Below are positions 1 through 64,000 of a stretch of DNA of 64,000 bases, piece after piece. The notes under the pieces were generated by a model that saw only the letters and a program-made list of their open reading frames with translations, did not search any database and was not told the DNA's origin. Position numbers and translations under genes: made by a program. Source of the stretch: an uncultured Candidatus Rokubacteria bacterium (GTDB taxonomy: Bacteria; Methylomirabilota; Methylomirabilia; Rokubacteriales; CSP1-6); assembly GCA_963771355.1 (NCBI GenBank), contig CAVYTA010000006.1, positions 1,888,001-1,952,000 on the forward strand, written 5' to 3'. Positions within the stretch are counted from its first letter, which is position 1, and each line of letters opens with the position of its first letter.

Positions 1-19
1 ACACCAAGGAGGGAATGAA

Positions 20-202
20 ATGACGAGGAGCATCCTCCGCCATGCGGTCGGAGTCGGGGCGCTGTGTCTCATGGCCGCGTTGATCTACGCGGCGGTCGTC
101 TTGCGCGAAGGAGAATGGTCGCTCCTGCTCACGATCTTGTCCTTCGCGGCTGGCTATCACGGCCTCAGGTATGTCCGAAGGCTCAGTTGGTGGGCGCGAT
201 GA
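20..202 (+). CDS. small membrane protein, 60 aa, about 2 TM helices
   Basis: Strong AAGGAGG RBS at 6-12; two hydrophobic stretches; stop overlaps the next ATG (ATGA). Confidence 0.6.
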   Translation: MTRSILRHAVGVGALCLMAALIYAAVVLREGEWSLLLTILSFAAGYHGLRYVRRLSWWAR

Positions 203-291
203 CCCGCTGGCTCGCCCTGATCTTCTGTTTCGTACTCGTCGGCGCCGCCGCGACATGGTTGGTCTACATGTGGCTCGGGTGGGAGCGATGA
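199..291 (+). CDS. small single-TM protein, 30 aa (MTRWLALIFCFVLVGAAATWLVYMWLGWER)
   Basis: ATGA overlaps at both ends; one hydrophobic helix. Confidence 0.5.
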   Translation: MTRWLALIFCFVLVGAAATWLVYMWLGWER

Positions 292-395
292 AGAATTGGC
301 TGACCTGGGTGGTGGGCCTATCCGTGTTCTTCGTACTCCTCACGGTCGCTATCCTGGTTGCGAGCTTCTACTGCGGCACGCAGAAGCCACCGTAG
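288..395 (+). CDS. small single-TM protein, 35 aa (MKNWLTWVVGLSVFFVLLTVAILVASFYCGTQKPP)
   Basis: ATGA overlap, GGGAG upstream, one hydrophobic helix. Confidence 0.5.
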   Translation: MKNWLTWVVGLSVFFVLLTVAILVASFYCGTQKPP

Positions 396-634
396 CCGGT
401 TTCGTCGCGTCCAGGTACGCTCCGCACACGGGACCGAGGACCGCGTCACCCGCCCGTGCCGCCAGAGGTTGCGCGATAGGTCTTCTTCGAGGAGCCGTCA
501 ATGTGGCGAGCGGGACGGCGGCGTTGAAGCCGGGCGGCTGTGCATGACTTGCGACTGTGACGCGCGGCTGGCGCTGACGCTGTATCCGAACCGACACTCT
601 AGCCGGCTCCCGCCCGGCGTGGCAGCGTGGGGAC

Positions 635-1153
635 GTGATGCTCTACTCGCGTCCGCAGCTCTCACTCCTGCTGGTCCTCGGCGCCGCGCTCCTCGCCGGC
701 CTGGCGGTGCGCGAATGGCGCGCGGGATTTCCCGAGGCGGCGGCGCGGCTCGAGACGTTCGACCGGGATGAATCCACGGCAGCGCCGGGGCCGACCCCCT
801 TCACGGGGCCGGCCCGGCCGAACCGCCCGCCACGATCGGCGCGCGTCCCGACCGTTCCGGCGGCTGTCGAGCGCGCCGCGGTCGACGGGGCCGCGCCCGA
901 ACGCACGCCACCCGGACGCACGCCGAAGGAGGAGCCGCCGCCGGCCGACCCGCGCCCACTCGATCTCAACGAGGCCACCGCGGAGCAGCTGGCCCGGCTG
1001 CCCGGCGTGGGCCCGGGGCTCGCACGCCGCATCGTCGAGGAACGACAGCGACGGGGCCGCTTCGAGGGACCCGAGGGGCTGCGCTCGGTGCTGGGCCTGG
1101 GGCCGCGCAAGCTGGCCGCGCTGCGCGATCTCGTCACCGCCGCCGCACCCTAG
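635..1153 (+). CDS. comEA: ComEA-family helix-hairpin-helix DNA-binding protein
   Basis: N-terminal TM, Pro-rich linker, C-terminal LDLNEATAEQLARLPGVGPGLARRIV HhH motif; adjacent to comEC. Confidence 0.9.
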   Translation: MMLYSRPQLSLLLVLGAALLAGLAVREWRAGFPEAAARLETFDRDESTAAPGPTPFTGPARPNRPPRSARVPTVPAAVERAAVDGAAPERTPPGRTPKEEPPPADPRPLDLNEATAEQLARLPGVGPGLARRIVEERQRRGRFEGPEGLRSVLGLGPRKLAALRDLVTAAAP

Positions 1154-1162
1154 CGTGGGCCG

Positions 1163-3610
1163 ATGGCCTTCGTGCCACCGGCCGCGCTGGCGCCAAGCGC
1201 CGAGGAGCCACTGGCGCGGCCGCGGATCGCTCCGGTGGGGCAGGCCCCGCTGGTGCCCGTGGCGCTGGCCTGGGCCGCGGGGATCGCCGCCGGCCCGGCG
1301 CTGGCGGCGCCCTCAGCCTGGCTGATCGTGGGCGCGGGCGCGCTGCTCCTGGCCGCGGCCGGATCGCTCGCGCTCCGACGCGCGGGATTGGCGACCGGCC
1401 TGCTGCTGGCCGCGGCCGCGGTCCTCGGCGCGCTCCGGGCACATGAGCTTCCCCCGGGACCGGACGACATCGCCGCCCTCGGAGCGAATGGGGCCGTCGC
1501 CGTGGAGGCACGGATCGCCGAGGAGCCTCGACGGTGGGCACCCGATCGCCTCCGACTGCTGCTCGACGTGGAGGCGCTCGTGACCGAGACGGAGCGGCGG
1601 TCGGCCTCCGGGCGCGTGCTCGTCACGATCTATGGAGAAGCGCCCGCGCTGGGCGAGGGCCAGCGCATCGCGGCTGACGTGCGTCTCCATCCGCCGGTGG
1701 GATACCGCAACCCGGGCGGCTTCGACTATCCCGCCCAGCTCCGCCGCGAAGGCGTCGCGCTCGTGGGCAGCGGGCGCGCGGACCGCGTGCGGCCCCTCAC
1801 CGCCGACCTCCCGCCCTGGCCCACGCGCGTGAAGCGCTGGGCGGTGGCGCGGATTGGCGCCGCCCTGCCCGAGGGCTCGGCCGCGCTCCTCGCCGGCCTG
1901 CTCCTCGGCGAGCGCGCCGCCCTCCCGCGCGAGATGGACGACGCCTTCCGGCGCGCCGGCGTCTATCACGTGCTGGCCGTCTCCGGCTTCAACGTCGCGC
2001 TCGTCTCGGCCTCGATCTTCGCGACGCTCAGCATGGTCGGCGTCTCGCGCCGCCCGACCGCCGGGATCGCCGCGGCGGCGCTGGTGGGCTTCGCCCTCGT
2101 CGTGGGCGCGCAGGCCTCGGTGCTGCGCGCGACGATCATGGGGCTCGTCCTCCTGGGCGGAGTGCTGCTCGAGCGCGAGTCCCAGCTGCCGAACGCGCTG
2201 GGCCTGGCCGCGCTCGGCCTCCTCGCCTGGCGGCCGGGCGATCTCTGGGACCCGGGCTTCCAGCTCTCCTTCGCGGCCACGGCCGGCATCGTGTACCTCG
2301 CCGCCCCCGTGGGGGGCGCGCTCGCGCGGCTGGGCTGCCCGCCGCGGGCCGCCGCCGCCGTGGCGGTGAGCGCGGTGGCGCAGGGCGCCGTGCTGCCGGT
2401 CATGGCCGCGCACTTCAATCAGCTCTCGCTGATCGGCCTGGCCGCGAATCTTCTCGTGGTCCCGCTCGCGGGGGCGGCCACCACGGTGGGCCTCTTCGGT
2501 CTCGCCCTCGCCGTGGTCAGCGATCTCGCCGGCTCTCTCGCGCTCGATCTCGCCTGGGCGCTCGTGGTGCTGCTCCGGCTGGCGGTGTGGCTGGCGGCGG
2601 CGGTTCCCTACGCGCTCGTCCACATTCCGGCTCCCGGGCCGCCGGCCATGGCCGCGTGGGTCGTCGGCGCCGCCCTCGCGGTCAGCGTGGGCCGGCAGTG
2701 GGCGCGCCGCACCGCCGGTCTCCTGCTCGTGGCCGGTCTGGTCGCGGCGGCGTGGCCGTGGCTCGCGCCGGGTGACGGCCGCCTGCGCGTCACCTTCCTC
2801 GACGTTGGGCAGGGCGACGCGATCTTCATCGAGGTGCCGGATGGGCCACGGCTCCTCGTGGACGGCGGGCCGGGCGGCGGCGCGCGCTTCGACGTGGGCG
2901 AGCGCGTGGTGGCGCCCTATCTCTGGAACCGCGGGGTCACGGGGCTCGACGTGGTGGCGGCCACGCATGCCGACGCCGACCATTCAGGCGGGCTGGCGGC
3001 CGTGCTCCGCCGGTTCACCGTCCGCGAAGTATGGGAGAACGGGCGCTGGGGCCCGGGACACGAGGACGTGGTGGCCGCACTCGAGCGATCGGGCGCGGCG
3101 CGGCGGATCGTCTCCGGCCGGCAGCGCATCTGGCGCGGCGAGGCCCTCCTCACCATCCTCAACCCGCCCGGCCCGGACCAGCCCGAGCCGGCCACGCCGG
3201 GCGAGAACGATCGCTCACTCGTCCTGCGTCTGGACTGGCGGGGGGTATCGATCCTCCTCACCGGCGATCTCACCGCGAGCGGCGAGGAGATGCTCGTGAT
3301 TGACCGCGCCCCGCTCGCCGCCACCGTGCTCAAGGTGGCGCATCACGGCAGCCGCACCTCCACCACGGAGCCTTTCGTGAACGCGAGCCGCCCGCTCCTG
3401 GCCGTCGTGTCCGTGGGCGCGCGGAACCCCTTCCGTCACCCCGTCCCCGAGGTGCTCGCGCGCCTCGCCCTCGCCGGCGCCCGCGTGTATCGCACGGATC
3501 GCGACGGCGCGGTCATCGTCGAGACGGACGGCGCGCGCCTGTGGGTCACGCGCTGGGCCACCGGGCGCACCGAGCGTCTCGAGCTCGCCCCCGAGCCCGG
3601 CGCCCGCTGA
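1163..3610 (+). CDS. comEC: DNA internalization competence protein ComEC/Rec2
   Basis: NPGGFDY, HVLAVSGFNV, GFQLSF competence-domain motifs; C-terminal MBL domain (FLDVGQGD, THADADH, HHGS). Confidence 0.95.
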   Translation: MAFVPPAALAPSAEEPLARPRIAPVGQAPLVPVALAWAAGIAAGPALAAPSAWLIVGAGALLLAAAGSLALRRAGLATGLLLAAAAVLGALRAHELPPGPDDIAALGANGAVAVEARIAEEPRRWAPDRLRLLLDVEALVTETERRSASGRVLVTIYGEAPALGEGQRIAADVRLHPPVGYRNPGGFDYPAQLRREGVALVGSGRADRVRPLTADLPPWPTRVKRWAVARIGAALPEGSAALLAGLLLGERAALPREMDDAFRRAGVYHVLAVSGFNVALVSASIFATLSMVGVSRRPTAGIAAAALVGFALVVGAQASVLRATIMGLVLLGGVLLERESQLPNALGLAALGLLAWRPGDLWDPGFQLSFAATAGIVYLAAPVGGALARLGCPPRAAAAVAVSAVAQGAVLPVMAAHFNQLSLIGLAANLLVVPLAGAATTVGLFGLALAVVSDLAGSLALDLAWALVVLLRLAVWLAAAVPYALVHIPAPGPPAMAAWVVGAALAVSVGRQWARRTAGLLLVAGLVAAAWPWLAPGDGRLRVTFLDVGQGDAIFIEVPDGPRLLVDGGPGGGARFDVGERVVAPYLWNRGVTGLDVVAATHADADHSGGLAAVLRRFTVREVWENGRWGPGHEDVVAALERSGAARRIVSGRQRIWRGEALLTILNPPGPDQPEPATPGENDRSLVLRLDWRGVSILLTGDLTASGEEMLVIDRAPLAATVLKVAHHGSRTSTTEPFVNASRPLLAVVSVGARNPFRHPVPEVLARLALAGARVYRTDRDGAVIVETDGARLWVTRWATGRTERLELAPEPGAR

Positions 3611-3619
3611 GGAGAAACA

Positions 3620-3657
3620 CCACGGCCCCCGGGCGGTTGCCGCCCCGGGGGCCGTGG
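3620..3657 (-). terminator. intrinsic terminator between convergent comEC and rpoA
   Basis: 14-bp perfect stem CCACGGCCCCCGGG/CCCGGGGGCCGTGG; followed by TGTTTCT on the minus strand. Confidence 0.7.
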
Positions 3658-3682
3658 CGCACGCGCGCGAAGCGGGAGGGTT

Positions 3683-4681
3683 CTAGCTCTCGAACGTGCG
3701 CTCGTACTGAGCGCGGAGCCGCTCCAGCTCCTCGGGATCGAGACGGATGCCCAGGGAGAGCCCCATCTCTCCCAGGATCGTCTTGATCTCGTTCAGGGAC
3801 TTCTTCCCGAAATTCTTCGTCTTCAACAGCTCCGACTCCGTCTTCTGGACGAGGTCGGCGATCGTGCGGATATTGGCGGTCTTGAGGCAGTTGGAGGCGC
3901 GCACCGACAGCTCCAGCTCGTCCACGTTGCGGAACAGGTGCTCGTTGAGCTCGAAGCGCGCCGCCGGCTCCACGCCCGCCTCCGGGCTCTCCGTCTCCTC
4001 CTGCGTGGGCACCGGGAAATCGGTGAGGAGGTTGAACTGATCCTGCAGGATGCGCGAGGCCTCCGCCACCGCGGCGTCGGGCGTCACGCTCCCATTGGTC
4101 CAGAGCTCCATCACCAGGCGCTCCGCGCCCTCGGCCGCGTTCTCCACGTGGAAGTTCACCCGCTTGACGGGCGAGAAATCCGCGTCGATCAGCATGGCGT
4201 TGATCGGGAGGGCCTCCGGCTCGCGCCGCTCCGCCGACTGATAGCCGCGGCCGCGCTCCACGCACAGCTCCATCTCGAGACCGCCATCCTTGTCCAGGGT
4301 GGCGAGCACCACCTCGGGGTTCAGGATCTCGACGTCGGCGTCGGGCTCGAAGTCACCGGCGGTGATGGTGCGCGGTCCCTGCGCCTTCAGCCGGAGAATC
4401 TTGGGCCGGTTCACGTGCAGCGCGAACACGACCTTGCGGAGATTCATGATGATGTCGAGGGTGTCCTCGGTCACGCCCTGCATGAAGGAGAACTCGTGCA
4501 GCACGCCCTCGATCTTGGCCCACGTGGGGGAGGCCCCGTGGATCGAGGACAGGAGCACCCGACGGTAGGCATTGCCCACGGTGAGCGCGAAGCCCGGCTC
4601 GAACGGCTCGATGGCGATCTTGCCGTTCTTGCGATCCTGGGCGAGCCATTCGTGACGGGCGGGCATAGCGAGTTGCGACAT
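3683..4681 (-). CDS. rpoA: DNA-directed RNA polymerase subunit alpha (stand-alone, divergent copy)
   Basis: [23 protein letters not shown] and alpha-[16 protein letters not shown]...[19 protein letters not shown]. Confidence 0.95.
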
Positions 4682-4725
4682 GTAGTCCCTCCTGGGGAGA
4701 TCAGGGGCCGAAACCCCGAGCCGTG

Positions 4726-4734
4726 ACTATACCA
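4726..4734 (-). promoter_or_regulatory. extended -10 promoter of rpoA (TGgTATAGT)
   Basis: Minus strand reads tggtatagt about 45 nt before the ATG; leader holds a GGGG-tTTCGg-CCCC hairpin. Confidence 0.6.
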
Positions 4735-4829
4735 TAAAGCCTTCACGGGCACGGTCTTGCGTGCCGGGGATCCTCCCCCGTCGGAGAAGTTGACCCTCGG
4801 CCGAAGTGCCCTCAAAATAGAAGGAAACC

Positions 4830-5885
4830 ATGATGGAACGACCTTGGTTCGTCAAGACTTGGGCCGAGCCATCGGGCCAGCGAGGCAGCGCCCTGCGGAC
4901 CGTGCTCGGCGTGCTCGCCGGTCTGCTCGCCGTGTTCCTGGCCCTGCAGTCCTTCTGGATCTTCACCGCCGCGCCGGCCGTGCAGGCGGGGCCGCGGGTG
5001 GTGGACATCCCTCCCCACCAGGGCCTCACCGGCGTCGCCGGCCGCCTCGACGAAGCCGGGGTGATCCGGAGCCCGCTGGGGTTCATGCTGCTCGCCCTGG
5101 CCCGGGGCACCGCGCGCGGACTCAAGGCGGGCGAGTACGAGATCCCCCAGGGGGCCAACACGCTGGCCGTGCTCACCCAGCTCGAGGGCGGGCGCGTCCG
5201 CCAGCACCCCGTGCTGTTCCGGGAGGGCGGCACGCTCACCGAGCTCGCCCGCATCCTCGAGACCGAGCGGCTGGCCCGCGCGGACGACGTGCATCGCGTG
5301 GCCCGGGATCCCGTGTTTCTCAAGACCCTCGACATCCAGGCGGAAACGCTGGAGGGCTATCTCTACCCCGACACCTATCAGTTCGTGAGGGGCATGACCA
5401 CCGAGGAAATCCTGGCGCGCATGGTGGCGCGGATGCGCGACCAGATCTCCCCGGAGCTCCTCGAGCGGGCGCGGGCGCGTGACTTCAACCTGCATCAGGT
5501 GCTCACCCTCGCCTCCATCATCGAGAAAGAGGCGGTGATCCGCGTCGAGATGCCGCTCATCTCGGCCGTGTTCTGGAACCGCCTCCAGCGCGAGATGCCG
5601 CTCCAGGCGGATCCCACCGTGCAGTTCGCGGTGGGCAAGGACGGCAAGGCCCTCACTCGCGCGGATCTTCAGGTAGAATCGCCGTATAACACCTATCGGC
5701 GGCAGGGGCTGCCGCCCGGGCCCATCGGCGCCCCCAGCCGCGCCGCCATCGAGGCCGCGGTGAAGCCGGCGGCGGTGAACTACCTCTACTTCGTCTCGGT
5801 GGACGACCGCCGCCACCAGTTCTCCACCAACCTCGCCGAGCACAACGCCGCCGTCGCGCAGTACCGCATGACGAAATCCCGCTGA
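4830..5885 (+). CDS. mltG: endolytic transglycosylase MltG (YceG)
   Basis: LEGYLYPDTY, LASIIEKE, LQADPTV, SPYNTY, GLPPGPI motifs; TTGACC-17-CAAAAT upstream at 4790-4818. Confidence 0.95.
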   Translation: MMERPWFVKTWAEPSGQRGSALRTVLGVLAGLLAVFLALQSFWIFTAAPAVQAGPRVVDIPPHQGLTGVAGRLDEAGVIRSPLGFMLLALARGTARGLKAGEYEIPQGANTLAVLTQLEGGRVRQHPVLFREGGTLTELARILETERLARADDVHRVARDPVFLKTLDIQAETLEGYLYPDTYQFVRGMTTEEILARMVARMRDQISPELLERARARDFNLHQVLTLASIIEKEAVIRVEMPLISAVFWNRLQREMPLQADPTVQFAVGKDGKALTRADLQVESPYNTYRRQGLPPGPIGAPSRAAIEAAVKPAAVNYLYFVSVDDRRHQFSTNLAEHNAAVAQYRMTKSR

Positions 5886-5892
5886 CGCGTCC

Positions 5893-5921
5893 TTGTCAGG
5901 GTCGGACTCGGGTGCTATAAC
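5893..5921 (+). promoter_or_regulatory. sigma70-type promoter TTGTCA-17-TATAAC with extended TG
   Basis: Near-consensus hexamers with 17-bp spacing, 10 nt before ATG 5932. Confidence 0.65.
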
Positions 5922-5931
5922 CGACCCGATC

Positions 5932-6642
5932 ATGTCGCCGAGCGAGGAGTCCAGCCTGCTGTCGGTCTCGTCGCGGCCGGTGGCGCTGCCCTTCCGCCGC
6001 GTCGCCCGCGAGCGCTTCCCCGTCCTGTATCGCATCGTCCGCGATCTCTGCCGGCCCGCGCTGTCTCGCTGGTTCGATCTGTCGATCGAGGGCCTCGAGA
6101 GGCTGCCCGCCGGCCCCTTCATCCTCGCCGCCAACCACCACAACTATCTCGACGGCGTGGTGCTCGGCGTCGCCGTCCCCCGGCCCATCTCCTTCATCGT
6201 CATGCCGCGCGTCTACCACGCGAGCCCGCTGCACCCGGCTTTTCACCGGCACATCGGGTCCATCCCGGTCAACCTCTCGCGCCCGGAACCGGGCGCGATC
6301 AAGCGCGCGCTGCGCGCGCTGGACGCGGGCCACATCGTGGGCATCTTCCCCGAGGGTCCCTTCAGCCGCGAGGGCCGTCTCGTGCCCGGCCAGCCCGGAG
6401 CCGCCGCGCTCGCGCTCCACGCCGGCGTGCCCGTGGTGCCCACGGCGGTGCTCGGCACCTTCGAGGCGATGCGGGGCCGGCGCTTCTACCTGCCCCGCCG
6501 GCACCCGCTCGGGGTCCGCTTCGGCGCCCCGCTCGCCCTGCCTGGACCCCGTCGCCATGGACCCGGCCGCGCCGAGCGCGTGGAGGTCACCCGCCGGATC
6601 ATGGCCGAGATCGACCGGCTCCTCGCCCGAGCCCACGCGTGA
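5932..6642 (+). CDS. 1-acyl-sn-glycerol-3-phosphate acyltransferase family (PlsC-like)
   Basis: NHHNYLD (NHx4D-type) and IFPEG motifs. Confidence 0.85.
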   Translation: MSPSEESSLLSVSSRPVALPFRRVARERFPVLYRIVRDLCRPALSRWFDLSIEGLERLPAGPFILAANHHNYLDGVVLGVAVPRPISFIVMPRVYHASPLHPAFHRHIGSIPVNLSRPEPGAIKRALRALDAGHIVGIFPEGPFSREGRLVPGQPGAAALALHAGVPVVPTAVLGTFEAMRGRRFYLPRRHPLGVRFGAPLALPGPRRHGPGRAERVEVTRRIMAEIDRLLARAHA

Positions 6643-8039
6643 CCGAGCCCGGCGGCACGCGCTGGGGCGGCCGCTTCGCCGGGCGCATGGACCCGGGCGC
6701 CCAGGCCTTCACCGCTTCGCTCGATTTCGACCGGCGGCTCTGGCCCTGGGACCTCGACGGCAGCCGCGCCTGGGCCCGCGCGCTGGCGCGCGCGGGCCTC
6801 CTCACCGAAGCGGAGCTGACCGCGCTGCTCGCGGGGCTCGACGCGGTGCGGGCCGAGCTCGAGAGCGGGCGCTTCCCGTTCCGGCGCGAGCTGGAGGACA
6901 TCCACCTCAATATCGAGCGCCGCCTCACCGAGCTGGCCGGACCGGTGGGCGGCAAGCTCCACACCGGGCGCTCGCGCAACGACCAGATCGCACTGGACGA
7001 ACGGCTCTACCTGCGCGACATGATCGGCGACGCGGAGGCGGGGATCCGCGAGGTCCAGGCCGCCCTGGTGGCCCGCGCCGAGGAGCACATGGGAGCGCCC
7101 ATGCCGGGCTATACCCACCTGCAGCGCGCCCAGCCGGTGCTGCTCTCGCATCACCTCCTCGCCTTCGTGTTCATGCTGGACCGCGACCGGCAGCGGCTGC
7201 GCGAGTGCCGGGAGCGGGTGAACGTGCTGCCGCTGGGCGCCTCCGCGCTGGCCGGCGCCGCCTTCCCCATCGACCGCGAGGCCCTCGCCCGCGATCTCGG
7301 CTTCGCCGCGCCCTCCGCCAACAGCCTGGACGCGGTCAGCGACCGCGACCACCTCATCGAGTTCCTCGCCGCCGCCGCCATCCTCGGCATGCACCTCTCG
7401 CGCCTCGCCGCCGATCTCACGCTGTGGACCACCAGCGAGTTCGGCTTCGTGGAGTTCGACGACAAGTTCGCGACCGGGTCGTCCATCATGCCGCAGAAGA
7501 AGAATCCCGACGTGGCGGAGCTGCTCCGCGGCAAGACGGGTCGCCTGTACGGCAACCTCATCGCGCTCCTCACCGTGATGAAGGGGCTCCCCCTCACCTA
7601 CAACTCCGACATGCAGGAGGACAAGCACCCGCTCTTCGACACCGTGGACACCCTCGAGGCGGTGCTGGCGGTGGTGCCGCCCATGCTGCGCACCCTGACC
7701 TTCCGGCTGGAGCGGATGCGCGAGGCGGCAGGGGCGAGCTTCTCCACCGCCACCGACCTCGCCGACTATCTGGTCCGCAAAGGACTGCCCTTCCGCGCGG
7801 CCCACGAGGTGGTGGGCGGCGTGGTCCGGCACGGGCTGGCGCAGGGGCGCGAGTTGGCGGCGATGTCCCTCGAGGAGCTGCGCCGCTTCTCGCCCCTCAT
7901 CGGCGCCGACGTCCACGCCGCGCTCACGGTGGAGGCCTCGCTGGCCGCGCGCGCGGTGATCGGCGGGACCGCGCCGGACGCGGTCAAGCAGGCGCTGGCG
8001 CACGCCCGCGCGCTCGTCGAGCCCGAGCCGCGACGGTGA
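6639..8039 (+). CDS. argH: argininosuccinate lyase
   Basis: WGGRF, LHTGRSRNDQ, PGYTHLQRAQP, GSSIMPQKKNPD. Confidence 0.97.
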   Translation: MTEPGGTRWGGRFAGRMDPGAQAFTASLDFDRRLWPWDLDGSRAWARALARAGLLTEAELTALLAGLDAVRAELESGRFPFRRELEDIHLNIERRLTELAGPVGGKLHTGRSRNDQIALDERLYLRDMIGDAEAGIREVQAALVARAEEHMGAPMPGYTHLQRAQPVLLSHHLLAFVFMLDRDRQRLRECRERVNVLPLGASALAGAAFPIDREALARDLGFAAPSANSLDAVSDRDHLIEFLAAAAILGMHLSRLAADLTLWTTSEFGFVEFDDKFATGSSIMPQKKNPDVAELLRGKTGRLYGNLIALLTVMKGLPLTYNSDMQEDKHPLFDTVDTLEAVLAVVPPMLRTLTFRLERMREAAGASFSTATDLADYLVRKGLPFRAAHEVVGGVVRHGLAQGRELAAMSLEELRRFSPLIGADVHAALTVEASLAARAVIGGTAPDAVKQALAHARALVEPEPRR

Positions 8040-9124
8040 GGCGTCGCCCCCGCCTCCTCCTCGCCGTCGCCGTTCTGACCGCTCTCATCGCCGGCGGCGT
8101 CGGCTGCGGCAAGAAGGGTCCGCCGGTAGCGCCGGAACAGCGGCTGCCCGCTCCGCCCACCGGGATGTCCGCCACCGTGGAGGAGAATTCCGTCGTGGTC
8201 AGCTGGAGCCTTCCGCGCGGGCGCGTGGACGGGACGCCCCTGCGCGACATCACCGTCGCGCGGCTGCACCGGCGCGCCGAAGCCGAGGGTGAGCCCGCCA
8301 AGTCGGCCATGGTCTCGTCGGGTCAGGTGGTCGGATGGGAGGAGATCGCCGCCATCAAGCTCGACACCCCCGGCCCGGCGGTGGTGGAGGGCAAGGCCAT
8401 CAAGTGGATCGACCGCCGTGGGCTGGTCTTCGGGCGGCGCTACGTCTACGTGGCCACGGTGGCCGACAGCCGGGGACGGTGGAGCGCGCCCTCGGAGCGC
8501 CTCGCCGTCCTCTATCTCGCCGCGCCCCGGCCGCCGCAGGAGCTCGCCGTCGTCGCGGGCGAGGGCGAGGCGCGGCTCTCATGGCAGCCGCCCACCGGTT
8601 TGATCGACGGCAGCCCGCTGCGGGGCGAGCTGAGCTACGTGGTCTTGCGCGGCACCGGACCGGACGGTCCCCTGGCCGCCATCACCGGGGAGCCCGTGCG
8701 CGAGACGCGGTACGTCGACACCGGACTCGAGAACGAGACGCTCTACCGCTACGCGGTGCGCGCGGTGCGGCGCGAGGGCGCGGCGACGGCCTACGGCGAG
8801 CCCTCGGCGCCGGCCACGGTGACGCCGGTGGACCGCACCGCGCCCGCCCCGCCCACCAACCTCGTGGCGGTGCCGTCGGCGACGGCGGTGCGACTGGCCT
8901 GGAACCCAAGCGTCTCCCCCGACGTGACGAGCTACGTGGTGTACCGGGCGACCGGCGAGGGGCCGTTCGTTCGCATCGGGACGACGCCCGCGATCACGAA
9001 CCTGTTCACGGATCGCGAAGTGACGGCGGGGACGGGCTACCGCTATGCGGTGACCGCTCTCGACGCGGCGCGCGTGCCCAACGAGAGCGCGCGGTCGAAC
9101 GTGGCCGCGGTCAGCATTCCCTGA
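8036..9124 (+). CDS. lipoprotein with CGKKGP motif and fibronectin type III repeats
   Basis: GTGA overlap with argH; signal peptide with GVG-C lipobox; three FN3-like units (VVVSW, RLSW...YRYAVRAV, RLAW...YRYAVTA). Confidence 0.8.
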   Translation: MRRRPRLLLAVAVLTALIAGGVGCGKKGPPVAPEQRLPAPPTGMSATVEENSVVVSWSLPRGRVDGTPLRDITVARLHRRAEAEGEPAKSAMVSSGQVVGWEEIAAIKLDTPGPAVVEGKAIKWIDRRGLVFGRRYVYVATVADSRGRWSAPSERLAVLYLAAPRPPQELAVVAGEGEARLSWQPPTGLIDGSPLRGELSYVVLRGTGPDGPLAAITGEPVRETRYVDTGLENETLYRYAVRAVRREGAATAYGEPSAPATVTPVDRTAPAPPTNLVAVPSATAVRLAWNPSVSPDVTSYVVYRATGEGPFVRIGTTPAITNLFTDREVTAGTGYRYAVTALDAARVPNESARSNVAAVSIP

Positions 9125-9136
9125 CCCGGCGGCGGA

Positions 9137-10411
9137 TCACACCTCGTTGGCCCACACCTCGGCGGGATCCTGCCGGCGGCGGAGGAGGCGCAAGGTCCCG
9201 TCGGCCTCCAGCATGACCTCGGGCGCCTGCGGGTAGGAGTTGTAGTTGATGGTGGACATCGCCGCGCAGTAAGCTCCCGCCCCGCCCACCACCACGAGGT
9301 CGCCGATGCGCGGCATGGGTACCCAGCGCGGCGCGAGGGCCTCGGGATCGCCGGGGGCCGGGGTGAGGATGTCGCCCGACTCGCAGCAGGGCCCGACGAA
9401 GACCACCTCCGCGGCCGGTCGCGCGGGCGCACCGTCGGGGGCCACCAGCACGTCGATGGGGTGTTGCGCGCCGTAGAGCGACGGGCGCGTGACCTCGGTC
9501 ATCCCGGTGTCGAGCTTGGCGAAACGATAGCCATCGTTGCCCGTGTCCACCACGTCGATGCACGTCGCCACCACCGCGCCCCCGCGCGCCACCAGGAAGG
9601 TGCCGGGCTCGATCTCGAGATGGGGCGTGCGCCCGGTGCGGTCACGGAAGGCCATCAGCTCCCGCCGCACGTGCCCGCCCACGTCGACGAGATCCACCGA
9701 GGGCTCCTCCGGCATCCGGCCCACCTTGAAGCCGCCGCCCAGATTGACGCTCACCACGTCGGGGAGCCGCGCGGCAAGATCGAGGGTCATCCGCGCCACC
9801 CGCTTCCACACCTCGGGATCGGTGCCGGAGCCGATATGCGTGTGCAGGCCGCGGATGGTCACCCGGTGGCGCGCGGCAATGCGCAGCACCTCTTCGAGGT
9901 GCTCGTGCCAGATCCCGAAGGAGGAGCCGGGCCCCCCCGTGTTGGTGCGGTTGGTGGCACCGCTGCCGAGGCCCGGATTCATCCGCACGCTGACCTGACC
10001 CCCGGGCGCGGCGCGTCCGAACTCCTCGAGCTGATGCAGCGAGCAGGCGTTGAAGAGAATGCCCCGCGCGAGGTGGTCGCCGAGCCGCCGCGACGGCATC
10101 TGGGAGGTGAGCTGGATGGCCTCGGGCTTGAAGCCCGCCCGCAGCGCGCGCTCCACCTCGAAATCGCTGGAGGCGTCGAGATGGAGTCCCAGGTCGCGGA
10201 AGATCGCGAGGATGCCCGCGCTGGGATTGGCCTTCATGGCATAGCGCAGGGTGAAGCCGAAGGGGGCGGGGAACGCGAGCGCCTCCCGCGCGGTGGCCTC
10301 CAGCGTGGCGCGATCGTAGACGTAGGACGGGGTGCCGAAACGCTCGCGCACCTCGGCGGCGCGCGCGTGGCTGAGAAAGGGCACCGCGGGCGTCGCGGGG
10401 GTCGGGCTCAT
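9137..10411 (-). CDS. lysA: diaminopimelate decarboxylase
   Basis: YAMKAN PLP lysine, HTHIGS, NLGGG, EPG, GPCCESGD; next to dapA/dapB. Confidence 0.9.
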   Translation of the reverse strand: MSPTPATPAVPFLSHARAAEVRERFGTPSYVYDRATLEATAREALAFPAPFGFTLRYAMKANPSAGILAIFRDLGLHLDASSDFEVERALRAGFKPEAIQLTSQMPSRRLGDHLARGILFNACSLHQLEEFGRAAPGGQVSVRMNPGLGSGATNRTNTGGPGSSFGIWHEHLEEVLRIAARHRVTIRGLHTHIGSGTDPEVWKRVARMTLDLAARLPDVVSVNLGGGFKVGRMPEEPSVDLVDVGGHVRRELMAFRDRTGRTPHLEIEPGTFLVARGGAVVATCIDVVDTGNDGYRFAKLDTGMTEVTRPSLYGAQHPIDVLVAPDGAPARPAAEVVFVGPCCESGDILTPAPGDPEALAPRWVPMPRIGDLVVVGGAGAYCAAMSTINYNSYPQAPEVMLEADGTLRLLRRRQDPAEVWANEV

Positions 10412-10418
10412 GCCGAGG

Positions 10419-10472
10419 ATGATAACTCAAGGGCCGGCTGGCTTGAAGAGCCTCGCCACTTGGTGCTAGAGT
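10419..10472. promoter_or_regulatory. back-to-back promoters for lysA (TTCAAG-17-TATCAT, minus) and dapA (TTGAAG-18-TAGAGT, plus)
   Basis: The -35 hexamers overlap at 10442-10448; the dapA -10 has an extended TG. Confidence 0.55.
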
Positions 10473-10500
10473 CCAACCAGTCCTCGCGGCTGAACGCATG

Positions 10501-10557
10501 GAGTCACGCCGCGAGTCATGCCGAGTGTCATGGCCGAGTGTCATGCCGAGTCTCATG
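10501..10557 (+). repeat. five imperfect tandem copies of GAGT(GT)CATGCC in the dapA leader
   Basis: gagtcacgccgc-gagtcatgcc-gagtgtcatggcc-gagtgtcatgcc-gagtctcatg. Confidence 0.75.
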
Positions 10558-10568
10558 GAGGATCCGCC

Positions 10569-11459
10569 ATGCGTCCCATGTTCCAGGGCTCCATCGTCGC
10601 GCTGGTGACCCCCTTCCGGAACGGCGCCGTGGACGAGACGAAGCTTCGAGACCTTGTCGACTTCCACGCGACCAACGGCACCGACGGCATCGTGCCCTGC
10701 GGCACCACCGGCGAGTCGCCTACCCTCCGACACGACGAGCACAAGCGCGTGGTGGAGATCGTGGTCGAGGCCGCGCACGGCCGGCTGCCCATCATCGCGG
10801 GCACGGGCTCCAACTCGACGGTGGAGGCCATCGATCTCACGCGCCATGCCAAGCGAGCGGGCGCCACCGCTGCCCTCGTGGTCAATCCCTACTACAACAA
10901 GCCCACCCAGGAAGGTCTCTACCGGCACTTCCGCGCCATCGCGGAGTCGGTGGACATTCCGATCATCGTCTACAACATCGCCGGCCGTACCGCGATCAAT
11001 GTGGAAACGGACACCCTGGCGCGGCTCGTCAAGGACTGCCCCGGCATCGTGGGAGTGAAGGAAGCCTCGGGCTCGCTGGACCAGATGACCCAGGTCATCC
11101 TCGCCTGTGGGCCGGATTTCAGCGTGCTGTCCGGTGACGACAACCTCACCCTGCCCCTCATGGCGGTGGGGGGGCGCGGTGTCATCTCCGTCATCGCCAA
11201 CCTGATGCCCAAGGAGACCGCCGAGCTGACGCATGCCGCGCTCAGCGGGGACTGGAAGCTGGCCCGCGATCTCCACCACCGGCTCTACCCGCTGTCCCGG
11301 GCGGCCTTCCTCGAGACCAACCCCATCCCCATCAAGGAAGCGATGGCGATGGTGGGGATGATCGAGCCCGAGTTCCGCTTGCCGATGTGCCGGATGGGTG
11401 ACGCCAACCGCGAGAAGCTGCGGGGCGTGCTGCGCCAGCTGGGCCTTCTCAAGGGCTGA
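10569..11459 (+). CDS. dapA: 4-hydroxy-tetrahydrodipicolinate synthase
   Basis: GTTGES, PYYNKP, YNI, GVKEA; GGAGGA RBS. Confidence 0.97.
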   Translation: MRPMFQGSIVALVTPFRNGAVDETKLRDLVDFHATNGTDGIVPCGTTGESPTLRHDEHKRVVEIVVEAAHGRLPIIAGTGSNSTVEAIDLTRHAKRAGATAALVVNPYYNKPTQEGLYRHFRAIAESVDIPIIVYNIAGRTAINVETDTLARLVKDCPGIVGVKEASGSLDQMTQVILACGPDFSVLSGDDNLTLPLMAVGGRGVISVIANLMPKETAELTHAALSGDWKLARDLHHRLYPLSRAAFLETNPIPIKEAMAMVGMIEPEFRLPMCRMGDANREKLRGVLRQLGLLKG

Positions 11460-11471
11460 CCGGCCGCCGCA

Positions 11472-12275
11472 ATGGCTGACGTGGTCGTCGCCGGCGCTGC
11501 CGGCCGTATGGGGTGCCGTCTCGTCGCCAATCTCCAGGGGGACACGGACCTGCGCCTGTCGGCCGCCCTCGAGGCGCCGGGGCATCCCGCGGTGGGCAAG
11601 GACGCGGGCGAGGTCGCCGGGGTCGGCCGTAGCGGCGTGGCCATCACCGACAAGGCCGAGGGCGCGCTCGGCGCCGACCGGATCCTGATCGAGTTCTCCG
11701 TCCCGGAGGCGACCCTGGCGCATCTCCGCCTGGTGGCGCGTGACGGCGGCCGCGCGGTGATCGGCACCACCGGGCTGTCGCCCGCTCAACGGGAAGAGAT
11801 CGCGGGCCTGGCCCGGCAGGCGCCCATCCTCCTCTCTCCCAACATGAGCGTGGCGGTGAACGTCGCCTTTCACGTGCTGCGGGACATGGCGCGGCTGCTC
11901 GGCGACGAGTTCGATGTGGAGGTCACCGAGATCCACCACCGCTTCAAGAAGGACGCGCCCAGCGGCACCGCGCTGCGGATGGCGGAGGTGGTGGCGGAGG
12001 CGCTGGGGCGCAACCTCGCCGACACCGCGGTGTACGGCCGCCACGGCCTGCCCGGCGAGCGGACGCGCCAGGAGATCGGCATCTTCTCGCTGCGCTCGGG
12101 CGACGTGGTGGGCGACCACACGGTATCCTTCGGCACCCTCGGCGAGCGCCTCGAGCTCACCCATCGCTCGCACAATCGCGACAACTACGCGCGGGGTGCC
12201 CTGCGGGCGGCTCGCTTCATCAGCGGCGCCCGTCCCGGTCTCTATTCCATGCAAGACGTCCTCGGACTCGGCTGA
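11472..12275 (+). CDS. dapB: 4-hydroxy-tetrahydrodipicolinate reductase
   Basis: GAAGRMG, GTTG, EIHHRFKKDAPSGTA. Confidence 0.97.
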   Translation: MADVVVAGAAGRMGCRLVANLQGDTDLRLSAALEAPGHPAVGKDAGEVAGVGRSGVAITDKAEGALGADRILIEFSVPEATLAHLRLVARDGGRAVIGTTGLSPAQREEIAGLARQAPILLSPNMSVAVNVAFHVLRDMARLLGDEFDVEVTEIHHRFKKDAPSGTALRMAEVVAEALGRNLADTAVYGRHGLPGERTRQEIGIFSLRSGDVVGDHTVSFGTLGERLELTHRSHNRDNYARGALRAARFISGARPGLYSMQDVLGLG

Positions 12276-12276
12276 G

Positions 12277-13074
12277 ATGCGCATCGTCCGCTTCAAGACC
12301 GCGGGCAAGGTGCGCTTCGGCGTGGTGGAGGGCACCCACGTCGTCGAGTACGCCGGCACGCCCTTCGGACCGTTCCGTCGCGGGCGCAAGAAGTACCCGC
12401 TCCGGCAGACCGTGCTCCTCGTCCCCGTGGTCCCGTCGAAGATCGTGGCGGTGGGGCTCAACTACCGTGACCACGCGGAGGAGATGCGGCTGCTGATTCC
12501 CACCGAGCCGCGGATCTTCTTCAAGCCGCCCTCCGCGCTGTGCGGCCCGGACGATCCCATCGTCTATCCGGCGTGCTCGGGCCGGGTGGACTTCGAGGCG
12601 GAGCTGGCGGTGGTCATCAAGAAGCGCTGCCGCAACGTGCCGCCGGAGCGCGCCCGCGAGCACGTGCTGGGCTACACCTGCCTCAACGACGTGACCGCCC
12701 GCGATCTCCAGAGCCGCGACGGTCAGCCCAGCCGCGCCAAGGCCTTCGACACCTTCTGCCCGGTGGGCCCGTGCATCGCCACTGACATCGATCCCAACGG
12801 GGTCGAGATCGAGGCCTATCTCAACGGCGAGCGCCGGCAGAGCGGGAACACGAAGAGCTTGATCTTCCCGGTGGAGGATCTCATCGCCCGCATCTCCGCC
12901 GTGATGACCCTCCTGCCCGGGGACCTCATCGCCACCGGCACCCCTGCCGGGGTGGGCTCCCTCCAGCCCGGGGACAAGATCGAGGTCCGTATCGAGGGGA
13001 TCGGCAGCCTGGCCAACCCCGTCATCCGGCTCTCTCCGAGATCCGGGCCTGAGAGACCTCCCGCTGGCCTCTGA
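12277..13074 (+). CDS. fumarylacetoacetate hydrolase family protein
   Basis: KIVAVGLNY, FEAEL, NDVTARD, KAFDTF, TGTPAGVG. Confidence 0.92.
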   Translation: MRIVRFKTAGKVRFGVVEGTHVVEYAGTPFGPFRRGRKKYPLRQTVLLVPVVPSKIVAVGLNYRDHAEEMRLLIPTEPRIFFKPPSALCGPDDPIVYPACSGRVDFEAELAVVIKKRCRNVPPERAREHVLGYTCLNDVTARDLQSRDGQPSRAKAFDTFCPVGPCIATDIDPNGVEIEAYLNGERRQSGNTKSLIFPVEDLIARISAVMTLLPGDLIATGTPAGVGSLQPGDKIEVRIEGIGSLANPVIRLSPRSGPERPPAGL

Positions 13075-13426
13075 TAAGATATTCCTCGAGGACATCCGGT
13101 TTTACGGGCACCATGGTGTCACCCGCGCCCAGCAGACCGTGGGCGCCTGGTTCTCGGTGGACGTGGAGCTGTCGGTGGACGTGGGGCCCGCCGCGGCCTC
13201 CGACGACGTCCGGGCCACGGTGGACTACGGGCTGGTCGCCGCCCAGGTCGTGGAGATGTGCACCAAGCAACGGGTGAACCTCCTGGAGCGGCTGGCGGTG
13301 GGGGTGGCGGGGATGCTGCTCGCCGAGTTCCCCTGCTCCGAGGTCCGGGTGCGGGTCCGGAAGCTGACGCCGCCGATGGAAGGGCTGCACGCGACACCAG
13401 GGGTCGAGGTGACGCGGCGGCGCTGA
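13064..13426 (+). CDS. folB: dihydroneopterin aldolase, probable CTG start
   Basis: DKIFLEDIRFYGHHGV lies in frame upstream of the first GTG; TVDY, LLERLA, VRK motifs; precedes folK. Confidence 0.85.
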   Translation: MASDKIFLEDIRFYGHHGVTRAQQTVGAWFSVDVELSVDVGPAAASDDVRATVDYGLVAAQVVEMCTKQRVNLLERLAVGVAGMLLAEFPCSEVRVRVRKLTPPMEGLHATPGVEVTRRR

Positions 13427-13428
13427 CA

Positions 13429-13977
13429 ATGCCGAGAGTATTCCTGAGCGTCGGGTCCAACATGGGTGATCGCGTGCAGTGCATGCGCGATGCGGTGGCG
13501 CGCCTGCGCGCGCTGCACGACGTGGTCTTCGTGGACGCCTCACCCCTCTATCAGACCGAGCCGTGGGAGCAGCGACCCGGCGAGGTCCCCGATCCCGACG
13601 CGTGGTTCTTCAACTGTGTGGTGGCGATCGACACCACCCTGCCCGCCCGCGATCTGCTCGCGGAGCTCCAGGCCATCGAGGCCGCGCTCGGTCGCGTGCG
13701 GGGGACGGGGACCCAGGAGAGCCAGCGCTACGATCCGCGGCCGCTCGACATCGACATCCTGCTCTACGGCCACGAGGTCATCGCCGCGTCCGACGCCCTC
13801 CACGTCCCGCATCTCCTGATGCACGAGCGCGGCTTCGTGCTGCGCCCCCTGGCGGACCTGGCGCCGGACTTCGAGCATCCCATCCTCTACCAGACCATCC
13901 GGGAGCTGGTGGCCGCGCTGGAAGACGAACACGAGGTTCGCCCGTCCGATCTGCCCCGGCGCTGGTTCGAGCGGTGA
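13429..13977 (+). CDS. folK: 2-amino-4-hydroxy-6-hydroxymethyldihydropteridine pyrophosphokinase
   Basis: VGSNMGD, SPLYQTEP, PRPLDIDILL, PH...ERGFVLRPL. Confidence 0.95.
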   Translation: MPRVFLSVGSNMGDRVQCMRDAVARLRALHDVVFVDASPLYQTEPWEQRPGEVPDPDAWFFNCVVAIDTTLPARDLLAELQAIEAALGRVRGTGTQESQRYDPRPLDIDILLYGHEVIAASDALHVPHLLMHERGFVLRPLADLAPDFEHPILYQTIRELVAALEDEHEVRPSDLPRRWFER

Positions 13978-14495
13978 GCGACGAGGAGTTCCGGCGGCAG
14001 GCCCTCACCCACCTCGATGCCCTCCACAACCTCGCCGTCTACCTGACCCGGAACGGCTCGGAAGCGGAGGATCTGGTCCAGGAAACCTATGTCCGGGCCA
14101 TGCGTTTCTCCCATCGCTTCCAGCCGGGAACCCATCTCCGCGCCTGGTTGTTCCAGATCCTGAGGAACACCTTCCTCACGTTTTACCGGCTTCGGGAGCG
14201 CGAACCGGCGCTTTCCGAGGACGGGGTACCGGCGGGCGGGGCGCCAATGTTCCATGACGCCCCGGACCAGGATGGGGCGAGCACGGAGGTCCTCACGGAC
14301 CTGGACCGGGCACTGTCCCGACTCCCGGAGGAGTTCAAGACCCCGCTCCTGCTCGCCGAAGTGGAAGGACTGCCTCTGGACGAGGTCGCGCAGATCATGG
14401 ATTGCCCGGTGGGAACGGTGAAGTCGCGCATCTTCCGGGCGAAGGAGCGGTTACGCGACTATCTCAAGGACTACGGACAGGATTTCAGGAGCTGA
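13974..14495 (+). CDS. ECF sigma-70 family RNA polymerase sigma factor
   Basis: EAEDLVQETY, AWLFQILRN, GTVKSRIFRA; GTGA overlap with folK. Confidence 0.93.
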   Translation: MSDEEFRRQALTHLDALHNLAVYLTRNGSEAEDLVQETYVRAMRFSHRFQPGTHLRAWLFQILRNTFLTFYRLREREPALSEDGVPAGGAPMFHDAPDQDGASTEVLTDLDRALSRLPEEFKTPLLLAEVEGLPLDEVAQIMDCPVGTVKSRIFRAKERLRDYLKDYGQDFRS

Positions 14496-14505
14496 GCGGA
14501 CCGAC

Positions 14506-15234
14506 ATGGCACGAGATCCCGGGGAGGACCAGCCGATAGGTGACGATCGGCTGGTGGATCGCGCCCTGCGCGAGCGGCTGGGGCGCTACCCGGCCTCTCC
14601 CCGTCTGCGCGCCTCCCTCCTGCGCGCGCTCGAGGCGGAGGCCGCGCCGCCCCGCTGGGGCGCGAAATGGCTGGCGCCCGCGGTTTCCGCCCTGGCCACC
14701 GCGGTGGTGATGCTCCTCTGGATTGCGGGCGGGCTGCCCACCGCGGTGCCCGGGGATCCCCTGCGCGATCTCACCCGTGCGGTGGTCACGGAGCACGCGC
14801 GCACCCTGTCCTGGACCGATGCCCAGCCCGACGTGGTGCCCGCCACCCTGCCCCGGGTAATGGACGAGAGCGGCATCATCCTCAACCTCGTCTTCACCGG
14901 CGACAGCGACCTCCGGCTGGTCAATGCCCATCCGACCTATGTGGAGGGACACCGCGGCCTCTCCCTCGCCTATCAGGACACGCGTGGGCACGGGGTGACC
15001 TACGTCATCTTCCCCGGCGCGGTCACGGTGGCGCTGCCGGAGCAAGAACGGGTCAAGATCGAGACCTGGCGCCCGGTGGTGCGCAAGGAAAGCGGCTTCA
15101 GCCTGATCATGTGGAAGCAGCAGGGGCTCTTCTGCGTGCTCGTCGCGGATCTCGTCTCCGACGACGATCTCGCCCGCCTCAAACAGTACTTCGTGAAGGT
15201 TCGCTCGGCGACGGATCTCTACCAGCGCTACTAG
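14506..15234 (+). CDS. putative transmembrane anti-sigma factor
   Basis: Directly follows the ECF sigma; short cytoplasmic N-terminus, one TM, extracytoplasmic domain. Confidence 0.7.
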   Translation: MARDPGEDQPIGDDRLVDRALRERLGRYPASPRLRASLLRALEAEAAPPRWGAKWLAPAVSALATAVVMLLWIAGGLPTAVPGDPLRDLTRAVVTEHARTLSWTDAQPDVVPATLPRVMDESGIILNLVFTGDSDLRLVNAHPTYVEGHRGLSLAYQDTRGHGVTYVIFPGAVTVALPEQERVKIETWRPVVRKESGFSLIMWKQQGLFCVLVADLVSDDDLARLKQYFVKVRSATDLYQRY

Positions 15235-15953
15235 CCCGCCGTTCCGTGCCCGCCCCGGTCCGCTCGACCGTGAAGGGCAGGGCCATGATGGCCCAGAGCA
15301 CCATGACCACCTCGGAGTCGCCGAAGTTGTACTCCGCCAGCCCGCCACCACGAAGCCCGTCACCGCGGCGAGGCAGCCCACCACCAGGTCGCGCTCGGCC
15401 TCATGTCCCGGGGGGAAGCCGCCGGAGGATCGCGCCCGCGCGCGCGTAGAACGCCACCCAGATCCACAGCCACGCGGCGAGGCCGATCAGCCCGCGCTCG
15501 ACGAGGATCTGGAGCGGCGTGTTGTGCACGTGGCCGGTGCGCTTCTTGAATGCCTCCGGGACAGGCCGCCACCTGCAGCAGGCCGGTCGCGGCGGCGACC
15601 GTGGTCACCAGCGCGAGCACCCCCAGCCATCGCCGGGCCTCCCCGGGTCCGCGCAGCAGACCCGCGGTCACCCAGGCGGTGAGCACGAGGACGATGTCCT
15701 TCGACGCGACCAGGCTCGTGAGCGGCGTCTCCGAGGCCAGCGCCGAAGCCAGCGTGGCCGCGGTGAAGGCGAGGAGCGGCCCCTGGAGCGGCAGGACGCC
15801 AGCGGCGCGGCGGACGGGATCCTGCCGGGCCCGCAGCAGCCAGAGGAGCACGAGCGCGGTGAGGCTGACCTGCGCGAGCGAGATGGAGGTGCCGAGCCCG
15901 ACCGCGAACAGGACGAGCAAACTGCGGCGGAGCCGCTCCGCGTCAGTAGGCGT
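15231..15953 (-). pseudogene. O-antigen ligase/polymerase (WaaL/Wzy_C) family, internally deleted and frameshifted
   Basis: N-terminal TM helices in one frame, HVHNTPLQILVERGLIG motif in a second, EYNFGDSEV tail in a third; boundaries approximate. Confidence 0.75.
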
Positions 15954-17340
15954 TCCGGTCGAAGAGCACCCGGGCGACGGTGGTGGCGATGATCCTGAGG
16001 TCGAGCCAGAAGGACCAGCGCTCGATGTACTCGATGTCGAACTGGATCCGCTTCTCGAGCGAGGTGTTCCCGCGCAGACCGTGGATCTGGGCCCAGCCGG
16101 TGAGACCGGACCGGACCTTGTGGCGCAGCATGTAGCCGGGCACCGTCTGGCGGAACCGCTCGACGAAGACCGGCCGCTCCGGGCGCGGGCCCACCACGCT
16201 CATCTCGCCCCGCAGCACGTTGACGAACTGGGGGAGCTCGTCGAGGCTGAACCGTCGGAGAAAGGGGCCGATGGGCGTCCGCCGCGCGTCGCCCTCGTGC
16301 GCCCACACCGGTCCGGAGGCGGCCTCGGCATCAACGGCCATCGTGCGGAACTTGAGCATCCGGAAGCTCTGCCCATCCAGCCCCATGCGGTCCTGATGGT
16401 AGAGCACGGGCCCCGGGGAGGTGAGCCGCACCGCCGCCGCGAGCACCGCGAGCAGCGGCGACAGCGCCACCAGCACGGTGGCGGAGAAGGCCACGTCGAA
16501 GACCCGCTTGGCCACCGCGTTCCACCCGTGGAGCGGCGACTCCCGGAGATGGATGAAGGGGATGCCCTCGAACTCCTCCACGCCGCCCCGCAGCGTGGTG
16601 AACCGGAAGAGGTCGGGCACCACGTGGATGGTGACCGGCTCGTCGCCGATGGCATCGAGCAGGCCCGGCAGCCGGCTCGCGTCCTCATGGGCCAGCGCGA
16701 GGATCACGTGATCCACCGGACGGGCCGCCAGCACCGCGGAGAGGTCCGCGTACGCGCCCAGCCACGGCACGCCGCCCGCCCCTTCCTTGGCGTCGCCCAC
16801 CACTCCCACCACCTGGATGCCGGTATCGGGCCGCCCCCGCAGCCGCTCGATCACCTGCTGGGCCAGCTCGCCCGACCCCACCACCAGGCCGTAGCGCTGG
16901 TTGTAGCCGCCTCGGCGCGCGACGCGCAGCCCCTCGCGGAACACGTTGCGGGCGAAGGAGACGGCGGCGATGGAGAAGAGCCAGAAGTAGACGATGACCA
17001 CGCGCGAGTAGTCGTACTCGCGGAAGAGGAAGGTCATGATGGTAACCAGGACGAGGGCGGCCAGCGAGGAAGCCTTCGCCACGTCCGCGACCTCGGACAG
17101 CCGCGAGCCGATGCGCCGCGGCCGGTAGAGGTCGAAGGCCCGGAAGGAGATCCCCCACACGACCACGATGGGCACGATCATGATGAGGTAGGGACCGAGC
17201 GGGGGAACCTCCGGGGTGGGGCGCGGAGGACCGAAGAGGTAGAAGCGCGCCACGTAGGCCAGCAGCCAGCAGCCCACCACGAGGATGAGATCTCCCGCCA
17301 GCATGAGATGCTCGAGGACACGCGAGTAGCCCTTCAGCAC
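15943..17340 (-). CDS. wcaJ: undecaprenyl-phosphate glucose phosphotransferase (WcaJ/GumD-like)
   Basis: KRVFD, KFRTM, SLDELPQ, VGPRPER, GLTGWAQ, C-terminal NAY. Confidence 0.92.
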   Translation of the reverse strand: MLKGYSRVLEHLMLAGDLILVVGCWLLAYVARFYLFGPPRPTPEVPPLGPYLIMIVPIVVVWGISFRAFDLYRPRRIGSRLSEVADVAKASSLAALVLVTIMTFLFREYDYSRVVIVYFWLFSIAAVSFARNVFREGLRVARRGGYNQRYGLVVGSGELAQQVIERLRGRPDTGIQVVGVVGDAKEGAGGVPWLGAYADLSAVLAARPVDHVILALAHEDASRLPGLLDAIGDEPVTIHVVPDLFRFTTLRGGVEEFEGIPFIHLRESPLHGWNAVAKRVFDVAFSATVLVALSPLLAVLAAAVRLTSPGPVLYHQDRMGLDGQSFRMLKFRTMAVDAEAASGPVWAHEGDARRTPIGPFLRRFSLDELPQFVNVLRGEMSVVGPRPERPVFVERFRQTVPGYMLRHKVRSGLTGWAQIHGLRGNTSLEKRIQFDIEYIERWSFWLDLRIIATTVARVLFDRNAY

Positions 17341-18452
17341 GCGCGCGCCCTCGCCAGCACCGCCGCCAGATAGCCGGCCATGCGCTCCTTGAAGATCGGC
17401 CGGTCGAATTGCTCGGCGTGGCGACGCAGGGTCTTGGGCTCGAAGACGGTGGCACCGGACTCGAAGCGCCGCACCGCCTCCGCCAGGTCGTCCGCGGTCT
17501 GGCGGGCGAAGAAGAGCCCGGTAGGCGGCTCTGGTCCCCCCGGCGGCACCACCGTCTCCAGCGCGCCCCCCTGCCCCAGCGCGATGACGGGACGACCGGC
17601 CGCCATGGCTTCCAGCGGCGTGATGCCGAAATCCTCCACGGTGGGGAACAGGAGCGCGCGGCAGCGCGCGTAGAGCTCTGCCACCTGGGCGTCGTCCTTC
17701 CAGCCGAGGAACTGCACGGTGGGGCCGGCCCGCGCCCGCAGGCGCGCCTCTTCCGGTCCCGTGCCCACCACCACCAGGCGGCGGCCCAGCCGGCTCGCCG
17801 CCTCCACCACGAGATCGACCCGCTTGTACGGAGCGAGGGCCGAGACCACCAAGTAGAAATCCTCGGGTCGTTCCTCGATCCGGAAGCGCGCCACGTCCAC
17901 CGGCGGGTAGATCACGTCGGCCGCGCGGCCATAGCAGCGCCGGATACGGTCGGCGATGAAACGCGAGATCCCCACGAAGTGATGCACCCCGGCGGCGGTG
18001 CGCCGGTCCCAGCGGCGGAGGGCGGCGGCGACTCCCGGCATGAGCAGCCGGGTGAGAGGGCCCGCGCGCGCGCCGAAGTAGTCGTCATACAGGTCCCACA
18101 CATAGCGCATGGGGGTGAAGCAGTAGCAGACGTGCAGCGCGCCTGGCGGAACCCGCACTCCCTTGGCCACCGCATGGCTGGAGGAGAGGATGAGGTCGTA
18201 TCCGGACAGGTCGAAGCGACGGATGGCGGCGGGAAAGAGCGGGAGATAGGAGCGATACCGGCGCTCCGCGTCGGGCAGCCGCTGGACGAAGGAGGTGATG
18301 ATCCGCCGCCCCTCGATCACCGGGGAGACCGAGCCCCGCACGTGGAGGAGGGTGTAGAGATCGGCGTCGGGAAAGAGCTCACAGAACACCTCGAGGCAGC
18401 GCTCGCCGCCCCGCATCCCGGTGAGCCAGTCGTGGACGAGCGCGACTCTCAC
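17334..18452 (-). CDS. GT4 glycosyltransferase (mannosyltransferase-like)
   Basis: VHDWLTGMRGGE; EDFGITPLEAMAAG (Ex7E). Confidence 0.9.
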   Translation of the reverse strand: MRVALVHDWLTGMRGGERCLEVFCELFPDADLYTLLHVRGSVSPVIEGRRIITSFVQRLPDAERRYRSYLPLFPAAIRRFDLSGYDLILSSSHAVAKGVRVPPGALHVCYCFTPMRYVWDLYDDYFGARAGPLTRLLMPGVAAALRRWDRRTAAGVHHFVGISRFIADRIRRCYGRAADVIYPPVDVARFRIEERPEDFYLVVSALAPYKRVDLVVEAASRLGRRLVVVGTGPEEARLRARAGPTVQFLGWKDDAQVAELYARCRALLFPTVEDFGITPLEAMAAGRPVIALGQGGALETVVPPGGPEPPTGLFFARQTADDLAEAVRRFESGATVFEPKTLRRHAEQFDRPIFKERMAGYLAAVLARARAC

Positions 18453-18474
18453 GTGCGCGTCACCGCCCGACCGC

Positions 18475-19443
18475 TCAGCGCGACGCCGTGGAGTTCCGGT
18501 GCCGCCAGTAGTCGAGGAGCTCCGTCAAGGTTTGCTCGAAGGGGATCTCGACCTTCCACCCCAACGCCCGCTGGATCTTGCCGGGATCACCCTCGAGCTC
18601 CATCACATCGGAGGGCCGCAGCCGCGCGGGATCGATCTTGACCGCGATCCCCTTGACCCGGGACTGTCCGAGCAGGAAGTCGAGCACGTGCTGGATGGGC
18701 CATGACTTGCCCGAGCAGAGGTTGTACACCTCGCCCGGCTCGCCCCGCTCCAGCAGCGCCCAGTAGCCCCGGACGATGTCGCGTACGTCGGAGTAATCGC
18801 GCTTGGGCTTGAGATCGCCCACGAAGATCACCGGCTCGCGGATCCCGGCCTCGATCTCGACGATCTGCCTGGCGAAGTTGGACGTCACGAAGACGTCGCC
18901 GCGCCGCGGTCCCTCGTGATTGAAGGCCCGCGTGCGGACGATGGGCAGCCCGTAGCTCTTGAAGTACTGGTAGCCCATCATGTCCTGCGTCACCTTGCTC
19001 ACCGCGTAGGGTGACAGCGGCCGGAGGGGATTGGTCTCCTTGATGGGAAGCTCGTCGGGATGCACCAGCCCGTACTCCTCGCTGCTGCCGACGGCGAGGA
19101 AGCGGGGGGAGATCCTGAGACCACGCATGGCCTCCAGCAGGTTGACCTGGGAGATGATGTTGGTGGTCAGCGTCTCCGCCGGCGCCTTCCACGACGCGGC
19201 CACGAAGCTCTGGGCGGCCAGGTGCACCACGTGCGTCGGCTCCGTGATTTCCAGGAGGTTCCGCACCGAGGAGAGGTCACGCAGGTCGCACTCGACCAGC
19301 GTGATGCGCGCGCGCAGGTGGTCGATGTTCTCGGTCTTGCTCCGCCAGCGCATGGAGCCGGAGACCTCGGCGCCGTGCGCGAGGGCAAACTCCGCCATGT
19401 GACTTCCCACGAACCCGGTGATGCCCGTGATGAGCAGTCGCAT
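18475..19443 (-). CDS. GDP-mannose 4,6-dehydratase / GDP-6-deoxy-D-mannose reductase (Rmd-like) extended SDR
   Basis: TGITGFVG, HLAAQS, SSEEYG, YAVSK; perfect TATAAT at 19492-19497 (minus) upstream. Confidence 0.88.
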   Translation of the reverse strand: MRLLITGITGFVGSHMAEFALAHGAEVSGSMRWRSKTENIDHLRARITLVECDLRDLSSVRNLLEITEPTHVVHLAAQSFVAASWKAPAETLTTNIISQVNLLEAMRGLRISPRFLAVGSSEEYGLVHPDELPIKETNPLRPLSPYAVSKVTQDMMGYQYFKSYGLPIVRTRAFNHEGPRRGDVFVTSNFARQIVEIEAGIREPVIFVGDLKPKRDYSDVRDIVRGYWALLERGEPGEVYNLCSGKSWPIQHVLDFLLGQSRVKGIAVKIDPARLRPSDVMELEGDPGKIQRALGWKVEIPFEQTLTELLDYWRHRNSTASR

Positions 19444-19492
19444 CGGCCCCCGCTCCTCTCGCTCGCATCCCTCGGACGCGAGCCGATCGCAA

Positions 19493-20656
19493 TTATACGC
19501 CACGGAGATGCGGCTCTCCGCGCAAACTCGCCGCCGCCCGCCGGTACTCGTCGGCAACCTCCGCGGTCATACGCGCCGCCGAGAACTCTCTCGCCACGTG
19601 CTCGCGCGCGGCCTCGCCCATCCGGAGCCGTCGCGCGCCATCGGCGAGGAGCGCGTCGGCAGCCTCCGCCAGCGCGGAGGCGTCGCGCGGGGGCACGAGG
19701 AGCCCGGTGACGCCGTCGACGACGGCATCCACGTGCCCGGGCACCCGGGTGGCCACGACGGGGAGACTGCTGGCCATGGCCTCCAGCACCCCGAGGGGCA
19801 GCCCTTCTCCCAGCGACGCGGTCACGTAGAGATCGAGCGCGGCGAAGTAGCGCGCGGCGTCGGGGAGCGGCCCGGTCCAGACCACGGTGCCCCCCAGCCC
19901 CAGCCGTCGCGCTTGTGCGCGCAGGCGTCCGCTCTCCGGACCGTCGCCCACCACGAGACACACCGCGCCGGGCCGGCGCTGCCGCAGGCGCGCCATGGCC
20001 TCGAGCAGCGTCTCGAGCCCCTTCACGGGGTCGAAGCGCGCCACCGTGCCCAGCACGAGCGCGGCCGGGTTCAGCGCCAGTGCCGTCCGGGCGCCCTCAC
20101 GGGGCCGGCACTGCGCGCGCACGCGCGCGCCGTCGATGCCGTTGACGATGATCCGGGCGCGCTCCGCCGGCGCGAGCCCGAGCGGACCCGCCTCCGCGGC
20201 CTGGCTCGCGGAGACGTGGATGATCGTGTGGGTGATGCGGGCCAGCCCGCGTTCCATCGCGAGATACGCGCTGCGCACGCCCGGCGGATAGCGGTCATAG
20301 TGCACGCGGTGGAAGGTATGCACGGCGGCGATGCCCGCCCGGCGGGCGGCGAGCCGGCCATAGAGGCCGGCGCCCTTGCCGTGGGAGTGCACGACGCGGA
20401 TCTCGCGCTCGCGGATCAGCCGCGTCAATTTCCCGAGGGTGAACGGTGAGAGCCGGTGGGCCGCCACCTCCACCACCTGGGCGCCCCCCGCGCGGAAGCG
20501 CTCGAGGTATGGCCCGCCCGCGGGGGCGCCCACCGTGACGCGGAAGTCCTTCGGATCGAGCCCGGCGAGCAGGTCCACCACGTGCGCGGGTTCGCCGCCG
20601 AGCTGGCTCGAGACCAGCAGCTCCAGGACGGAGATGGGCGCCGGACGCGCGGTCAC
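19493..20656 (-). CDS. GT4 glycosyltransferase; start uncertain
   Basis: VHSHG, NGID, EGLPLGVLEAMAS. Confidence 0.85.
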   Translation of the reverse strand: MTARPAPISVLELLVSSQLGGEPAHVVDLLAGLDPKDFRVTVGAPAGGPYLERFRAGGAQVVEVAAHRLSPFTLGKLTRLIREREIRVVHSHGKGAGLYGRLAARRAGIAAVHTFHRVHYDRYPPGVRSAYLAMERGLARITHTIIHVSASQAAEAGPLGLAPAERARIIVNGIDGARVRAQCRPREGARTALALNPAALVLGTVARFDPVKGLETLLEAMARLRQRRPGAVCLVVGDGPESGRLRAQARRLGLGGTVVWTGPLPDAARYFAALDLYVTASLGEGLPLGVLEAMASSLPVVATRVPGHVDAVVDGVTGLLVPPRDASALAEAADALLADGARRLRMGEAAREHVAREFSAARMTAEVADEYRRAAASLRGEPHLRGV

Positions 20657-20798
20657 GTCAGGCGCCGGGCGCGCGGCGTCTGCGGAGCGTACCCGCCGTC
20701 CACGAAACGCCGGCAATCCTCGACCCGGCAGATTCGCGGTGGGCCGCGCGGAAGAAGGCCTGGACGGGGGGCTCAGCTCGGGCATCCACGGCGGGAAG

Positions 20799-21332
20799 TC
20801 AGTCCGACGACTTCGGGAGCACGCAGACCCCTGACCCGCAGCCGAAGCGCCGACGGTTCCTCGCCACCCAGGCGTAGATGCGCCGTCCGATCCAGCTCGC
20901 GCCGGGGAGGTAGAAGAAGGCCAGGAGCGGCCAGGTCGCGGGGCTCACGGCGAGCAGCCGCCGAGCCGCGAAGAAGCCGGGATGCGCGCGCCCGTCCGGC
21001 GTGACCACCCACATCGCCTCGTCGAGGTTCGCCTCCCGCAGCACGGGGAAGCGGGCTTCCACCGCGCTCCGGTCATTGCCGTCATGGAAGCGCAGTACCT
21101 TCCGGAAGTCCGCGGTCCGCAGGAGCGCGAGTGACCGGATGCAGAGGCCGCACTGGGCGTCATAGATCACGTGCACGCGCGGGGCCGCGGGCCCGGCAGT
21201 CACCGGAGCTTCCCCCGCAGGGAGACGTCGACGTGAGGCTGGCTGTCCCACCGATGGAGCGGACGCGTCACGGGAACCTTTCCGACCCCGGCTGACCGCG
21301 AACCCGTCCGGGCGCGCCGGCGCGTCACTCAT
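20799..21332 (-). CDS. DCC-family thiol-disulfide oxidoreductase (DUF393)
   Basis: YDAQCGLC (DxxCxxC) and YAWVARNR motifs. Confidence 0.85.
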   Translation of the reverse strand: MSDAPARPDGFAVSRGRKGSRDASAPSVGQPASRRRLPAGEAPVTAGPAAPRVHVIYDAQCGLCIRSLALLRTADFRKVLRFHDGNDRSAVEARFPVLREANLDEAMWVVTPDGRAHPGFFAARRLLAVSPATWPLLAFFYLPGASWIGRRIYAWVARNRRRFGCGSGVCVLPKSSD

Positions 21333-21523
21333 CGGCGTCAGTATACTCCACGCGCGCGGCCCTCACTGGGCCAGGACCCGCTGGGTGAGCGGAGTCTCGA
21401 CACCGCGGCCTCGGTGCGCGACCGTTTGCCTGCGCTCCGCTTCGTCCTGGAGCACTTCGACGTCGTGCAGGGAGAGGTCACCGCCGACGGGGCCGACGTG
21501 GGCCCGTCGGTCGCGCGCAAGCG

Positions 21524-22348
21524 CTAGCCGACCTGCTTCGGATCCAGGATATCCCGCAGGCCATCCCCGAGCAGGTTGAGGCCGAGCACGGTGAGCGCAA
21601 TGGCACCGCCGGGGAAGATCGCGAACCACGGGTTGGTAGCGAGGAAGGCCTGCGACTCGCGCAGCATCAGACCCCACGAAGGATGCGGGGGCTGCGTGCC
21701 GAGGCCCAGATAGGCGAGGGCGGCCTCGGCGAGAATGGCCACCGGGAAGCTGATGGTGGACTGCACGATGAGGGGCGACAGCGTGTTGGGCAGGATGTGC
21801 CGGCCGATGATGGTGGCGTCCCCCGCCCCCAGCGCCCGCGCCGCCGCCACGAACTCGCGGTCGCGCAGCTCGAGGAAGGACGCGCGGGTGAGGCGCGCGA
21901 ACACGGGCAGGAAGGCCACCCCGATGGCGATCATGCTGATGCTCAGGCTGGGCCGGAACACCGCCGAGATGAGGAGCGCGGAGAGGATGGCGGGAAAGCC
22001 CTGCACCGCGTCCATCAGCCGCATGAACCCCTCGTCGAGCCAGCCGCCGAAATAGCCCGACACCACACCCAGGCTGGCGCCGATGCCCATGCCGATCCCC
22101 ACCGCGATCACCCCCACCAGGATGGAGGTCACCGCGCCGGTCATCACGCGCGAGAGCAGATCCCGGCCGAAGTGGTCGGTGCCGAAGAGGTGCTGACTGG
22201 TGGGGCCCTGCAACCGCCCGGTGATGGACATCTCCAGCGGATCCCGTGGCGTGTAGACGAGGCTCAGGGCCGCCGTCGCCACCAGGGCCACCGTGATGGC
22301 CAGGCCAACCACGAACGTGACGTGCCTGAACGCGCGACTTCTCAACAC
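21524..22348 (-). CDS. peptide/nickel ABC permease (DppC-like)
   Basis: HLFGTDHFGRD, EFVAAARALG, PSWG. Confidence 0.93.
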   Translation of the reverse strand: MLRSRAFRHVTFVVGLAITVALVATAALSLVYTPRDPLEMSITGRLQGPTSQHLFGTDHFGRDLLSRVMTGAVTSILVGVIAVGIGMGIGASLGVVSGYFGGWLDEGFMRLMDAVQGFPAILSALLISAVFRPSLSISMIAIGVAFLPVFARLTRASFLELRDREFVAAARALGAGDATIIGRHILPNTLSPLIVQSTISFPVAILAEAALAYLGLGTQPPHPSWGLMLRESQAFLATNPWFAIFPGGAIALTVLGLNLLGDGLRDILDPKQVG

Positions 22349-22445
22349 GCGCGTTTTGCCCTCGCTCCGCTCGGGCCCTGATTTGATCTACGGTCGTCGC
22401 AAGCGACGACCTCTATAGGGTGGCTTCGCATCCTTTATATGTTCG

Positions 22446-23390
22446 TCACTCGTAGCGTATGCGGGGGTCTAACACGCCGTAGAGCAGGTCCACCACGACG
22501 TTGAGGGTCACGATCACGCAGGCCACGAAGAGGACCACCCCCTGCACCACTGGAAGGTCGCGCGCGCTGATGGCGCCGATGGCGAGCCGGCCGAGGCCGG
22601 GCAGATAGAAGACGGACTCCAGCACGATGCTGCCCGCCATGAGCTGGCCGAGCTGTATCCCCGCCACGGTGATGATGGGGATCATGGCGTTGCGGAGCGC
22701 GTGGCGGAAGAGCACCACGCCTTCCCCCAGCCCCTTGGCGCGCGCGGTCTTGACGTACTCCTCGCGCAGCACCTCGAGGACGGCGGACCGCGTGGTGCGC
22801 GCGAGGACGGCGAACTGGAAGAGCCCCAGCGCCACCGCGGGCAGCAGCAGTGACTTCAGCGCCGGCAGCACGCCTTGCCCCCAGCCATCGAAGCCGCCGG
22901 ACTTGAACCACCCGAGCTTCACCGCGAAGAGGAGGATGAGGAGGAGGCCGGCCCAGAAGGCGGGCACCGCCACCCCCACCTGGGACAGGGCCATGGCGAG
23001 ATAGTCGCCCCAGCGCCGCTGATGGGTCGCCGCGAAGAGGCCCACCGGGACCGCGGCCAGCGCCATGAAGCCCGCGGCCATGAGGGTGAGCGGAAGCGTC
23101 ACCGGCAGCCGGGAGGCGATGAGCCCGGCCACGGGCACGTCGTACTGGATGGACGTCCCGAGGTCCCCGCGGAGGGCCCGTCCCGCCCACTCCCCGTACT
23201 GGACGATGAGCGACCGGTTCAGCCCCAGCGACTCACGGATGCGCTCGGCAGCCTCGGCGCTGCCCTCGGTGCCCACGATGATGAGGGCGGGATCGCCGGG
23301 GAGCACGCGTACCACCACGAACACCAGGAGAGAAACGAAGAGGAGGGTGACCGCCAGCGCGGCCACCCTCCTCAGGACGAATCGGCGCAC
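22446..23390 (-). CDS. peptide/nickel ABC permease (DppB-like)
   Basis: PGDPA, GDLG, EYVKTARAKG, HALRNA. Confidence 0.93.
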   Translation of the reverse strand: MRRFVLRRVAALAVTLLFVSLLVFVVVRVLPGDPALIIVGTEGSAEAAERIRESLGLNRSLIVQYGEWAGRALRGDLGTSIQYDVPVAGLIASRLPVTLPLTLMAAGFMALAAVPVGLFAATHQRRWGDYLAMALSQVGVAVPAFWAGLLLILLFAVKLGWFKSGGFDGWGQGVLPALKSLLLPAVALGLFQFAVLARTTRSAVLEVLREEYVKTARAKGLGEGVVLFRHALRNAMIPIITVAGIQLGQLMAGSIVLESVFYLPGLGRLAIGAISARDLPVVQGVVLFVACVIVTLNVVVDLLYGVLDPRIRYE

Positions 23391-23411
23391 CGCCCGCCCG
23401 CCCGCGCCCGG

Positions 23412-24926
23412 CTACTTCTGCCAGGACACCTCGGACAGGTCGAGCACCGGCAGCGGCAGGTCTTTCCACAGCCCGGTCACACCCTTCTTGGTCACCACCA
23501 GCCGCGGGTGCATGTACAGCCACACCGCCGGCGCCTCGTCGGCCAGCATCTGCTGCATGGCCACGTAGAGCTCGCGCCGCTTCTTGTCGTCCACCGTGAC
23601 CTGGGACTCCGCGAAGAGCTTCTGGAAGTCGGCGTTGTCCCAGCGGAAGTAGTACTTGGGATTGGCGAAGTTCGCGATGTCCCACGCCTCCGCGTGCCCG
23701 ATGATGGACATCTCGTAGTCGGGATTCTGGCACGGGGCCAGGCAGAATACCTGGGAGAGCCAGGTGCCCCACTCGATCTGCTCGATCTTGGCCCGGATGC
23801 CCACCTTGGCGAACTGGCTGGTGATGATCTCCGCGCTCCGCACCGTGTAGTAGTACTGGGGCGCCACCCGGAACGTCACGTCGAAGCCGTTCGGATAGCC
23901 GGCCTCGGCGAGGAGCTTCTTGGCCTTGGCCGGATCGTAGGGAACCCGCTTGGCGAGGTCCACGAAGTACGGATTCAGCGGGTCCACGTTCGAGCCGAGG
24001 ATCTTGCCGTGGCCGAACATGGCGCCCTTGAGCACCTCGTCCTTGTTGATGGCGTGCGTCACCGCCAGGCGCACTCGCTTGTCCGAGAACGGCTTCTTGC
24101 TGTTGTTCATGGAGAGGGTGACGTCGTTGGTGGTGTCACCCACGATCACCTGGAAGCGCGGGTCCTTCTTCAGCTCGTCCACGCTCTCCGGGCCGATGCC
24201 GAAGGCCGAGACGTCCACGTCGCCCGCCTTGAGCGCGGCGAGGGCGGCGTTGGGGTCGGGGATGAAGCGATACGTCACCTTGTCCAGGTGCGGGAGCCCC
24301 TTGACCCAGTAGTCCTTGTTCTTCGTGAGGACGATCCGGTCCCCCCGCACCCACTCCGACACCGTGAAGGGGCCGGTGCCCAGCGGCTGGGTCTTGAGCG
24401 TGTCCACCGCTTCCCGGGGATAGATCACCGAGCCCTGCCGGGCCAGCGTGTAGAGAAAGGTCGCGTCCAGCTTCTTGAGGCTGACGGTGATCGTGTAGTC
24501 GTCCTTCACGATCACGTCCTGGATGGCCTCGTACTGGGTGCGGTAGGGATGCTTGGTCTCGGGGTTCACCGCGCGGTCCAGCGCGAACTTCACGTCGCCG
24601 GCGCGCATCTCGCGCCCGTTGTGGAACCGCACGTTCTTCCTGAGGAAGAAGGTGTAGTTCTTGCTGTCGGTGGTGTACCAGCGCTCGGCCAGCCACGGAA
24701 TCATCTTCCCGGTGCGGTCGATCTTGATGAGGCCTTCCTGGACGTTGTCGAAGACCACCCCCGCGATGGCAGAGGCCGGGTTCGTGGTCAGGTCGAGGCC
24801 CGGGGGCTCGGTGGAGACCTGCACCACCAGGGAGGCGGGTGCGGTCTGGGCGGACACGCCCGCCGCCCCGACGGCGAGCGCGAGAGCGATTGCGAGCGTC
24901 ACGCGGGCAAGCTTCCTCATCCTCAT
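23412..24926 (-). CDS. family 5 ABC substrate-binding protein (DppA-like)
   Basis: Signal peptide, FHNG, GTGPF, YDPAKAKKLLAEAGYPNG. Confidence 0.93.
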   Translation of the reverse strand: MRMRKLARVTLAIALALAVGAAGVSAQTAPASLVVQVSTEPPGLDLTTNPASAIAGVVFDNVQEGLIKIDRTGKMIPWLAERWYTTDSKNYTFFLRKNVRFHNGREMRAGDVKFALDRAVNPETKHPYRTQYEAIQDVIVKDDYTITVSLKKLDATFLYTLARQGSVIYPREAVDTLKTQPLGTGPFTVSEWVRGDRIVLTKNKDYWVKGLPHLDKVTYRFIPDPNAALAALKAGDVDVSAFGIGPESVDELKKDPRFQVIVGDTTNDVTLSMNNSKKPFSDKRVRLAVTHAINKDEVLKGAMFGHGKILGSNVDPLNPYFVDLAKRVPYDPAKAKKLLAEAGYPNGFDVTFRVAPQYYYTVRSAEIITSQFAKVGIRAKIEQIEWGTWLSQVFCLAPCQNPDYEMSIIGHAEAWDIANFANPKYYFRWDNADFQKLFAESQVTVDDKKRRELYVAMQQMLADEAPAVWLYMHPRLVVTKKGVTGLWKDLPLPVLDLSEVSWQK

Positions 24927-25885
24927 GCCGTCCTCCCCGTGAAGAATTCGACGGTACGGCGCAGCCCCTCCTCGAAGGTCACGAGGGGCTCGTAGCCCAG
25001 GTCCCGCTTGGCTGCGCTCACGTCGGCCAGGGTGTGGGGCACGTCCCCCACCCGCCCCGGCTCGTGACGGCGCTGGAGCGGCCGGCCGAGCATCACCTCG
25101 ATCATGGCGACGATCTCGAGCAGGCTGGTGCGGCTGCCGCAGCCGACGTTATAGGATTTCCCCGCCACCGCGCGGGCGTCCGCGCGGGCGGCGAGCAGAT
25201 TCGCCGAGACCACATTGTCGATGAAGGTGAAGTCACGCGACTGGGTGCCGTCGCCGTGCACTTGCAGCGGCCGGCCCGCCATGCCCCAGAGGATGAACTT
25301 CGGGATCACCGCCGCGTACTCGCTCTTGGGGTCCTGGCGGGGGCCGAACACGTTGAAGTAGCGCAGCCCGACCGTCTCCACGTCGAAGAGCCGGCTCCAC
25401 ACCGAGGCGTAGAGCTCGCCGGCCACCTTGGTGGCGGCGTAGGGGGAGATGGGGGCGGTGGGCTGATCCTCCCGCTTGGGCAGCTCGGGCCGCTCCCCGT
25501 ACACGGACGAGGAGGACGCGTACACCACCCGCGGCTTCTTCTTCTGCCCCGCCGCCGCGTGCAGGAGGTGCAGGGTCCCGGTGACGTTGGAGGCGTGGGC
25601 CCCGAGGGGATCCGCCACCGAGCGCGGCACCGAGCGCATGGCGGCCTGGTGGAACACCACCTCCACGCCCTTCATCGCGCGCGTCACCGCGGCCAGGCTG
25701 GTGAGGTCGCCCCGCCGGACGTCCAGGTTCCGATTGCCCTTCGCGAAGGCGAGGTTGGTGCGGCGGCCGGTGGAGAAATTGTCGAACACGCGGACGCGAT
25801 ATCCCTCGGCGAGCAGGCGCTCGACGAGGTGCGAGCCGATGAAGCCCGCTCCGCCGGTGACGAGGGCAAGAGGAGGAGTGGCCAT
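24923..25885 (-). CDS. NAD-dependent UDP-sugar 4-epimerase (GalE/WbpP-like)
   Basis: TGGAGFIG, ASSSSVYG, YAATK, RYFNVFGPRQDP. Confidence 0.92.
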   Translation of the reverse strand: MATPPLALVTGGAGFIGSHLVERLLAEGYRVRVFDNFSTGRRTNLAFAKGNRNLDVRRGDLTSLAAVTRAMKGVEVVFHQAAMRSVPRSVADPLGAHASNVTGTLHLLHAAAGQKKKPRVVYASSSSVYGERPELPKREDQPTAPISPYAATKVAGELYASVWSRLFDVETVGLRYFNVFGPRQDPKSEYAAVIPKFILWGMAGRPLQVHGDGTQSRDFTFIDNVVSANLLAARADARAVAGKSYNVGCGSRTSLLEIVAMIEVMLGRPLQRRHEPGRVGDVPHTLADVSAAKRDLGYEPLVTFEEGLRRTVEFFTGRTA

Positions 25886-25904
25886 GAGGTGCGTGACGGT
25901 CCCG

Positions 25905-25934
25905 ATTATGGTGGGCGCCCGCGCGGCTTGTCAA
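25905..25934 (-). promoter_or_regulatory. sigma70 promoter TTGACA-18-CATAAT
   Basis: Near-consensus hexamers upstream of the epimerase. Confidence 0.75.
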
Positions 25935-25960
25935 TCTTCGGCGCGGCCCTCCGTACGGAC

Positions 25961-26030
25961 CGCACGCCAGGCGGCACGCCGGGTGCACGCCAGGCGCACG
26001 CCAGCGCACGCAGCGCACGCCAAGCGCACG
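25961..26030 (+). repeat. seven phased GCACG(CCAG) repeats
   Basis: GCACG at 25962, 25974, 25985, 25996, 26006, 26015, 26026. Confidence 0.8.
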
Positions 26031-26035
26031 GTGGT

Positions 26036-26064
26036 TTGACAAGGGCGCGGGTGGTCGCTAGTAT
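26036..26064 (+). promoter_or_regulatory. sigma70 promoter TTGACA-17-TAGTAT
   Basis: Perfect -35, 17-bp spacer, TAnnnT -10. Confidence 0.75.
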
Positions 26065-26120
26065 GTGGCACTCTCGTGAACCCGCACCAATTCGTGCGCC
26101 CGTCGAAGAAGGAGGATGCC

Positions 26121-27659
26121 ATGGGTCGTCCCGCCGCCGTCGTTCTTGCCCTCATGCTCGTGCTCGGGTTGGCGCTGTCCGGCCCCGTGCACGCGCAGAC
26201 CAAGGAAGACACCATCGTCTACTCGCTCCAGTCCGACGTCGACTCGTGGGATCCGCCCGCCTCCGTGCTCCGCGAGGCGATCATCCTCGGCTACCACGCC
26301 TTCGACCATCTGGCCACGCGCGATCTCAAGACGCGGCGGGTGGGGCCGAACCTCGCCACCTCGTGGCGGAACATCGACGACACCACCTGGGAAGTGAAGC
26401 TGCGCCAGGGCGTGAAGTTCCACGACGGCACCCCCTTCACCGCCAAGGACGTCAAGGCCACCTTCGACCGCGTGCTCGACCCCGCCAAGAAGATGACCGC
26501 GCGCGGCAACCACGCCAAGATCAAGAGCGTGGAGGTAATGGACGACTCCACGGTGCGCTTCAAGACCGACGGGCCCTATCCCCTCTTCGTGGAGCGCCTC
26601 ACCGCGCAGGTGATGCAGTCCGAGAAGGCGATGCGCGAGAAGGGCGACCAGTGGATGGGCGAGAACCCGGTAGGCACCGGGCCCTACAAGCTGGTGAAGT
26701 GGAACCGGAAGCAGGACCATCTCCTCGTCCGCAACGACGACTACTGGGGTCCCAAGCCCTACTACAAGTACCTCCGCATCCGGATCATCCCCGAGAAGGC
26801 CACCGAGATCGCCGAGCTGCTCTCCGGCGGCGTGGACCTGATCAAGGCGGTGCCGCCGGACCAGATGGACGTTATCGACAAGTCGGGCGGGGCGCGGACC
26901 GCCTCCTCGCCGATTCTGCGCACCGCCATGCTCCAGCTCGACCAGGCGGCGCGGGGCGGGCCGAATCCCTTCACGGACCGGAAGGTCCGCCAGGCCGCCA
27001 ACCTCGCCGCCGACCACGACGGCATCATCAAGCATGTGCTCAACGGGCTGGGCGATCGCGTGGCCACCGGGATCAATCCCATGGCCTTCGGCTGGGACCC
27101 GAACCTCAAGCCCTACAAGCAAGACCTCGCCGCGGCCAAGAAGCTCCTCGCCGAGGCCGGGTATCCCAACGGCGTGGACATCGTCTTCCACGAGGGCCCG
27201 CCCATCGTGGAGCCCGCCATCCAGCAGACCAACGACGCCATCGTGGCGGACATGGCCAAGGCCGGCTTCCGCGTGAAGCGGGTCTACATCGGCGACAATA
27301 CCGTCCTGGTGGCCCGTATCAAGGAAGGCAAGGGCGGCCCCATGTTCAACTGGTCGTGGGGCTACTACTCGGTGTTCGACGCCGACGCCATCCTCTACGA
27401 CGTCTTCAAGTGCGGCGAGTCGTACAGCTACTACTGCAACAAGGAGCTGGACGACCTCATCGCCACCGGCCGCAACTCGCTGGACGCCAAGAAGCGGGCG
27501 GAGATCTACGTGAAGGCCCAGAAGCTCCTCTACGACGACGCCGCCTACCTCTACAAGTGGGGGCTGCGGGGCGTATGGGGCATCAGTAATCGCATCGACT
27601 ACACGGCGCCGGCGGACGAGGTCGACCGCCTCTTCCTCGCCACCCCGCGGAAGAAGTAG
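26121..27659 (+). CDS. family 5 ABC substrate-binding protein
   Basis: AAGGAGGA RBS, signal peptide, LRQGVKFHDG, GTGPY. Confidence 0.93.
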   Translation: MGRPAAVVLALMLVLGLALSGPVHAQTKEDTIVYSLQSDVDSWDPPASVLREAIILGYHAFDHLATRDLKTRRVGPNLATSWRNIDDTTWEVKLRQGVKFHDGTPFTAKDVKATFDRVLDPAKKMTARGNHAKIKSVEVMDDSTVRFKTDGPYPLFVERLTAQVMQSEKAMREKGDQWMGENPVGTGPYKLVKWNRKQDHLLVRNDDYWGPKPYYKYLRIRIIPEKATEIAELLSGGVDLIKAVPPDQMDVIDKSGGARTASSPILRTAMLQLDQAARGGPNPFTDRKVRQAANLAADHDGIIKHVLNGLGDRVATGINPMAFGWDPNLKPYKQDLAAAKKLLAEAGYPNGVDIVFHEGPPIVEPAIQQTNDAIVADMAKAGFRVKRVYIGDNTVLVARIKEGKGGPMFNWSWGYYSVFDADAILYDVFKCGESYSYYCNKELDDLIATGRNSLDAKKRAEIYVKAQKLLYDDAAYLYKWGLRGVWGISNRIDYTAPADEVDRLFLATPRKK

Positions 27660-27673
27660 GGCCGGCTCCGGAC

Positions 27674-27724
27674 CCGGTCCGGCCGCCGGCCTCCCGCTCC
27701 ATCGGAGGCGGGCGGCCGGACCGG
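27674..27724 (+). promoter_or_regulatory. intercistronic stem-loop after the SBP gene
   Basis: 14-bp arms CCGGTCCGGCCGCC/GGCGGCCGGACCGG; no U tract. Confidence 0.6.
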
Positions 27725-27743
27725 CGGCGTCTGCCCGTACCCG

Positions 27744-28664
27744 ATGCGTCGGTACATCGCGCGCCAGATCGTGCAGCTGGTGGTCGTGGTCATCGGCGTC
27801 TCCATCCTCTCGTTCTGTATCCTCCACGTCATCGGTGATCCCGTCCTGCTCCTCCTGCCCCAAAACGCCGGCAAGGAGGAATTCGAGCGCTACCGGCACC
27901 TCTTCGGGCTGGACCGGCCGCTCTACGTGCAGTACTGGTCCTTCGCCAGCCGCGCCGTCCAAGGCGATTTCGGCCAGTCCTGGTACGGTAACGCTCCCGC
28001 CTTCCAACTCGTGATCGAGCGCATGCCGTACACCATCTACCTCACCCTCGCCGGGTTCGCGGTGACCCTTGCAATCTCGCTGCCGCTGGGCGTCCTCGCC
28101 GCGCTGAAGCGCCACTCCTTGGTAGACACGCTGTGCACCATGGTCGCCACCGCCGGTCAGGCGTTGCCGCTCTTCTGGCTCGGCATCATGCTCATCATCA
28201 TCTTCTCCGTGCGGCTGAGGCTCCTCCCCGCCTCCGGCTACGGCACCTGGCAGCACTTCCTCATGCCATCCCTTTGCCTGGGCATCGCCATCGCCCCCAT
28301 CACCATGCGGCTCGTCCGCTCGGGCATGATCGAGGTGCTCAGCATGGACTACATCAAGACGGCGCGGTCCAAGGGCATGACGGAGCGCCGGGTGGTGTGG
28401 AAGCACGCCTTCCGCAATGCCTGCATTCCCGTGATCACGGTGCTCGGCCTCCAGTTCGGTCAGCTCCTGGGCGGGGCCATCATCACCGAGACGGTCTTCG
28501 CCTGGCCCGGCGTGGCCACGCTGACGGTGGACTCCATCCGGAATCAGGACTTCCCGGTGGTGCAATGCGCGGTGGTGCTCCTCGCCCTCATCATCGTGGT
28601 GGTGAATCTGATCGTAGACGTCGTGGTGGGCTTCATCGACCCTCGCGTGCGGACGGGCGCATGA
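27744..28664 (+). CDS. peptide/nickel ABC permease (DppB-like)
   Basis: DYIKTARSKG, HAFRNA. Confidence 0.93.
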   Translation: MRRYIARQIVQLVVVVIGVSILSFCILHVIGDPVLLLLPQNAGKEEFERYRHLFGLDRPLYVQYWSFASRAVQGDFGQSWYGNAPAFQLVIERMPYTIYLTLAGFAVTLAISLPLGVLAALKRHSLVDTLCTMVATAGQALPLFWLGIMLIIIFSVRLRLLPASGYGTWQHFLMPSLCLGIAIAPITMRLVRSGMIEVLSMDYIKTARSKGMTERRVVWKHAFRNACIPVITVLGLQFGQLLGGAIITETVFAWPGVATLTVDSIRNQDFPVVQCAVVLLALIIVVVNLIVDVVVGFIDPRVRTGA

Positions 28665-29581
28665 GCGCGGTGGGTGCTCCCACCGGCGTGGCCCTCGAGG
28701 CCGCCCGCCCAGCGCCCGCGACCGGGCCGCCCGTCGGGATGTGGCGGCGGCGGATCATCCGGCTCAAGTGGGGCGTCGGCGCGGCGCTCGTGCTGCTCGT
28801 GGTCATTCTCAGCGCGCTGCTGGCTCCCTGGATCTCGCCCCACGATCCGCTGGCGGTGGACATCCGGCACCGGCTCGCGCCCCCGGTCTGGATGGCGGGC
28901 GGGACGCCCGAACACCCCCTGGGGACCGACCAGGTGGGCCGCGACTTGCTCTCACGCGTGATCTATGGCGGCCGCGTCTCACTCATCGTGGGAGTGAGTG
29001 CCGTCCTGCTGTCTTCCTCCGTCGGCATGCTCCTCGGGCTCGCCGCGGGCTATTTCGGGGGACGGCTGGACTGGACCGTCATGACCGTGGTCAACGTGGT
29101 CCTCACCTTTCCCTTCGTCCTCCTCGCGCTCGCCGTCATCGCGGTGCTGGGACCGAGCCTGCCCAACATGATCGCGGTGCTGGCCGTGGCGGGCTGGCCG
29201 ATCTACACTCGCGTGATCCGCGCGGAGACCATCGGGCTGAAGGAGCGGGAGTTCGTGACCGCGGGCCGCGCACTGGGCATGAGCCACCTCCGCATCATAT
29301 TCCGCCAGATCATGCCCAACCTCGTATCCGCGGGCGTGGTGATTGGAACCCTGCAGGTGGCCCAGGTCATCGTGCTCGAGTCTTTCCTCTCGTTTCTCGG
29401 ACTCGGTGTCCAGCCGCCCATTCCCGCCTGGGGCAATATGCTCGGCGAGGGGCGCGTCTACATGCTCAACTCGTGGTGGATCGCCGCCTTCCCCGGCGCG
29501 GCCATCTTCGTCACCACCCTCGTGATCAACCTGATGGGGAATGCGCTGCGCGACTGGCTGGACCCGCATATCAATCTCTGA
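28661..29581 (+). CDS. peptide/nickel ABC permease (DppC-like)
   Basis: HPLGTDQVGRD; ATGA overlap. Confidence 0.93.
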   Translation: MSAVGAPTGVALEAARPAPATGPPVGMWRRRIIRLKWGVGAALVLLVVILSALLAPWISPHDPLAVDIRHRLAPPVWMAGGTPEHPLGTDQVGRDLLSRVIYGGRVSLIVGVSAVLLSSSVGMLLGLAAGYFGGRLDWTVMTVVNVVLTFPFVLLALAVIAVLGPSLPNMIAVLAVAGWPIYTRVIRAETIGLKEREFVTAGRALGMSHLRIIFRQIMPNLVSAGVVIGTLQVAQVIVLESFLSFLGLGVQPPIPAWGNMLGEGRVYMLNSWWIAAFPGAAIFVTTLVINLMGNALRDWLDPHINL

Positions 29582-29590
29582 GGAGAGGCC

Positions 29591-31069
29591 GTGAAACTGT
29601 TCCTCGCCATGATGTCCCACGAGACCAACACCTTCAGCAACGTTCCCACCGACCGGGGGCAGTTCGAGGCGCGTAACCTCCACTACGGCGGCGAGATCCT
29701 CGAGACGTTCCGCGGCACCGGCACCTGCCTGGGCGGCATGATCGACGCCGCCGAGCGTCTCGGCGCGAGGCTGGTGCCCTCGGTGGCCGCGGCCGCCTCC
29801 CCGGCCGGGCCGGTCACCAAGGACATCTACGGGCACGTGAAGGAGCGCATGCTGGCCGACCTGCGGGCGGCGGGCCGTCTCGACGGCGTGCTTCTCGATC
29901 TCCACGGCGCCATGGTCACCGAGGGCCACGACGACGGCGAGGGCGATCTCATCCAGGCGGTGCGCGCGGTCGTGGGACCGGCGGTGCCCATCGCGGTGAC
30001 CCTGGACTTCCACGGCAATCTCTCCGAGGACATGGTGCGCGGCGCCGATCTCCTTCACGGCTACAAGACCTACCCGCACGTGGACATGGCCGAGCGCGGC
30101 ATGGAGGCCACCGCGAGGCTCCTGGAGGTCATCGCGGGGCGCCTGCGCCCCACCGCCGCCCTGCGCACGCCGCCGCTGCTGCCGCCCCTGGGCAATCAGG
30201 GCACCGCGCGTGGGCCCATGCGGCGCCTCTACGATCTCGCCGAGGCGATGGAGAAAGATCCCAAGGTAATCTCGGTGTCCATCTTCGCGGGCTTCCCCCA
30301 TGCGGACATCCCGCAGGCGGGGCTCAGCGTGTACGTGGTGACGGACGGCGACCAGGCCCTGGCCGACCGCCTCGCCGATGAGCTCGCGCAGGTCGCGTGG
30401 ACCCATCGCCACGAGTTCATCCACCAGGGCCTGCCGGTTTCCGAGGCGGTGGCGAAAGCGCTCGCGGCGGAGGGCCGGCCCATCATCCTCGCCGACATGG
30501 CCGACAATACCGGCGGCGGCGCGGCCGGCGACGGCACCGAGATCCTCCGCGAGCTGCTCCGCGTGGGCGCGCGGTCGGCGGTGGTCGCCTGCCTCTGGGA
30601 CCCCGCCGCGGTGCGCGAGTGCGCGAAGGCCGGGGTGGGCGCCAGCGTCACCCTGGACGTCGGCGGCAAGGTGGACGCCCGCCACGGCGCACCGCTGCGG
30701 GTGACCGGGACGGTGCGCACGCTGTCCGACGGGCGCTTCGTCCACAAGGGGCCCATGGCCCGCGGCCTCCCGGGCCGGCTGGGGACCACCGCGGTGCTCG
30801 ACGTGAGCGACGTCAAGGTCGTCCTCATCTCGCACCGCTGGCAGACGCTCGATCCGGAGATGCTCCGCTTCGTCGGCCTCGATCCCCTCGAGCACAAGGT
30901 ACTGGTGGTCAAGTCGACCATCCACTACCGCGCCGCCTTCGAGCCCATCGCCCGCGAGATCGTCGAGGTGGACGCCCCCGGGCTGTCCTCGTCCAATCTC
31001 GCGCGCTTCGACTTCAAGCGGATCCGCCGGCCCATCTTCCCCCTCGACCCGGACACCGCGTACCCCTGA
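29591..31069 (+). CDS. MlrC-family (M81) metallopeptidase
   Basis: HETNTFS, LHGAM, DFHGN, YPHVD, DNTGGG, VKS. Confidence 0.92.
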   Translation: MKLFLAMMSHETNTFSNVPTDRGQFEARNLHYGGEILETFRGTGTCLGGMIDAAERLGARLVPSVAAAASPAGPVTKDIYGHVKERMLADLRAAGRLDGVLLDLHGAMVTEGHDDGEGDLIQAVRAVVGPAVPIAVTLDFHGNLSEDMVRGADLLHGYKTYPHVDMAERGMEATARLLEVIAGRLRPTAALRTPPLLPPLGNQGTARGPMRRLYDLAEAMEKDPKVISVSIFAGFPHADIPQAGLSVYVVTDGDQALADRLADELAQVAWTHRHEFIHQGLPVSEAVAKALAAEGRPIILADMADNTGGGAAGDGTEILRELLRVGARSAVVACLWDPAAVRECAKAGVGASVTLDVGGKVDARHGAPLRVTGTVRTLSDGRFVHKGPMARGLPGRLGTTAVLDVSDVKVVLISHRWQTLDPEMLRFVGLDPLEHKVLVVKSTIHYRAAFEPIAREIVEVDAPGLSSSNLARFDFKRIRRPIFPLDPDTAYP

Positions 31070-31090
31070 TCCGCGGCAAGGAGACTCAGC

Positions 31091-31720
31091 ATGCCGTTCC
31101 CCGGCTTCATCACCGCTGACTTCAAGGTCTTCGACGTGGACGGCTTCGCGCCGCGGATGGCGGCGATCCGGAGCCGCCTCCGGCCCAAGCTCGAGGCGGC
31201 CGGCCGCGACCTCCTGCCCGACGTGACGCGCATCGGCGGGGCGGAGGCCTTTGCGCATGTGGCCAAGCACATGCGCCGCACCGTGAACCCGCCCGACGAT
31301 ACGTGGGTGGCCTTCGCCGCCGACAAGCGCGGCTACAAGAAGCACTGCCACTTCAAGGTCGCGATCTCGCGGGGGGCGGTGCGCTTCCTCTTCGAGGCCG
31401 GACCCGAGCACGCGCAGAAGAAGAAGTGGATCGCGGCCTGGAAGCGCCACGCGCCCAAGCTGGCGCCCCTGTTTCGGCGCGCCAAGGGTCTGGCCTGGTT
31501 CAAGAACGAGCACGATGAGACGCCCACCGCCTTCCTCGCCGATCTCTCCCTGGACGAGGTGACGCATCTGGTCGACGAGCTCACCCGCACGCGCAACGGC
31601 CAGCTCGTCCTGGGCCGAGTGGTCTCCGCCGAGGACGCCGCGCGCTGGAAGCCCGCCGACTACGCGCGAGCGGCGCGGGAGACGTTTCATGTCCTCGCGC
31701 CACTGTATAGACTGCGGTAG
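31091..31720 (+). CDS. DUF1054/YktB family protein
   Basis: HVAKHMRRTVNPPDDTWVAF, RGYKKHCHF. Confidence 0.85.
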   Translation: MPFPGFITADFKVFDVDGFAPRMAAIRSRLRPKLEAAGRDLLPDVTRIGGAEAFAHVAKHMRRTVNPPDDTWVAFAADKRGYKKHCHFKVAISRGAVRFLFEAGPEHAQKKKWIAAWKRHAPKLAPLFRRAKGLAWFKNEHDETPTAFLADLSLDEVTHLVDELTRTRNGQLVLGRVVSAEDAARWKPADYARAARETFHVLAPLYRLR

Positions 31721-31735
31721 GTGGGCACTCGACGC

Positions 31736-31882
31736 GGCGATTTACCATCAGCGGGGGCCTCGACATGGCCCCCGCCATGCCTTCTCTTCGCCCGAGTCCC
31801 CGGAACTGTCTGTTTTTCATCAGCGGGGGCCTAGACATGGCCCCCGCTCTCCCCCAGTCCGGGAACAACCTTCTGGGGACTC
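31736..31882. repeat. two copies of a REP-like palindrome (GCGGGGGCC-N7-GGCCCCCGC)
   Basis: Copies at 31736-31775 and 31818-31857; the second is nested in an outer inverted repeat 31794-31805/31871-31882. Confidence 0.85.
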
Positions 31883-31907
31883 TCGCATCCGGTCCGGCGC
31901 TCGCTTC

Positions 31908-32564
31908 GTGAACGCCCAGACGTGCATCTTCGACATGGATGGTGTTCTCGTCGATAGCGGGGTGTGGCATCGGGCGGCGTGGGCGGCGCTGCTGGAAGAG
32001 CTGGGCGCCGAGCCTCCGCGTCCCGACTACTGGCGCCTCACCATCGGCCGGCCCAGCGAGGAGGCCATCCCGCTCCTCCTCGGGCGCGCGGTGCCGGACC
32101 GGGAGTCGTATCGCCTCGCCCGGCGCAAGCGCGAGCTCTACGTGGGGTTCTCGCGCCAGGGTATGCGCGCCGTCGCGGGCGCGCCTACCTTCGTGGCTGA
32201 CCTCGCCCGGCGCGGCATCCCCCGCGCCGTCGGAACCTCGGCATCGAGCTGGGACGTGCACAATATCCTGGCCGGGCTCGGGCTCCGCCGGCACTTCGCG
32301 GTGGTGGTGACCGCCGACGACGTGAGCTCTGGTAAGCCCGACCCGGAAGTCTATGTCCTCGCCGCCCGGCGCCTCCATGCCGATCCCGCCGGCTGCATCG
32401 TCTTCGAGGACTCGGTGGTGGGGATTCACGCCGCCCGCGCGGCGGGCATGCGGGCCATCGGCGTGGCCACCGCCTACGACGAGGCGGAGCTGCTGGCGGC
32501 CGGCGCCGAACGGGTGGTCGACGACTTCCAGGGGCTCGCATGGGACTCGATCGCAAGCCCGTAG
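31908..32564 (+). CDS. HAD-family phosphatase (beta-PGM/CbbY-like)
   Basis: FDMDGVLVDS, GKPDP, FEDS. Confidence 0.9.
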   Translation: MNAQTCIFDMDGVLVDSGVWHRAAWAALLEELGAEPPRPDYWRLTIGRPSEEAIPLLLGRAVPDRESYRLARRKRELYVGFSRQGMRAVAGAPTFVADLARRGIPRAVGTSASSWDVHNILAGLGLRRHFAVVVTADDVSSGKPDPEVYVLAARRLHADPAGCIVFEDSVVGIHAARAAGMRAIGVATAYDEAELLAAGAERVVDDFQGLAWDSIASP

Positions 32565-33238
32565 GCGAACCGGGATTCTGGGAGGGGCTCTACGCCGAGG
32601 GCAACGACGGCTGGGAGCTGCGCGAGCCGAGTCCGGCGCTGGTCGCTTGGCTTGACGGGGGCGGGCGATTTACCATCAGCGGGGGCCTCGAAATGGCCCC
32701 CGCTCTCCCCCCATCGGCGGACGCTCGAAGAGTCCCCGCTCTCCCCCCATCGGCGGACGCTCCGCTGGTCGCGGTGCCGGGATGCGGGCGCGGGCATGAT
32801 GCGCGCCTGCTCGCGCAGCGGGGTTATCAGGTGGTGGGCTTCGACTTCGCGGAGGCCGCCGTGAAGGAGGCTCGCGCGCTCGCCGCCGCCGAGGGCAGCG
32901 CGGCGCGCTTCGAGCGGCGCGACATCTTCACGCTCGCCGCCGACTTCGCCGAGGCCTTCGACGCGGTGTGGGAGTACACGTGCTTCTGTGCCATCGACCC
33001 CGCGCGTCGGGCGGACTACGTGGAGGTGGTGCGCGCCATTCTGAAGCCGGGCGGCACCCTTCTCGGCTGCTTCTACCCGCTGCGGGAGGGCGGCGACGGC
33101 CCGCCGTACCCGGTGGCGCTGGCCGAGGTGGAGCAGCTCCTCGCGCCGGGCTTCCGCGTGGAGGAGTCGCGCGCGCCCGCCGCGTCCGTCGAGCGGCGGC
33201 ACGGGCTGGAGTGGCTGGTCCGCGCCACTCGCGTCTAG
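32540..33238 (+). CDS. thiopurine/thiol S-methyltransferase-like SAM-dependent methyltransferase with repeat-derived insert
   Basis: VPGCGRGHD, EYTCFCAIDP, GPPY. Confidence 0.88.
   Translation: MGLDRKPVGEPGFWEGLYAEGNDGWELREPSPALVAWLDGGGRFTISGGLEMAPALPPSADARRVPALPPSADAPLVAVPGCGRGHDARLLAQRGYQVVGFDFAEAAVKEARALAAAEGSAARFERRDIFTLAADFAEAFDAVWEYTCFCAIDPARRADYVEVVRAILKPGGTLLGCFYPLREGGDGPPYPVALAEVEQLLAPGFRVEESRAPAASVERRHGLEWLVRATRV
32664..32762 (+). repeat. third REP-like copy plus 29-nt tandem duplication, in frame inside the methyltransferase
   Basis: 32664-32703 matches 31736-31775 at 39/40; 32698-32726 equals 32734-32762. Confidence 0.9.
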
Positions 33239-34117
33239 CGCGCCAGCGCCACGCAGATCACGCCGGCCAGCACGAGGCTGGCGGCGGCGAGCCGCCGGCC
33301 CACCCCGCGCTCGCCGAACCAGAGCCGTCCGATGGCCACCGACAGCACGATGGAGATCTCGCGGGCGGCCACCACGTAGCCGGCCTTCGAGAGGCGAAAG
33401 GCGAAGAGGACGAGGAGATAGCTGGTGAGGTTGAGCGTCGAGGCCACCAGGATGGCGCGCCAGTTGGTCCGCCACTCGCGCGCCAGCGCGGCCCGCCGGC
33501 GCACCATGGCCGGCACGAGAAGCAGGCTCATGCCCACGCCGAGGATGGCGATGTACGGCACCGGGTGAAGCCGCGCCACTCCGGCCTTGTCCACCAGCGA
33601 GTAGGCCGGCGATGGAGAGTCCGGTGACGAGCGCCCAGCCCGTCCCCGCGCTCATCAGCCGGCGCGGGCCGGCGGCGGCGCTCCGCCCCGCCGAGTTGAG
33701 CCCCGCGGAGCTCAGATTGATGCCCACGATGCCCGCCACGACCAGCAGCACGCCCAGCGCGCCCAGCGCCGACGGCCGCTCGCCCAGGAAGAAGAATGCG
33801 GCGAACGGCACCAGCGCCACGCCCAGGCCGCGCGCAATCGGGTAGACGAGCGAGAACTCACCCGAGCCATAGGCGCGCCCCAGCAGGTAGAAGTACACCG
33901 CGTGAATGACGCTGGTGGCGGCGAGAAAGGGCCAGGCGGCGGCGGGCACGCCCTCGCGCGGCAGGAACCCCCAGCCCACGGGCAGGAGCACCAGGGTGGC
34001 CAGCGAGACGGAGGACCAGAGAAAGGCCAGCTGGTCCTGCGCCCGCTTCGTCAGCGCGTTCCAGGACGCATGGATGGCGGCCGCGGCGAGAACGAGGAGC
34101 AGGGCGTCGGTGCGCAT
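33235..34117 (-). pseudogene. EamA/DMT transporter with single frameshift near 33605 (or sequence error)
   Basis: HASWN and YPIARG in one frame; YSLVDK...AAREISI continues in another. Confidence 0.8.
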
Positions 34118-34289
34118 CCGCGACAGTCTACCGGACCCCTCCGCCGAGGCAGAGCAGTTCGCATGGGGGTTTACGCGAGCCGGGCATCCGGTGTAGTCTG
34201 CTGCCCACGCCGCCGGCCCGGATCGCCACGCGGCCCGGCGCGCGCGCGCCGTCGAGCCAGACACCCCTTCAGCGTGGAGGACGACACTG

Positions 34290-35624
34290 ATGTCACAGAT
34301 CACACGTCGAACGTTCCTCGGCACCGCCGGCCTCACCGCGGCCGGTGTCGCGACCGGCCCCTGGGTGCTCCGCGCCCATGCGCAGGCCCAGACCATCAAG
34401 ATCGGGATCCTGTACGACCACACCGGGCCCTTCTCCGCCGCCGGCTCCCTGAACTGCTGGCGCGGGGCCAAGATGATCATTGACTACGTCAACGAGAAGG
34501 GCGGCGTCCTCGGCAAGTACAAGATCGTCCAGGTGGACGGTGACAGCCAGTCCAAGGCCGAGGTTGCGATCAACGAGGCCGAGCGGCTCCTCAACGTGGA
34601 GAAGGTAGACATCCTCGCCGGCGTCTACTCGAGCGCCCACGCGGTGCCGCTGGCCGAGAAGGTGGACAAGCAGAAGCGCTTCCTCTGGATCACGACCGCC
34701 ATCTCGTCGAAGGTGTTCGATGGCCGGAACCTCCAGTACACCTTCCGGCCCCAGGCGACGGGCACCCAGTTCGGCGAGCTCTCGGTGGCCTACATCGCCG
34801 ACTACAGCGAGAGCATGCTCAAGAAGGCGGCGAAGGACCTCCGCCTCGCCATCATGTACGAGGACGGCGCCTACGGAGCGGACGTGGGCCTCGGCAACGA
34901 GCTGAAGGCCAAGGAGCTGGGGCTGAACGTGGTGCTGAAGGAAGGCTATTCCATCAACGCCCCCGACCTCTCCTCGCTGGTGACGAAGCTGCGCTCCGTG
35001 CGGCCCGACGTGCTCTTCCACACCGGCTACAACCCCGACATCTCGCTCTTCCTCCGGCAAGCCAAGGAGCAGGGATTGCGCATGCGCGCCTATGTCGGAC
35101 ACGGCGCGGGCCATAGCCAGATCGACAAGCTCAAGGAAGCCTTCGGCAAGGACGTCGAGTGGTTCCACACCCTCGACCCCATCGCCTCGCAGCTCCTCGA
35201 TCCCAAGAAGCTCAAGCCCGGCGTGGGCGATCTCACCGCCGAAATGGTCAAGCGCTACAAGGCGCTCTATGACCCCGCCGTGCAGCCCAACGCCATCGCC
35301 CCCCACGTGTCCATGGGCTTCAACAACATGTGGATTCTCCTCAACGACGTGGTGCCGCGCGCCATCCAGAAGCACGGCGGCTTCACACCCGACGCCCTCG
35401 CCAAAGCCGCGCGCGAGACCGACATTCCCGAGGGCGGCACCATGCAGGGCTACGGCGTGAAGTTCTATCCCCCCGGCCACCGTTTCGCCGGCCAGAACGA
35501 GCGCGCGTACCCGGCCGTCTTCCAGATCATCGAGAGCAAGTTCGAGCTTGTCTATCCCAAGGTCGTCGCCACCGCGCAGCCCGTGCTGCCGCTGCCGGCA
35601 TCCTCACCGTTCGCCGCACGCTGA
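34290..35624 (+). CDS. Liv-type ABC substrate-binding protein, Tat-exported
   Basis: TRRTFL twin-arginine signal; LivK-like IKIG...TGP start. Confidence 0.9.
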   Translation: MSQITRRTFLGTAGLTAAGVATGPWVLRAHAQAQTIKIGILYDHTGPFSAAGSLNCWRGAKMIIDYVNEKGGVLGKYKIVQVDGDSQSKAEVAINEAERLLNVEKVDILAGVYSSAHAVPLAEKVDKQKRFLWITTAISSKVFDGRNLQYTFRPQATGTQFGELSVAYIADYSESMLKKAAKDLRLAIMYEDGAYGADVGLGNELKAKELGLNVVLKEGYSINAPDLSSLVTKLRSVRPDVLFHTGYNPDISLFLRQAKEQGLRMRAYVGHGAGHSQIDKLKEAFGKDVEWFHTLDPIASQLLDPKKLKPGVGDLTAEMVKRYKALYDPAVQPNAIAPHVSMGFNNMWILLNDVVPRAIQKHGGFTPDALAKAARETDIPEGGTMQGYGVKFYPPGHRFAGQNERAYPAVFQIIESKFELVYPKVVATAQPVLPLPASSPFAAR

Positions 35625-35640
35625 GCGGAGCCATTTCGCT

Positions 35641-35678
35641 CGCCTCAGGGAGCGCCGGAACCGGCGCTCCCTGAGGCG
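35641..35678 (+). promoter_or_regulatory. perfect 18-bp intercistronic hairpin after the SBP gene
   Basis: CGCCTCAGGGAGCGCCGG-aa-CCGGCGCTCCCTGAGGCG. Confidence 0.75.
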
Positions 35679-35690
35679 GATCCCTCCCGC

Positions 35691-36422
35691 GTGCTCACCA
35701 TCACCGAGCTCACCAAGCGATTCGGGGGCTTCACCGCCCTCAACGCCGTGTCCTTCTCGGTCCGCGAGGGCGAGATCCTCGGCCTCATCGGGCCCAATGG
35801 CTCCGGCAAGACCACGCTGTTCAACTGCGTGTCGGGCGCGTTGATCCCCACCGCCGGCTCCATCCGCTTCAAGGACGCCGAGATCGCCGGGCTGACCCCC
35901 GACCGCATCTGTCACCGGGGCATCGCCCGGACCTTCCAGATCCCGCGCCCCTTCCGCAAGCTCACCATCGTCGAGAACGTGGCGGTGGCCGCGCACTACG
36001 GCGCGGAAACGCGCACCGGCGAGGCGGAGGCGCGGGTCAAGGCCGCGGAGATCCTGCGCCTGGTCGGCTTGCCCGCCGACCCCGACGCGGTGCCCACCCT
36101 CCTCGGCGCGGGCGGCCTCAAGAAGCTCGAGCTGGCACGTGCGCTTGCCACCGGGCCGCGGCTTCTCCTCGCCGACGAGAGCCTGGGCGGGCTCGACCAC
36201 GCCGAGATGAGCGGCGCCGCCGAGATGCTCCGCCGCATCCGGGGCGAGCTGGGGATCACCATCGTGTGGGTCGAGCACATCATGGCCACCCTGATGCGGG
36301 TGGTCGACCGGGTGGTCGTGCTCGACCACGGCGAGAAGATCGCAGAGGGGCGGCCCCTCGAAGTGGCCAAGGATCCGACCGTCATCGAAGCCTACCTCGG
36401 CGACACGGCGGCGCTGGCATGA
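35691..36422 (+). CDS. Liv-type ABC ATPase (LivG-like)
   Basis: GPNGSGKT, ARTFQ. Confidence 0.92.
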   Translation: MLTITELTKRFGGFTALNAVSFSVREGEILGLIGPNGSGKTTLFNCVSGALIPTAGSIRFKDAEIAGLTPDRICHRGIARTFQIPRPFRKLTIVENVAVAAHYGAETRTGEAEARVKAAEILRLVGLPADPDAVPTLLGAGGLKKLELARALATGPRLLLADESLGGLDHAEMSGAAEMLRRIRGELGITIVWVEHIMATLMRVVDRVVVLDHGEKIAEGRPLEVAKDPTVIEAYLGDTAALA

Positions 36423-37129
36423 GCATGCTCGAGCTGCGGAAGGTCACCGCGGGTTACGGTCACTTCACCGCCCTGTGGGATGTGGACCTCACGGTGGCGT
36501 CCGGCGAGGCGGTGGCGGTGGTGGGTCCCAACGGCGCGGGCAAGACCACCCTCATGCGCGTGATCTCGGGGCTCATCGCCCCGCGCGCCGGCGAGCTCGT
36601 CTTCGAGGGGGCCGCGCTCGCCGGCCGGCCCGCCCACGAGATCGTGGCCCACGGCATCGCCCACGTGCCCGAGGGACGCCGGCTCTTCCCCGCGCTCACC
36701 GTCGCCGACAATCTCAAGATGGGCGCCTACCTGCCCGCCGCGCGGGCCCGATACGCGGAAAGCCTGGAGCGCGTCTACACCCTCTTCCCGGTCCTGGCGG
36801 AGCGAAGCACCCAGCGCGCGGGCAGCATGTCCGGCGGCGAGCAACAGATGCTCGCGGTGGGGCGCGCCCTCATGTCGCGGCCGAAGATCATCCTGCTCGA
36901 CGAGCCCTCCATGGGCCTGGCCCCGGTGGTGGTCCTCCGCCTCTTCGACCTCATCCGGCGCGTGCGCGAGGAGGGTTACACCATCCTGGTGGTGGAGCAG
37001 AACGTGCGGCAGGTGCTCAAGCTCGTGGACCGCGCCTATCTCCTCGAGGTGGGCCGCATCAAGATGGAAGGCCGCGCCGCCGACCTCTCCGAGCACGACT
37101 TCGTCCGCAAGGCATATGTGGGTTTGTGA
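36419..37129 (+). CDS. Liv-type ABC ATPase (LivF-like)
   Basis: GPNGAGKT, MSGGEQQM, LLDEP. Confidence 0.93.
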   Translation: MSMLELRKVTAGYGHFTALWDVDLTVASGEAVAVVGPNGAGKTTLMRVISGLIAPRAGELVFEGAALAGRPAHEIVAHGIAHVPEGRRLFPALTVADNLKMGAYLPAARARYAESLERVYTLFPVLAERSTQRAGSMSGGEQQMLAVGRALMSRPKIILLDEPSMGLAPVVVLRLFDLIRRVREEGYTILVVEQNVRQVLKLVDRAYLLEVGRIKMEGRAADLSEHDFVRKAYVGL

Positions 37130-37247
37130 GGCGCAGCAGGTTTGTGAGCCGCAGCCGAAGGCGAGGCGAACGCATATGGAAATCTTGAGTCGCCGCCAAC
37201 CGGCTCCGTCAATCGTCAGTCGCCGCCAACCGGGTCGCCTCCAACCG
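37121..37247 (+). repeat. cluster of short direct duplications
   Basis: 37121-37137 ~ 37139-37155; 37181-37203 ~ 37211-37233; partial third copy 37234-37247. Confidence 0.75.
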
Positions 37248-38113
37248 TGATCGATCCCATCTTCATCGCGGAAGCGGCCGTGAACGGCATCCTCCTCGGC
37301 GGCATCCTCGCCCTCCTCGCGCTCGGCCTCAACCTGATCTTCGGCGTCATCGACATCGTCTGGATCGCATACGTCGACCTCGTCATGCTGTGCATGTACG
37401 CGATGTACTTCCTCGTGCAGGTGTACGGCTGGCCGGTCTGGGCCGCGGGCCTGGTCTCGCTGCTCCTGGGCGCCGTCCTCGGCGTGGGGGTCCACCTCCT
37501 CATCATCACGCCGATCCTCGGCAGCCCGCCCGTCAACCAGCTCCTCGCCACCGGCGGACTCCTCTTCTTCATCCAGTCCTTCGCCACCTTCCTCTGGACC
37601 ACCGACCACAAGACCGTGCGCCTGTCCCTGCCTTCCTACGAGGTGGCCGGCATCTTCCTGCCCGCCGGGCGCATCATCCCCTTCGTGATCTCCATCGTCG
37701 CCATGGTGGCGCTGTACCTCTTCCTCACGCGCACCTACATGGGCACGGCGATCCGCGCCGTTTCCCAGGACCGCGATGCCATGCGCCTGATGGGGGCCGA
37801 CCCGCAGCGGGTCTACATCGTCACCTCCGCGGTGGGCGGCCTCATGGCGGGTCTGGCGGGCGCGCTCCTCATCTTCCAGTACTCGGTGCACCCGTTCTTC
37901 GGGGGCCAGTTCGGGCCGCTCACCTTCATGATCTGCGTGCTCGGCGGGCTCGGGAACATGGTGGGGGCCTTCATCGCCTCCTTCATCATGAGCGAGATCA
38001 TCTCGGTCTCCGGCGTGCTCTGGTCCACCGAGATGGGCTACGTGATCGCCTTCGTGGTGTTCATCGTCATGATCTTCGCCCGCCCCGGCGGCATCATGGC
38101 GAAGCGGCAGTGA
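37247..38113 (+). CDS. Liv-type ABC permease (LivH-like)
   Basis: ALGLNLIFGV, GTAIRAV, LGGLG. Confidence 0.92.
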   Translation: MIDPIFIAEAAVNGILLGGILALLALGLNLIFGVIDIVWIAYVDLVMLCMYAMYFLVQVYGWPVWAAGLVSLLLGAVLGVGVHLLIITPILGSPPVNQLLATGGLLFFIQSFATFLWTTDHKTVRLSLPSYEVAGIFLPAGRIIPFVISIVAMVALYLFLTRTYMGTAIRAVSQDRDAMRLMGADPQRVYIVTSAVGGLMAGLAGALLIFQYSVHPFFGGQFGPLTFMICVLGGLGNMVGAFIASFIMSEIISVSGVLWSTEMGYVIAFVVFIVMIFARPGGIMAKRQ

Positions 38114-39123
38114 GCCGGGGGCGTATCGTCGGGGGGCTCTTTCTCGCCGTGCTCCTCGCGGGGCCCTTCCTGCCCCTCGGCGTCACCCGCGAGTACACCA
38201 TCCACGTGGCGGTGCAGGTCCTCATCTGGTCCTTCATCGGCGGCGCGTGGTCGCTCATGGGCCGGTTCGGGCTCGTCTCGCTCGGCCACGGGGCCTTCCT
38301 CGGCCTCGGCGCCTACACCTCGACGCTGCTGTGGAACTTCTACGGCCTCACGCCGTGGATCGGGGCGGTGGTGGCAGTGGGGCTCACCGCGGTGTTCGCC
38401 CTCATCGTCGCCTACCCCTGCTCGCGCTTCCAGGTGATCGGCCACTACTTCGGGCTGGTCACCCTCGCCGTGGGCGAGGTGGTCCGCCTCCTCATCATCG
38501 CCGAGCGCAACTGGACGGGCGGCTCGCTCGGGGTGTCCGTTCGCTCCGCGGTGGGCGACAGCGTCTGGGCCATCCAGTTCGCGGACAAGCGCGTGTTCTA
38601 CTACGGCGCCCTCGTCCTCTGGCTGGGCGGCCTCTGGGTGTGGCACCGGCTCGACCGCTCGATGGCGCGGTCGGCGATGGAGGCGATCGGCGAGGACGAG
38701 ACCGCCGCCGCCTCGGTGGGGATCCACGTGAGCCGCTTCAAGATGGCGATCACCGTGCTCTCCGCCTCGCTCACCGCGCTGGGCGGGGTCGCCTACGCCC
38801 AGTACATCGCCTACGTGAACCCGGACACGCTGTCCGGGATCGGCGTGTCCCTTCGGATCGTGTTCGCGGTCGTCCTCGGCGGGATGTACTCGCTGCTCGG
38901 CCCCACCGTGGGCACCGCGCTCACCATTGCGCTCGGCGAGACCCTCCGCATCGGCTTCGGCCTCAAGTTCATCGGCATGGCCGAGACCATCTACGGCTTT
39001 CTGCTCATCGTCTTCATCATCTTCCTCCCCAACGGCATCTACGGCAGCCTCCGCGAGGCCTTGCGGCGCCGCGCGAGCCCACCCGCCTCCGCGCCCGCGG
39101 TCCCCGCCAACACCACCGCCTGA
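38110..39123 (+). CDS. Liv-type ABC permease (LivM-like)
   Basis: SLGHGAFLGLGAY, EDETAAASVG. Confidence 0.92.
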   Translation: MSRGRIVGGLFLAVLLAGPFLPLGVTREYTIHVAVQVLIWSFIGGAWSLMGRFGLVSLGHGAFLGLGAYTSTLLWNFYGLTPWIGAVVAVGLTAVFALIVAYPCSRFQVIGHYFGLVTLAVGEVVRLLIIAERNWTGGSLGVSVRSAVGDSVWAIQFADKRVFYYGALVLWLGGLWVWHRLDRSMARSAMEAIGEDETAAASVGIHVSRFKMAITVLSASLTALGGVAYAQYIAYVNPDTLSGIGVSLRIVFAVVLGGMYSLLGPTVGTALTIALGETLRIGFGLKFIGMAETIYGFLLIVFIIFLPNGIYGSLREALRRRASPPASAPAVPANTTA

Positions 39124-39183
39124 CCCGCTGGCCCGTGGCGGAGGCCTCGGGCATAATGGCCCCGAGGCGCGGAGGAGGATTCG

Positions 39184-40095
39184 ATGGCGCGATGGACGGT
39201 GTTTCCGGAGGGCGAGGAGCCGCCGAAGGTGGCGGCAGCGCTCGCCGAGCAGGTGGAGAGGGACGGGGGGCGGGCGCTCGCGCTGTACCGCGAGCCGGTG
39301 GGCCAGCACTGGCAGATCTTCTGCCTGCTCCCCGCCGCGCTGGTGGAGGCCACCCCGTACCAGCGCGATCTCTCTCCCACCCACGTGAAGCGGCTCCAGG
39401 AGTGCGTGAAGAAGATCAATCGCTTCGTGGATCCCATCGTGGCGATGTCGCCCGGGCCCGGGGTGTACTGGACGCCCAACGGCAATCACCGGCGCACCGT
39501 GCTGGAGAAGCTCAAGGCCAAGATGGTGCCCGCCATCCTGGTCCCGGAGCCGGAGGTGGCGTATCAGATCCTCGCGCTGAACACCGAGAAGGCCCACAAC
39601 CTCAAGGAGAAGTCCCTCGAGGTGATCCGCATGTACAAGGGCCTGGTCAAGGAGGAGCCGTCGAGCGGCGAGGAGGACTACGCCTTCCAGTTCGAGGCCC
39701 CGCACTTCGTGACCCTGGGCCTCCTCTACGAGCAGAACAAGCGGTTTTCGGGGGGCGCCTTCGCGCCCATCCTCCGGCGCGTGGACAAGTTCCTCAAGGG
39801 CCACTTCCCGAAGACGCTCGAGGAGCGCGAGGAGCGCGCGGCGATGGTGGCGGAGGCCGACGAGGCTCTCGTCAAGGTGGTGGCCAAGATCAAGAAGCGC
39901 GGGATCAACCATCCCTACGTGAAGAACTTCGTCCTGGCGCGGACGACGCCGCTCACCCGGCAGCGCAAGACCCTGCCCTCCTTCGAGCAGACGTTCAAGA
40001 AGCTCACCGCCAACATCGAGGAGTTCGACGTGGCCAAGGTCCGTTACGAAGACGTACAGCGCGCCGGCATCTTCGCTGCGCCGGCGGCCGGCTAG
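39184..40095 (+). CDS. ParB/Sulfiredoxin N-terminal domain protein
   Basis: TPYQR, FVDPIV, PNGNHRR (GxxR) and ALNTEK; GGAGGAGG RBS; CATAAT at 39153. Confidence 0.75.
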   Translation: MARWTVFPEGEEPPKVAAALAEQVERDGGRALALYREPVGQHWQIFCLLPAALVEATPYQRDLSPTHVKRLQECVKKINRFVDPIVAMSPGPGVYWTPNGNHRRTVLEKLKAKMVPAILVPEPEVAYQILALNTEKAHNLKEKSLEVIRMYKGLVKEEPSSGEEDYAFQFEAPHFVTLGLLYEQNKRFSGGAFAPILRRVDKFLKGHFPKTLEEREERAAMVAEADEALVKVVAKIKKRGINHPYVKNFVLARTTPLTRQRKTLPSFEQTFKKLTANIEEFDVAKVRYEDVQRAGIFAAPAAG

Positions 40096-40099
40096 CCGT

Positions 40100-40429
40100 A
40101 TGCCGCGACCGCCGCGCCTCTCCGACGACCACGTGAGCTCCCGGTTGCGCGCGCTGCGCGGCTGGACGCTCCTCGACGGCAAGCTCCACCGGGTCTACGA
40201 GTTCCCGGATTTCGTGGGGGCCTTCGGCTTCATGACCGCGGCCGCCCATGCCGCGGAGGGCCTGGAGCACCATCCGGACTGGTGCAATGTGTTCAACCGC
40301 GTCACCGTGGACCTTTCCACCCACGACGCGGGCGGACTCACCGAGCTGGACTTCGCCCTCGCCGAGCGGATGGAAGCCCTCGCGGCCGAACCGCCGTGCC
40401 GGCACCTGCCCGACCCGCCGGAACCCTGA
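40100..40429 (+). CDS. pterin-4-alpha-carbinolamine dehydratase
   Basis: EHHPDW, THDAGGLTELD. Confidence 0.92.
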   Translation: MPRPPRLSDDHVSSRLRALRGWTLLDGKLHRVYEFPDFVGAFGFMTAAAHAAEGLEHHPDWCNVFNRVTVDLSTHDAGGLTELDFALAERMEALAAEPPCRHLPDPPEP

Positions 40430-40431
40430 GC

Positions 40432-41127
40432 GTGCCGGGCCGCGTCGCCATCGTCGCGGGGGGCACCGGAGCCCTCGGCCAGTCCATCTGCCTGGCCTTC
40501 CTGTCCGCCGGGCATACCGTCTGCGTGCCGTTCGCGGTGCCGGAGGAAACGGAGGCCCTGCGCGCCCGGCTGGGACCCGCCGAGGCCCCCCGCCTGGACG
40601 CTGCCGCCTGCGACGTCACCGACGAGACCGCCGTGAACCGGTTCGTGGCCGGCGTCGTCGAGCGGCACGGGCGGGTGGACGTGCTGGTCAACGCGGTGGG
40701 CGGCTTCGCGGGCGGGGACCTCGCCTCGACGTCCCTGACCGAGTGGAACCGCATGCTCACGCTCAATCTCAACACCGCGGTGCTCGGCTGCCGCGCGGTC
40801 CTGCCCGCGATGACCCGGGCCGGCCGCGGCCGCATCGTGAACATCGCCTCGCGCGCGGTGGTGCCGCCCCAGGGCGGCTTCATCGCCTACACGGTGTCCA
40901 AGTCGGCCGTCATCACGCTCACCCAGGCTCTCGCCCAGGAAGTGCGGGCCCATGGCATCACCGTGAACGCGGTGCTGCCCAGCACCATGGACACTCCCGC
41001 CAATCGCCAGGCCATGCCGGACGCCGACCGCGCCTCCTGGGTCTCCACCGACGCGGTCGCCCTCGTGGTGGCCTTCCTGGCCTCGGATGCCGCGGAGGCG
41101 GTCTCCGGGGCCGCCGTCCCCGTCTGA
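40432..41127 (+). CDS. short-chain dehydrogenase/reductase
   Basis: GGTGALG, YTVSK, NAVLPSTMDT. Confidence 0.9.
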   Translation: MPGRVAIVAGGTGALGQSICLAFLSAGHTVCVPFAVPEETEALRARLGPAEAPRLDAAACDVTDETAVNRFVAGVVERHGRVDVLVNAVGGFAGGDLASTSLTEWNRMLTLNLNTAVLGCRAVLPAMTRAGRGRIVNIASRAVVPPQGGFIAYTVSKSAVITLTQALAQEVRAHGITVNAVLPSTMDTPANRQAMPDADRASWVSTDAVALVVAFLASDAAEAVSGAAVPV

Positions 41128-41150
41128 GCGCCCGGAGTATACTCACCGTC

Positions 41151-42539
41151 ATGATCTTCCCCTGGCGTGGGCTCGCCGCGGGCCTCGCCTTCCTGACCTT
41201 GGCCGGGTGTGCCGGCTCCCAGGTCGCCGCGCCCCCCACCATCGCCCAGGGACCTCCCGTCGCCTCGGCCCCCGCCGCCGCCGCACCGGAGGAGCTCCCC
41301 CCACCTACGCGGACGGTGCTGCCCAACGGGATGCGCCTCATCGTCCAGGATCACCGCGCTTCCGACATCGTCGCCGTCTATCTCTGGGTGGGCGTGGGGG
41401 TGCGCCATGAGCCGCCGGATCAGCTCGGCTACGCCCACTTCCAGGAGCACATGCTCTTCAAGGGCACCGACAAGTGGGGGCCGGGCTACGTGGACCGGGC
41501 GGTGGAAGGGGTGGGCGGGAAGTCGAACGCGGTGACGTCCTTCGACTACACCACCTTCTACATCGTGGTGCCGCGCGAGTCCACCGACCTCGCCATCGAG
41601 CTGCTGCACGACATGGCCTTCCGCTCGAGCTTCATCCCCGAGGAGATCGGGCGGGAGCGCGAGGTGATCTTCGAGGAGGCCCGCATCGAGGCGGACAACC
41701 CGCGCACCGCGATCGTCCGCCAGCTCTACGGGATGGTCTTCGAGGGCAACCCCTACGGCCGGCCCGTGCTGGGCGTTCCCGAGACCATGAATGCCGCCAC
41801 CCAGGCGCGGCTGCGCGATTTCAACCGGCACTACTACACGCCGTCGAACATGGCGCTGGTGGTGGCGGGCCCGGTGGACGCGCGCGCGGTGCGCGCCGCG
41901 GTGGACCGGACCTTCGGCCAGGTGCCCCGCCGCCCCTATACCAGCGCGCCCGCGCCCGCCCCGCGCCCCCTCTCCGGCGTGGTGCGGAAGGATGTCGAGC
42001 GGCCCGAGCAACAGGCGCTGCTCGCGCTGGGGTGGCCGGCGCCGCGCGCCGATGACCCCGACGGCTTTGCGGTGGATCTCCTGGCCTCCATCCTCGCCGG
42101 CACCGAGTCGAGCCGGCTCGCCCGCCGGCTCCGCGACGAGGAGCGCCTCGTCACCGGCGTCACCATGAGCTACGCCGCGCTGATGGGCGGCGGCATCGTC
42201 TCGCTGCGCGCCGAGCTGGAGGCCAAGGATCTCGCGCGCGTGGAGCAGATCATCCTGGAGGAGCTGGCGAAGATCCAGGAGAGTGGCCCCACCGAGGACG
42301 AGCGGCAGCTTGCGGTGACCAAGTTCGAGTCCGAGCACGCCTTTGCGGTGGAGACGTCCGAGGGACTCGCCTATGCCTACGGCATCGCCGAGACCACCTG
42401 GACCCTCGAGGAGGAGCTCCGCTACGTGAACCGTCTCCGCCAGGTGACCCGGGAGCAGATCCGCGACGCGGCCCGGCGCTTCCTCACCCGCGCCGCCTAC
42501 GCGCGCCTGGCCTTCCTGCCGAGGGCGGGGACGAGGTAG
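41151..42539 (+). CDS. M16 zinc peptidase, catalytic subunit, lipoprotein
   Basis: LAG-C lipobox; HFQEH (HxxEH); EREVIFEE. Confidence 0.9.
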   Translation: MIFPWRGLAAGLAFLTLAGCAGSQVAAPPTIAQGPPVASAPAAAAPEELPPPTRTVLPNGMRLIVQDHRASDIVAVYLWVGVGVRHEPPDQLGYAHFQEHMLFKGTDKWGPGYVDRAVEGVGGKSNAVTSFDYTTFYIVVPRESTDLAIELLHDMAFRSSFIPEEIGREREVIFEEARIEADNPRTAIVRQLYGMVFEGNPYGRPVLGVPETMNAATQARLRDFNRHYYTPSNMALVVAGPVDARAVRAAVDRTFGQVPRRPYTSAPAPAPRPLSGVVRKDVERPEQQALLALGWPAPRADDPDGFAVDLLASILAGTESSRLARRLRDEERLVTGVTMSYAALMGGGIVSLRAELEAKDLARVEQIILEELAKIQESGPTEDERQLAVTKFESEHAFAVETSEGLAYAYGIAETTWTLEEELRYVNRLRQVTREQIRDAARRFLTRAAYARLAFLPRAGTR

Positions 42540-42544
42540 AAGCC

Positions 42545-43852
42545 ATGCGACGCCGCCACTTCCTCGCCCTCGGGCTCACCGGTCTCGCCGCCGCGGGCGT
42601 CAACCCCGGCCGGGCGTGGGCGCAGGCGGTGACGCGGACCAAGCTGCCCAACGGCTTCACCCTGCTGGTGCGTGAGAATCCCACCGCGCCGGTGGTCGGC
42701 CTGTCCCTCATCGTGCGCGTGGGCACCCGCTGGGAGACGCGCGACGACGCGGGGATCTCCAACCTGCTCCAGTTCATGGTGGTCCGCGGCACGGAGAAGC
42801 TGGACGGCTCCCAGATCGTGGCGGCCGCCGACCGGATGGGGGGGAGCATCGACGCGTGGGGCGATGTGGATGCCTCCGAGATCAGCGCCACCGCGCTGTC
42901 GCGCCACTCCACCGAGATCCTCGACCTCGTGGCCGACGTGACGCTCACGCCCACCCTGCCGTCCGCCACCACCGAGGCCGTCCGGGATTTCATCCTCAAC
43001 CAGCTCCGGAATCGCGGCGACAAGCCCTACGATGTGGCGGTGGACACCCTGCTCGTGCAGCTCTACGGCGACCATCCGTATGCGTGGAGCCCTCTGGGGC
43101 GGCGCGACAGCGTGGAGCGCATCACCCGGGACGCCATGATTGCGCAGTACCGGCGCCATTACGTCCCGGCGGAGATGTTCCTGGCCGTGAGCGGCCGCGT
43201 GCGGGCCCGCGAGGTGCTGGCGCAGGTGGAGAAGCGCTTCGGGGGCATCCCCGCCGGACCGGCGGTCCCGTTCCGCCCCGTGCCCATTCCCCCGCCCGCC
43301 GTCTCGCGCGAGGCACGGGAGGTGCCGGGCGCCCAGGCTCAGATCCTCGCCGGCGGCCTGGCGCCCAGCATGACGGAGCCCGACTACGCCGCGGTGAAGG
43401 TGCTCGCCTCGGTGCTCGGCGGCGGCATGGCGGGACGCTTCTTCTCCGAGCTACGCGACCAGCAGGGACTCGCCTACACCACCGGCGTCCTCTATCCCAC
43501 GCGCGTGGACCGCGCGTTCATCCAGGCGCAGCTCGGCACCGCGCCCGAGAACGTGGACCGCGCCGAGGCCGCCCTGGGGGAGCAGCTCACACGCATCCGG
43601 CGGGAGCCCGTCTCCGCGGAGGAGCTGCGCGTGGCCAAGGCCTATCTCCTGGGCAACCTCGCCATGGACCGGCGCACCAATGCGCGCCAGGCCTGGTATC
43701 TCGCCAGCTATGAGGCGGCGGGAGTGGGGCACGAGTTCCTCGATCGCTACATCGCCGCGGTGAAAGCGGTGACCGCCGCCGACGTGCAGCGCGTGGCCGG
43801 CCTCTACCTCGGCACCCTCCGTACGGTGGTGGTCCGCCCACCCCGGCCGTAG
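42545..43852 (+). CDS. M16 peptidase, non-catalytic subunit, Tat signal
   Basis: RRRHFL signal; HxxEH replaced by NLLQF; LRDQQGLAY R/Y motif. Confidence 0.88.
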   Translation: MRRRHFLALGLTGLAAAGVNPGRAWAQAVTRTKLPNGFTLLVRENPTAPVVGLSLIVRVGTRWETRDDAGISNLLQFMVVRGTEKLDGSQIVAAADRMGGSIDAWGDVDASEISATALSRHSTEILDLVADVTLTPTLPSATTEAVRDFILNQLRNRGDKPYDVAVDTLLVQLYGDHPYAWSPLGRRDSVERITRDAMIAQYRRHYVPAEMFLAVSGRVRAREVLAQVEKRFGGIPAGPAVPFRPVPIPPPAVSREAREVPGAQAQILAGGLAPSMTEPDYAAVKVLASVLGGGMAGRFFSELRDQQGLAYTTGVLYPTRVDRAFIQAQLGTAPENVDRAEAALGEQLTRIRREPVSAEELRVAKAYLLGNLAMDRRTNARQAWYLASYEAAGVGHEFLDRYIAAVKAVTAADVQRVAGLYLGTLRTVVVRPPRP

Positions 43853-43915
43853 GGCGTCATCTCCGGAACCGGACCGGGCGAGCCTCGACCGGGCATGGCA
43901 ATGCCTGGTCCTGGA

Positions 43916-44623
43916 TCAGCGCGACGGCTCGAGGATCTCCGTGAATGTACGGAGGACGCGGTCGGGTCGCACCAAGCTCCCCGCAGGTAGCCCCTGGGCC
44001 GGCGCATCGATCCACGCGGCTCGGAGTCCGAGCCGCTGCGGCGCCGCCACGTCCCACTCGAGGTTGTCTCCCACCATCCACGCCTGGCGAGGCGAGACGG
44101 CGAGCGCGCCCAGCGCGTGGCGATACACCGACTCGTCCGGCTTGCCCACTCCGAACTCGCCCTCGATCACGATGACGTCGAAGAACCGGGCGAGATCGTG
44201 CATCTCGATCTTGCGCCGCTGATGGGTCTTGTCGCCATTCGTGACCAGCGCCAGCGGCATACCCTGCTCGCGGAGCCGGGTCAGCGTCTCGCGCGCGCCG
44301 GGATAGAGATCCATCCGCCGCCAGCGATTGGCCGCGAACGCCTCGGCCACCTCCGCGGCCAGCCGCTCGCTGGGTCGCCCCATGCCCTCGAGGGCATGCG
44401 CCACGATCTGCCGCCAGGCGCCGTCCATGTCGGTGCGCTCGCGGGCGTGTCGCACCGGATCGTCCCAGAACCAGCGCCGCGAGCGCGCCAGCGCGGGCAT
44501 GAGAAGGGCCACGTCGATGCCCGCGGGCCCCGCCGCGCTGTGGCAGGCGCGCTCCCAGCAGTCGTCCACCCCGCCCGAGTAGTCGAGGAGCGTGTCGTCG
44601 AGGTCGACGAGGAGCGCCTTCAT
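43916..44623 (-). CDS. HAD-family hydrolase (YjjG-like)
   Basis: DLDDTL, VTNG, GKPD, VGDNLEWD; ATGA overlap. Confidence 0.9.
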   Translation of the reverse strand: MKALLVDLDDTLLDYSGGVDDCWERACHSAAGPAGIDVALLMPALARSRRWFWDDPVRHARERTDMDGAWRQIVAHALEGMGRPSERLAAEVAEAFAANRWRRMDLYPGARETLTRLREQGMPLALVTNGDKTHQRRKIEMHDLARFFDVIVIEGEFGVGKPDESVYRHALGALAVSPRQAWMVGDNLEWDVAAPQRLGLRAAWIDAPAQGLPAGSLVRPDRVLRTFTEILEPSR

Positions 44624-45579
44624 TGACCCTCGAGGAGGAGGGGCACTTCGGGGGTCGCCGGCGTGAAGGGCGCCATCTCCGGACGGCACACGCCCCGGAA
44701 ATTGCACCAGCGGCAGATGCGCTGATCCTCCGCCTTCTCGAAGTCCGCCTCCTCGGCGAGGTTCCGGAGGGGATCCTTGAGATAGGCGCGCATGGAGCGC
44801 ACGGAGAGCCGGATGTGATCCCGCACGCGGTCGAGATCCAGCGAGCCCCAGGGATGCGTGGTCACCTTCCCCTCGCGGAGATTGACCTCGAGGAGATCCA
44901 CGCGGTCCGGGTCCACCCCCATGGTCTCGCGCGCGTAGAGCGCGTAGCCCCCGAGCTGGAGCGAGGCGTCCGCGCCGGCGCCCCCCGTCTTCCAGTCCAC
45001 CAGCTGCAGTCGATCGGCCGCGTTCCAGTAGCCGAAGTCCGGCGCGGCGAAGACCCTGGTGCCCTCGAACTGGAAGGAGCCGATGTCCTCGATGAGCACC
45101 CAGCGCTCGGTGGGCGTGGCCTTGATGTCGGCGAAGAGCGGGAGCCGGTAGAAATTCCGGAGGCAGCGGATCACGTTGTCGCGCATGGCCTGCCACTCCG
45201 AATCGCGGACGGGGGCCAGATACTCGTGCTCGAAGAGGCCCGTCCGCTTGGGATGCTCGCGATAGATGCCGTCCCGCGAGCCCTTCCACTCCTCGCGCAT
45301 CTGCCGCACCGTGCTCTCGATCAGCGACGCCTCGGACAGGGAGTAGCCGTCCCGGAGCGACAGGAGCGCGCGCTCGACCGACTCGTGGACGAGACGCCCC
45401 GCCCACATCTGACGGGTGGCCAGCTGCTTGAGCACGTAGAGCAGCCGCGCCCGCGGATCGCCCTCCGCCTGCCAGCCGCCCCAGGACCCGTAGTAGTGGA
45501 GGTAGTAGCGGCGGCGGCACTCCTGGAAGACATTGTCCCGGCTGCGGGACCACGAAAAGTCATTGGTAAGATCGGCCAC
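44620..45579 (-). CDS. PD-(D/E)XK nuclease, Cas4/AddB-like with probable Fe-S cluster
   Basis: N-terminal ECRRRYY, PD...DWKTG, QLGGYA, C-terminal CRWCNFRGVC. Confidence 0.85.
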   Translation of the reverse strand: MADLTNDFSWSRSRDNVFQECRRRYYLHYYGSWGGWQAEGDPRARLLYVLKQLATRQMWAGRLVHESVERALLSLRDGYSLSEASLIESTVRQMREEWKGSRDGIYREHPKRTGLFEHEYLAPVRDSEWQAMRDNVIRCLRNFYRLPLFADIKATPTERWVLIEDIGSFQFEGTRVFAAPDFGYWNAADRLQLVDWKTGGAGADASLQLGGYALYARETMGVDPDRVDLLEVNLREGKVTTHPWGSLDLDRVRDHIRLSVRSMRAYLKDPLRNLAEEADFEKAEDQRICRWCNFRGVCRPEMAPFTPATPEVPLLLEGQ

Positions 45580-45714
45580 GAGCACAGGATAGCAGGCGGG
45601 GCGGCCAGAGGGCACGGTCTCGGGGACCGGGCGCTCCGCCCGACCGGCGACGGGAAGCCCGAGGGCCAAGAGCCTGGGATCACGAAAGCTCGCGATAATT
45701 CACGAGATGGCGGT

Positions 45715-45729
45715 TGGCACGTTCCCTGC
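45715..45729 (+). promoter_or_regulatory. putative sigma54 -24/-12 promoter
   Basis: TGGCACG-ttcc-CTGC, exact GG-N10-GC spacing. Confidence 0.55.
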
Positions 45730-45793
45730 GAGGGTAGCGGCCCAGTTGCACCGCGCCGCAAGTCGCGCCGCGATGCCCACAAAGGGAGGCCGT

Positions 45794-45940
45794 ATGAAGA
45801 CTCGCCGACTCGCCCTCGCCGCCATGCTCTTCCTGCTCGTCAACGCCCCCTACGCTGAGCCGCAGGGCAACGCTCAGCCGGGGGAACACCTGGGCGCGCT
45901 GCTCTGCGAGACCTCGTGCTCGGCCGGTGCCCAGCCCTAG
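45794..45940 (+). CDS. small secreted peptide, 48 aa, CxxxC
   Basis: AAGGGAGG RBS; MKTRRLALAAMLFLLVNAPYA signal-like N-terminus. Confidence 0.6.
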   Translation: MKTRRLALAAMLFLLVNAPYAEPQGNAQPGEHLGALLCETSCSAGAQP

Positions 45941-46013
45941 CTCGGCCCGCCCCGAGGTGAAGCGGGCGCGCCCTGCGCTCGCGAACTAGCGAGAAGAGTC
46001 CCGCCTCCTCACG

Positions 46014-46046
46014 CTGCCGTCTCTCCCCCGCGGGGAGAGACGGCAG
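46014..46046. repeat. 15-bp perfect palindrome (REP-like or terminator)
   Basis: CTGCCGTCTCTCCCC-cgc-GGGGAGAGACGGCAG. Confidence 0.7.
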
Positions 46047-46156
46047 TGCTGTCAGCGCTCGCTCCACCATGGTACCCTCCGCCCGACGCCCGCCGCGGGC
46101 TCGTACACGCGAACCCAAAGCCTGAGCCTCACACCACACAGAGGAGGAGCGTGCCG

Positions 46157-47047
46157 ATGTGCCAGATCGTTTCCGAGTACCGGAATCGCCGCGTCGCATC
46201 GCCCGAAGAGCGCATGGCCGGCCTGGGCCGGCGCGACTTCCTCAAGCTCGCCGGGACGGCGGCGGTCACCTTGGCCGCGGGGCCCGCGTGGGCGCAGACC
46301 GCCAAGGTCGAGGTACACTGGCTCGGTCAGGCCGCGACCAAGCTCACCACGCTCACCGGCAAGACGCTCGTCATCGATCCCTTCCTCGTCAACAATCCGA
46401 AGACCCCGCCCCAGTGGAAGAACCTCGACGCGCTGGGCAAGGTCGACGTCATTCTCATCACCCACGGCCATGGGGATCACGTGGGGGATGTCGCCGAGCT
46501 GGCCAAGCGCACGGATGCCACCGTGATGGGCCCCGCCGGCTTGATGGCCACCATCGTGGATCTCGGCTGGGTGCCGGGCGAGAAGGTGGTCCGCTTCGGC
46601 AAGGGCGGCAAGGTCAACCCACTCGGCCCCCAGATCACCATCACCCAGGTGCGCGCCGAGCACTCCTCCGAGGTCACCGTCACCGACCCCACCACGAAGA
46701 AGAGCACGACCTATCCCGGCGGCGAGCCTTGCGGCTTCATCATCGAGTTCGAGAACGGCTTCAAGCTCTACCACATGGGCGACACCGGGCTCTTCGGGGA
46801 CATGCGCCTCATCGGCGAGTACTACAAGCCCGACCTCATCATGGTGCCCATCGGCGGGCACTTCGTCATGGACCCACGGGATGCCGCCTATGCCACGCGC
46901 GAGATGCTCAAGCCGCGCTTCGCCATCCCGTTCCACTACGGCACATTCCCGGTCCTCAAGGGGACGCCGCAGGAGTATCAGGCCGCACTCGGCGCCGCCA
47001 CCACCCAGGTGTTCCCTATCAGCCCCGGCGACAAGCTGACGTTCTAG
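46157..47047 (+). CDS. metallo-beta-lactamase-fold hydrolase (UPF0173-like), Tat signal
   Basis: GRRDFLK; IDPF, THGHGDH, HMGDT, PFHY; GAGGAGG RBS. Confidence 0.9.
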   Translation: MCQIVSEYRNRRVASPEERMAGLGRRDFLKLAGTAAVTLAAGPAWAQTAKVEVHWLGQAATKLTTLTGKTLVIDPFLVNNPKTPPQWKNLDALGKVDVILITHGHGDHVGDVAELAKRTDATVMGPAGLMATIVDLGWVPGEKVVRFGKGGKVNPLGPQITITQVRAEHSSEVTVTDPTTKKSTTYPGGEPCGFIIEFENGFKLYHMGDTGLFGDMRLIGEYYKPDLIMVPIGGHFVMDPRDAAYATREMLKPRFAIPFHYGTFPVLKGTPQEYQAALGAATTQVFPISPGDKLTF

Positions 47048-47049
47048 TC

Positions 47050-47089
47050 GGCCGACGAGAAGGGCCCATCTGGACCCTTCTCGTCGGCC
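47050..47089. terminator. hairpin between convergent genes
   Basis: GCCGACGAGAAGGG...CCCTTCTCGTCGGC arms. Confidence 0.65.
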
Positions 47090-47093
47090 TCCG

Positions 47094-48290
47094 CTACGAC
47101 GCACGGAGCGCTAGAGTGACGGGGAGGCGTGCTGCCCGGATCGCGGGCGGCACGCCGCCCACCGCGCCGATGATAAGCGCCCAGAGCAGCCCCTTCCCCA
47201 GGAGGGCCCAGGTCACGCGGAAGTCGAAGGCGACCTGGGAGAAGGTGTCGAAGTTGAGCGTGGACAGCGAGGCGCCGTCGCAGTAGAGATAGGCGAGCCC
47301 GCCCCCCAGCGCCCCCCCTATCGCGGCCAGGACCAGCGCCTCGATCAGCACCGATACCACCACGGGCGTGCTCCCGAAGCCGATCGCGCGCAGGGTGGCA
47401 ATCTCCACCTGCCGGCTGGCGATGGCCGAGTACATGCAGTTGAGCGCCCCGAAGGTGGCGCCCACGGCCATGAACGCGGCCACCGTGTAGCCCAGCACGT
47501 TGATCAGGGTCGCGAGCACCTTGGACTGCTTGGCGTAGTACTCGGGCTCGCGCCAGACGCGGACGGAGAAGCGCGGGTCGCGCTTCACCGCGGCGGTGAG
47601 GCCGGCCAGGCCGACGTCCGATCCGTCGACGAGCCGCGCGGTGAGGGACTGGAATCCCTGCCGCCGGAATGCCGACATCGCCACCTCGGCGTCCGCCCAG
47701 ATCTCGGACTCGTGCACGTCGCCTCCGCTCGAAAAGATGCCGACCACCGTCCAATCGCTGTCGCGAAAGGCGATGCGCGACCCGACGCCCAGGCCCTCGA
47801 ACTGCTGGGCCGCCCGCCGGCCCACGATGACTTCGCGGACACCCCGCGCGAAGCGGCGGCCCTCCACCAGGGCCAGCTCGTCGCGAATGGCGAAGGCGGC
47901 CGGCTGCACGCCCCGGAACGGCACATTGTTGGGGTCGGTCTGCCCCCGGCGCGGCAGATCCACCATCACCACCAGCTCGGCGGAGGCCAGCGGCCGCCCC
48001 TCCCCGTCTCGCGCGATGGCAGGCAGGCTCCCCAGCAGCACCGTCTGGTCGCGCGCCACGCCGCTGGACATCTCCGCGTCGGAGCCGGCCCGCAGCATGA
48101 TCACGCGGTCCTCGCGCCCCGTGCTGGCCAGCGTGTGGCGGAATCCCTCGGCCATGGAGAGCACGGACACCAGCACGCCCGCCACCCCCGCGATGCCGAT
48201 GATGACGACCAGGGACGTGCCGAGGCGCTGGGGAAGGTTGCGCAGGTTGACGAGGGTGATCTGCGCGATCTGCCGCAGCGTGCGCATCAT
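47094..48290 (-). CDS. MacB/FtsX-type ABC permease
   Basis: EIATLRAIGF; 4-TM layout with periplasmic domain. Confidence 0.9.
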   Translation of the reverse strand: MMRTLRQIAQITLVNLRNLPQRLGTSLVVIIGIAGVAGVLVSVLSMAEGFRHTLASTGREDRVIMLRAGSDAEMSSGVARDQTVLLGSLPAIARDGEGRPLASAELVVMVDLPRRGQTDPNNVPFRGVQPAAFAIRDELALVEGRRFARGVREVIVGRRAAQQFEGLGVGSRIAFRDSDWTVVGIFSSGGDVHESEIWADAEVAMSAFRRQGFQSLTARLVDGSDVGLAGLTAAVKRDPRFSVRVWREPEYYAKQSKVLATLINVLGYTVAAFMAVGATFGALNCMYSAIASRQVEIATLRAIGFGSTPVVVSVLIEALVLAAIGGALGGGLAYLYCDGASLSTLNFDTFSQVAFDFRVTWALLGKGLLWALIIGAVGGVPPAIRAARLPVTLALRAS

Positions 48291-49453
48291 CGATGCCCCG
48301 CGAGGGCGTCCACGATGCGCAGCCGCCGAGCCCGCCAGGCCGGCGGCAGGCCGACCATCAGCGCGAGCGCGGCGGCCACGGCCACCGCCGCGATCCAGGT
48401 GCCGCCCTCCACGAACAGCGGCGGGAAGCGGCCGCCGGTGGAGCCGTTCAGGAACGGGAGCATGCCGACGGCGGCGCCCATGCCCGCCGCGCCGCCGATG
48501 AGCAGCAGCAGCGCCGCCTCCGCCAGCACGAGCCCGGTGACCCGCGCGTCCGAGAAGCCCAGGGTCTTGAGGATGGCCAGCTCGGGAATGCGCTCCCGGA
48601 GCGACTGCGCCATGGTATTGCCGGTGAGGATGACGATGGTGAAGAACACCGCGGCGAGGATGCGCGAGATGAGGGCGCCGATATCGCCGATCTGCTTGGC
48701 GAAGCCGATGGCGAACTCCTTCTCGGGCTGGGTCTTGGTCTCGTCGGGCGAGTTCGCGAACAGCCGGTCGATGCCGGCGGCGATCGCCTTCGCCTGGCCC
48801 GAGTCGGTGATGCGGACGATGTACCAGCCGGTGCGCCCCCGGCCGACCTGGCGCGCCTCGTCGAAGTGCGCGACGTTGATGAGGACCATGTCGGTATTGC
48901 CCTTGACGGCGGGGTCGTCGGCATCGATGACGCCGACGAGATCGAACTCCCAGATCATGTCGCCCCCGACCCGGGGATGGATCTCCGAGGCGATGGGGAG
49001 CTTCTGGCCCACCTTCCAGCCGAAGCGGTCGACGAGCCGGCGGCCCGCGATGGCGCCGGTACGGGTTCGGCCGAACGCCTCCCGCTCCGCGGGCGCGACG
49101 GTGAACTCGGGGTACATGTCGAGGTAGCGGCCGGGATCCACCGCGAACACCGGGAATGCATTGCTCTCGTTCTGGTACTTGGCCCCGAACCATTCCGCGT
49201 GCGCCACCCCCACCACCCCGGCAACCCCCTCGATGCGGCGCAGATAGGAGAGGGGCAAGAGCTCGATGAGGGAGTAGCGCGCGGTGGTCAGGAGGCGCTT
49301 GGCGTCGGCGGTGTCGGCTCCGGACTCGAAGGCCGTCGTCACCGCCTGGAGCAGCCCGAAGAGCATGAAGGCCACCGTCACCGAGGCGAGGGTCAGCACC
49401 GTGCGCGTCTTCTTGCGGAAGAGCCCGGCGAGGAGCAGCGGCAGGAAGCGCAT
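48287..49453 (-). CDS. MacB/FtsX-type ABC permease
   Basis: [19 protein letters not shown]. Confidence 0.9.
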
Positions 49454-49459
49454 GGCCGA

Positions 49460-50173
49460 TCAGTCCGCCAGGATGCCCTTGTCCAGGTGGAGCTGGCGCC
49501 GCGCATGGTCGGCGGCCTTGGGATCGTGGGTGACCATGACCACCGTGGTGCCGTGCTCGCGGTTGAGCATCTGGAGCAGCCCCAGCACCTCGTCCGCGGT
49601 CCCTCGGTCGAGGTCGCCGGTGGGCTCGTCGCAGACCAGGAGCACCGGATCGGTGACGATGGCGCGCGCAATGGCGACCCGCTGCTCCTGACCGCCGGAC
49701 AGCTCTCGGGGCTGGTGGCGGGCCCGGTCCTCGAGCCCCACCAGGGCCAGCGCGATCCCGGCCCGGCGCCGCCGCTCCCCGGCCGGGAGATCGGTGAGCA
49801 GCAAGGGCAGCTCCACGTTCTTCTGCGCGGAGAGGACGGGGAGGAGGTTGTAGAACTGGAACACGAAGCCGACATTGGCGGCCCGCCAGCGCGAGAGCTC
49901 GCCGCTCGACAGCTGATCGATGCGGGCGCCGTCCACCGTGATGCGGCCTGCGGTGGGCGAGTCCAGCCCGCCGATGAGGTTGAGGAGCGTGGTCTTGCCC
50001 GACCCGGACGGCCCCATCAGCGCCACGAAATCGCCGCGCGGGATGTCCAGGTCGATGCCATGGAGCACCTCGATGCGCTCGCCGCCGCGCTGATAGTGCT
50101 TGGTGACGCCGCGGATCTCGACGAGCGGCCCGGCCGAGGCGCCGTCCGGGCGGGGAGCGTCCGGCCCGCTCAC
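49460..50173 (-). CDS. LolD/MacB-type ABC ATPase
   Basis: [23 protein letters not shown]. Confidence 0.93.
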
Positions 50174-51402
50174 GGGCGGTCGGCCAGCTTGACGGCGGCG
50201 CCGTCCCGCAGCGACTCCGGCGGCGACAGCACCACGCGCTCTCCCTCGCGCAGCCCGCTGAGGATCTGGCGGCCGGCGGCGGTCTCCGCGCCGAGCGTCA
50301 CCGGGCGCCGCTGCACGGCCTCCGCGGCGACCACGAACACCAGGCCCGTCTTGCCCTGGCCCTCCACGCGCACCGCCTCCGCGGGCACGATCACGCCGGA
50401 GACGCTTGCCGCTGGCCGCGTGCCGGCGGGCTCGAGGAACGACACGCGCACCCCCATGTCGGGGACGATGCGCCGGTCCCGGGACTTGATGGCGATGCGG
50501 ACCTTCACCGTCGCCTTGCTGCGGTCCGCGGTGGGGATGATGGCGATGACCTCGCCGGGAATCTTCCACTCCGGGTACGCGTTGAGCGTCGCCTCCACCG
50601 GCTGACCCGATGCGACACGATTGATGAACGACTCGTTCACGTCCACCTGGATCTCCAGCGAGTCCATGTCCACGATGGTCCCGATGCCGGTGCGCGTGAA
50701 GCCTCCGCCCGCCGACAGCGGCGAGATCATCTCGCCCGGCTGGGCGGACTTGGCGATCACGACACCGGCGAAGGGCGCCCGCACCACGGTGTTGTCGAGC
50801 TGGACCTTGGCCATGTCCACCGACTCCTGCGCCACCATGATCTGCTCGCGGCTGCTGGCCAGGCGGGCGCGGAGCATGTCGCGCTGGGCGCGGGCGGCAT
50901 CCAGGGACTGCTCGCTGACGAGCTGCCGCGTGAAGAGATCGCTCTGGCGGACGAAGTCCCGCTCGGCCTGGGCGAGCATGGCCTGGATCTCCGCCACCTG
51001 GGAGCGCGCAAGGGTGAGCTGGGACTGGTTGAGCGAGAGCTGGGCCCGCGCCTCGGTGTCGTCCAGCCGGGCGAGGACGTCACCCTCCTTCACGCGCTGC
51101 CCCTCCTCGATCAGTACCTCGACCACCTTGCCGGTGACCTTGGCGGAGACGGTGGCCTGGCGGCGCGCGGTGACGTAGCCGCTCGCGTCCAGCACGGACC
51201 CGGCCCCCGGCTCCCCGCCGGCCGACTTCGCCACCGCGGTGCGCACCGTGGGCACCGTGGCCCGGGCGGCGACGAGCCAGCCCGCGCCCGCGAGCAGCAG
51301 CAGCACGAGCAGAGCGAGCAGGGCCCGGCGGCCACGCCGGCGCGGCACGGCGGCGGGCGTGCGGTCCCGGCGCAATTGCTCGAGGAGATCCGACCTGTCC
51401 AC
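50170..51402 (-). CDS. efflux periplasmic adaptor (MacA/HlyD-like)
   Basis: EGQRVKEGDVLARLD, VRAPFAG, helical hairpin. Confidence 0.9.
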   Translation of the reverse strand: MDRSDLLEQLRRDRTPAAVPRRRGRRALLALLVLLLLAGAGWLVAARATVPTVRTAVAKSAGGEPGAGSVLDASGYVTARRQATVSAKVTGKVVEVLIEEGQRVKEGDVLARLDDTEARAQLSLNQSQLTLARSQVAEIQAMLAQAERDFVRQSDLFTRQLVSEQSLDAARAQRDMLRARLASSREQIMVAQESVDMAKVQLDNTVVRAPFAGVVIAKSAQPGEMISPLSAGGGFTRTGIGTIVDMDSLEIQVDVNESFINRVASGQPVEATLNAYPEWKIPGEVIAIIPTADRSKATVKVRIAIKSRDRRIVPDMGVRVSFLEPAGTRPAASVSGVIVPAEAVRVEGQGKTGLVFVVAAEAVQRRPVTLGAETAAGRQILSGLREGERVVLSPPESLRDGAAVKLADRP

Positions 51403-51571
51403 GGTCTCAGTGTGCCATACGCGCGCCCCTGACGCATTGCGGCGACCCGTCGCGGAGCGCAAGACCTGGGAGAAGGGGGTGGCGGGCCTTGCGGCCAAGC
51501 GGGGCGCCATGTTAGGCTCCCCGCGATTCGGCCTCGGAGCATCCCACCAACGCGCAGCGCGAGGAGGCGCC

Positions 51572-51763
51572 ATGCCATTTGTGAACATCCGGATCTATGA
51601 GGGATGGGGCAAGGACCGCAAGGACGAGATCGCCCGCCGCGTCACCGAGGCGATTCACGAGGTCACCAAGCTGCCGAAGGAGGCGGTGTGGGTGGTGGTG
51701 GAGGAAGTGGACCCGCCGGACTGGTACGTGGCGGGCAAGCCCGGGGAGCGGATGAAGAAGTGA
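51572..51763 (+). CDS. 4-oxalocrotonate tautomerase family protein
   Basis: 63 aa, catalytic Pro after Met, GAGGAGG RBS; TTGCGG-18-TAGGCT upstream at 51489-51518. Confidence 0.9.
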   Translation: MPFVNIRIYEGWGKDRKDEIARRVTEAIHEVTKLPKEAVWVVVEEVDPPDWYVAGKPGERMKK

Positions 51764-52647
51764 GCGTGGAGGTTCGGAACCCTCTCTTCACCTCCATCGT
51801 TGGCACCACCGTGGAGTTCGAGCGCATCGCCAGCGACTGCCTCTTCACCGAGGGGCCGCTCTGGCATCCGCGGGACCAGTACCTGCTCTGGAGTGACATG
51901 CCCGGGGATCATCTCCGGCGCTGGTCGCGGGCGGAGGGGGTGAGCACCTTCCGCAAGCCCAGCAACAAGTCCAACGGCCTCACCTGGGACCGGCAGGGGC
52001 GGCTCCTCGCCTGCGAGCACGCCTCGAGCCGCGTGTCGCGCACCGAGCCCGACGGGCGCATCGTTCCCCTCGCCACCCACCACGGGGGCAAGGAGCTCAA
52101 CAGCCCCAATGACATCGTCTGCGCCGCGGACGGCGGCATCTATTTCTCCGACCCGCCCTACGGCCGCGCGGAGTTCTACGGCGTGAAGCGGCCGCAGGAG
52201 CTGTCCTTCCAGGGGGTGTACAAGGTCGGCCCCGACCCGCGCAGCCCCGTGCTCCTCGTGGACGACTTCGACCGGCCGAATGGACTGTGTTTCTCACTGG
52301 ACAACCGGCGGCTCTTCATCAACGACACCGCCCGCCAGCACATCCGCGTCTTCGACGTGAAGGCGGACGGCACCCTCACCGGCGGCAAGGTGTGGGCGGA
52401 GACCAAGGGCGAGGGCAAGGGCGCGCCGGACGGGATGAAGCTCGACGCCGCCGGCAACGTGTACTGCACCGGGCCCGGGGGCATCCACGTGTTCAGCCCG
52501 GAGGCGGTGGACCTCGGCGTGATCCAGGTCCCCGAGTACACCGCGAACTTCGCGTGGGGCGACGGCGACCTCCAGGCCCTCTACATCACCGCCTCCACTT
52601 CCGTGTACCGGATGCAGACGATCATCCCCGGGTTGCCCGCCCTATGA
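51760..52647 (+). CDS. SMP-30/gluconolactonase family protein
   Basis: FTEGPLW, SNG, NSPND, PNG, PDGM. Confidence 0.92.
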   Translation: MSVEVRNPLFTSIVGTTVEFERIASDCLFTEGPLWHPRDQYLLWSDMPGDHLRRWSRAEGVSTFRKPSNKSNGLTWDRQGRLLACEHASSRVSRTEPDGRIVPLATHHGGKELNSPNDIVCAADGGIYFSDPPYGRAEFYGVKRPQELSFQGVYKVGPDPRSPVLLVDDFDRPNGLCFSLDNRRLFINDTARQHIRVFDVKADGTLTGGKVWAETKGEGKGAPDGMKLDAAGNVYCTGPGGIHVFSPEAVDLGVIQVPEYTANFAWGDGDLQALYITASTSVYRMQTIIPGLPAL

Positions 52648-53891
52648 GGCGTCTCTTCCGCAATCTGCGCTTGATCGACGGCACCGGCGCGCCTGCGCGT
52701 GAGGGCGCCGCGCTCCTGATCGAGGGGGAGACCATCGTTCACGCGGGGCCCCTGGCCGCGGGCGACGCGCCCTCCCCGGCCGACGCCGAGATCCTCGATC
52801 TCGGCGGCCGCACCGTGATCCCGGGGCTGGTGGAGGCGCACATCCACCTCTCGTACAATGACGTCAAGGCCATCGCGGACCTCGACCTGAACTGCCCGCC
52901 CGAGATCTCCACCCTGCGCGCGGCCCGGAACGGCGAGCTCGCGCTCCACTGCGGATATACCGCCGCGCGCTCCGCCGGCGCCGTGCACCGGATCGACGCC
53001 GCGCTGAAGCAGGCCTTCGCGGAAGGGCTCTATCCGGGCCCCCGGCTTCTCGCCGCCAGCCGGGACATCTGCGCCACCGGCGGGATGGCGGACTGGAACC
53101 CCTCCTATCTCAAGCTCGGCATGGAGGGGCTGGCCCTCATCGCCGACGGGCCGGACCAGATCCGCGCCGCCGTGCGCCGCTCCATCAAGGACGGCGCCGA
53201 CGTGGTGAAGTGCTATGTCGGCGGCGACGCGCTCCTGCCCCATACCCCCATCGGCGACTGCACCTACACGCTTCCCGAGGTGGCGGCCCTGGTGGACGAG
53301 TCGCGCATGCGCGGCCGCATGACGGCGGCCCACGTGCGGGGGCAGCAGTCGAGCCGGGTGGCCGCGCAGGCGGGGGTGGATTCGCTCGAGCACGCCACCT
53401 ATGCCGACGACGAGACCCTCCGCATGATCGCCGACAAGGGGCTCACCCTCGTGCCGGGGCTCCGCTACCTCTACTCGATCATCGAGAACGGGCCCCGCTT
53501 CGGAATCGACGAGGCGGTGATCGCGCCCAGCGGGCTCCGCGACGAGATCAAGCAAGCCGCCGACACCTATCGCCGGGCCCGCGAGCTCGGCATCCGGATG
53601 TGCCCGGGCGGCGATTTCGGGTTCGCCTGGAATCCCCACGGCGAGTACGCCAAGGACATCCAGGTCTTCGTGGACGTCATCGGCTACACCCCGCTCGAGG
53701 CCATCACCTGCGCCACTCGCAGCGGGGCGGAGCTCATGCGGATGAACGACCGCTTCGGCACGCTGCGCCCGGGCAAGCTCGCCGACCTGGTGGTGGTCGA
53801 CGGCGACCCGCTCCGCGACATCTCCGTACTTCAGGACCGCGGCCGCCTGTCCGTCATGCAGGGCGGCCGCTTCGTGACCCGCAACTTCTAA
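52644..53891 (+). CDS. amidohydrolase family (prolidase-like)
   Basis: PGLVEAHIH, LEHA, GGD, GKLADLVV. Confidence 0.9.
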   Translation: MRRLFRNLRLIDGTGAPAREGAALLIEGETIVHAGPLAAGDAPSPADAEILDLGGRTVIPGLVEAHIHLSYNDVKAIADLDLNCPPEISTLRAARNGELALHCGYTAARSAGAVHRIDAALKQAFAEGLYPGPRLLAASRDICATGGMADWNPSYLKLGMEGLALIADGPDQIRAAVRRSIKDGADVVKCYVGGDALLPHTPIGDCTYTLPEVAALVDESRMRGRMTAAHVRGQQSSRVAAQAGVDSLEHATYADDETLRMIADKGLTLVPGLRYLYSIIENGPRFGIDEAVIAPSGLRDEIKQAADTYRRARELGIRMCPGGDFGFAWNPHGEYAKDIQVFVDVIGYTPLEAITCATRSGAELMRMNDRFGTLRPGKLADLVVVDGDPLRDISVLQDRGRLSVMQGGRFVTRNF

Positions 53892-53903
53892 AGGAGGCTC
53901 CCC

Positions 53904-55094
53904 ATGATCACCCGTGTGCTCACCATGCTGCTGGCCGGCCTGCTGGCGCTGCCGCTGGCAGCCGAGGCCCAGAAAACGATCAAGGTCGGCATGCCCATGC
54001 CCCTCTCGGGTCCGCCCGCGCTGTTCGGCGAGCCCGCCTCCAAGGGCGCCCAGATGTTGGTGGACGAGGTCAACGCCAAGGGCGGCGTGCTCGGCGGGCG
54101 CAAGCTCGAGCTCATCGTGCGCGACTCCAAGGCGGACGCCAACGAAGCGGTGCGGGTGGCGCGCGAGCTCATCCTCAAGGACAACGTGGACTTCCTGGTG
54201 GGCACGCTCACCTCCGCGGAGGGGCCGGCGGTGTCCGTGGTGGCGAAGGAGAACAAGATCGTCTTCATCGCCCCCATCCCGAAGACCGACCAGCTCACCG
54301 CTCCCGACAAGCTCCACCCGTACGTGTTCCGCATCTCCGCCAATACCACCATGGAGGGCCGGAGCGCGGCGGAAATCGTGGCCAAGTGGCCGGTGACCCG
54401 GGTGGCGACGATGAGCTTCGACTACGCATATGGCCAGGACGTCACCAGGGCATTCGTGGAGCACCTGAAGAAGGTCAAGCCGTCGGCGCAGATCGTGGAC
54501 CAGCAGTGGCCGAAGCTGGGCGAGCAGGACTACAACCCCTTCATCAATGCCCAGATGGGGAAGAAGCCCGAGGCGGTGTTCTCGTCGATCTGGGGCGGCT
54601 TCTTCGTGACCTACTCCAAGCAGGCCAAGGCGCTGGGCATGTTCGACGCGCTGAAGTACCACTTCATCGGCGTGGGGGAAGCGGGCTCGCCGGAGACCAC
54701 CAAGTCCATGGGCAAGGACTACCCGGTGGGGATCTGGGGCAACTCCTACGACGCGTTTTACTGGGGCGAGACGCCGGCCCACCGTGACTACACGGCCCGG
54801 CTGGCGAAGTATCTCAAGGACGAGTACCCGTCCTCCTGGGCCATCCAGGGCTACACCGGCATGCAGTTCCTCGTCGAGGCCATCACCAAGGCCGGCAGCA
54901 CCGACTCGGACAAGGTGGCCAAGGCGCTCCTCGGCCTCACCATCGACACGCCCATCGGCAAGCAGACGATCCGGGAAAAGGATCATCAGGCGAATCGCGG
55001 CCAGCTCTACGGCAAGACCGTGATGGACCCGAAGTATCCGTTCCCGATCATGAAGCCGGTGGAGTACGTCGACCCCACCAAGTTCATGGACTAG
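53904..55094 (+). CDS. Liv-type ABC substrate-binding protein
   Basis: AAGGAGG RBS, signal peptide, PLSG, NAKGGVLG. Confidence 0.92.
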   Translation: MITRVLTMLLAGLLALPLAAEAQKTIKVGMPMPLSGPPALFGEPASKGAQMLVDEVNAKGGVLGGRKLELIVRDSKADANEAVRVARELILKDNVDFLVGTLTSAEGPAVSVVAKENKIVFIAPIPKTDQLTAPDKLHPYVFRISANTTMEGRSAAEIVAKWPVTRVATMSFDYAYGQDVTRAFVEHLKKVKPSAQIVDQQWPKLGEQDYNPFINAQMGKKPEAVFSSIWGGFFVTYSKQAKALGMFDALKYHFIGVGEAGSPETTKSMGKDYPVGIWGNSYDAFYWGETPAHRDYTARLAKYLKDEYPSSWAIQGYTGMQFLVEAITKAGSTDSDKVAKALLGLTIDTPIGKQTIREKDHQANRGQLYGKTVMDPKYPFPIMKPVEYVDPTKFMD

Positions 55095-55120
55095 CCGCTG
55101 ATCACACGGGCGATCGGATT

Positions 55121-55180
55121 CGGGGCGGGGCACACCCCCTTTGCTCAGTAAAGCATTCGCCGGGGGCGCGCCCCGCCCCG
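55121..55180 (+). promoter_or_regulatory. intercistronic stem-loop after the SBP gene
   Basis: CGGGGCGGGGC/GCCCCGCCCCG arms. Confidence 0.6.
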
Positions 55181-55250
55181 CCTCCGCTCGCCCTCCCGCT
55201 CGGCCTCACTCACGCACTTCATCGCTTCCCCTTCTAGATTGAAAAGCTAG

Positions 55251-56136
55251 ATGCCGGATCCTTCCTTCGTTTTTGCGCAGTCGCTGAGCGGGCTCACGGC
55301 GGCGATGTTCCTATTCCTCATCGCGTCTGGGCTTGTCGCTGATCTTCGGGGTGTTGCGCGTGTTGAATTTTGCGCACGGCACCTTCTACATGCTGGGGGC
55401 GTACACCGCGTACCAGTTCGTGCAGTGGCTGGGGCAGGAGGGGGGGATGTTCTGGGTGGCCGCGCTGGGCGCGGCGTGCACCATCGGGCTCCTGGGCGGC
55501 ATCGTGGAGCGCTTCCTCTTCCGTCACCTCTACGGCAAGGAGGAGCTCTACCAGCTCCTGTTCACCTACTCGCTGGTGCTGATCCTGGGGGACGTGGCCA
55601 AGATCATCTGGGGCACCCAGCAGAAGTCCGTGGGCCGCCCGCCCGGGCTCACCGGCTCCTTCTCCGTCTTCGGCGCCACCGTGCCGCACTACAACCTCTT
55701 CATCCTCCTGCTCGGCCCCGCCATCGCGCTCGGCTTCTGGTTCGTGCTCCAGCGGACGCGCACCGGTCGCTTCATCCGGGCCGCCGCGCTGGACCGCGAG
55801 ACCCTGGGGGCCCTGGGCGTGAACGTGAGCGCGCTCTACACCGGCGTCTTCGTGCTCGCGTCGTTCCTGGGCGGCCTCGGCGGTGCCCTCATCACGCCCA
55901 TGCGGGCGGTGGTCCCCGGCATGGACACCGACGTCATCGTGGACGCCTTCGTGGTGGTGGTGATCGGCGGGCTCGGGTCCTTCTGGGGCACCTTCCTGGG
56001 CGCGCTGATCTACGGCCAGGTGCTGTCCTTCGGCATCCTCTTCTTCCCCCGCTTCTCCATCTTCGCGATCTTCGCCCTCATGGCCACCGTGCTCGTCATC
56101 CGCCCCTGGGGCCTGCTCGGGAAGCCGCTGAAATGA
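55251..56136 (+). pseudogene. LivH-like permease with one extra base near 55333 (or sequence error)
   Basis: ...FLIASGL and SLIFGVLRVLNFAHG lie in different frames across gggcttgtcg. Confidence 0.8.
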
Positions 56137-57209
56137 TCGTCGCCCGTCCAGCAGACGCCGCCGCGGGCGATCAATGCGGTGGGGGGGTCTGGGGGAGGAG
56201 CGGCGCCGCTCCCCCCCAGCTTCAGTCAATGATGCCGCGAATTCCCTGGGGCTTGCTCATCCTCGTCGCGGCGTTCTTCGTGCCCGCGCTCGGCTCGCGC
56301 TTCTACACCTTCCTCGCCAACGACGTGGTGATCTGGGCGCTGTTCGCCACCAGCCTCAATCTCCTCGTGGGCTATACCGGGCTCGTGTCCTTCGGCCATG
56401 CCGCCTACTTCGGGATCGGCGCCTATACCACCGGCATCCTGATGAAGAAGCTGGGCGTCACCTTCCTGCTCGCCTTTCCCGCCGCCGGCGTGGTGGCCGG
56501 GCTCTTCGCCGTCTTCTTCGGCTTCTTCTGCGTGCGCCTCACGCGTATCTACTTCGCCATGCTCACCCTCGCCTTCGCCCAGATCGTGTGGGCCATCTGC
56601 TTCAAGTGGAACGAGGTCACCGGCGGGGAGCAGGGCATGCCGGAGATCCCCTACCCCAGCTTCGACTGGGTGGAGACGGCAGCCGGGTGGCTACCGTTCC
56701 TCGGCGGGTACCGGACGTCCGACTACTTCTACTTCCTCTGCATCATCCTGGTGGCCGCGGCGCTGTGGGTGTTGCGCCGGATCGTCGGCTCGCCCTTCGG
56801 GCGCATGCTCACGACTATTCGCGAGAATCCTGAACGGGCGGAGTTTATTGGGGTGAACGTCCGGCGCTACGAGCTGGCCGCCTTCGTCCTCGCGGGCGCC
56901 TTCGCGGGCCTGGCCGGCGGATTGTTCGGCATCTTCAACCGGGGAGTCTTCCCCGACTTCGCCTACTGGACCAAGTCCTCCGAGGTGCTCATCATGACCC
57001 TCCTCGGCGGCATGGGCACCTTCGTGGGACCGAGCGTGGGCGCGGTGGTGCTCATCCTGCTCAACCAGCAGATCGTGTCCTACACGCAGTACTGGCCGCT
57101 GGTGCTGGGCAGCATCCTGGTCCTCCTCCTCTTCGTCTTCCCCGGCGGCCTCGCCGGCGCCGGCCAGGACCTCTGGCGCTGGACCCGGCGGAGGCTCGCC
57201 CGTGCTTGA
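56133..57209 (+). CDS. LivM-like permease; start 56133 (ATGA overlap) or 56229
   Basis: GLVSFGHAAYFGIGAY, SPFGR, IREN. Confidence 0.9.
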   Translation: MIVARPADAAAGDQCGGGVWGRSGAAPPQLQSMMPRIPWGLLILVAAFFVPALGSRFYTFLANDVVIWALFATSLNLLVGYTGLVSFGHAAYFGIGAYTTGILMKKLGVTFLLAFPAAGVVAGLFAVFFGFFCVRLTRIYFAMLTLAFAQIVWAICFKWNEVTGGEQGMPEIPYPSFDWVETAAGWLPFLGGYRTSDYFYFLCIILVAAALWVLRRIVGSPFGRMLTTIRENPERAEFIGVNVRRYELAAFVLAGAFAGLAGGLFGIFNRGVFPDFAYWTKSSEVLIMTLLGGMGTFVGPSVGAVVLILLNQQIVSYTQYWPLVLGSILVLLLFVFPGGLAGAGQDLWRWTRRRLARA

Positions 57210-57942
57210 CGTGCGCAATGTCGCCAAGAGCTTCGACGGTTTCCAGGCGGTGGGCGGGGTGAGCCTCACGGTGGCCCCCGGCTCGATCAGCGCCATCATC
57301 GGTCCCAACGGCGCCGGGAAGACCACGCTCTTCAACCTGATCACCGGTCATCTGCGGCCCGACACCGGCCAGGTCGTCTTCAAGGGGCAGGACGTCACCG
57401 GGATCGCGCCGCACGACCTCTGCCGGCTCGGCATGGGCCGCTCCTTCCAGCGCACGAACATCTTTCCACGCCTCACCGTGTTCCAGAACGTGCAGGCCGC
57501 CTACGTGTCCCATCGCGGGCGCGGCTGGAACCTCTTCGAGCGCGTCGAGCGCCTCTACATCGACGAGACGGAGGCGATCCTCCGCGCGGTGGGCCTCCTC
57601 GACCGCGCCGGCGAGGAGTCGGGCTTTCTCTCCCACGGCGGGCAGAAGCAGCTCGAGCTGGGCATCGCGCTGGCGCTGGAGCCGGAGATCCTGCTCCTGG
57701 ACGAGCCCACCGCCGGCATGTCGGCCAGCGAGACGCGCGAGTCCATCGCGCTCATCGCGCGGCTGGCCCGCGAGCGCCGCCTCACGCTGCTCTTCACCGA
57801 GCACGACATGGAGGTGGTGTTCTCCATCTCGCAGCGCATCACCGTGCTCCACCAGGGACGGGTGATCGCCGACGGCACGCCCGACGAGGTCCGGCGCGAT
57901 CCCGAGGTGCGGCGCGTCTATCTCGGGGAGAAGCACGTGTGA
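57202..57942 (+). CDS. LivG-like ABC ATPase
   Basis: GPNGAGKT, LSHG, LLDEP. Confidence 0.93.
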   Translation: MLDVRNVAKSFDGFQAVGGVSLTVAPGSISAIIGPNGAGKTTLFNLITGHLRPDTGQVVFKGQDVTGIAPHDLCRLGMGRSFQRTNIFPRLTVFQNVQAAYVSHRGRGWNLFERVERLYIDETEAILRAVGLLDRAGEESGFLSHGGQKQLELGIALALEPEILLLDEPTAGMSASETRESIALIARLARERRLTLLFTEHDMEVVFSISQRITVLHQGRVIADGTPDEVRRDPEVRRVYLGEKHV

Positions 57943-58649
57943 GCGAGCCCCTGCTCCGGGTGGAGAACGTCTACACCGCCTACGGCCTGTCCCAGGTTCT
58001 CTTCGGCGTCTCCCTCGAGGTGGGGCGCGGCGAGTGCGTCTGCCTGCTGGGCCGCAACGGCGTGGGCAAGACCACCACCATGCGCAGCATCATGGGCCTC
58101 ACCCCGCCCACCCAGGGCCGGGTGGAGTGGAAGGGGCGTGACGTCACGCGCCGGGCCCCCTACGAGGTGGCCAAGCTGGGCATCGGCTTCGTGCCCGAGG
58201 ACCGCCGCATCTTCGCCGATCTCACGGTGTGGGAGAATCTCGACGTGGCGACCCGACGGGCGTCCGCCGGCGGCGGCTTCACCCTCGAGCGAGTCTACGA
58301 GCTCTTCCCCAATCTGGCCGAGCTGCGCGACCGGCAAGGGGGCTTCCTCTCCGGGGGTGAGCAGCAGATGCTCACCATCGCGCGTACCCTCATGGGCAAT
58401 CCCGAGCTGCTCCTCCTCGACGAGCCCTCCGAGGGTCTCGCCCCGCTGGTGGTCGAGCACCTGGGAGAGCAGATCGGCCGGCTCAAGCGCGACGGGCTCA
58501 CCATCCTGCTCGCCGAGCAGAACGTGGACTTCTCGCTGGCGCTGGCCGATCGTGTCTACGTGCTCGAGAAGGGGACGGTCCGCTACGAAGGCACCGCTCA
58601 GGCCTTCCGGGTCGACGAATCCATTCGCCACCAGTACCTCGCGCTCTGA
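57939..58649 (+). CDS. LivF-like ABC ATPase
   Basis: GRNGVGKT, LSGGEQQM. Confidence 0.93.
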   Translation: MSEPLLRVENVYTAYGLSQVLFGVSLEVGRGECVCLLGRNGVGKTTTMRSIMGLTPPTQGRVEWKGRDVTRRAPYEVAKLGIGFVPEDRRIFADLTVWENLDVATRRASAGGGFTLERVYELFPNLAELRDRQGGFLSGGEQQMLTIARTLMGNPELLLLDEPSEGLAPLVVEHLGEQIGRLKRDGLTILLAEQNVDFSLALADRVYVLEKGTVRYEGTAQAFRVDESIRHQYLAL

Positions 58650-58660
58650 GGGATAACGCC

Positions 58661-59554
58661 ATGGAGATCGGCTGCCATCTTCCGACACAGGGGCCCCTGG
58701 CCAACGGGGAAGCGCTCACCGCCTTCTGCCGCGCCGCCGAGGCGCACCAGGTCGCCTCGCTCTGGGTGAGCGATCACGTGATCTTCCCGCGCACCGAAGC
58801 CCCCGGCTATCCGGGCGGGCGCTTCCCGCATCCTCCTGATCGCGCGTACCTTGAACCGGTGGTCGTCCTCGCCGCCGCCGCGGTGTGCACGACGAAGGCG
58901 CGGCTGGGCGCGTCCGTGTTCATCCTGGGGCACCGCCATCCCATTGTGATGGCCAAGATGCTCACCAGCATCGACGCCTTGTCCAACGGCCGCCTCATCT
59001 GCGGAGTAGGCGTGGGCTGGTGGCAGCAGGAGCTCGAGATGCTCGGCGTGCCCTTCCATCAGCGGGGCCGTCACGCGGACGAGATCCTCCGGGCCTTCAA
59101 GGTGCTGTGGTCCGAGGAGAACCCGTCGCTGGAGGGTGAGTTCTTCCGCTTCCGCGACCTCGGCTTCGCGCCCAAGCCGGTGCAGAAGCCGCACCCGCCC
59201 ATCTGGGTGGGCGGGGACAGCCCCGGCGCCTTCCGCCGAGTGGTCACCCTCGGCGACGGCTGGCATGCCACCTCCAAGACGCCCGAGCAGCTCCGCGAGG
59301 CGCTGGACCGGCTCCGCGCCGCGGCGGACAAGGCCAAGCGCCCCTTCGACTCCATCGAGCTGAGCCTCCGTTTTGGGATCACCGACGCCCTGCTCGCCCA
59401 GGGCCCGCAGGCGGTGGTGGACGTGCTCGCGGAGTACAAGCGGATCGGCCTCGCCCACATCGTGCTCGAGTTCCGCCGCGACGATCTGCCCCGCATGCTC
59501 GAGATCCTCGACCTCGTCACGGGGACCATCCGGCCCGCCGTCGACGCGGCCTGA
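58661..59554 (+). CDS. LLM-class (luciferase-like) flavin/F420-dependent oxidoreductase
   Basis: WVSDHV, LSNGRL, GVGW, PKPVQKPHPPIWVGG. Confidence 0.9.
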   Translation: MEIGCHLPTQGPLANGEALTAFCRAAEAHQVASLWVSDHVIFPRTEAPGYPGGRFPHPPDRAYLEPVVVLAAAAVCTTKARLGASVFILGHRHPIVMAKMLTSIDALSNGRLICGVGVGWWQQELEMLGVPFHQRGRHADEILRAFKVLWSEENPSLEGEFFRFRDLGFAPKPVQKPHPPIWVGGDSPGAFRRVVTLGDGWHATSKTPEQLREALDRLRAAADKAKRPFDSIELSLRFGITDALLAQGPQAVVDVLAEYKRIGLAHIVLEFRRDDLPRMLEILDLVTGTIRPAVDAA

Positions 59555-59564
59555 GGCCGGCCGG

Positions 59565-60959
59565 TTGACGGTGGCCGCCCTCTCGGCCTCCCGGCGACTC
59601 GCGCGCTTCGTCCTCGGGCTCCGCCTCGACGACGTGCCCGCGCCCGTGGTCGCCCGCGCGCGCCTGCTCGCGCTGGACACGCTCGGCAATTGCCTGGCCG
59701 CCTCCGGTGAGGCGTTCGCGCGCGCGGTGGTCGAGACGGCCGAGCGGCTCGGCGGCCCCGGGGAGAGCACCGTGATCGGGAGCGGGGTCAAGGTCGCGGC
59801 GGCCAATGCCGTGCTCGCCAACGCCACCCTCGCCCACGGCCTCGACTTCGACGATACCCGCGAGGACGCCATCGTCCACACGGGCTGCGTGGCCGTCACC
59901 GCCGCGCTCGCGATGGCGGAGGCGGCCAAGGCCTCCGGGCGCGAGGCGCTCGAGGCCGCCATTGCGGCGGTGGAGGTGATGTGCCGGATCGGCCTCGCCG
60001 TGCCCGGCGCGTTTCATGCCCGCCACTTCCATCCCACCGCTCTCACCGCCCCGTTTGCGGCCGCCGCCGCCGCCGCGCGGCTCCGGCGGCTGTCCGAGGA
60101 TCAGCTCGTGCACGCCTTCGGCATCTGCGGCAGCCAGGCCGCCGGCATCATCGAGTATCTCGCCGACGGCACGTGGACCAAGCGCCTGCATCCGGGCTGG
60201 AGCGGGCACGCCGGCATCGTGGCCACCGTGCTCGCCGAGTCCGGCTTCACCGGTCCCGAGACCGTGCTGGAGGGTGCGCATGGCCTCTACTCGGCCTTTG
60301 CCGGCGGTCATGACGCGGCCCGGCTCGACGCGCTGCTCGACACGCTCGGCCGTCACTGGGAGCTGGCCGAGCTCACCTTCAAGCCCTATCCGTGCGGCTC
60401 CATTGCCCAGCCCTACATGGATTGCGCGATGCGGCTCCGCGCGCGGCACCAGCTCCGCCCCGGCGACATCCGCGCCGTGACGTGCCGCACCGCCGCCGGG
60501 CCCCTGCCCCGGCTCTGGGAGCCCCTCGCGTCGAAGCACGCGCCGCGTAACGGCTACGCCGCGAAGTTCAGCCTGCCCTATCTCGTGGCGGTCATCCTCG
60601 TGAAAGGGCGCGCGGGCCTCGCCGAGTTCGAGGATGCCGCAGTGGCCGATCCGGAAGTCCTCGCGGTGACCCGGAAGGTCACCTACGCGCTGGACTCCAC
60701 CATCGACTATCCGCGCCAGTTCGTGGGCGACGTCGAGATCACCCGAACCGACGGCCAGGTGCTCCGCGAGCGCCAGGATCGTCCGCGGGGCGGACCCGAC
60801 GCGCCCCTCTCGCGCGAGGAGCTCGAGGCGAAGTTCCGCGGCAATGCCGCCGCCCTGCCGCCGGCCGCCATCGAGCGCGTGATCCGGCTCGTCGATGCGC
60901 TCGATACGGGCGCGCCGCTCCCGGATCTCTTCACCGCTCTCACGCCCGCGAGGAGCTGA
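59565..60959 (+). CDS. MmgE/PrpD family protein
   Basis: AHGLDFDD, FHPT, KRLHPG, FKPYPCG, KFS; start 59565 or 59571. Confidence 0.9.
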   Translation: MTVAALSASRRLARFVLGLRLDDVPAPVVARARLLALDTLGNCLAASGEAFARAVVETAERLGGPGESTVIGSGVKVAAANAVLANATLAHGLDFDDTREDAIVHTGCVAVTAALAMAEAAKASGREALEAAIAAVEVMCRIGLAVPGAFHARHFHPTALTAPFAAAAAAARLRRLSEDQLVHAFGICGSQAAGIIEYLADGTWTKRLHPGWSGHAGIVATVLAESGFTGPETVLEGAHGLYSAFAGGHDAARLDALLDTLGRHWELAELTFKPYPCGSIAQPYMDCAMRLRARHQLRPGDIRAVTCRTAAGPLPRLWEPLASKHAPRNGYAAKFSLPYLVAVILVKGRAGLAEFEDAAVADPEVLAVTRKVTYALDSTIDYPRQFVGDVEITRTDGQVLRERQDRPRGGPDAPLSREELEAKFRGNAAALPPAAIERVIRLVDALDTGAPLPDLFTALTPARS

Positions 60960-60961
60960 CC

Positions 60962-61981
60962 ATGCCCAGGCTGACCCTCTTGCTCGCCGTCCTCATCACC
61001 TTCTCTCTCCTGCCGGGCGAGGCCGGGGCCCAGACGCCCCTCGTGGAAGCGGCGAAGAAGGAGGGCAAGGTGGTGTGGTACACCTCCCTCGCGCTCCCCA
61101 GCGCGGAGAAGGTGGCCAAGCTCTTCGAAGCGGCCTATCCCGGCATCAAGGTCGAGGTGCACCGCACCGGCTCGCAGCGCATCCTCCAGCGCGTCATGCA
61201 GGAGCTTCAGGCGAACATCAAGAACGTGGACGTGATCCATACCTCGGATGCCGGCCACTTCGTGCTCCTCAAGGAGAAGAAGCTGCTCGCCCGCCACACG
61301 CCGGCGGGCGTGGACCGCTTCCCCGCCGGCTTCAAGGACAAGGACGGCTACTACTACGGGCTCCGCGCCACCGTGAACGTGATCGCCTACAACACCCAGA
61401 AGATCTCGGCCGCGGACGCGCCCAGGACCTGGAAGGACCTCCTCGATCCGAAGTGGAAGGGCCGGATGGTCACCGCGCATCCCGGCTATAGCGGCGTCAT
61501 CGCCACTCACGTGCTCGCGCTCGTTCACCTCCACGGCTGGGAGTACTTCCAGGCCCTGGCGAAGAACCAGCTCATGCTGGTGCAGTCGGCGGTGGATCCC
61601 GCCGGCGTGGTGGCCTCGGGCGAGCGGCCGGTGGCGGTGAACGGGGGCGACTACACCTTCTACCAGTCGAAGAAGCAGGGCAACCCGGTGGAGATCGTGT
61701 ACCCGAAGGAGGGTGTGCCGCTGGTGGTGTCCCCGAGCGCGATCGCGTCCTTCGCCCCCCACCCGAACGCGGCGCGCCTGTTCACGGACTTTGGATTCAC
61801 CCGAGAGGTCCAGCAGGTGATGGCGGACAGCGAGGGCCTCTACACCGGCCACCCCGACGTGAAGTACCCCACCGACAAGCCCAAGCTCACCGACCTCAAG
61901 CTCCTCACCGCCGAGCCCGAGGAGCTGGAGAAGCGGAACGAGGAGATCAAGAAGCGCTTCGTGGAGTTCTTCGGGGCCTGA
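60962..61981 (+). CDS. AfuA/FbpA-like ABC substrate-binding protein
   Basis: Signal peptide, AAKKEG, WKDLLDPKWKG, APHPNAARLF. Confidence 0.9.
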   Translation: MPRLTLLLAVLITFSLLPGEAGAQTPLVEAAKKEGKVVWYTSLALPSAEKVAKLFEAAYPGIKVEVHRTGSQRILQRVMQELQANIKNVDVIHTSDAGHFVLLKEKKLLARHTPAGVDRFPAGFKDKDGYYYGLRATVNVIAYNTQKISAADAPRTWKDLLDPKWKGRMVTAHPGYSGVIATHVLALVHLHGWEYFQALAKNQLMLVQSAVDPAGVVASGERPVAVNGGDYTFYQSKKQGNPVEIVYPKEGVPLVVSPSAIASFAPHPNAARLFTDFGFTREVQQVMADSEGLYTGHPDVKYPTDKPKLTDLKLLTAEPEELEKRNEEIKKRFVEFFGA

Positions 61982-61986
61982 GCGGA

Positions 61987-63687
61987 GTGGCCGTTCCCGT
62001 CGCCGCGCCGCCCCGCTTCCAGGGCCTCGATCGCGCGTTGCCGGTCTGGGTGGCGGCCGCGCTGGTGCTGGTCTTCCTCATGGGCCTGCCGCTGGGCTGG
62101 CTGGCCTGGATGAGCGTGAGCGGCGAGGGCGGATTCACCGTCCGGCACTATTGGACTGTTTTCTCCGACCGCGCGCTGCAGCGGGCGCTGTGGAACACCG
62201 TGGTGATGGCCTTCTGGGTGGGCCTCGCCTCGGTGGCGGTGGGGGCGCCACTGGCCTGGCTCACCGCCCGCACCGATATCCCCTTCCGAGGCCTGATCCG
62301 CGCCCTCGTGCTCGCCTCCTTCGTGACGCCGCCCTTTCTCGGCGCCTTCGCGTGGGTGATGCTGGCGGGACCCAATGCGGGACTATTGAACCGGCTCTGG
62401 CGCGGCGCCACCGGCGCCGAGGCGCCGCTGCTCAATATCTTCAGCATGCCGGGGCTCATCTTCGTCGTCACCATCTACACCTTCCCCTACGTCTACATCA
62501 TGGTGGCCAATACGCTCGCCCTCATCGCCTCCGACCTGGAGGAAGCGGGCGCGATTCTCGGCGCCGGGCGCTTCTGGGTGGCCCTGACGGTCACCCTCCC
62601 CATGGTCTTGCCCGCGCTGGCCAGCGGCTTCATCCTGGCCTCGCTCCAGGCGCTGGCGCTCTTCGGCTCCCCCGCCATCCTCGCCCTGCCCGCGGGCTTC
62701 CATACCGTGACCACCCAGATCTGGTCGCTCTTCCAGTTCCCGCCCAAGGTCGAGATGGCGGCCGCCTTCTCGCTCCCGCTCTTCCTCGCCACCGCGCTTC
62801 TCCTCGCCGCGCAGAAGCGCCTCCTCGGGCGGCGCGGCTACGCCGCGGTGGGCGGCAAGGGCGGCGCGCGCCGCATGATCCTGCTGGGACGCTGGCGCCT
62901 CCCCGCGCTGGCGGCCGGTCTGGCCGTGATGGCCTGCGCGATCTTCCTGCCCTACGGGATCCTCGCCAAGGCCGCCTTCTCGCGCGCCTGGGCGCAGCCC
63001 TTGACCTGGAGCAACCTCACCCTGAAGAACTTCACCTTCACCTTCTTCGAGTACAGCGCCACCCAGGCCGCCATCGTGAACACGCTCGAGCTGGGCGTGC
63101 TCACCGCCACCGTGGGGGCGGGGCTGGTGGCGCTGCTGGCCTATGTCACCAGCCGCCGCCTGGTGATCGGCCATCAGGTGGTGGCCTTTCTCGCGCTGGC
63201 CCCGGTGGTCATCCCCGGCGTGGTCCTCGCGGTGGCGCTGTTCATCGCGTATACCCGCCCGCCCTTCCTGCTCTACGGGACGCTCTGGATCCTCTTCATC
63301 GCCTATCTCACCAAGGAGATGCCGGTGGGCTACGCGCAGGCAGACGCCACCTTCCGGGGCATCCCCTCCGAGCTGGAGGACGCCGGGCGCATCCTGGGGG
63401 CGGGCCGCTTCCGTGTGCTCCGCGACGTCACCGCGCCGCTGGCCCGGAGCGGGATCATCGCCGCGTGGTGCTTCATCTTCATCGGCGTGATCCGCGAGCT
63501 CTCCGCCTCCATCATCCTCTTCACGCCCAATACGAAGGTGATGTCGGTGGTGCTCTTCGACCTCAAGGAGGAGGGCCAGTTCGGCGCCATCGCGGTCCTG
63601 GGCCTGGTCATGCTCGCGCTCACCTTCGCCACCGTGGCGCTGGTGCAGGCGGTGCTCGGTCGCGACGTGCTCGGGGCGCGCGACTGA
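61987..63687 (+). CDS. FbpB/AfuB-like duplicated ABC permease
   Basis: Two EAA loops (LEEAGAILGA, LEDAGRILGA). Confidence 0.92.
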   Translation: MAVPVAAPPRFQGLDRALPVWVAAALVLVFLMGLPLGWLAWMSVSGEGGFTVRHYWTVFSDRALQRALWNTVVMAFWVGLASVAVGAPLAWLTARTDIPFRGLIRALVLASFVTPPFLGAFAWVMLAGPNAGLLNRLWRGATGAEAPLLNIFSMPGLIFVVTIYTFPYVYIMVANTLALIASDLEEAGAILGAGRFWVALTVTLPMVLPALASGFILASLQALALFGSPAILALPAGFHTVTTQIWSLFQFPPKVEMAAAFSLPLFLATALLLAAQKRLLGRRGYAAVGGKGGARRMILLGRWRLPALAAGLAVMACAIFLPYGILAKAAFSRAWAQPLTWSNLTLKNFTFTFFEYSATQAAIVNTLELGVLTATVGAGLVALLAYVTSRRLVIGHQVVAFLALAPVVIPGVVLAVALFIAYTRPPFLLYGTLWILFIAYLTKEMPVGYAQADATFRGIPSELEDAGRILGAGRFRVLRDVTAPLARSGIIAAWCFIFIGVIRELSASIILFTPNTKVMSVVLFDLKEEGQFGAIAVLGLVMLALTFATVALVQAVLGRDVLGARD

Positions 63688-64000
63688 TGCCGGGCGTGAG
63701 CCTGCGCGGCCTCACCAAGCGGTACGGCGACACCGCCGCGGTGGAAGGGCTCTCCCTCGACGTCCGCCCCGGCGAGCTGGTGGCGCTGCTGGGGCCCTCC
63801 GGCTGCGGCAAGACCACCACGCTGCGGCTGGTGGCGGGCTTTCTCCAGCCGGAGGCGGGCGAGATCTGGGTGGGCGATCGCCGCCTCTCCGCGCCCGGCG
63901 CGGTGACCCCACCGGAGCGGCGGCGCATGGCCATGATCTTCCAGAGCTACGCCCTCTGGCCCCACATGACGGTGGCGCAGAACGTGGGCTACGGGCTCCG
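63687..64000 (+). CDS. PotA/FbpC-like ABC ATPase (partial, runs off window)
   Basis: TGATG overlap; GPSGCGKTT; FQSYALWPHMTV. Confidence 0.92.
   Translation, partial: MPGVSLRGLTKRYGDTAAVEGLSLDVRPGELVALLGPSGCGKTTTLRLVAGFLQPEAGEIWVGDRRLSAPGAVTPPERRRMAMIFQSYALWPHMTVAQNVGYGL

Follow-up and report, generated by a model that had tools for sequence, protein, structure and literature searches.

The Rickettsia palindromic elements (RPEs) are palindromic repeats that occur in intergenic DNA as well as inside unrelated conserved proteins, to which they are fused in frame; they have no known transposase, and their effect on the host protein is apparently neutral (PMC10969869 and PMC2229807, in the portions available). 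How RPE-type repeats enter protein genes and persist there has been a question ever since they were first described, chiefly for want of comparisons between empty and filled sites. Three other classes of small repeat share part of this behaviour, as described in the available portions of the sources: CGTC-tagged REPs are short GC-rich stem-loops with an unpaired 5' tag that form head-tail dimers or clusters and include intragenic members (Di Nocera et al. 2013, PMC3733652); REPINs are vertically inherited at orthologous positions, where they are possibly overwritten by other types (REPORTH preprint, 10.1101/2024.10.14.618302); and the Correia repeat enclosed elements (CREE) of Neisseria are small repeats that invert in place (PMC10969869). 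Here we characterize a hairpin repeat of Candidatus Rokubacteria which, by analogy with these systems, we regard as a combination of RPE-like in-frame loops, REPIN-like positional persistence and Correia-like in-place inversion. Its loops offer hundreds of alleles for comparison, including filled and empty forms from a single population, either orientation and several reading frames, and such comparisons make loop neutrality, and inheritance versus reinsertion, directly testable.

The window, that is, the whole stretch of 64,000 nt analysed (contig CAVYTA010000006.1, GCA_963771355.1; host genome label G000), contains the exact core GCGGGGGCC-N7-GGCCCCCGC at 31751, 31823 and 32679 by pattern search. 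With up to three mismatches, five window matches were found against 1.6 expected. The features of this segment are as follows:

31091 to 31720, plus strand: DUF1054 gene, the upstream flank of the dimer (open reading frame and domain match)
31740 to 31775, plus strand: head 1 of the intergenic dimer, left arm and hairpin core (core 31751-31775), without the C-rich tail
31776 to 31812, plus strand: spacer of the dimer (72-nt period); dimers elsewhere in the genomes of relatives have related spacers
31813 to 31869, plus strand: head 2 of the intergenic dimer (core 31823-31847), which carries the tail and lies between the DUF1054 and HAD genes
31908 to 32564, plus strand: gene of a HAD-family hydrolase, separating the intergenic dimer from the methyltransferase (domain match)
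32540 to 33238, plus strand: uninterrupted gene for a 232-aa SAM methyltransferase of the TPMT family (Pfam TPMT PF05724, E 1.9e-27)
32629 to 32770, plus strand: polymorphic patch of 142 nt, where an insert-free allele from the same species has 61 different letters (an in-frame difference of 81 nt, or 27 aa)
32672 to 32722, plus strand: 51-nt unit in frame, TISGGLEMAPALPPSAD (core 32679-32703)
32723 to 32758, plus strand: 36-nt tandem tail duplication, ARRVPALPPSAD, variable in copy number among relatives

Folding resolves a repeat unit of 51 nt into a 10-bp stem, a 7-nt loop and a C-rich tail, with stem stability z-scores of -3.4 for the unit and -5.0 for the dimer; five of its six reading frames are free of stop codons. 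Unit length varies from 51 to 58 nt, and the ends are conserved yet fuzzy (~32668-32726 at the TPMT copy). An earlier sequence-only reading of this DNA had placed cores at the three window positions and had found 39 of 40 nt shared between the first and third copies (31736-31775 and 32664-32703); both statements were reproduced on recomputation. The element it saw at 31818, taken for a 5'-shortened copy, is instead the second head, with tail, of a 72-nt-period dimer whose first head is tailless. The same dimer form is seen at other loci in relatives, and the dimer site itself (locus 9) is filled too in G002, G005, G006 and two metagenome contigs.

To follow the repeat beyond the window, we searched the host genome, in which GGGGGCC-N7-GGCCCCC has 15 matches, against 0-2 with spacers of 5, 6, 8 and 9. 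A profile built from these 15 core copies, with strong copies defined by E below 1e-10, returned 17 strong copies at 16 loci together with a few tail duplications. Its scores are bimodal, with almost no matches between strong copies and background, and the reversed-genome control gave one match at E 1.8. Twelve of the loci are intergenic and four lie in genes: the methyltransferase, an MFS transporter loop, a linker of gamma-glutamyltransferase (GGT) that immediately precedes the processing site, and a linker in a fused decarboxylase of the phosphonopyruvate type. Dispersal of the repeat beyond the local copies, on which the sequence-only reading depended, is borne out by these loci.

In the species-representative collection, the strict pattern occurs in 21 stretches, all but two titled Rokubacteria or Methylomirabilota. 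Each of the eight genus genomes carries 7-20 copies, and a looser core pattern matches 132 of 158 family genomes and 2 of 24 other genomes of the order (control matches, 0), with 0 to 349 copies per family genome. The 51-nt repeat is the genus form of a family-wide hairpin core. The 31 copies inspected in five high-copy genomes have a longer second hairpin, often just after a stop codon, and none of the 31 passed the in-gene test; one decayed copy of this longer form (core plus second hairpin) lies at G000:C6:1721510-1721534. Loop bases are conserved family-wide as GA(A/C)AT, one stem pair is compensated among the copies, and the stem base is A-T in 83 and T-A in 12 of 101 copies, the two variants alternating at four shared loci. 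Stem and loop positions are more than 90% conserved although synonymous divergence between congeners is 0.3-0.7, a conservation biased upward by the pattern-based selection of the copies. Rfam covariance models did not match the repeat, giving one chance match far below the gathering score and off the repeat, and the main hairpin was not called as an intrinsic terminator. Viral contigs gave 0 matches to the repeat, on which ground a phage origin was rejected. A literature search, covering mostly main texts outside subscription journals, returned no paper describing this repeat.

The in-gene copy in the window lies in a protein whose nearest solved relatives are thiol/halide methyltransferases. 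The 36-nt-period duplication described by the sequence-only reading is present at 100% identity (32698-32726 and 32734-32762, 36-nt spacing). The peptide that it placed before SAM motif I does keep the frame open, but its leading GRF belongs to the host and is found in insert-free orthologues; the element-derived part, at about 32672-32758, consists of TISGGLEMAPALPPSAD and the 12-aa duplication. Of 1078 TPMT homologues the best 120 were taken, and 112 of these could be anchored. Alignment to these, as that reading had proposed, separates 60 with a short loop from 45 with an element-derived loop in four frames (32, 1, 3 and 9 proteins); the other 7 have different long loops, one reading like a fifth frame. 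Loop-free orthologues, one point of that reading, are thus present. The peptide itself seems unimportant, since at least four reading frames of the element are found in this one loop.

Independent short-read runs contain contigs that match 32698-32762 exactly and bridge the left junction, and we consider the TPMT insert real because these runs carry it. The runs also contain a conspecific in-frame allele 27 aa shorter, with 61 letters in place of 32629-32770 that end in a GRLGPEGARV loop. This allele matches the insert-free protein P0020 (205 aa), which differs from the window protein at none of the first 30 and one of the last 156 residues, and whose patch begins ~40 nt before the element; the insert-free allele was present in all 4 short-read runs compared (3 studies). 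Elsewhere at this locus, the element runs forward in G004 and reversed in G001 over an identical 51-nt span between TTC and GAC, and protein P0054 has the exact empty junction GGRF-DPRAR. On a fast tree of 103 TPMT cores, filled and empty states are interleaved and change at least 19 times, which we read as recombination together with repeated gain or loss.

AlphaFold2 models residues 41-70 as coil with pLDDT 45-53, against mostly >85 for the core, and places the insert ahead of strand beta1 as a loop modelled with low confidence. This position is presumably the sheet edge opposite the SAM site, by standard Rossmann topology. Compared with six insert-bearing close relatives, the frame-broken L212 being left out, the protein has dN/dS of 0.09-0.19; judged from codon comparison, the TPMT core is under purifying selection. 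RNA run X15 gives contigs over parts of the gene, which cannot show transcription or its level. In one forward-insert allele (L003, G004:C73) an in-frame TGA stands where EYTC has its invariant Cys; the near-identical protein P0030 is stop-free. Downstream, the minus-strand gene from 33235 to about 34100, which we take to be an EamA-type transporter, changes frame near 33610, probably through a one-base assembly error. Peptides derived from the repeat and wrongly called internal starts have entered Rokubacteria annotations: of the 120 TPMT matches, 7 (P0034, P0035, P0037, P0045, P0048, P0051 and P0052) are proteins of 156-169 aa that start inside or right after the insert, and these are apparently gene-calling artefacts arising from the repeat's ATG and atypical codon usage.

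Nine genes were found with in-gene copies: the TPMT-like methyltransferase, the decarboxylase linker, GGT, a SagB-family dehydrogenase, the MFS transporter, a hydantoinase/caprolactamase alpha subunit, an MsbA-like ABC linker, PrmC and NadD. They are functionally unrelated; the PrmC copy, like that of TPMT, lies directly before motif I, and the NadD copies occur in two reading frames. At the eight genes scored by anchors, the frame is intact in 65 of 69 distinct alleles, the four broken ones coming from G000 and G002; for MFS, two of seven alleles are frame-broken (G002, G006). With at least nine unrelated genus proteins affected, the likeness to in-frame insertion by Rickettsia palindromic elements drawn in the sequence-only reading holds well beyond the methyltransferase, and in-gene copies likely add tolerated floppy loops much as those elements do. 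A peptide-only search of longer proteins, too insensitive for cataloguing decorated proteins, returned one match (E 3.6) among 179 candidates. In GGT, the element is reversed and stands just before the small-subunit start (G000:C6:1442186, L287; also L060). The GGT frame is broken in G000 and G002, with TGA overlapping ATG, and intact in 15 other alleles; the break is likely an assembly error, and may also be a natural split of the precursor.

To compare positions between genomes, we assembled the listed genus copies, one site each from G010 and G026, and 79 metagenome loci from a scan that listed 90 stretches, dropped one duplicate metagenome locus, and clustered the sites by flank similarity. 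The resulting 185 sites from eight congeners and metagenomes collapse to 33 loci. Of 81 metagenome sites, 78 fall at loci known from GTDB genomes and the remaining 3 form one new locus, even though the flanks of 54 of the 81 are <95% identical to any genome site. Within the genus, the copies thus occupy some 33 orthologous sites, a set that is nearly closed. Copies at one locus resemble each other more than chance, with a mean of 3.78 differences over 39 nt both for same-orientation copies (null 5.15, 0/5000 permutations) and for flipped copies (null 5.09, 17/5000), and copies within a genome are slightly homogenised (4.85 against 5.08, 5/2000), all by permutation tests that ignore kinship among genomes. 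These comparisons suggest that most copies in the genus were inherited and that inversion, duplication, loss and exchange between strains followed. The mobile micro-element proposed from the sequence therefore survives in part: its dispersal, loop-free orthologues and in-frame loops stand, and free ongoing mobility is contradicted by the closed 33-site set and same-locus kinship.

The element occurs in both orientations at 11 of 28 multi-member loci, comprising 7 of 9 coding and 4 of 19 intergenic loci (Fisher p 0.01, uncorrected for cluster size). Inverted segments take host flank of variable length with them (locus 13, L188 versus L142; locus 0, G000 versus G002), which fits in-place inversion and not enzyme-defined ends. 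Template switching is described as giving rise to short inversions with inverted repeats on either side (PMC5453318, in the available portion). At locus 0 of G000 the inverted element has such a flanking inverted-repeat pair; across flipped loci these scars are single examples and not enriched (p 0.28). Reversed copies lie in one frame at 6 of 7 flipped genes, which could mean defined ends. In 112 copies, neither a target-site duplication of 2-4 nt nor a palindromic target or end complementarity rose above shuffles, and no shared target motif or fixed symmetry axis was found.

Set beside the known classes, the repeat, judged by analogy, works like RPEs and intragenic REPs. Like RPEs, it is both intergenic and in-gene in G000 (12 and 4 loci) and stands in frame in nine unrelated genes with insert-free orthologues. 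Unlike RPEs, which measure 105-150 nt (PMC10969869/PMC2229807, as far as available), it has a unit of 51-58 nt, the sizes alone being set side by side and no sequence relation implied; it lacks their 12-bp terminal inverted repeat, with no paired ends above chance; it belongs to a free-living soil phylum and not to Rickettsia; and its loops are filled both ways and in several frames from a nearly closed site set across the genus. It resembles the CGTC REPs, in the available account, as a tagged GC-rich stem-loop with dimers, intragenic copies and no dedicated transposase. The tag is mostly CATC-A, and about 7 of 101 copies have the diagnostic G and read CGTC; the conserved C-rich tail sets the repeat apart from CGTC REPs, and its phylum is absent from the phyla listed for them in the available portion of PMC3733652. 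As a GC-rich, multicopy, mostly extragenic and often clustered stem-loop, it resembles REPs in general, which have stem-loops of 20-40 nt. Like REPINs as described in that preprint's available text, it persists at orthologous positions; unlike REPIN-RAYT systems, it has no GTAG tag, and no RAYT occurs in the genus or beside the repeat. Its single heads or direct dimers also differ from the inverted doublets of REPINs, and many copies are coding. CREE, on the available description, is a MITE proper, bounded by long terminal inverted repeats and duplicating its target; 112 copies of the Rokubacteria repeat showed neither feature.

The sequence-only reading saw no mobilising enzyme in the window, and we found none beyond it. 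Its suggestion of a RAYT/IS200 partner failed: Y1 transposase is absent from all 8 genus genomes, and although Y1_Tnp occurs in 42 of 183 genomes of the order, the core is absent from the 30 loci fetched of 50 listed matches. DUF559 was rejected, with one weak match in five genomes and no adjacent core. A small stand-alone GIY-YIG gene of G070 has a core downstream, its G000 homologue does not, and we took the association as chance in a 156-copy genome. The DUF559, GIY-YIG and IS110 genes of G000 have no repeat copy beside them. An IS110-family element (DEDD transposase of about 406 aa) is inserted in the C-run of the family-wide repeat at L308, L307, L334 and L312 (G027, G070, G123), with the second hairpin resuming past the IS end at L308 and L312. 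Its close relatives (L310, L311; L313, L314) lie within C-runs of two other palindromic repeat families, and a full core lies ~250-260 nt upstream in 3 of 19 loci examined. IS110 was rejected as mobiliser: the insertions show it exploiting the family-wide repeat as a target and give no ground for taking it to move the repeat; its insertion resembles that of REP-targeting IS elements (PMC1525189, in the available portion).

We consider it reasonably probable (about 60%) that this is an old, non-coding REP/RPE-like hairpin repeat of one Rokubacteria family, now mostly inherited at ~33 fixed sites, locally flipped or expanded, and tolerated in loops; the genus repeat likely no longer spreads freely. 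We infer an amplification phase because other genera hold up to 349 copies, and this earlier, or elsewhere ongoing, amplification would be driven in trans by a putative enzyme that reads the hairpin and the GA(A/C)AT loop. Copies may be remodelled locally when replication slips or switches template on the GC-rich hairpin and C-run, filled and empty alleles would be exchanged by homologous recombination with some overwriting between copies, and selection would only remove copies that break the frame or lie outside tolerant loops and linkers, without favouring the peptide. Several observations count against inheritance: the 15 empty sites of G000 have no significant element remnants (p 0.06) and ancestral occupancy of all 33 is unsupported; the bimodal G000 scores are unexplained by pure neutral decay; and at least four TPMT frames and two NadD frames point to repeated independent insertion at the family level. 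These bear on a doubtful but serious alternative, a putative still-active enzyme that inserts or overwrites the unit site-specifically, in either orientation, at fixed hot spots including coding loops. The identical 51-nt TPMT span filled both ways in the G001/G004 clade, the empty junction of P0054, filling of this loop in separate clades and frames, the alternating stem-base variants and the near-consensus state of the copies would all suit such an enzyme; the variable inversion breakpoints, the lack of a shared target motif or duplication, the common ancestry of same-locus copies and the fruitless search for a Y1, DUF559, GIY-YIG or IS110 partner speak against it. An extended form, in which a RAYT-free enzyme system serves a fixed list of chromosomal addresses, a third of them protein loops or linkers, and there installs, inverts and overwrites a 51-nt hairpin cassette, with PrmC, NadD, gamma-glutamyltransferase and the TPMT-family enzyme switching loop peptides within species, we judge unlikely.

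It is quite improbable that the hairpin is a maintained functional site, whether a protein-binding DNA dyad or an mRNA-stability or translation-coupling element, with coding copies kept for DNA or RNA function. The strong stem with its compensated pair, the family-wide loop bases, the scarcity of flips at intergenic relative to coding loci and the placement just after stop codons in high-copy genera agree with this; a copy number of 0 to 349 in one family, unrelated host genes, insert-free alleles segregating within species, and the Rfam and terminator results do not. Assembly error in metagenomes is scarcely credible as the source of the in-frame copy or the flips. G000 does have frame breaks at two other copies, those of GGT and the decarboxylase, and in the neighbouring gene, and one contig (L153) joins flanks of two loci via the repeat, but the exact short-read contigs largely refute this reading, the loop recurs in 45 of 112 homologous proteins, and flips appear in many independent assemblies. 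With neither a mobilising enzyme nor a function found, the repeat is a variant of known behaviour.

Two minor observations concern individual copies. The metagenome contig L153 has the SagB locus as its left flank and the TPMT locus as its right, with the repeat as the joint, and represents either an assembly chimera or a real rearrangement between copies. The G000 intergenic copies between co-oriented genes are mostly reversed relative to transcription (for example C4:276916, C5:650587, C7:46961 and C7:114409), and several lie within what we take to be housekeeping operons (nuoD-nuoH, sdhB-sucC, rplK-rplA, phoH-ybeY, selA-selB, ureA-ureB). Over such reversed copies the mRNA would carry, in order, a GGAG-rich stretch, the hairpin and a TGATG close upstream of the next start.
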